A stretch of DNA of 26,442 nucleotides from Armatimonadota bacterium. Its GTDB lineage: Bacteria > Armatimonadota > UBA5829. The position numbers were made by a program, and so were the translations under genes. Positions within the stretch are counted from its first letter, which is position 1. Every line of letters begins with the position of its first letter. Shown piece after piece: positions 1 through 26,442 of this stretch. The DNA is taken from contig JAOAGX010000002.1 in the NCBI GenBank assembly GCA_026415535.1, positions 1 to 26,442 on the forward strand. The letters run 5' to 3'. The notes under the pieces are model-generated. The model ran no database searches. It was not told the origin of the DNA and was given only the letters and a program-made list of their open reading frames with translations.

Positions 1-1026
1 ATTCTAAGAGGCCACTCATTCGTCTCACTCTATTTGAATCCGGCCTATATGAATGATGAACGCTGGGCGGTCCTCGCCAGCATTATCAAGTGGGCACGTA
101 CCAACGCAGACATGTTGTTGAGCACTCAACCTCTTCTTCCAGAATCTTGGTTGGGAGGCAAGGTTCCTAAATTCACGGCAGTTGAGAAAATGCCTAGGGA
201 ACCTTATGGTTACGCGCACTGGAAAAACGGCAGGGGACTTGTGCTTCTTAGAAACCCTTGGATTGAGAAGGCGTTGTATCGTTTGAAGATAGACGTTGAC
301 TGTTTCCGCAAGATTCATTCCAAGCAACTTTCGGTGGTCAGCCTTTATCCGGAGCCTAGGCTTTATGCGCAAGATGTTCGGCCGGGCGATATTGTCGAAG
401 TTTGGCTTGCGCCTTATGAGACGGTTGTTCTATCGATTGATGTGAAGCAGCCAACCGACGGGCTCGCTGATGCGCGGCAGATGTTGGCGGGTGCTATCAA
501 ATCGTGTCGAACGAAGCACGAAACCAAAAGAGTTGAGCTCGAAGGGTTTAACTCCCCACTGGCATCGCAACTAATCGATAAAATGGGGAACTCTAAGACT
601 GCTATTGAATTTTGCTTGTCTTCGGACATAGAGATAACGGCGCCGAAAGCCGAGCTGCTGATTCTTATCGAGTACGACAAGAATGTTCCGCCCTATGCGT
701 CTAGTCTAGAAGTAAACGGAGCTGAGGCGGCGTTCTCAACTTCCGGTTCGGATACAGGGTGGAGTGCCTCATGGATGACCAAGGTTGATAATTGGGTGTT
801 CTTAAGAGCGCCGATATCGCCCGGTAAGAGTAGCATCGATGCCAAGCTTTTAATAGGCGACAATTTCAAGAGTGTTTCCGCCTGGATTTGGGCAATGAGA
901 GACAAACCTGCCGTTTCAGTTGGTTATCCAAATCTGTTGCCTAGCCCAGAAATTATCTCACTCGATTCTTGCGTCGTTCTTCCCGTGGTGACAGTGGAAA
1001 ACATGCCGGTTGCAAGCCAGGATTAG
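1..1026 (+). CDS. 5'-truncated hypothetical protein, C-terminal part of a putative glycosidase-like family often auto-annotated as enterotoxin or alpha-galactosidase-like
   Basis: Frame is open from base 1 (ILRGHSFVSLYLNPAYMNDERW...) to TAG 1024-1026, so the real start lies upstream of the window. The motifs LYLNP...W..LA..IKWAR.NAD.L, WLGG and PYGYAHW...G.V.LRNP match that family as I recall it. Function is inferred. Confidence 0.6.
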   Translation: MLRGHSFVSLYLNPAYMNDERWAVLASIIKWARTNADMLLSTQPLLPESWLGGKVPKFTAVEKMPREPYGYAHWKNGRGLVLLRNPWIEKALYRLKIDVDCFRKIHSKQLSVVSLYPEPRLYAQDVRPGDIVEVWLAPYETVVLSIDVKQPTDGLADARQMLAGAIKSCRTKHETKRVELEGFNSPLASQLIDKMGNSKTAIEFCLSSDIEITAPKAELLILIEYDKNVPPYASSLEVNGAEAAFSTSGSDTGWSASWMTKVDNWVFLRAPISPGKSSIDAKLLIGDNFKSVSAWIWAMRDKPAVSVGYPNLLPSPEIISLDSCVVLPVVTVENMPVASQD

Positions 1027-1098
1027 CTGAGTTCTGGTTAAGCTTCTTCGCGATCTGCGGAGCAGGAATCGATTGCTACCGCATACAAGATTGATCCT

Positions 1099-2970
1099 GT
1101 GAGCCGCTCGTCCGACCAACGTTCTGCCGAGTTTTTAAAGATTGCCGATCAGTTCAAGCTCGGCGTGCTTCTGACGGAGTCCTCGCATCCGGTTACCGCT
1201 AATTTGAGCGATGTGGCTAAGCGAGACATCAGTGCTGCGCTAGGGCTTTTGTTCGACGTAGACGGCGACGTTATCCGCAAGTACCGCGAATTTGTCGAAT
1301 CTGGCAGAGCCGAGGAGATTGCGAAGACGGTTGTTGATGCGCTCTCCTCCGGCCGGAGGCTGTTTTTCACTGGATGTGGTTCAACGGGCCGACTTTCCAT
1401 ACAACTCGTCTCAATCTGGCGTGATTTTTGGCAGAGACAAAGTATCGCCGGCGATGTGGCAGAGGATCACGTTGAGCCGTCTGGTGTTTGCGGAGATCTT
1501 GAGAACAGGGCAGTAAGCGTGATGGCTGGCGGTGACTTCGCGCTGATCAAGGCTGTCGAAGGCTTTGAGGACTTTGCCGAGTTCGGCAAGAGGCAGATTG
1601 AAGACCTTGGGGTTTCCGCGGGTGATGTGGTCTTTGCAATCACCGAAGGCGGCGAGACTTCGTTTGTGGTCGGAACGGCATGGAAGGGAGTAGAGGTTGG
1701 CGCTAAGGTCTATTTTGTTTACAACAACCCAGACGAGATTCTCATCGAGCACGTCAAACGCAGCAGAGAGGTTCTTCAGAGTCCGCTGATCGAAAAGATC
1801 AACCTTGCCACCGGTCCGATGGCCATAACCGGTTCGACTCGTATGCAGGCCACCACAATCCAGCTCTGCGTGCTCCTCACGATCCTAGAGATAGTTGTCT
1901 GCTCTATCTCCTCGTTGCTAGGTAATGGCAAAGGGATGTCGGAAATTCCCAAGCGCTTCCTTTCTGCCATCATCGAATTGCATAACACACTTCGCTCTTG
2001 CGAGCTTCGCGCACAACTCGCTCGTCTAGTCGCGATGGAAGAATTTGTCTATCGTCGCGGCCACAAAAACAACTACTTTGCCGACCGATTCGGCATTGAT
2101 GTTCTGGCTGACACTACCGAACGGTCTCCAACTTACTGCACTCCTCCCTTCCGCAAGTTCGACGACACAGATGCCGCGGAGTCATGGTCATTCCTCTATG
2201 TGCCGTATTCGGATTCCCCTTCGGCATGGCGACATATTCTTAAGCGTGATCCGAACTGCATTGACTGGAGCGAAGATGACGTGCGCAAGATGGTTGGTGA
2301 GGGGAACGTCAAGCGCCAGTATGAGGTTGTAAAGCGCATAGGGGAGCAAGAGCTGATGCGATTTAGGATTGGTCTAGATGGGCTGTCCGACCGTCCGCTC
2401 GGTCCCGGCGACAGCGCGGTTGCCATCTTCGATGAGTCGGAGCAGGAGGCGCTGTTTTCTGAGGGTGGTTTTTTTCGAAAACAACTCGAATCCGCCCTCG
2501 CTGCTCGAGCGCAAGCCGCTTTGATCCATGTCGGGTCTGAGCGGTCAATCGATCGGGTTGTCGAGTTCATCTCAAGCTGGAATCCCGAACTGACCACCGT
2601 GTTCTTGCCTGTTCCCGACACAGGCCTCCTGCTTGACGGTGTTACCCGCGCAGGGGTTAAGATGTTGCTAAACGCTCTTTCTACTTGTACGATGGTCCGA
2701 CTGGGTCGGGTTATGGGCAACTATATGATATGGGTCGTGCCGTCGAACCTCAAACTCATTGATCGCTCGACCCGCTACATCTCGCAGTTGACTGGTCTCA
2801 CGTATGAGGAAGCAAACCGACTACTGTTTGAGGTCGTCGAGTACGTCGAGCCACGCTGGAAGGCTGATCAGACATATCCGCCGGTTGTCGGCCTGTCCGT
2901 ATTGCGCGCTCGCTACGGTCTTACCAATGAGGAAGCCGAAATCCTTCTGTGGAAAGAGATGCGGGGTTAG
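1099..2970 (+). CDS. Double-SIS-domain protein of the MurQ / glucokinase regulatory protein (GKRP) family
   Basis: 623 aa. Motifs FFTGCGSTGRL, AGGDFALIKAVEGFED, EGGETSFV, TGPMAITGSTRMQATT and C-terminal KMLLNALST.TMVRLGRVMGNYM..V.PSN.KLIDRS are diagnostic of MurQ/GKRP. About twice MurQ length. Confidence 0.85.
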   Translation: MSRSSDQRSAEFLKIADQFKLGVLLTESSHPVTANLSDVAKRDISAALGLLFDVDGDVIRKYREFVESGRAEEIAKTVVDALSSGRRLFFTGCGSTGRLSIQLVSIWRDFWQRQSIAGDVAEDHVEPSGVCGDLENRAVSVMAGGDFALIKAVEGFEDFAEFGKRQIEDLGVSAGDVVFAITEGGETSFVVGTAWKGVEVGAKVYFVYNNPDEILIEHVKRSREVLQSPLIEKINLATGPMAITGSTRMQATTIQLCVLLTILEIVVCSISSLLGNGKGMSEIPKRFLSAIIELHNTLRSCELRAQLARLVAMEEFVYRRGHKNNYFADRFGIDVLADTTERSPTYCTPPFRKFDDTDAAESWSFLYVPYSDSPSAWRHILKRDPNCIDWSEDDVRKMVGEGNVKRQYEVVKRIGEQELMRFRIGLDGLSDRPLGPGDSAVAIFDESEQEALFSEGGFFRKQLESALAARAQAALIHVGSERSIDRVVEFISSWNPELTTVFLPVPDTGLLLDGVTRAGVKMLLNALSTCTMVRLGRVMGNYMIWVVPSNLKLIDRSTRYISQLTGLTYEEANRLLFEVVEYVEPRWKADQTYPPVVGLSVLRARYGLTNEEAEILLWKEMRG

Positions 2971-3060
2971 TTTTCTTATTGAAACCGTTGCGATATGGCG
3001 CAGACACAAGCTTTCTTGGCGACTGATGCTTCTCAACTAGGCGGTGGAACCGCAAAAAAA

Positions 3061-3216
3061 ACGCTTATCCCACTATCGATTTGGCTTGGAACTTGAAGAG
3101 GCATGTTTAAAACGGTGAGAATCGACGAAAGCTTGCTTGTCCCACTATACTTCGTGCTACGTCATGAGGAATTCGCAAATACTTGAGCCTCTCGGCGATG
3201 GATTACGCTTATCCTA
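3061..3216. repeat. Three short related motifs at exact 72-bp spacing
   Basis: GCTTATCCCACTAT at 3063, GCTTGTCCCACTAT at 3135, GCTTATCC at 3207. ACGCTTATCC is identical at 3061 and 3205. Confidence 0.45.
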
Positions 3217-3231
3217 GCAGCCGTCACGCCA

Positions 3232-3525
3232 CGTCGTCCTGAGCGAAGCGAAGGATCTCAACGCAACGTTTTGGTTTGCCGAACGCACGAGATTCTTCGC
3301 TACGCTCAGAATGACGTATTATGGTCTCCAGATTCTTCGCTATGCTCAGAATGACGAGCTTCTATGCCGGAATGACACGTTCTGTGTGTACCAAAACGAC
3401 GAGCAACTGGACTAGAGTGACGGACCTTCGGACTGGAATGACACGCTTCTAGAACGGAATGGACGAGCTTCTGGATCAGAACAAGAGGCCCGCGGACACG
3501 TCATCCTGAGCGTAGCGAAGGATCT
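3232..3525. repeat. Cluster of CGTC-tagged REP-like palindromic repeats plus a ~21-bp tandem array
   Basis: CGTCGTCCTGAGCGAAGCGAAGGATCTC at 3232-3259, inverted copies at 3289-3316 and about 3330-3356, forward copy at 3499-3525. About six degenerate GAATGACGAGCTTCT... units lie from 3349 to about 3480. Confidence 0.9.
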
Positions 3526-3575
3526 AATGCTAAGACTGAAGTTCTATCGGTGGCGAAGTGGGTGAGCACGGTAAT

Positions 3576-5546
3576 TCATAGACGTTCAATCTTAAACTCG
3601 CGCGTCTCGCCGTCCATATTGATCCGCACTCTTATTCGACCGTGTTTTTCCTCGCTTACGAATATACGCGCCTCTGGCAGCGGGCCGCATTCGACTTGAA
3701 TTAAAGCCACGAATATTGTAGACTTCGCTTTCCTTCGGACAATGAGCATTGATATCGGCGGTCTTGAGAAATTATCGTCACGCGGGAACTCGCACGTCAC
3801 AAGTTTAGTCCCTGGTTCTCCTACCATTGTCACGCGCGTGGTCAATCCGTCCTGATGTGCGCTGACGTACCAGTTGGTATCGATTGGTCTTGCTCTTATG
3901 TTCCGCAGCCAAGTCCAAGGAGCTTTGTTGCCGAGGTTTATTGGTTCGAACCCGTCGCCTGAGTCCAGAATTCCATCGTCTGAGCAAGTGTGAAACAGAT
4001 AGTCGTAAGTGTGTTCTGCATTTGATGACACCTGGAAAACGTCAAGGATAAACTCGTTTGTCACGGCGACCGTCCTTTTCATTTTGACTCCCGGATAAAC
4101 CAGACCATTTAGGTCCGCGACGGTGGCAAGCTTGAGACCGGGGGCATTTATGAACTCCAAGAGTTCCAATTTCTTTTCGATCAACGAGTGATCAATTCCG
4201 TCCACCATTACGGTGTTGTGGCACAGGGTTGATCGGTTGAGTTCGTTCTGAACATTGGATGAAAACGCATGCTCGGCACTAGGTTTGGCCTCGGCATCAA
4301 TTGCTATGTGCGCACCGCGTGCGAAAATCGTCAGACCCAGCTTGTCGCGGTGCGAATGGATGCCGTCTGAGTCAAAGCTTAGAAAGGCCGAGAACCCCTC
4401 GCCTTTCCAATAGTTGGTTTCCTCCTGACTTCTAAGTGCGACGTATCCGTGTTCTGGCCAGATGCGAGTCGCAATCCGTGGCGGCTTATCTTTTTCTATC
4501 TCCGTCTGTTCCCAGGGGAGCGCTGGGGTGAGGTCGTAGAACAACGCCTCCGCTGGAATTTCACTTTTCCTACCAAGAAGCCAGGCAATTTCCGGCATTC
4601 GGTAGGCGTTGTAAGCTGGATAGTATAAGTTAACCTCATCGAGTTTCAACCGGCGGCCGTAGGTATCGCCAATAGTAGGCAGGGTGAGATCCGGAAACGC
4701 GGTCTGTATCGGACCAAGCACCAGGTCCTTCAAACAACGTCCGTTTGCAAATCGATGGTTCCACAGGTCGAATGCGTTTCTTGTGTTCGCTAAAATGTTG
4801 GCAAACTGCACGAGCGGTTGAAGGGCCGTGAAGTGATAGTTGAGACTACCTTCGAACCACAGTCCATCGTCTCGGCTGCCGTTCTCAATGAGGTCCCGAA
4901 CACCTTGCTCGCTGTTGATGGCGTAATCCACGAGCTCGGCTTGATCGTAGAAGAGTCCGTATGATCCGATAAAGAGCTTGTGCCAGGCGAAGTGGTTGTT
5001 GTAAAGACCGCCCATCACATCTCTAATCCACCATTCGTCGTTTGCCTTGATTGCTTCTAAGCCTCTTCGGAGGAAGTCGTCTATCTCAGTAAGATCTTGC
5101 TCCGTGAGCATGTCAAATATGATGTCGTAGGCCACGAGTGCTGGTGTGAGCCAGGTGGACCAGTTTAGCCCGCAGTCAGGGTGGATCGCAAAGAATTCGT
5201 ATCCAGTGTAATGAAGCAAGACCTTTCGCACGAGGTCTGCGTATTTCGGTTCGCCGGTGGCGGCGTAAGCCAATGAAACGTCATAAGCCTTTCGCACTGG
5301 CCCGGCTACCGCAAACTGGGTGTGGTGGTTAACCTCGGGGTAGATATCTTGCCAATGCTTTTTGCTCGCTTCTTTCCACAAGTCTTTCTCGAACACGGGT
5401 AACGGCTCCTTTTCGAGCAATTCAGCCCGCGTTGTCAATCTGTCGATGACGACTTTTGCCCACGTCTCTTCGCAGACCCGTTTGCGCGCTTTCTGGATGC
5501 CAGGCGGTGTAATTATGAGTGACGGATGTTGATTAATGGTGTTCAT
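3576..5546 (-). CDS. Heparinase II/III-family polysaccharide/oligosaccharide lyase with N-terminal alginate-lyase-like domain
   Basis: 656 aa. Motifs YNNHFAWH, DGLWFEGSLNYHF, HSHRDKL and HNTVMVDG. GGAG SD upstream of the ATG. No signal peptide visible. Confidence 0.85.
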   Translation of the reverse strand: MNTINQHPSLIITPPGIQKARKRVCEETWAKVVIDRLTTRAELLEKEPLPVFEKDLWKEASKKHWQDIYPEVNHHTQFAVAGPVRKAYDVSLAYAATGEPKYADLVRKVLLHYTGYEFFAIHPDCGLNWSTWLTPALVAYDIIFDMLTEQDLTEIDDFLRRGLEAIKANDEWWIRDVMGGLYNNHFAWHKLFIGSYGLFYDQAELVDYAINSEQGVRDLIENGSRDDGLWFEGSLNYHFTALQPLVQFANILANTRNAFDLWNHRFANGRCLKDLVLGPIQTAFPDLTLPTIGDTYGRRLKLDEVNLYYPAYNAYRMPEIAWLLGRKSEIPAEALFYDLTPALPWEQTEIEKDKPPRIATRIWPEHGYVALRSQEETNYWKGEGFSAFLSFDSDGIHSHRDKLGLTIFARGAHIAIDAEAKPSAEHAFSSNVQNELNRSTLCHNTVMVDGIDHSLIEKKLELLEFINAPGLKLATVADLNGLVYPGVKMKRTVAVTNEFILDVFQVSSNAEHTYDYLFHTCSDDGILDSGDGFEPINLGNKAPWTWLRNIRARPIDTNWYVSAHQDGLTTRVTMVGEPGTKLVTCEFPRDDNFSRPPISMLIVRRKAKSTIFVALIQVECGPLPEARIFVSEEKHGRIRVRINMDGETREFKIERL

Positions 5547-5668
5547 CTCCGCTGGGGCGAATCGCAGACCAGATATGCATCGCCGCGAACGATTCGGCTA
5601 TTGGCCTGATTCTGCTTCTTGTTACTACTGGACTATGACACAATCCGATCAGGGTGTCAACACGGTGT

Positions 5669-5702
5669 TGTGGCTTGTGGTGCTTCAGCACCACAAGCCA
5701 CA
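5669..5702. repeat. Perfect 16-bp inverted repeat with 2-nt centre
   Basis: TGTGGCTTGTGGTGCT-TC-AGCACCACAAGCCACA in the divergent intergenic region. Confidence 0.85.
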
Positions 5703-5839
5703 TTCGAGAAGAAAAAAAGCAGCCCCGTCGTTGTGCTGAATAGTATAACTTTAGTGTCATTTGTTGAGTATCGGAACAAATGGGCTGAATCGGTAAGTAC
5801 ATTCAATAGTTGGCGGCTGATATCTGCTACACAGCGATT

Positions 5840-7810
5840 ATGTTCACACGGACTTGTCTTAGCCTGCTTTGCATTATTATATTCGGTCTCGCCTTGTCGG
5901 CGTAGGGTGCCGGCTTGCACGCGGCGGTGGAGATGAAGGCGACGGTTGGCTTCGGCGGAACCTTCAGGGGCAGTTCCTGGTCGCCTGTCATCGTGGACTT
6001 GCGCAACACGTCAGGCAACTAGATTGAGGGGATTCTCTCGGTCGAGCAGCTGGGCATTGTGGGTGGACAATGTGCCGAGTGTGCTGCCAAGGTTTTTTCT
6101 TCCATATCATGCTAGTAAGCGTTACTACACTTACGCACGGCTCAACCGGTTTGTGGAAAACTCCAATGTGATACTCCGGTGCGGCAGCAAGGTGATTGCC
6201 CAGGCGGAAGTGTATGCCGATCCGATTCCCGAGGATGACGTACTGATTGTTACAGTTGGCAGTCGTTCTACCACACTCAGCTTTCTCAACGGACTTACTA
6301 TTCGCTCAAGACTGCGGTCTGGTTCACCTCAGCAAAGCACGATCTCGACGGGTTTCATCCAATCAGATAGACTACCAGACCGGACGGCAGCCTATGATGG
6401 TGTTGATGTGCTTGTCCTGGCCGATCTTGATCCTGCGTCAGTTAATCCTAAGGCGCTTGGTGCCATTTCGATGTGGGTGGCTTCTGGCGGTGTCTTAATA
6501 ATCCCTACAGGGCCCGATTACCGTAGGTTTCAAAACGACTTCTACGACGATCTGCTGCCGGTAAAGCTGGTTGGGACAACCGATTTGCCGAGTATGCAAT
6601 CGCTTTCAGATTTGGGCAATTGCGCGTTCCCCCGGGGCCGGTGACTGTTGCTAGGGGGTTGCTCAAACCGGGCGTAGGTAGGGCGATAGCTTCGGAAGCT
6701 GGCGTCCCATTGGTTGCTAAAACCTCATACGGTGCGGGATGGGTTGTCTATCTTGCGTTCGACCTATTCGGCCAGCCGTATCAAAATTGGGATGGGCAAG
6801 CGGAGTTTTGGAAGACTGTACTCCAAGTAGTTGCATCGAACTTTCCAGCTGCGCGTACAATGAGCAGCATCGGTATATGCTCATTGCAAGAATTGGACCG
6901 GCTGCTTCGGAGGAACGGTCAGCTTTTCGAATACAAGACCCTTCTGAGTTTAGTTGCTCGGCACCCCGATGTTAAAGAGCCTTCAATCAACACGATAGGC
7001 ATTTTTCTTCTTTCATATCTCATCGTGCTTTTGCCGGTGAACTACTTCGTTCTGAGGCGCAAAAGGCGGTTGGATCTGGCATGGTTTACGACGCCGGTAG
7101 TTGTGTTATTGTTCACGGTCGGTGCCTATGCGTTAGGTTATGCAATAAAAGGCAGCCACCTCCGGTTGCGCGAGGTAAGAATAATCGAAGGGTCTCAGAA
7201 CGCAAGGTTTGCGAGTGTCGTAACGGATGCGTCTCTGTTCTCACCAGCGCGCCGAAGTTATGCCATTACCGTGGATGACTCTTACGCTATTGCCCAGGTG
7301 GTCCCCGTGTGGAAGAGCGACCAACAGCCTAGCGGTGTTCTGGACGAGAAGTGCTCGATGCTGGACCTTAGGATGGCGATGTGGTCTATCCGAGTGTTTG
7401 AGTCAGTGAGCGGGTTGGACTTAGGTGGAACCATTAGTGCCAATCTCCGACTCAACGGCACGCGCCTTCAGGACAAAATCCTCAATGGAACGCGAATATC
7501 GTTTTCCGGCTGCGTTCTGTGTTATGGCAAAAGCCGTGCCGAATTGCGAGACCTGCCGCCTGGTGCTAGTGTCTTGGTCGATCTAGACTTGCAAAGAAGG
7601 TCGACCGGCGTCTTGTACGGTTCAGAGGATTTGAACGATGCTTTACGAAGGTATGCGGGACTAATAGCTACCAAAGCTTCAGAACCAGTGCTGGTGGCAA
7701 AACCAAAGTTCGGATCTGTTTTCAGGGTGCATGATGTCATGACCGACATAGAGTCGGCAGCATATTGCGTCTTCCGGCTCGTTTGCGAGGGCCCATATGG
7801 GTCTACGTAG
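5840..7810 (+). pseudogene. Disrupted large membrane-anchored protein with class I glutamine-amidotransferase-like domain (ABC-module accessory protein)
   Basis: ATG 5840 gives a signal-like MFTRTCLSLLCIIIFGLALSA, then in-frame TAG at 5903 and 6020 interrupt a natural-looking VEMKATVGFGGTFRGSSWSPVIVDLRN. There is a +1 shift in the T6 run at 6093-6098 and a shift in the C5 run at 6629-6633. The fragments carry YDGVDVLVLADLDP...WVASGG.L...LLPV and the TM segment FLLSYLIVLLPVNYFVLRR. Confidence 0.8.
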
Positions 7811-8133
7811 AGTCTGAGCACAGTGAATGTGCGTGCTGTACGGTCGTACCAGACCTCAGCGAAGCGAACGGCTTGGGCGACCTGCACCACACATTTCACT
7901 ATCGACGGGTATGGATCTTGCCATTTTTAGAAGCCTGTTGTGAGCATGATCGCGTTTGTGGGACCTTAAGGTACGAGGCTACCCCTCCGTACAGTCTGAA
8001 GAACCCGAATTCCCAGGTTCTTAACTGCAAGACACGGCAGTGGGATATGGTCAGAGTTTTGTCAGGAAAGTGCACGCTTAACTCGCAGCGCCATGTGATC
8101 AGCTTACGCGGGGTGCTGGTTCAAGCTTTCTAA
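7797..8133 (+). pseudogene. Possible decayed coding remnant between the accessory gene and the ABC ATPase
   Basis: ATG 7797 overlaps the previous stop but is followed by TGA after six codons. Another frame stays open to 8133. No recognisable motif. Confidence 0.25.
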
Positions 8134-8202
8134 TTCGGAGGCTCCCAAGACTGTGACATTGCGCGCCAAGGCGGAAGTCAAGCTATTGCAGGAGGCCCGA
8201 CA

Positions 8203-9128
8203 GTGCTCAAAATCGAGAACCTGACCAAGACCTACGGCAAACTGACTGCGGTAGACAGCCTGAGCCTTACGCTCGACCCCGGCGATATTATGGGCTTCAT
8301 TGGTCCTAACGGTGCAGGCAAGACGACTACAATTAAGATAGTTGCGACCCTCCTGACCCCAGACTCCGGGACGGCCTACATCTATGAAATCGACGTGACA
8401 GCCTACCCGGAGGAAGTCCGACCATTGATCGGCTACATGCCGGACTCCTTCAGCCTCTACGACGAGGTGCTTGTCTGGGAGTACCTCGACTTCTTTGCAG
8501 CGGCCTATAAAGTCCCGCCGGCTAGGCGCAGGGGCTTGATCGATGACGTTCTAGAGCTTACGGGTCTGACCATCAAGCGTCAATCGCTAGTATCCGAGCT
8601 TTCCCGTGGAATGAAGCAGAGATTGTGTCTGGCCAAGACGCTTGTTCACGATCCGAAGCTGCTTCTGCTTGACGAGCCTGCCTCCGGCCTCGACCCTCAC
8701 GCTCGCATCGAGATCAGAGAGTTGCTGAAGGATCTCCGCAGGATGAGCAAGACGATCCTGATCTCCTCGCACATACTGCCGGAGCTTGCCAATTTCTGCA
8801 ACAAGATAGCGATCATCGAGCAAGGCAAGCTCATCGTGAGCGGTGACGTCGAATCGATAGTTGCCCAGTGTCGAAGGGGAATGGTGCTCTCAATTGGCTT
8901 GGTTGATCGACATGACGAAGCGGTCGAGTTTCTGGAAGGCCTTGGTACTCTGTGTGATGTCAGGCACAAGGACGGGTTTATATCCGCTAAGTACATTGGC
9001 GATCCGGAACTTGATTACATGTTTTGACCGCCCTTGCTAATAGTGGTTTCAAAGTGCGTTCGTTCACCAAAGTGCCGCTCAATTTGGAGGACGCATTCAT
9101 AAAAGCCACGTTCGGTGCGGTTCCGTGA
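8203..9128 (+). pseudogene. ABC transporter ATP-binding protein (drug/export type), frameshifted near the C-terminus
   Basis: Walker A GPNGAGKTT, signature LSRGMKQR, Walker B LLLLDEP, H-loop SSH. The ORF stops at 9027, but the typical tail VLTALANSGFKVRSF...NLEDAFIKAT.GAV continues in another frame to TGA 9126-9128. SD GGAGG upstream of the GTG. Confidence 0.85.
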
Positions 9129-9153
9129 AAGCCGAGATATGCAGGGGTGAAGC

Positions 9154-10780
9154 ATGAGAAGTATGAGCTTAACAACGGCAGCCTATAGCAAGGCGAAGAG
9201 ACTGTTGATCGAGGGCGTTATTGACAATCCCTTAGTTGCCCAGGAACTGCGCACTCGAATGCGAGACTGGAAAGCGTTTGGGGCAATGGGTGCCTACGTG
9301 CTTTTGGTGGCGGGCATTCAGTTTGTTGCCTACGTAGCCATTTCGAACAGCTGTTGTGTGTCTTTGCCCTTGACGCTTTTGACTGGGGGGCGAAAGCTCG
9401 GTATGGAGATATTCTTGCATCTGGTCTGGACTCAAGCCATACTGCTAATGCTCATCATTCCCTCGATCACCTTCAGCTCGCTCGCGCAAGAAATCGAGCG
9501 CGAAACAATGGAAATGCTTGCGCTCACACGCCTCACCTCCAGCAAGATAGTGGTCGGCAAGCAGTTGGCGGGGTTGCTGTACGCTCTTGTTCTGCTCATC
9601 TCCACGGTATCGCTTGCAAGCATGTGTTTGATGCTTGGAGGTATATCACCCGCCGAGATCGGCGTGTGGTATTTGGTATTGGTTGCGTGGTGTTTTCTTT
9701 TGACATGCGTTGTGGCGTTTTCTGGTCCTCTCTTTTTGCAAAAACGGTCGCCTCGGCCCTTTTTACGTACGGGACGTCGATATTGTACTTCATCGTGACG
9801 ATACCATTTGGCTGCTTGGCGGAGGGGCTCATTTTCGGAGGGCAATCGCAGCAGCACGTTCTTGGCGCGCTAAACCCTGGTTTGGCCGCTTACACAGCGA
9901 TGCAAGTTGTTGATGTTTGCGGTGTCACGTTTCCGCTCTGGCTTGTGGCAGTCGGGCTGCACTTCGCGGTCGGTGCACTTCTACTACTTGTTGCTTCGAC
10001 TCACGTTAGATACAAGCGAGCTGAGAGGGCTTTGCCGATCCGAATAATTCTGATCTTGGTTACCGCCTCGCTTGTCTGGCTCCTCGTGGGCAACCTGTCT
10101 GGTATGGGAAGTGTGCCGGCTAAAAGCGAAGATACTATGGACTTGATAAATGTAGTTTACAGTACCATTTCGGGTTTTGTTGCTTTACTCACCTGTGCGT
10201 TTGCGACGGGCCCGGTTAGGCAACGCTCTATGTGTATCCCTTCAGTGCGAAAGATGTTTAAGAGTGATCTAGCTGGCGCTGTGCCGTTGTTGGTCTTATG
10301 GACCGCTCTTTCCTGGGCGGCTTTTATCGGAACGCTTGCTTGGCTGATGAACTCGCAGGCGAATGGACTGCCGAAGGCGGCCTGGAAATCCTTGTTTGAG
10401 GTGGGGATTTCTCTTGTGGCCATAGCTTCTGGTTTTTCGGCTTTGGGTGTGTTGGCTTCCTGCTGTGTGAAGCAGCGCAAGAACGCAGTAGGAATTGTTC
10501 TTGGGGTCCTGACGATCGCTTTTGCGGGCTATTTGATAGTGTTTTCCTACTATCCCCCCGGGTTCTGACAAATGCGGCTTGGTCTGGCAACTCGCCGCGT
10601 TCTGGCCTATGACTCCCAATGTTGGCGTCAACCGGGAGTTGGAAGGACATGCCAAACCTGTGGTGGTCGCCAAGTCATTCCTGGATTGTAACCACCTTAG
10701 TCTATCTTACTTTCGCGATTTTATGCATTCTCCTTTCTCCCAGGGCGCAGGCGTGCTATGGCGGAGTCGTAGAAGACTAG
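9154..10780 (+). pseudogene. ABC-2-type permease split by about three frameshifts
   Basis: NPLVAQELRTRMR and EIERETMEMLALTRL motifs in 9154-9710. The frame changes near 9710 (apparent TG duplication, giving GVFWSSLF), in the C6 run at 10554-10559 (giving LVWQLAAFWPM) and near 10635 (giving final TM SWIVTTLVYLTFAILCILLS, stop TAG 10778-10780). Confidence 0.8.
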
Positions 10781-11237
10781 TTCATAGGAGTTATGTCGAA
10801 AACAAAACTGCGAAAGCGCACCGCGTAGTCGTTTGATATTTTCGAGCTATACTGGAAAAAAACATATCCAATCCAAATCTACTCCAAGCTTCAGAGTTGC
10901 CACTTGGGAACCTCTACATCAGCAACCCCAAACCAAGCGTTGAACGTCCCTATGAACTCCTCCTTCAGATAAGCATTTGCGCTCTTGATATCCGCTATCA
11001 TCTCAGACTTGTCGGCAAAGTGCGTGTTGTTGAACGTCGAACCTGAGTACGTAGTATTGAGTCTTTCTCCTTCTTACTGATACTAATAACCCTTCTTTAT
11101 AGGGACATTTTCCCTTTGCAGTTAGAGGTGACATAATTGCCTTGCAAATACAAATGCTCAAAGCTGAGCTTTCCGGTCCCAGTGTGGTTCCTGTATAATT
11201 GAAGCAAGAGTTCGAGTGTCGAAGGAGACTTTGCCGC

Positions 11238-12155
11238 GTGTCCTACGATGTCATCATTCTCGGTGGGGGCCCGGCGGGGCTGACCGCCGGTATCTATGCT
11301 TCTAGAGCCAGGCTATCTACTCTACTCGTTGAAAAGGCTTTTCCCGGCGGACAGCTTACTATGTGCGAGAATGTTGAGAACTTTCCTGGGTACCTAGGCG
11401 GGCCTGGAATGAAGCTTGCCGAGACGATGCGAGAACAGGCCGAACGATTCGGCATGGAATCCAGAATTGCTGAAGTAGAAAGGGTTGACCTTCTTGGGGT
11501 GGAGAAGGTTCTTTACACTGCTGACAAGGAAGAAATCCGCGGCAAAACCGTGATCCTCTCGCTGGGAGCAAAGCCCAAGCGGCTTGGGGTGCCGGGCGAA
11601 AGGGAGTTCATAGGTCGCGGCGTTTCCTATTGCGCCGTATGCGACGGTGCGTTCTTTAAGGACAAACGTCTGGCAGTTGTCGGAGGTGGCGACACGGCGG
11701 TCGAGGATTCAGTTTTTCTGACGCGATATGCTTCCAGCGTGCACATCGTCCACCGCCGAGACAAGTTCCGCGCTCAGCGTATAATACAGGAGAGGGCACT
11801 TGCAAACCCAGTCATTACAGTTTGCTGGAACAGTGTGGTCCGCGAGATCGGCGGAACCGACAAGGTGGAGCACGTTATCTTGGAGGATGTGTTCACTCGC
11901 GACCAAACTCTGCTATCGGTTGACGGGGTTTTCATACTTATCGGTGCCGAGCCCAACACTAAGATGGTGGATGGCCAGGTCAAACTCGACGAGATGGGCT
12001 ACATCTTGACTGACGAGCATATGCGCACAAACGTCCCCGGCGTTTTTGCCGCTGGTGACGTGAGGCACAAGCCATTAAGACAGATAATCACTGCGTGTGC
12101 CGATGGTGCAGTCGCCGCCGCTGCGGCTGAGAAATATATCGAGGGGTCGCTTTAG
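11238..12155 (+). CDS. trxB: Thioredoxin-disulfide reductase
   Basis: DVIILGGGPAGLTA, active site YCAVCDG, VVGGGDTAVEDS, HRRDKFRA, FAAGDVR. GTG 11238 follows the SD GAAGGAG and is preferred over the ORF-track start 11199. Confidence 0.95.
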   Translation: MSYDVIILGGGPAGLTAGIYASRARLSTLLVEKAFPGGQLTMCENVENFPGYLGGPGMKLAETMREQAERFGMESRIAEVERVDLLGVEKVLYTADKEEIRGKTVILSLGAKPKRLGVPGEREFIGRGVSYCAVCDGAFFKDKRLAVVGGGDTAVEDSVFLTRYASSVHIVHRRDKFRAQRIIQERALANPVITVCWNSVVREIGGTDKVEHVILEDVFTRDQTLLSVDGVFILIGAEPNTKMVDGQVKLDEMGYILTDEHMRTNVPGVFAAGDVRHKPLRQIITACADGAVAAAAAEKYIEGSL

Positions 12156-12300
12156 GTCTTGCTCAGTGTCGAGAGTTGTAAGATCGGGACCTAATTCTTT
12201 TCACTAGCGTTGACTTGTTCCATAAGTTGCGTCTCCGGCAAGTGTTTGGTTACTCTAGCAGACACGGATTCTTTGCTGATATCAAAATAATAATGCACCA

Positions 12301-12417
12301 GTCAGGTCATGATTAATCAAGTTGCCATTAGTCGGGTTGCTGTTAATCAGGTTGCCATTAGTCAGGTTGCCATAAATCAAGTCGTCATTCTGAGCGCAGC
12401 GAAGAATCTCCCGACGA
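12301..12417. repeat. Five 15-bp tandem units followed by a CGTC-tagged REP half
   Basis: GTCAGGTCATGATTA / ATCAAGTTGCCATTA / GTCGGGTTGCTGTTA / ATCAGGTTGCCATTA / GTCAGGTTGCCATAA, then CGTCATTCTGAGCGCAGCGAAGAATCTCCCGACGA at 12383-12417, which matches 15600-15634 at 34 of 35 positions. Confidence 0.9.
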
Positions 12418-12470
12418 AACTAAGTGTTTTTCCGGCGATCTTCCTACTTGATTAAGGAGCATGGAATCGT

Positions 12471-12489
12471 CGTAAACGCTTGGTTTACG
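12471..12489. promoter_or_regulatory. Possible operator palindrome upstream of the URO-D-like/AKR pair
   Basis: CGTAAAC-N5-GTTTACG, about 50 bp before the GTG at 12540. Confidence 0.35.
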
Positions 12490-12539
12490 TTCAATTTAGG
12501 TTGCTTTGGATGTTAGGTTAATTACCAGGAGTCGAATCA

Positions 12540-13649
12540 GTGATCAAATCAGGTTGGGAGCAGTCGAAAAAGCGCTTTGAAGCATGGTGGCATGGTGAAT
12601 GTGTTGATCGCGTGCTTTTGCAGGTGACTGCTCCGAAAGCACCCGATCATTCTCCCGTTTTGCAAGAAAGCGGCAACGCCAAACCAGTTGTCGAATCTGC
12701 CGCGACGCCAGAGGATCTGTTCCTCGATGCCGATCTTCGTATTGCGATGTTCGAGAGTCATATGGCTCGGACATATTACGGCGGTGATGCTTTTCCATAT
12801 TTAGACACGCACATCGGACCTGGCACGATGTCACTTTACCTTGGCTCAATCCCAACCTTCGCGCCCGATACGGTCTGGTATAACCCTTGCATTGACGATA
12901 TTACCACCGCCGACGTACCGAAGTTCGATGAAAACAACCGTTTCTGGCAGGCAACGCTCGAACTGATGAAGAAAGGCAATGATCGACTTAGTGGTATTGC
13001 ACTCGTGAGCTTTCCCGATCTCATCGAGGGGCTCGACACGATTGCCAGCCTTGTTGGTAGTGACGAGCTGCTGATTTACCTTGTTGATGCGCCGGAACAT
13101 GTTCACAGATTTCAAGATGCACTGGTTGACCGTTACTTTGATTACTATGACCGCATTTACGAGATTATCAAGGACGAGGATGGCGGAAGCTGTTTCTCGG
13201 CTTTTTCAACTTGGGGGCCAGGAAGGGTTGCCAAGGTACAATGCGACTTCTCGGCTATGATCTCTCCAAAAATGTTTGAGGAGTTTGTAGTTCCTTATCT
13301 GGCTAGGCAATGCGCGCGACTTGATTATTCGGTGTTCCATCTCGATGGACCGTGCTGTTTGCAACATCTCGATCTACTGTGTTCGATCAAGGAGCTCGAC
13401 GCAATTCAGTGGACGCCGGGAGCTGGACAGCCTTCCGCTTGTGATGAAAAGTATATCCCGCTATACCGACAGATCCGCCAAGCTGGCAAAAGCTGTATGA
13501 TTCGCGGCGGCAGCCCTGACCAGGCACGCAAGATTGTCGAGGAGCTTGGGCCGGAGGGTTTGGACATTGCTATTCAAGTTGCGTCGCCGGAGGAAGCTGA
13601 TGAGCTTGTGAAACAGTCGTTTAGATGGGGTTGCAAACAGCCAGGATAA
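12540..13649 (+). CDS. URO-D/MetE-like fold protein (family commonly labelled trimethylamine corrinoid protein 2-like), function unknown
   Basis: W...KKRFEAWW.GE..DR, QCDFSAMISP.MFEEFV.P, FHLDGP..L.HLD.L..I..L.AIQWTPGAGQP. SD AGGAG upstream of the GTG. Confidence 0.75.
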   Translation: MIKSGWEQSKKRFEAWWHGECVDRVLLQVTAPKAPDHSPVLQESGNAKPVVESAATPEDLFLDADLRIAMFESHMARTYYGGDAFPYLDTHIGPGTMSLYLGSIPTFAPDTVWYNPCIDDITTADVPKFDENNRFWQATLELMKKGNDRLSGIALVSFPDLIEGLDTIASLVGSDELLIYLVDAPEHVHRFQDALVDRYFDYYDRIYEIIKDEDGGSCFSAFSTWGPGRVAKVQCDFSAMISPKMFEEFVVPYLARQCARLDYSVFHLDGPCCLQHLDLLCSIKELDAIQWTPGAGQPSACDEKYIPLYRQIRQAGKSCMIRGGSPDQARKIVEELGPEGLDIAIQVASPEEADELVKQSFRWGCKQPG

Positions 13650-13665
13650 GCAAACGGAGGTTGCT

Positions 13666-14637
13666 ATGCAATACACTCGACTTGGACGCACAGGCCTGAA
13701 GGTGAGCAGACTTTGCTTGGGCACGATGAACTTTGGTCCGCACACTACGGAGCGAGACAGCTTCGCGATTATGGATCGAGCTCTTGAGCACGGTATTAAC
13801 TTTTTCGATACGGCCGACGTCTATGGTTGGAAAGTCGGCGAAGGTCTTACTGAGCAGATAATCGGCAAGTGGTTCTCCCAGGGTGGTGGTCGGAGGGAGA
13901 AGACGGTCATCGCGACAAAAGTCTACGGCAGGATGGGTAACTGGCCGAACGAGCGGGGGCTGTCGGCGCTTCATATTAGGCGTGCATGTGAAGGGAGTCT
14001 CAAACGGCTTCGAACAGATTATATAGATCTCTACCAGATGCCCCACATCGACCGCGACGTGCCATGGGAAGAAATCTGGCAAGCAATGGAGCAACTCGTT
14101 AGCCAGGGTAAGGTGCTTTACGTGGGCAGCTCGAACTTTGCCGGCTGGCACATTGCACAAGCCAACGAGGCTGCCAAACAGCGCAACTTTATGGGGCTTG
14201 TCTCGGAGCAGTGCAAGTATAGCCTTGCGGAGCGAACGGTGGAGTTGGAGGTGTTGCCGGCTTGCGAAAGTTACGGACTTGGGGTGATCCCTTGGAGTCC
14301 GCTTGCAAGCGGTATGTTAGGCGGTGCCCTTCAGAGGGCCTCGGAGGGGCGAAGAGCAGAGGGTGGTGTGAGAGAGATGATCGAAAAGAATCGTTCCAAG
14401 ATCGAGCGATACGAGGCCTTGTGTGAGGAAATTGGTGAGAAGCCAGCGAACGTGGCGCTTGCGTGGCTCCTTGCAAACCCCGTAGTCACCGCGCCTATCA
14501 TTGGTCCGAGGACCTTGGAGCAGCTTGACGGCTGTCTGCGATCCTTGGAGATAACATTGTCACCCGAAACCATGACAAGGCTCGATGAAATATGGCCCGG
14601 GCCGGGCGGCCCGGGTCCTGAGGCTTGGGCATGGTAA
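13666..14637 (+). CDS. Aldo/keto reductase family protein
   Basis: LGRTGLKVSRLCLGTMNFG, FFDTADVY, ATKV, VGSSNF, PWSPLASG, PIIGPRTLEQL. SD GGAGG upstream. Confidence 0.95.
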   Translation: MQYTRLGRTGLKVSRLCLGTMNFGPHTTERDSFAIMDRALEHGINFFDTADVYGWKVGEGLTEQIIGKWFSQGGGRREKTVIATKVYGRMGNWPNERGLSALHIRRACEGSLKRLRTDYIDLYQMPHIDRDVPWEEIWQAMEQLVSQGKVLYVGSSNFAGWHIAQANEAAKQRNFMGLVSEQCKYSLAERTVELEVLPACESYGLGVIPWSPLASGMLGGALQRASEGRRAEGGVREMIEKNRSKIERYEALCEEIGEKPANVALAWLLANPVVTAPIIGPRTLEQLDGCLRSLEITLSPETMTRLDEIWPGPGGPGPEAWAW

Positions 14638-14718
14638 GGAGGGAGTATTAAAAGAGCGGCCGATCGCGAAACTTGCCCATCGGCCAATGTCGTATCAACC
14701 TACAAACCTTTAAAAAAG

Positions 14719-14854
14719 AATCGGTGAGTCGGGTGTCGCCGTTAGGGGTTGTCGTGCTAGGGTAGGGCCTGTCTGGATACCTAACCGGGGCGGGAGCTTT
14801 ATATTCGAACCTACCTGGGCGATAGGGGTTGGCGACGGCCCCGGCTCACCGATT
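14719..14854 (+). ncRNA. Candidate rod-shaped structured RNA, possibly 6S (ssrS)-like
   Basis: 15-bp terminal stem AATCGGTGAGTCGGG/CCCGGCTCACCGATT, with further nested stems GTCGCC/GGCGAC, TTGTCGT/GCGATAG, GGTAGG/CCTACC and CCTGTC/GGCGGG. Imperfect pairs are G-U on the + strand. Shorter than a typical 6S RNA. Confidence 0.4.
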
Positions 14855-14876
14855 GCTTGATGACTGTTGTTCAAAG

Positions 14877-15119
14877 TTAGGAAGCGGCTCGCGCGGCCAG
14901 CACTGCCTGCACTCTGTTCGAAACGCCTAGCTTGCGATAGATCGAATAAAGATGGTAGTCGACGGTTCGCTTGCTGCAGAACAGCGAACGGGCCGTATCG
15001 CGCGATGACAGCCCCGCGGCAATCATGTCCAGGACTTCTCTCTCGCGAGGACTGAGCTTCCTCAGCCGGGCAACAATGTTGTCTTCCCTAGGCAATCCTG
15101 GCAGCGTCATCGTCTCCAT
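14877..15119 (-). CDS. Stand-alone LuxR/GerE-type helix-turn-helix regulator
   Basis: KLSPREREVLDMIAAGLSSRDTARSLFCSKRTVDYHLYSIYRKLGVSNRVQA. ATG 15119 follows a purine-rich SD (GAGGAGG...GGAG), so the 142-aa ORF-track start is probably too long. Confidence 0.9.
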   Translation of the reverse strand: METMTLPGLPREDNIVARLRKLSPREREVLDMIAAGLSSRDTARSLFCSKRTVDYHLYSIYRKLGVSNRVQAVLAARAAS

Positions 15120-15451
15120 CGCTTCTTTCTCCTTTTCCTCCTCATACTTGGGCGGCATTTGTGACCCGGGAGCCGGCATGTGCGCTCTCTTGTTGATCTC
15201 TCCGGCCACTACGGTCAGCCGGCTCCCGGACCTATCTAAACTCCGCTGGTCGGCGGAGGCGTTAACCTTGGCAGCCGCACCGCGTTGCTTTGTTTGGTTG
15301 TTCACCCGCGAAATAGTCTACAGGCGACTTCTTACATTAGGTTTGCGAAGGCACTATTCGTTTGCTAATTATCTCTTACCGGTGAATAGGATCCCTGTAG
15401 CCTTGAGGAAAGCTAACGGGCTTTGCATGCCTGTTCAGAGCTCGCAGGAGC

Positions 15452-15815
15452 AGATCCTTTGCTTTGGCTCAGAGTCCCGTCATTCTAGTCAAGAAGTTCG
15501 CCATTCTGACCCATAGCCCGTCGTTCTAACCCATGGTCCGTCATTCTGACCCATAGCCCGTCGTTCTAGCCCATGGTCCGTCATTCTGACCCATAGGTCC
15601 GTCATTCTGAGCGTAGCGAAGAATCTCCCGACGACCAGCACTTAGAGATCCTTCGCTTCGCTCAGGACGACTTGTCTACGTGTCTGTTTATGCTCCAGGA
15701 GTACGCCATTCTGGCCCAGTAGCTTGTTCATTCTGTTCCAGTAGCTCATTCGTTCTGACCCATTGCCCGTTATTCTGACCCATAGGCCAGTCATTCTGAG
15801 TGTAGCGAAGAATCT
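15452..15815. repeat. CGTC-tagged REP cluster with 20/21-bp tandem arrays
   Basis: Units starting CGTCATTC-like at 15478, 15499, 15519, 15539, 15559 and 15579 lead into the REP pair at 15600-15627 and 15645-15671. A second array from 15704 leads into a REP half at 15790-15815. A degenerate inverted half lies at 15452-15475. Confidence 0.9.
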
Positions 15816-15853
15816 GAGTCTGCAAAACTGCTTAATATTTTTTAATTTGGGGC

Positions 15854-15915
15854 TTGACAATCGAATTGTAACGTGCTACGATTCAGCAAAACGTAGTACT
15901 ACAGAGTAGTACCAC
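15854..15915 (+). promoter_or_regulatory. Sigma70-type promoter overlapped by palindromic operator-like sites
   Basis: TTGACA (15854-15859), 17 bp, TACGAT (15877-15882). GTGCTAC-N13-GTAGTAC (15873-15899) covers the -10 and start site. GTACTAC-AGA-GTAGTAC at 15896-15912. Confidence 0.75.
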
Positions 15916-15932
15916 CGAGAGGAGAGGTAGTG

Positions 15933-17282
15933 ATGAGCAAGCTGGTAAAGGTTTTGGCAATACTCGTCGCGTGTATAATCGCGGCGGGAACGTGTGAAGG
16001 TCTGGATAATATATGGGATTTGGAGGCGGTTGATCAGTACGGTATCGGCACGCATCCGAAGGTCAACGCTTCAACAAACGATCCAAACAATCGTGTTATT
16101 GTCGAAGGTATCGCGCTTGCTGGGTCGAGCGAGATTTTGAACCCTGGTCCACCTGCTGGCATGGGTATTGCGTACACTCTGTTTATACAAGACGACACAT
16201 CCTACCGTGGCGGGATTCAAGCTTGGGCCGGTTCGTGGTTTTATGGAGATCCGTTGTGGACTAGTCTCCGAAACACCGACTACATCAATGTCAATGCTGG
16301 GGACAGGGTGAGGATCACAGGATTCCTCGCCGACGCGGGACGAGGTAAGGTCGTAATCAATCACCGTCACTCGAACAACCCAGTTTTGGTTTTTACAGTC
16401 GAAGTGCTTGGCCATCCGGGGCTGCCCGATCCGGTTTTTATACCATCTGTTTCGGCCTGCAACTACTTTGATCAGACGCGTGCTGGCGGCGGAGAGTTCT
16501 ATCAGACGCGTTATGCGATGTTGCACGGGCTTAATATTGTAAGCGGAAACTGGGCTAACAATTCACTTCTAACCGTTGCTGACAGTACTGGCTCGGTCGG
16601 TATGCTTTTATCTTTGATGGGTGACTTTAACGGCAAACAGCCGCCTCAGGGCAAACTGAACGTGGTTGGTATTTTCGATCAAGAGGATACAACCCTTCCG
16701 CATACTGAAGGCTACAGGTTGTGGGTCAAGAGGCAATCGGACGTGGCGCTGGCGTTGGATGCTTGTCGCCAGGTTAGGTCGCGCAGTAATGGAGAGCGGG
16801 TAGGGTTGGCCAACAAAGTCGTGTCTCGCGCGTATCCCGGCTACTTCTATATACAGGACGCCGGGCGAACGGGCGGGGTGCGAGTAGTTAGCAATCGCTC
16901 GGTTGTCCCTGGTAATGTGGTTTGCGTGCAGGGAAGTGTAACAAGTATCACGAATGAGAAAGTGGTGACGCCTACATATTTGATTGTCAACAGCGGTAGT
17001 GCTCCTAAACCGATCGGAGTAACAAGCCGCGAGCTATGGCGCATGACCGGTCTGGATGTGCGCGGCCTGCTAGTTAGGTGCGTGTGCAAGATTGGTGTTG
17101 ATCAAGGTGGTGGGGTATATTCCCTGACCGATGATGCCGGAAAGACGATTTACGTGCAGACGAACGGGGTTACTCTGCCCAGCACGGGAACCAGAGTTGC
17201 TATTGATGCTGTGGTGAGTGAATTGAATGGAACACCGATGCTGCTTCTTGCATCGGGGGATGACGTGCATACGCTGGAATGA
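15933..17282 (+). CDS. Secreted protein with about four OB-fold-like repeats, function unknown
   Basis: Signal peptide MSKLVKVLAILVACIIAAGTCEG. OB-like segments V.VEGI...LFIQDD...GG...GDRVRITG, TVADSTG...LNVVGIFDQ...GYRL, YFYIQD...GGVRV...PGNVV.V.G and GLLVR...LTDD. SD AGGAGAGG upstream. Confidence 0.8.
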   Translation: MSKLVKVLAILVACIIAAGTCEGLDNIWDLEAVDQYGIGTHPKVNASTNDPNNRVIVEGIALAGSSEILNPGPPAGMGIAYTLFIQDDTSYRGGIQAWAGSWFYGDPLWTSLRNTDYINVNAGDRVRITGFLADAGRGKVVINHRHSNNPVLVFTVEVLGHPGLPDPVFIPSVSACNYFDQTRAGGGEFYQTRYAMLHGLNIVSGNWANNSLLTVADSTGSVGMLLSLMGDFNGKQPPQGKLNVVGIFDQEDTTLPHTEGYRLWVKRQSDVALALDACRQVRSRSNGERVGLANKVVSRAYPGYFYIQDAGRTGGVRVVSNRSVVPGNVVCVQGSVTSITNEKVVTPTYLIVNSGSAPKPIGVTSRELWRMTGLDVRGLLVRCVCKIGVDQGGGVYSLTDDAGKTIYVQTNGVTLPSTGTRVAIDAVVSELNGTPMLLLASGDDVHTLE

Positions 17283-17962
17283 TGAACGGGCACGGACAAC
17301 CGGGGCGAACAACGCCGGGTTTTACTCTTATAGAGTTGCTGGTGGTCATCGCGGTCATCGCGATGTTAGCGGCTTTGTTGGCCCCGGTTCTCATTAATGC
17401 GAAATTGGGTGCAAAAGTGGCGCGGGTTCACTCGGACCTGCGCCAAATAGCAATCGCGATAGATGCGTATAAGGAAGACTGTAAGGGCTTACCACCGGTG
17501 AGGGAGTCTTGCATGTACAACTCCGCTGTGGACTACTATGATCTGCCCAAGGAGCTTTACCAAATGCGCTATCTTCCTATAAGCCGGATGCTTGACCCCT
17601 TTAACACTGTCCGTACACAAGACGGACGGGATCAGGGCCGTGCTTATAAGTATCTAGCCATAGGGTGGGGATACAGTAACAATTCCAGAACCTCGTTTGC
17701 GATGTGGATCCCGAAGGACTATCCGATAAGCAAGCAGGATTGTGCACTGTACTATATGAATAGGGGACGGATTTATCGCTACCCCGAAAGGAAACCTTGG
17801 GAAGCTCCGGTGATTTGGGCTGTATGGAGTGTCGGTCCTGCCGGCGATCCGGGTTGGCAAGAGGCCGGGCTTCGTAAGCTGCCGGTTCCGAGAAGCGAGT
17901 GGTACCCATATAACCCGAGGGGGATCATAGTTCGGCTGAGCGACGGTAGGAAATCGCCGTGA
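17279..17962 (+). CDS. Prepilin-type N-terminal cleavage/methylation domain protein (GspG-like pseudopilin)
   Basis: Class III signal G|FTLIELLVVIAVIAMLAALLAP, helix AKVARVHSDLRQIAIAIDAY, C-terminal WSVGP. ATGA overlap with the upstream gene. Confidence 0.9.
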   Translation: MMNGHGQPGRTTPGFTLIELLVVIAVIAMLAALLAPVLINAKLGAKVARVHSDLRQIAIAIDAYKEDCKGLPPVRESCMYNSAVDYYDLPKELYQMRYLPISRMLDPFNTVRTQDGRDQGRAYKYLAIGWGYSNNSRTSFAMWIPKDYPISKQDCALYYMNRGRIYRYPERKPWEAPVIWAVWSVGPAGDPGWQEAGLRKLPVPRSEWYPYNPRGIIVRLSDGRKSP

Positions 17963-18474
17963 AATATTCGGCGCGAGATCTTGCTGTTGGGGGACTTTTC
18001 GGAGCGGTTGGCGTCGCGTTGCCGATCGTGTTTCATGCTGTTGGTCTCGGGAGAGCTTTTCTTCCGATGCACTTACCGGTGCTGGTGGGTGGACTTTTAG
18101 TTTCCCCGGCAGTTGCATTTGCTGTAGGAGTGGTAACCCCTCTTGTTTCGTCAGGCTTGACGGGCATGCCGCCGATGGTTCCAACGGCGTTCTTGATGAC
18201 TCTCGAACTCGGAGCGCTGGCTGGAATTGCAAGTATTAGCCGGCGATTGCTTCGGCTTCCGGTGATGGTATCTGTAATTTTCGCGATGGTGGCGGCGCGA
18301 GTGATTGGAGCTTTGGAATTGCTGGCAATCGCTCCTCTGATGGGTATGAAGCAAAGTCCGGTGGTCTATCTAACGCAATCGGTAGTGTTGAGCCTGCCGG
18401 GAATCGCGCTTCAGTTAGTTGCAGCACCTATCGCAGTTGCGGCGATAAATCGGATCAGTCCAGAACAAAGATGA
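17959..18474 (+). CDS. ECF transporter substrate-specific (S) component, substrate unknown
   Basis: 171 aa, highly hydrophobic, about 5-6 TM. Motifs FLPMHLPVLVGG and PLVSS.LTGMPP. GTGA overlap with the upstream gene. Followed by T and A components. Confidence 0.8.
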   Translation: MKYSARDLAVGGLFGAVGVALPIVFHAVGLGRAFLPMHLPVLVGGLLVSPAVAFAVGVVTPLVSSGLTGMPPMVPTAFLMTLELGALAGIASISRRLLRLPVMVSVIFAMVAARVIGALELLAIAPLMGMKQSPVVYLTQSVVLSLPGIALQLVAAPIAVAAINRISPEQR

Positions 18475-18890
18475 AACCATTTACAGACCTCGATCTTGCC
18501 AGGTCTTACCACGGTCACCTGGGACCATATCTGATCATCGGCATCAAAATGGGCAATCGTGCAGTTGCCGAGCTTGCGCCGGAGACTTGCTTCCAGTTGA
18601 GCTGCGAGGTTAGATGTCCGGAAGCGCCGCCGCCTTCGTGTGTGATCGATGGCATTCAACTCTCGACCGGTTGTACGATGGGCAAGGGAAACATCAGTCA
18701 CACTGTAACACCCAACGGGGTCAGCGCCGTATTCACCAATAAAGCAACTGGTCAATCGGTTTGCCTTATGGCTAGGGAAGAATTTGTCAGTCAAGCAACC
18801 GAGTGGCTCAGGGAGTTCGGTGAAGAAAAAGCATCTCTAATGTGTTGGGAAACCGCCTCCGACGAGGTCTTGACGACGTGCGATTCGTAG
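18471..18890 (+). CDS. FmdE-family metal-binding protein
   Basis: YHGHLGPYLIIG and CVIDGIQLSTGCTMGKGN. ATGA overlap with the upstream gene. Confidence 0.9.
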   Translation: MKPFTDLDLARSYHGHLGPYLIIGIKMGNRAVAELAPETCFQLSCEVRCPEAPPPSCVIDGIQLSTGCTMGKGNISHTVTPNGVSAVFTNKATGQSVCLMAREEFVSQATEWLREFGEEKASLMCWETASDEVLTTCDS

Positions 18891-19591
18891 ATCCTGCTGG
18901 TCGTGGCCTCATATCTTCCATACATCCCTACGTTCGCGTCTATTGTGGTGGCGTGCTGTTATTGGCAGCGGCACTCCCGGACTCACCGCGACGGCTCGTG
19001 GCTACAGGTGTGATCGTGGCTTTGTTCGCTGCGGCTTCGCGAATCGGATGGCGCGTTATCGTGTGGGGAGCGATACCCGTGGTATCGCTAGTGGGAGGCG
19101 TTGGAATTCTTTCGGTCATCTCGGGGATGCGAATGGAGGAGTTTCGACTGCAGCCGGTGGTGATGTTTGCAGGAAAGTGTTACCTTGCCTACCTTGCTTC
19201 CGCTTCTCTTGCCGCAAGCACTCACTACGCTGACGCCCTGCAAGCTTTCGACCTACTGAGGGTTCCGACTCTTTTTACCTCAATCGCAGGAAGTATTTGT
19301 CGCTGGTTTCACTTGGTTTTTAGGGAGGCATCAGCAGCCAATACGGCTCGTGTTCTGCGCGGAGGCGACCGAAAGAACCGGTTGGCACAGGCTGGCGATC
19401 TTGCGCGAATTTCGGCATCAGTGATGACGTGGTCGTTCGCGCGGGCCGAGAGGGTGGCAGCTGCGATGGAGTGCAGAGGATTCCGCGGTATACTGGTGCG
19501 ACTGCCAGGACGACCATTGCGCGCCAGGGATCTAATTTGGCTCGTCGCCATTTTTGCTCTCTTGGTCGGAATATGGGTGGTTCTGCAATAA
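18878..19591 (+). CDS. ECF transporter transmembrane (T) component, CbiQ/NikQ-like
   Basis: Hydrophobic N-half, LRVP, ARVLRG, RAERVAAAMECRGF. GTG 18878 with upstream GAGG is preferred over 18842. Confidence 0.85.
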   Translation: MRFVDPAGRGLISSIHPYVRVYCGGVLLLAAALPDSPRRLVATGVIVALFAAASRIGWRVIVWGAIPVVSLVGGVGILSVISGMRMEEFRLQPVVMFAGKCYLAYLASASLAASTHYADALQAFDLLRVPTLFTSIAGSICRWFHLVFREASAANTARVLRGGDRKNRLAQAGDLARISASVMTWSFARAERVAAAMECRGFRGILVRLPGRPLRARDLIWLVAIFALLVGIWVVLQ

Positions 19592-20298
19592 AGACTCATC
19601 TCGCAATAGAAGTTTCGAACCTCAGTGTGCGCTATCCCGACGGGCGACTCGCGCTTAATGACATCTCGTTCCTAGTTGAGGTGGGCGACTCGGTGGCGGT
19701 CCTTGGAGCAAACGGGGCTGGCAAAAGTACCTTACTGCTTGCTTTGGTTGGCGTGTTGCCTGCCGAAGGCGAAATTCGCTTCGGCGAGATTGTGTTGTCT
19801 GACAAGACGTTGCGCGATGTTCGGCGAAAGGTTCAATTGGTATTTCAGGATCCGAACGACCAGCTTTTCATGCCGCTCGTGCGGGACGATGTAGCGTTTG
19901 GGCCGTTGAACTTTGGCGTGCCCAAAGATCAAGTGCCGCAGTTGGTTGACAAGTCGCTTGAGGCAGTTGGACTCTCAGGGTTCGGAGACCGTGCTCCGCA
20001 CAATCTGAGCCTAGGAGAGCGGAAGCGGGCTGCGATTGCTAGTGTGCTTGCTTGCGAACCCGAGGTTATTCTTTTAGACGAGCCTTCAGCCGGTCTTGAT
20101 GCTCCGGGTAGGCGGCAGTTGTTCAATCTCCTGCGCGATTTTAAAGCTACCAAGCTAATAGCTACTCATGACCTCGTGCTGGCAGAGGAACTGTGCTCCA
20201 AAGCGATTGTTCTCAAAGCCGGAAAGCTGATTACATCCGGCCCAATTAGTTCGCTACTTTCGAACGAAATGTTGTTATCGGATTGCGGGTTGAAGTGA
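19573..20298 (+). CDS. ECF transporter ATPase (A) component, CbiO/NikO-like
   Basis: GANGAGKST, FQDPNDQLF..V..DVAFGP.N, LSLGERKR, LLDEP, ATHD. ATG 19573 overlaps the T-component end and is preferred over 19429. Confidence 0.9.
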   Translation: MGGSAIKTHLAIEVSNLSVRYPDGRLALNDISFLVEVGDSVAVLGANGAGKSTLLLALVGVLPAEGEIRFGEIVLSDKTLRDVRRKVQLVFQDPNDQLFMPLVRDDVAFGPLNFGVPKDQVPQLVDKSLEAVGLSGFGDRAPHNLSLGERKRAAIASVLACEPEVILLDEPSAGLDAPGRRQLFNLLRDFKATKLIATHDLVLAEELCSKAIVLKAGKLITSGPISSLLSNEMLLSDCGLK

Positions 20299-20358
20299 TT
20301 TGCTTTGCCGCTGCCTATAGATGATCTACTGTAAGGAATGAACTGAAACGACTCCGCA

Positions 20359-20384
20359 AGGACTTGCTTGGTCTAGCGTCGAAT
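20359..20384 (+). promoter_or_regulatory. Possible sigmaH-type promoter
   Basis: AGGA (20359-20362), 18 bp, GAAT (20381-20384) within GTCGAAT, about 30 bp before ATG 20415. Confidence 0.3.
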
Positions 20385-20414
20385 CAGTAGTAAAAATGGC
20401 GAGAGGGGTTGCAC

Positions 20415-20618
20415 ATGGAAACACAAAGAAACCCTTTGGCGATGATCGCCTACTTCATACTCGGCCTGATCATCATTGTGGTCGCGGTAAAGATAATCTT
20501 ATGGGTTTTGGGTGTGCTTGCTACCCTTGTGGCTTTTATTGTGACTGTGGCGATAGTGATTGGTGTCGGGTATCTGGCATATCTAATCATTCGAGCAGTG
20601 GTCAAAAGCTCTCAATGA
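20415..20618 (+). CDS. Small two-TM hydrophobic membrane protein
   Basis: 67 aa, almost entirely hydrophobic. SD GAGGGG about 7 nt before ATG 20415. Confidence 0.75.
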   Translation: METQRNPLAMIAYFILGLIIIVVAVKIILWVLGVLATLVAFIVTVAIVIGVGYLAYLIIRAVVKSSQ

Positions 20619-20637
20619 AGATGAAGACAGAGTTCTT

Positions 20638-21768
20638 TCACTCGTTCCCAGCGTCAAGATCATGTTCACTGGACGCTGCCGAGCGAGGCGCATCGAATGG
20701 GGCAAGCCTATCATTGATGAACCTCACGCTAGCTACCTCTGTCGGATCAACCCCTCGCAGTATAGCAAGATAATAGCTGACGTAGTCGCCGAGATAGACT
20801 CCATACAGCATCTTTTCTATGGTCGTTGAGCCTTTCATCTCGACCTGAAGCACGCCAAATTTGTCCAGTAGTTCGCTTGCTGCCTGCATAACGGCGAGGT
20901 TCTCGTTTGTCTTGTCGGATGGATCAGTGAGGAATACAAAAGTGGGATTGCATGCCTTTCCGTCGACGTTTTCCCATGCGCATATTTCACCGTCGGCTAG
21001 ATCGGGAAACACGCCTTTGCAGGCCGGTGATTTTCCATTAGCGCCTATTTGGCTTTTCCAGCGAGCCAACACGAGCGCCCGGTAGCCGGCTGCACCGTAA
21101 ATAACAGGTGTCTTGCCGAACAACGTTCGGGCGATTTGCTTGGCGGGATTGCGTTCTAAAGGCGTGTCGGCGCGTAAGAATTCCCTAGTGTTCTTCATCA
21201 ATTTAATTGCGTGCGATGCCTTTTCGATAGCTCCCATCGCCAACCCGATCCGCTCAATCACTGCCAGAGGTGTGAGCATCAAATATCCAATAGCCGACCG
21301 CGATGGTTGACCCGAGGGTACACTCAGAACCAATTTGGGATCAGGCGCCAAGGCGCGAATTTTGGCTCCGGCCGTCAAGCAAACGACTTTTGCGCCCCGA
21401 TCTTGTGCTGCCTTTAGTGCTCTCAGCGCTGTTTGGCTTCGCCCTGAGTGGTCGATGACGAACACAAGCGATTCGTCGCCCACGCACATCGGCATCGTGC
21501 TTACGTGTTGGCTTAGGATTGGTACTTCTGCCTCCTCCGCCAAAGCGTGGCAAACCATGTCTGCAGCCAAACCAGAGTCGCCGACTCCAACGAACAAGAC
21601 CACGTTTGGTTTAACTGCGACAGGTTGCATGCCAAAGCTGCGGCCAATTCCCAACGCCGTCTCACATTGCTCAGGAAGCTCGCTTATGAGCCTGAGCATG
21701 TTCTTTCTGTCAACTTCCTGCATTGCAGTCAGGTTATTCAGGATTTCGGCGGACTCTTCTGCAGTCAT
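20638..21768 (-). CDS. Homologue of bifunctional phosphoglucose/phosphomannose isomerase (SIS fold) with substituted catalytic motifs
   Basis: D..NM...I..LPEQ, NPAK.IA..L.GK.PVIYG, RWK.Q, GDYVSYYLA...GVDP. SD CAGGAGG upstream. Confidence 0.85.
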   Translation of the reverse strand: MTAEESAEILNNLTAMQEVDRKNMLRLISELPEQCETALGIGRSFGMQPVAVKPNVVLFVGVGDSGLAADMVCHALAEEAEVPILSQHVSTMPMCVGDESLVFVIDHSGRSQTALRALKAAQDRGAKVVCLTAGAKIRALAPDPKLVLSVPSGQPSRSAIGYLMLTPLAVIERIGLAMGAIEKASHAIKLMKNTREFLRADTPLERNPAKQIARTLFGKTPVIYGAAGYRALVLARWKSQIGANGKSPACKGVFPDLADGEICAWENVDGKACNPTFVFLTDPSDKTNENLAVMQAASELLDKFGVLQVEMKGSTTIEKMLYGVYLGDYVSYYLAILRGVDPTEVASVRFINDRLAPFDAPRSAASSEHDLDAGNE

Positions 21769-21848
21769 CTTGTCCTCCTGTTATTGGGACCATTGCGATA
21801 GAGCACAACCTCAGCGTTTTCAGCGATTCGACGCTACGACCGGTTTGG

Positions 21849-21857
21849 ATTATAGCA
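21849..21857 (-). promoter_or_regulatory. Extended -10 element for the PGI/PMI-like gene
   Basis: TGCTATAAT on the minus strand, about 80 bp upstream of ATG 21768. Confidence 0.45.
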
Positions 21858-21963
21858 ATTTAGTGCTGCTTTTCTGTGAAAGCGAGACTGAAATTACGCA
21901 CTCCACACGCTGCGTATAATCGCCGAAAACCCACATCATCACAGCACTTAGTATTCATTCATT

Positions 21964-22233
21964 TTATTCTGCCGTAAACGGCAGGAGCGCAATCAGCCTA
22001 GCTCTCTTAATAGCTCTACTCAGAGCTCGCTGGTGTGAAGCGCAGGTTCCGGTTGTCCTGCGTGGTAGTATCTTGCCGCGGTCGGTAATGAATTTGCGCA
22101 GGCGGTTAACGTTCTTGTAATCAATATACTCGATCTTGTCAACGCAGAACGCGCAAACCTTGCGGCGAACTTTTCTATATTTCGATGGTTGTTTTTCCTT
22201 GGCGGATTGTCCGCTTTTCTTGCTTGCTGTCAT
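21964..22233 (-). CDS. rpsR: 30S ribosomal protein S18 (zinc-ribbon-type, CAFC...C..H)
   Basis: [13 protein letters not shown]...[32 protein letters not shown]. Confidence 0.97.
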
Positions 22234-22279
22234 GGGATTACCTCATAAGCTGTCAATTATTCGACAACCGAACAATTCG

Positions 22280-22711
22280 CTATTCCTCGGCAAACGGGTC
22301 ATAGTCCATATCGATATCAGAATTCGGCACGAGCGGCGCGGCCATCCCGGGTTCGGGTTCGGAAATAGGTTCGGCATCGTGCGCTTGGGCATCTTTGGGC
22401 TTATCAAGGAATTGCACCTGGTCTGCTACGACTTCGGTTTTCCAGCGCCTCTGCCCGTCTTGCTGAATCCATGATCGGGTCTGCATTCTGCCTTGGATGC
22501 CGACAAGCCTACCCTTGCTCATATAGTTGGCGACGAATTCGGCCTGCTGTCGCCACGCAACGATGTCGATGAAATCGGCTTCTCGTTCGCCGCTTTCTGA
22601 CTTGAACCGTCGGTCCACAGCGATTCTGAATGAACAAACCGCAACGCCGCTTGGCGTATATTTAAGCTCCGGGTCCGCCACCAATCGTCCTATGAGCACA
22701 ACTACGTTCAT
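22280..22711 (-). CDS. ssb: Single-stranded DNA-binding protein
   Basis: MNVVVLIGRLVADPELKYTPSG, ADFI.IVAW, KG.LV...GR.QTR, acidic C-terminal DYDPF. Canonical position between rpsF and rpsR. Confidence 0.97.
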   Translation of the reverse strand: MNVVVLIGRLVADPELKYTPSGVAVCSFRIAVDRRFKSESGEREADFIDIVAWRQQAEFVANYMSKGRLVGIQGRMQTRSWIQQDGQRRWKTEVVADQVQFLDKPKDAQAHDAEPISEPEPGMAAPLVPNSDIDMDYDPFAEE

Positions 22712-22750
22712 CTGTAATTCCCTCCCGGCCGGGAAAGGCCTACCAAGACG

Positions 22751-23350
22751 TTACTCGGTCTGTGACTCTTCGTTTTTGGGCTTGTCTGTCGTTTGGTCTG
22801 TATCCAGCTCGTCCGCAGCCTCCACCGGCTCATCAACATGCTCTTCGGGGCCTTGCTCGGACGTCTCAGTCTTCTCTGTAACAACCGGCTCCTCTGCAAA
22901 CTCTTCGGCAGCTTGCTGATCAATAGCTGTTTCTTCCGGAGCTTCATCCGATGCCGCGACCGGTTCTTCAGTCAAGGCTTCCTCTTCAGCTGCTTCCTCC
23001 AGTGATTCTACTGGAGGCTGAGGTTGCTCTATACGTGTGGTATCTACGTGCTGAGGCTCAACACGAGTAATGATGTAGCGGATGACGTCGTCGGCGATCC
23101 GCATTACTCGATCGAGCTCCTTAGCCACTGCCGGTTCTCCGTCGAAGAACATTAATATGTAAATGCCTTCCCGGCGGTCCTTGATTTCGTATGCAAGGCG
23201 CCTCTTATCCCACTTGCCGGCGGCCTTTACCACACCGCCTTGATCGGTGACTATTGTGGAATACTTTGCGACGATTGCTTCGACTTGCTCGTCGGTCAGC
23301 GTGGGGTCAACAATGTAGAGTACTTCGTAGGTACGTGTCGTGATGTCCAC
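22751..23350 (-). CDS. rpsF: 30S ribosomal protein S6 with long acidic C-terminal extension
   Basis: RTYEVLYIVDP, W.KRRLAYEI....G.Y, EL.R..RI.DDV.RY. The start codon is uncertain (see findings). Confidence 0.95.
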   Translation of the reverse strand: MDITTRTYEVLYIVDPTLTDEQVEAIVAKYSTIVTDQGGVVKAAGKWDKRRLAYEIKDRREGIYILMFFDGEPAVAKELDRVMRIADDVIRYIITRVEPQHVDTTRIEQPQPPVESLEEAAEEEALTEEPVAASDEAPEETAIDQQAAEEFAEEPVVTEKTETSEQGPEEHVDEPVEAADELDTDQTTDKPKNEESQTE

Positions 23351-23425
23351 CTCCCCTTGGGCTAAAATTGGTCCCGAGTCAGGCTCGGAACGGAGAGTAC
23401 GCGCCAGTAATACTTACTCTGGCGC
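23348..23425 (-). promoter_or_regulatory. S6:S18 ribosomal leader-like structure (rpsF leader)
   Basis: On the minus strand CTCTCC (23397-23392) can pair with the SD segment GGGGAG, enclosing the hairpin TCCGAG-CCTGA-CTCGGGA followed by CCA. This is the known S6:S18 leader architecture with a CCR motif. An extra upstream hairpin GCGCCAG...CTGGCGC lies at 23401-23425. Confidence 0.65.
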
Positions 23426-23450
23426 GACGCATTTTTCAATTAGACGGCTC

Positions 23451-23479
23451 ATTATATCATGTCGGGCCGCCATCCGCAA
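23451..23479 (-). promoter_or_regulatory. Sigma70-type promoter of rpsF-ssb-rpsR
   Basis: TTGCGG, 17 bp, TATAAT with TGn extended -10 (TGATATAAT). Confidence 0.7.
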
Positions 23480-23683
23480 CCATATCTTGCGTGGAGTCGA
23501 AATCATCGAAGCCGAAGTTTCTAGCTAGGAGGCTGTTCGGAGGCTGTTGCGATGGGATGCAGGTCCAGCGCTTCCGGATATTCTACACTGAGTAAACAAT
23601 CGGGGGTGCAGCGTTTTAGTTAGCGCAGCTTTTATGAAAGCGCAGCGCTATATGTTGCTGGTGCGTGCCCTGCCCATTAACAC

Positions 23684-24631
23684 CTATAGCTTTCTGACTA
23701 GTGTCCACGCGAGCGGTAGCGACGCGAGCATTATTGCGCCTACAATCACCGTTGAGACTACTTCTTGCCTTGTAAGTTTGAATTTACCCCAGTTAGCGGC
23801 CACCACGGCGAGCGCTAGTAAGATTAGTGCGGGTAGGGTAGGCAGCAGTCCGAAGACCACCGACAGCATTCCGAGTGTCATCGCTCCAAACACGAACCAG
23901 TAGTTACGCGGGCCGTTTAGCCCCAACCTATGGACCGCTGCAAACACGAGGGCCATAAACAGAAAGTCGCCCGGGCCAATCATGGTTCGGGGCACGAAAG
24001 ACCCTGTCCCGACATGTGGTATCGGTGCGGATACCGCCGCCACCACTTCCGGCGCCTTTTCTAGCACAGCCGACACCGGTCCGCGCGTGACAGTCCAGAA
24101 GTCGATATATGCCGCAAACATAACCACCGGTAGCAACAGGTTGCGGTCGCGCACACGCAGACTAACCAGGTAGCCAATGCTTGAGGACGCCAGCATAATA
24201 CCGGCGAACATAGGCATTCTTAATACACTTGGATATGTGGCCATCAGGACGAGTGTTTCGAGCAGATTGGGATAACGGCCCATTCTGACTGTTACTTCCG
24301 ACTGCCACACCATAGCTAGAGCCGCGCCTGCTATCAAGGCTATGCTCCCGGCAAGTATCAATGTGCACTGATACCACGTCATGTCAAATCGCGCGTAAAA
24401 GTATGCTATTGCGATTTGAACTGCCATAAACGCAACCGTCGGCGCGCCTGTGAGCACAAGTCCCACAAAGCTCAGAATTGTTCCAATGTCGTCCGGTGCG
24501 AACGGTGTCGCGGTGTTGAGAAAGCCGGTAATCACGGGGATGAACGTTGCCTTTGGCACGGTCAACCACAGGACAAAGTATCCAGCAATCGCTCCCGCAA
24601 GACACAACCCAGTAGACTTTTTTGCCAACAA
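23684..24631 (-). CDS. Presenilin / signal-peptide-peptidase-like GxGD intramembrane aspartyl protease
   Basis: Polytopic, about 9-10 TM. AAYIDFWTVTRGP, MIGPGDFLF and LPAL appear in presenilin order. TTG 24631 or 24628 follows the SD GGGAG. Confidence 0.75.
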   Translation of the reverse strand: MLAKKSTGLCLAGAIAGYFVLWLTVPKATFIPVITGFLNTATPFAPDDIGTILSFVGLVLTGAPTVAFMAVQIAIAYFYARFDMTWYQCTLILAGSIALIAGAALAMVWQSEVTVRMGRYPNLLETLVLMATYPSVLRMPMFAGIMLASSSIGYLVSLRVRDRNLLLPVVMFAAYIDFWTVTRGPVSAVLEKAPEVVAAVSAPIPHVGTGSFVPRTMIGPGDFLFMALVFAAVHRLGLNGPRNYWFVFGAMTLGMLSVVFGLLPTLPALILLALAVVAANWGKFKLTRQEVVSTVIVGAIMLASLPLAWTLVRKL

Positions 24632-24660
24632 GTGATCTCCCGAGGGTCTCAAACGTCTTT

Positions 24661-24740
24661 GGACTGCGGCGCTTTAGCGCCGCTTTTTGCGTCCCAACGC
24701 CAAATTAGGTGACACAAATCGGCGTAAAGCGCCGCAGTCT
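24661..24740. repeat. Second REP-like family: inverted pair of self-complementary arms
   Basis: GGACTGCGGCGCTTTAGCGCCGCTTT ... AAATCGGCGTAAAGCGCCGCAGTCT. Each arm forms its own GCGGCGC hairpin. Confidence 0.8.
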
Positions 24741-24761
24741 AGGTGCAATTACTTGTTGTCT

Positions 24762-24791
24762 TTGACAACGATTATAGCACAAGGGTACAAT
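24762..24791. promoter_or_regulatory. Overlapping divergent promoters
   Basis: Plus strand: TTGACA (24762-24767), 18 bp, TACAAT (24786-24791). Minus strand: extended -10 TGCTATAAT (24779-24771) inside the spacer. Confidence 0.65.
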
Positions 24792-24895
24792 GGGGTTGTG
24801 AGTTGGGAGTATCGGTTGAAAATGACAACCTACCCGGTATCCCAAATACGATTCCTGGTCTTCCAGGTTCCACTTCCTTATCTGCGGAGGAGACC

Positions 24896-25471
24896 GTGAG
24901 CCGGATACGAGTTGTGATTGCCGACGACGAGCCAATCATACGAATGGACCTCAAGACGCTTCTTGAGGAGATGGGACACGAGGTAGTGGGTGAGGCAGCC
25001 GACGGTCAGAAGGCCCTCGACATGGCACGTTCGATGAGGCCTGATGTCGTAATCCTTGATATCAAGATGCCCGTGATGGATGGGCTAGATGCCGCCAAAA
25101 TCATTTCGGAAGAGAAAATCGCACCCGTCGTTTTGCTCACTGCCTATTCCGACAAGGATCTCATCGAACGCGCCAAGGACGCCGGCGTATTCGGTTACCT
25201 CGTAAAGCCTTTCCAGGAATCCGATCTGCTGCCAGCGATCGAGATAGCCATCGCTCGCTATTTGGAGATGCAGGAACTCGAGTCCACTGTCGGCGACCTC
25301 GAGCAAAAACTCGAAACTCGAAAGCTTGTCGACCGCGCCAAGGGAATCCTTATGGACAGGTTTAAAATGAGCGAGGCCGACGCTTTCCGCCGCATTCAAC
25401 AGCAGAGCATGAATCAGCGCCGTTCCATGAAGGAGATCGCCGAGGCTATCATAATAGCTCACGAAATATAA
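24896..25471 (+). CDS. Response regulator with receiver and ANTAR RNA-binding domains (PdtaR/EutV/AmiR-like)
   Basis: VIADDE, LDIKMP, LTAYS, YLVKP, then RKLVDRAKGILM...MSEADAFRRIQQQSMNQRRSMKEIAEAII. GTG 24896 follows the SD GGAGGAG. Confidence 0.95.
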   Translation: MSRIRVVIADDEPIIRMDLKTLLEEMGHEVVGEAADGQKALDMARSMRPDVVILDIKMPVMDGLDAAKIISEEKIAPVVLLTAYSDKDLIERAKDAGVFGYLVKPFQESDLLPAIEIAIARYLEMQELESTVGDLEQKLETRKLVDRAKGILMDRFKMSEADAFRRIQQQSMNQRRSMKEIAEAIIIAHEI

Positions 25472-25610
25472 AGTCTCGAGGTCCTGAAACTAGCCAATAC
25501 TAGCGAACGGGGTTTAGATTACATTTCTTAAGGCGGAGTTTGGCTTTATAGGAACTCGGGTCGTCGATGAGACTCCCCGCTTTGTTCATGATGACATCTG
25601 GCTCAACGAG

Positions 25611-25634
25611 CTATTCTGAGCAAAGCGAAGATTT
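25611..25634. repeat. Degenerate CGTC-family REP half
   Basis: CTATTCTGAGCAAAGCGAAGATTT resembles GTCATTCTGAGCGAAGCGAAGAATCT. Confidence 0.5.
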
Positions 25635-25707
25635 TGCAGGTGCAAAATGAGTAAGCATCTGACTCTGCTTTGTGTTTTCGTCTATTTCATGCTTTCGTGA
25701 TGGATTT

Positions 25708-26442
25708 ATGACTCCCGGGAGAGTGCGCAAAGCCGAAGAGCAAGAGGCAACAAAGCCTTCGCCCGAGCAACTTTCGCCTGAGCGGGAGCTTGAAATCCTG
25801 CGGGCGCGGGTGACTGATCTCGAGAGGCGCGTTGCCGAGGCCAATCTCGAAGCTGATGCTCTTCGTGAAATCGGTCAAGCAATTGGCTCGATGCTAAACA
25901 TCGACGATATGCTTCGTCGCATCGCCGAGATCGTTGTCGAGGTTACCGGGACCGATCTCTGCCTTATCTATCTTCTAGATGACAGCGGCAAGCAACTGAT
26001 TCTACGCGGAGCGAGCGGGGAAACCAAAAACGTCATCGGCAAGATAAGACTCAAGGTAGGAGAAGGAGTTACTGGTTGGGTTGCTCAGCAGGGAACTCCT
26101 GTGGTTCTGCCGCGTGAGGCTTGGCGCGACGAACGATTCAAGCCGATTCCTATACTTTCCCAGGATAGTTACCAGTCGATGTTATCGGTTCCGCTTCGCG
26201 GTCGGAGCGGTTTGGTGGGCGTGATCAATGTGCGCACCAATCCACCTCACGAGTACACAGAAGTCCAGATCAGACTTTTGGAATCGATAGCCAGGCAGGT
26301 TGGGGGTGCAGTCGAAAACTACGAGAACTATCGCCGCGCCGAACAGCGAGCCTCTCGCCTATCGACACTTTCGGAGATCAGCCACACGATCACCTCGGAT
26401 ATGTACCTCGAGGAGATTCTCCAGCTCATCGTTGCGATGACC
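25708..26442 (+). CDS. 3'-truncated sensor protein with tandem GAF domains (likely histidine kinase or GAF-ANTAR partner)
   Basis: Open frame from ATG 25708 to the window end: coiled coil, GAF (LKVGEGVTGWVAQ...DERF...SMLSVPL...GVINV), then the start of a second GAF (LSEISHTITSDMYLEEILQLIV). Absent from the ORF track because there is no stop in the window. Confidence 0.85.
   Translation, partial: MTPGRVRKAEEQEATKPSPEQLSPERELEILRARVTDLERRVAEANLEADALREIGQAIGSMLNIDDMLRRIAEIVVEVTGTDLCLIYLLDDSGKQLILRGASGETKNVIGKIRLKVGEGVTGWVAQQGTPVVLPREAWRDERFKPIPILSQDSYQSMLSVPLRGRSGLVGVINVRTNPPHEYTEVQIRLLESIARQVGGAVENYENYRRAEQRASRLSTLSEISHTITSDMYLEEILQLIVAMT

Follow-up and report, generated by a model that had tools for sequence, protein, structure and literature searches.

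ECF transporters are defined by the absence of an extracytoplasmic binding protein, and for bacteria that have an outer membrane, the route of substrates to these transporters is still largely open. The locus analyzed here bears on this question. It lies in a window of 26,442 nucleotides (the whole stretch of DNA under analysis) from a hot-spring Armatimonadota genome (2.1 Mb, 67%-complete). Six genes, g1 to g6, encode in this order a four-OB-fold protein, a GspG-like prepilin, an ECF S component, FmdE, EcfT, and one EcfA. What do an exported OB-fold protein and a prepilin contribute to such a transporter? We consider it likely that this is an operon for nickel acquisition under repression by NikR, and that g1 and g2 act as a capture module that hands nickel to the importer encoded behind it. 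The features are listed below.

15854–15882, + strand: sigma-70-type promoter, TTGACA (15854), 17-nt spacer, TG-extended TACGAT (15877); 10 of 12 positions match
15873–15899, + strand: NikR-type operator GTGCTAC (15873–15879)-N13-GTAGTAC (15893–15899), a 7-13-7 box whose left half-site overlaps the -10 hexamer
15893–15915, + strand: additional related half-sites, near-perfect hairpin GTAGTACTAC-AGA-GTAGTACCAC within the short leader
15933–20298, + strand: six-gene operon g1–g6, overlapping or abutting reading frames, all present
15933–17282, + strand: g1, Sec-exported protein with four tandem OB folds (AlphaFold2 pLDDT 95.6, OB structural matches)
17279–17962, + strand: g2, prepilin with a leader (predicted cut at G/FTLIE) and a GspG-like head with large insertions (N_methyl motif, AlphaFold2 pLDDT 92.8)
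17959–18474, + strand: g3, ECF S component of a small PF12822 subfamily (ECF_trnsprt, 34.5 bits, cut-off 30.7)
18471–18890, + strand: g4, FmdE core domain without signal peptide (PF02663, 68 bits, cut-off 22.9)
18878–19591, + strand: g5, ECF T component of the CbiQ family (PF02361, 44.8 bits; alternative start GTG 18842)
19573–20298, + strand: g6, single CbiO-like ECF ATPase (PF00005, 98.9 bits)

Operon structure and the NikR-type operator

The preliminary description proposed six translationally coupled genes behind one promoter, and the reading frames, junctions, and overlaps agree with it. The junctions are ATGA 17279 (g1/g2), GTGA 17959 (g2/g3), and ATGA 18471 (g3/g4), followed by overlaps of 13 nt between g4 and g5 (49 nt with the alternative g5 start) and 19 nt between g5 and g6. 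Translation of g1 is assigned to ATG 15933, 5 nt after AGGAGAGG; GTG 15930 was rejected as too near AGGAGAGG. A single strong promoter precedes the six genes, and shuffled sequence contains promoter-like and terminator-like sites at least as often as the interior of the operon. This arrangement predicts co-transcription as one operon. The sequence occurs in one DNA run only, a hot-spring metagenome, and in 0 RNA runs.

The metal-repressor-like operator suggested earlier can be assigned to a known type. The 7-13-7 box agrees with the published NikR signal consensus GTGTTAC-[N13/14]-GTAACAC (PMC545781), and no second match to GTGYTAC-N13/14-GTARYAC exists in the 2.1-Mb genome. An equally placed box is found in 17 of 28 related loci (13 perfect, four with one mismatch), a level reached by 0.07% of random 270-nt windows drawn from the same loci. 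Its distance to g1 is 38–125 nt in 16 of the 17 box-bearing loci and 193 nt in the remaining one, L022. Two large genomes of relatives (3.3 and 3.1 Mb) carry the box solely ahead of g1. The box is limited to loci from Armatimonadota, where the g1-g2 pair is the main and often the sole target with a perfect NikR box; none occurs at the loci of Planctomycetota or Sumerlaeota.

A nikR gene is present in the source genome on another contig (C256). Its product scores 107.5 bits against PF08753, matches P. horikoshii NikR at E 1e-42, and keeps the H...HxH...C nickel site when aligned to the NikR structures 2BJ1 and 2CA9. In eight loci, nikR adjoins the cassette itself. Hence, an orthologue with a high-affinity nickel site coexists with a GTGTTAC-type 7-13/14-7 inverted repeat in the promoter, and the operon is a predicted member of the NikR regulon, with nickel-dependent binding and repression expected. 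When nickel is plentiful, Ni-NikR would bind the box over the -10 hexamer and switch the six genes off. Under nickel shortage, all six would be made together. One match to the [NiFe]-hydrogenase large subunit family in the source genome is a possible nickel user. No published description of a NikR-box operon with the g1-g2 pair was found in the literature.

The g1-g2 pair and its interchangeable importers

The first gene product has no Pfam family above cut-off. Its AlphaFold2 model contains four OB folds in tandem, and the OB fold attributed to g1 earlier is thus borne out by structure. The protein carries a signal peptide and has 116 homologues, which share a conserved core formed by OB1-OB2 (about residues 22–275) and the motifs RHS, CNYFD, GGGExYQTR, and GIFDQED. 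H146 is the sole widely conserved His; the remaining conserved residues are D, E, R, K, W, Y, and Q, a set that would suit a bare ion and an organic or chelated ligand equally. Single exported OB domains superpose on the domains of g1 (YgiW, Z 10.3; the haem chaperone CcmE, Z 8.6). Unlike these proteins, g1 has four OB domains, motifs of its own, and no sequence-family membership; it falls outside the BOF/YgiW family by sequence, and the likeness is one of fold only. Short homologues from other phyla end in C-terminal dockerin or PEP-CTERM modules, and g1 may be located at the cell surface.

Comparison across Armatimonadota, Planctomycetota, and Sumerlaeota places g2 directly after g1 in 30 of 30 locations examined. 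By sequence, the two are a conserved and previously undescribed pair of predicted exported proteins. A metal-type ECF or ABC importer stands immediately beside the pair in 21 of the 30, often together with nikR and a NikR box. The most frequent partners are ZnuA, an ATPase, and an ABC-3 permease (12/30, with a methyltransferase next in 10 of these 12), followed by the S-FmdE-T-A set seen here (6/30). Single locations combine the pair with an S component alone, with a divergent ZnuABC plus an FmdE fusion, or with FmdE, OprB, and CbiM/PDGLE-CbiQ-CbiO. In another arrangement, only a methyltransferase follows. The NikR-controlled operon of one complete relative genome consists of just g1, g2, and the methyltransferase, with no dedicated importer nearby. 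Along the g1 tree, importer type switches at least seven times. The preliminary description would have fallen had the first two genes been unlinked to metal or vitamin transporters elsewhere, and these counts speak for linkage.

The best reading is that g1-g2 is a portable extracytoplasmic module that feeds interchangeable inner-membrane importers. Since the pair precedes other metal importers in several phyla, it looks like a new metal-uptake accessory. It is not simply a substitute for a periplasmic binding protein, because ZnuABC-type loci already have one. Its movement among ECF, ZnuABC-type, and CbiMNQO importers points to an unrecognized step in nickel acquisition. In Planctomycetota and Sumerlaeota, the transporters next to the pair are of Zn/Mn or Ni/Co type, and the metal served there would be indicated by these neighbors only.

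A function apart from metals, namely adhesion or OB-fold nucleic-acid binding with a competence-like pilin and merely co-located transporters, appears very improbable. Nucleic-acid-binding OB proteins and OB modules from extracellular nucleases make up most structural neighbors of g1, and pilins are classic components of DNA uptake and adhesion. However, g1 comes first after a NikR box in 17 loci, metal importers of three unrelated kinds are coupled to the pair across several phyla, and the close S-component subfamily of g3 occurs almost solely with the pair.

The ECF module, FmdE, and the candidate substrate

Downstream of the pair, a recognized S family is encoded together with a T component and an ATPase in a single operon. 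Genes g3, g5, and g6 are therefore predicted to form a dedicated ECF transporter with ATP-driven uptake, in which a new His/Met/Glu-rich S component and the T component would work with one ATPase as a homodimer. The S component has no PF01891 (CbiM/NikM) match and thus lies outside the NikMNQO/CbiMNQO family; CbiM itself has no match in the source genome. Residues H26, M37, M70, M80, E83, and Q152 are invariant in the g3 subfamily, and the His, Met, and Glu among them are consistent with direct metal coordination. If its substrate is a metal, g3 would represent a metal-type S component beyond CbiM/NikM.

Nickel, cobalt, or a metal cofactor had been offered as substrate. Nickel is favored because of the NikR operator, and a corrinoid is unsupported because the window contains no riboswitch. 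We hold it rather unlikely that the S component takes up something other than free Ni(II), whether cobalt, a nickel chelate, or a further small molecule related to nickel; g1 would then recognize the organic part. S components of the PF12822 type usually carry vitamins, and among the conserved residues of g1, R, K, W, Y, D, and E predominate while His occurs once. Related S components and importers are found together with a methyltransferase. At L022, a NikR-box intergenic region lies between the cassette and a canonical, divergent CbiM operon, and the adjoining ECF module would be redundant if both served one substrate. Against these points stand the invariant His, Met, and Glu of the S component, which fit direct coordination, the absence of metallophore synthesis genes from the window, and again the lack of a riboswitch there.

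The proposal that FmdE acts as a cytoplasmic chaperone stands in part. A solved member of the family binds Zn/Ni at an HxH...C site, and most FmdE-family genes adjoin metal transporters (structures 2GLZ, 2GVI, and 3D00; PMC2954224). The g4 product shares the core domain and this site, with H14-G-H16 and C57 invariant among orthologues. Three of four Zn/Ni ligands (H14, H16, and C57) are kept, whereas the first Cys of the site, its third ligand, is replaced by Gly18, and a zinc-finger domain is missing. Both the retained ligands and the lack of a signal peptide suit the proposal; the chaperone role itself is conjectural, with FmdE receiving the metal in the cytoplasm. The operon gives this long unexplained family a concrete, testable context. 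To our knowledge, no FmdE-family member has a demonstrated function.

The closest known systems are the NikR-repressed ECF nickel transporters Nik(MN)QO and NikKMLQO, in which NikK and NikL are extra extracytoplasmic components (Rodionov et al. 2004, PMC545781). They share with the present operon the type of operator over the promoter, a CbiQ-like T component, a single CbiO-like ATPase, and the presence of additional extracytoplasmic components. They differ in their S component (PF01891 rather than PF12822) and in the PDGLE/NikN part, which is lacking here. The accessories in our locus, a four-OB protein and a prepilin, are unrelated to NikK and NikL, and FmdE is placed inside the operon. Binding and uptake tests would be straightforward, since every part is small and either soluble or easy to express.

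The prepilin g2 and possible routes across the envelope

The second protein has the hallmarks of a type IV pilin or pseudopilin: a class III leader, Gly-1, Phe+1, Glu+5, and a hydrophobic N-terminal helix (residues 17–68 in the model). Its N_methyl motif scores 28 bits, and its N-terminus matches GspG. The closest structures are the major pseudopilins EpsG (Z 8.5) and PulG (Z 7.0) at 23–27% identity, which confirms structurally the GspG-like pilin proposed earlier. Among 117 homologues, the G-1 position is conserved, and F+1 and E+5 are kept in at least 90%; the head domain retains 31% identity to a Phycisphaerae orthologue. Although leader, Phe+1, Glu+5, and best structural match are common to GspG, g2 scores 45.4 bits against the equivalog TIGR01710 (cut-off 88.85), has a head about 90 residues larger, is under predicted nickel control, and sits in an importer operon rather than a gsp operon. 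No gsp genes were found at the locus, and the operon contains no pilus assembly gene. The head matches pilins only, with no solute-binding-protein family among its matches and no obvious metal site. PilB/PilT-like ATPases are encoded in the source genome. A prepilin peptidase was not found in this 67%-complete assembly, and cassette-bearing relatives encode PilD and two to seven secretins.

In the proposed mechanism, prepilin peptidase would cleave g2, and type IV filament machinery encoded outside the operon would assemble it into a short pseudopilus; g1 would be its partner or its cargo. Outside the inner membrane, the two proteins, one or both of them binding the metal, would capture nickel itself or a small complex of it and pass it to whichever importer is encoded downstream. 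The locus thereby hints at a new function of type IV filament proteins.

A plainer role for g2 is conceivable, although we regard it as doubtful on balance: the protein would form no filament and would serve the same nickel function as a single-pass inner-membrane anchor whose head holds g1 beside the importer, akin to the periplasmic accessories NikK/NikL of NikKMLQO and providing no path through the outer membrane. The 30 loci are devoid of assembly genes, except for chance T2SSE neighbors. In Legionella, PilA2 aids iron acquisition without requiring PilD, PilT, or piliation (PMC13170364), and nickel ECF systems with extra periplasmic components are already known (PMC545781). Yet the cleavage site and Glu+5, which is critical for assembly, are kept in at least 90% of the 117 homologues and would be needless in a mere anchor. 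Moreover, the dockerin and PEP-CTERM ends of g1 homologues point past the periplasm, and the ZnuABC-type loci already contain a periplasmic binding protein.

The same terminal modules also enter an unlikely alternative, in which g1 is a secreted protein "nickelophore" (compare haemophores), a type II secretion machine is adapted for its export by g2, a pseudopilin induced under starvation, and the metal returns to the importer through porins or receptors. The Sec route of g1, the resemblance of g2 to a major pseudopilin, the secretins of relatives, and an OprB porin in the same cluster at L028 would all accord with such export. However, anchoring modules suggest a cell-bound rather than a free protein, and the loci of Armatimonadota encode no return receptor. 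We know of no type II system with a cargo-specific major pseudopilin.

Passage through the outer membrane may be envisaged on the model of competence pili taking up DNA. In this speculative and somewhat improbable version, the dedicated pseudopilin would polymerize through a secretin during nickel starvation and, with its OB partner, bring nickel or a nickel chelate into the periplasm independently of TonB, for transfer to the interchangeable importers of the inner membrane. If true, it would constitute a TonB-independent outer-membrane route and the first known extracytoplasmic capture system for an ECF transporter in a diderm bacterium. The original suggestion that the pair replaces a TonB-dependent receptor is not supported: the genome encodes TonB-dependent receptors, and one Phycisphaerae cluster combines the pair with an OprB porin gene.

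Precedents for the preferred capture module exist in part. In the Sulfolobus bindosome, sugar-binding proteins carry class III signal peptides (PMC3047682). The likeness lies in an uptake-related extracytoplasmic protein with a type IV pilin signal, filament-type machinery encoded elsewhere, and the feeding of ABC importers, all of which is predicted from genes in our case. The bindosome is archaeal, without an outer membrane, and its pilin-signal protein is itself a classical binding protein, whereas g2 has a GspG-like head and binding would fall to a separate OB protein. Type IV pilins contribute to transition-metal uptake in Synechocystis (PilA1, for Fe and Mn; PMC4144903, PMC5634550) and Legionella (PilA2, for Fe; PMC13170364), as is proposed for g2. 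These are housekeeping major pilins with a second role; g2, in contrast, appears dedicated, with predicted metal-sensor control, a partner protein, and a place inside importer operons.

Operon layout and upstream control

The reading best supported by the present data is that the six genes form a NikR-repressed nickel acquisition operon. NikR, a nickel-sensing repressor, would repress the operon, and its products would serve nickel acquisition. Within this scheme, the first two genes (the g1-g2 pair) would work on the outer side of the inner membrane, ahead of an importer that can be exchanged. The features on which the argument is built, taken from the ORF map of the window and from the operator search, are as follows.

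15933-20298, forward strand: region of six ORFs, g1 to g6
15873-15879 and 15893-15899: operator half-sites GTGCTAC and GTAGTAC, separated by N13

The overlapping junctions described from the sequence alone were confirmed, comprising ATGA at 17279, GTGA at 17959, ATGA at 18471 and two further overlaps. The g4/g5 overlap spans 13 nt if g5 starts at GTG 18878 and 49 nt if it starts at 18842, and that between g5 and g6 measures 19 nt at ATG 19573. The start of g1 is most likely ATG 15933, 5 bases past AGGAGAGG. Family searches left g1 without an assigned family and gave g2 a prepilin N-terminal methylation motif, with residues 1-75 matching GspG. The same searches identified g3 as an ECF S component (PF12822, above cut-off), g4 as FmdE, g5 as CbiQ/EcfT and g6 as a CbiO-like ATPase. 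Upstream of g1 lies a single strong promoter, in which TTGACA at 15854 and a TG-extended TACGAT are 17 nt apart; inside the operon, promoter-like and terminator-like sites do not exceed their frequency in shuffled sequence. With a divergently oriented LuxR-type regulator gene on one side and a sugar-isomerase-like gene convergent with it on the other, the six-gene unit is well bounded. The window sequence was found in only one sequencing run, a DNA data set from a hot-spring metagenome.

Comparison of the 160 bases upstream of g1 across 28 related loci revealed a common inverted repeat of two 7-nt half-sites with a 13-nt spacer, the left arm overlapping the -10 hexamer. It reads, for example, GTGTTAC-N13-GTAACAC in L001, L004, L015, L016, L018 and L019 and GTGCTAC-N13-GTAGCAC in L005, L006 and L014. 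The NikR signal of delta-proteobacteria is GTGTTAC-[N13/14]-GTAACAC (PMC545781), and the window operator agrees with this consensus, derived for that group. Within 250 nt of g1, the box occurs without mismatch in 13 of the 28 loci and with one mismatch in four more; random 270-nt windows from the same loci reach the 0-1-mismatch level in 0.07% of cases. A degenerate form of the pattern occurs once in the 2.1-Mb genome of the window, as the operator before g1, and once per genome in two large relatives, each time before g1. The window's genome encodes NikR on a different contig from the operon, and alignment to the P. horikoshii and H. pylori NikR structures shows that the nickel-site His and Cys residues are retained. 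In eight loci nikR adjoins the pair; in L022 it lies just downstream and has its own box.

The box is not universal. With up to two mismatches allowed, it is absent upstream of g1 in the Planctomycetota and Sumerlaeota loci, and it was not found in loci L030-L033, which carry the S component only. A weak match in the Phycisphaerae locus L028 was rejected, as it lies within the g1 gene and not upstream. Before g1 in L003, L013, L022 and L026, a direct repeat, GTG(C/T)TAC-N13-GTGCTAC, replaces the inverted repeat, which may be a variant or a decayed NikR site. The window leader, about 44 nt long, carries a near-perfect 10-bp hairpin at 15893-15915 (GTAGTACTAC-AGA-GTAGTACCAC) that reuses the right NikR half-site and may act as an additional repressor site or as an RNA element. 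Control by a B12 or other riboswitch is unsupported, since an Rfam scan of the whole window gave no match at gathering scores. The region separating the operon promoter from the LuxR-type regulator gene contains two tandem-repeat arrays, at 15502-15610 and 15707-15799. Each holds 4-5 copies of a 20-22-bp unit, CATTCTGACCCATAGYCCGT, and terminates in the element GTCATTCTGAG(C/T)GTAGCGAAGAATCT.

Importer exchange behind the g1-g2 pair

A neighbourhood survey, suggested in the preliminary description, has now been carried out. It covered 30 g1 places (the window, 3 located by exact-protein look-up, 24 in species-representative genomes and 2 from distant homologues), with neighbours mapped by tblastn and Pfam. 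The gene for g2 directly follows that for g1 in all 30, and importers adjoin most places, in keeping with the earlier claim of linkage to metal transport. The type of importer varies. The window arrangement, in which S component, FmdE, EcfT and ATPase follow the pair, occurs in 6 of 30 places, and in L003 the S component follows alone. A ZnuA-type binding protein, an ATPase and an ABC-3 permease occupy 12 of 30, including Sumerlaeota, Brocadiia and Pirellulales loci, and in 10 of these 12 a SAM methyltransferase comes next. In L034, g2 is followed by an FmdE fusion and ZnuABC is divergent. In L028 the pair is followed by FmdE, an OprB porin and CbiM/PDGLE-CbiQ-CbiO, a canonical Ni/Co ECF system, and in L022 a divergent CbiM operon and the pair share the NikR-box intergenic region. 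The methyltransferase alone follows the pair in 5 places, 2 of them on contigs that end there, and no importer is adjacent in 4 distinct places.

On the maximum-likelihood tree of g1, rooted at the midpoint only, importer type requires at least 7 changes; the pair has thus persisted as a unit through replacements of its downstream importer. In Armatimonadota the pair is patchy and single-copy, being found in 27 of 401 genomes sampled, from four families. In the complete 3.3-Mb relative L001, the sole perfect NikR box (G001:C1:2630929-2630955) governs only nikR, g1, g2 and the methyltransferase, and neither CbiM nor an orthologous ABC-3 permease was found in the genome. This argues that the pair, rather than any given importer, is the core of the system.

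The methyltransferase, of about 200 residues, lies behind the pair or behind the ZnuABC module in 15 loci, and it also follows distant PF12822 S components that occur without the pair. Its coordinates in three loci are:

L006:14501-15115, methyltransferase
L001:9906-10517, methyltransferase
L031:5518-6102, methyltransferase

The best NCBIfam matches for this protein are the DVU_1556 family, CpaM, BioC and UbiE, all far under cut-offs. The window has no methyltransferase, and FmdE occupies the corresponding place.

The g3 subfamily of S components is small (65 clusters), and its close members share contigs with g1 and g2. More distant members have the same kind of methyltransferase alongside, without the pair; one of them, in L031, adjoins CbiMNQO, a TonB-dependent receptor and an HMA protein, and the most remote have unrelated neighbours. 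A 315-residue protein beside the L031 S component was discarded as a g1 relative, as it has no similarity to the g1 profile. Across 24 members, H26, M37, M70, M80, E83 and Q152 are invariant, together with TGMP and PG motifs, a set that would be more in line with direct coordination of a metal than with a pocket for a vitamin. The substrate could also be a nickel chelate and not the bare ion. Consistent with a chelate, g3 falls within the vitamin-type class of S components, the conserved residues of g1 are mainly Arg, Lys, Trp, Tyr and acidic ones and include just one His, and a canonical CbiM system adjoins the module in L022.

FmdE orthologues retain H14-G-H16 and C57. In a solved member of the family, the corresponding His, His, Cys and Cys residues bind a Zn/Ni mixture, and the authors of that study remarked that most FmdE-family genes adjoin metal transporters (PMC2954224). 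The window FmdE lacks a signal peptide, whereas the Phycisphaerae protein (L028:2185-2787) has an N-terminal hydrophobic segment that possibly directs export; the compartment may thus vary by lineage. The L034 fusion (L034:9127-10713, Phycisphaerae) joins FmdE to an inosine-uridine nucleoside hydrolase domain. As for a user of the imported metal, a [NiFe]-hydrogenase is possible, given a match to the large-subunit family in the window's genome.

The OB-fold protein and its prepilin

The g1 protein has about 116 homologues in a 90%-identity cluster collection, nearly all of them unnamed Armatimonadota proteins. Its profile recovered about 70 clusters at E < 1e-30 among 1.8 billion representatives, most spanning just the first 265 positions. 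The AlphaFold2 model (pLDDT 95.6, pTM 0.91) contains four OB folds. Foldseek matched it to the tandem-OB proteins HIN-200, RPA and CST and to periplasmic YgiW, and exhaustive structural alignment gave Z 10-11 for each domain, with YgiW and the haem chaperone CcmE among the matches. Conservation is concentrated in OB1 and OB2, with P165, E188, Q191, W207, Y261 and R262 invariant and D124, N143, H146, D180, R183, D217 and D249-Q250-E251 present in at least 90% of sequences. Positions on the conserved face of OB2 include H146, D180, E188, Q191, W207, D249-E251 and Y261-R262. The protein begins with a Sec signal peptide and lacks a consistent lipobox. Short homologues from Planctomycetota and other phyla consist of the two-OB core with dockerin or PEP-CTERM ends, which suggests that the protein resides at the outer membrane or further out. 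A cupin fusion in one homologue (P0103) was discarded as evidence: the cupin sits past the PEP-CTERM end, so the fusion is probably a merged gene call. In L022, from a long-read assembly, g1 (L022:10001-11315) is divided between two frames, 10001-10816 and 10833-11315, although the remaining six-gene operon is intact; either the gene is broken or the assembly contains a frameshift error.

The g2 protein has a type IV pilin leader with Gly-1, Phe+1 and Glu+5, features that at least 90% of its 117 homologues share. Its model (pLDDT 92.8) shows a long N-terminal helix and a beta-sheet head. Foldseek against the PDB returned weak E-values only, and an exhaustive aligner was required to place the major pseudopilins EpsG (Z 8.5) and PulG (Z 7.0) as the closest structures. 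The protein falls under the GspG equivalog cut-off and has about 90 additional residues. Its head is 31% identical to that of the Phycisphaerae orthologue (E 3e-23), so cross-phylum conservation covers the head as well as the helix.

We favor processing and assembly of g2, since the assembly-critical residues are conserved, the nearest structures are major pseudopilins and extracellular sorting modules occur in relatives of g1. In the main rival reading, g2 would only anchor g1 in the periplasm; a precedent is a Legionella pilin that helps iron acquisition without piliation (PMC13170364). A second rival casts g1 as a secreted metal scavenger whose export would rely on g2 as a secretion pseudopilin. 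Several PilB/PilT-like ATPases are encoded in the window's genome. No prepilin peptidase was found there, which is uninformative at 67% completeness; three relatives bearing the pair have a prepilin peptidase and 2-7 secretins. The further proposal that the pair replaces a TonB-dependent receptor found no support, as the genome has three matches to such receptors and the L028 pair coexists with a porin gene.

Relation to known systems

Known NikR-controlled ECF nickel systems are alike in regulation and in the T/A module, but g3 is unlike their S component and scores as a non-member in the test that defines CbiM/NikM. The closest functional analogue is the archaeal bindosome, in which a pilin-signal protein serves an importer (PMC3047682), although g2 has no binding-protein fold. 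Housekeeping pilins are known to assist Fe or Mn acquisition (PMC4144903, PMC5634550, PMC13170364); g2 differs from these, which are neither dedicated nor metal-regulated and do not lie in importer operons. Literature searches returned no published account of the g1-g2 pair, and papers that mention both NikR and prepilins appear to be off-topic. Likewise, no paper was found that treats FmdE together with ECF transporters, links a pseudopilin to nickel and NikR, or connects DUF1559 to prepilins.

Paralogues resembling g1 in the window's genome (contigs C62, C7 and C323) were set aside; being contig-edge fragments without pilin neighbours, they have no bearing on whether pilins and OB-fold proteins are generally paired. 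Just past the nickel operon of L006, a second pair (L006:15391-17766) combines a DUF1559/SBP_bac_10 prepilin with a 493-residue protein whose OB domains are similar to domains 3-4 of g1. This hints that pairs of a pilin and an OB-fold protein may form a wider theme.
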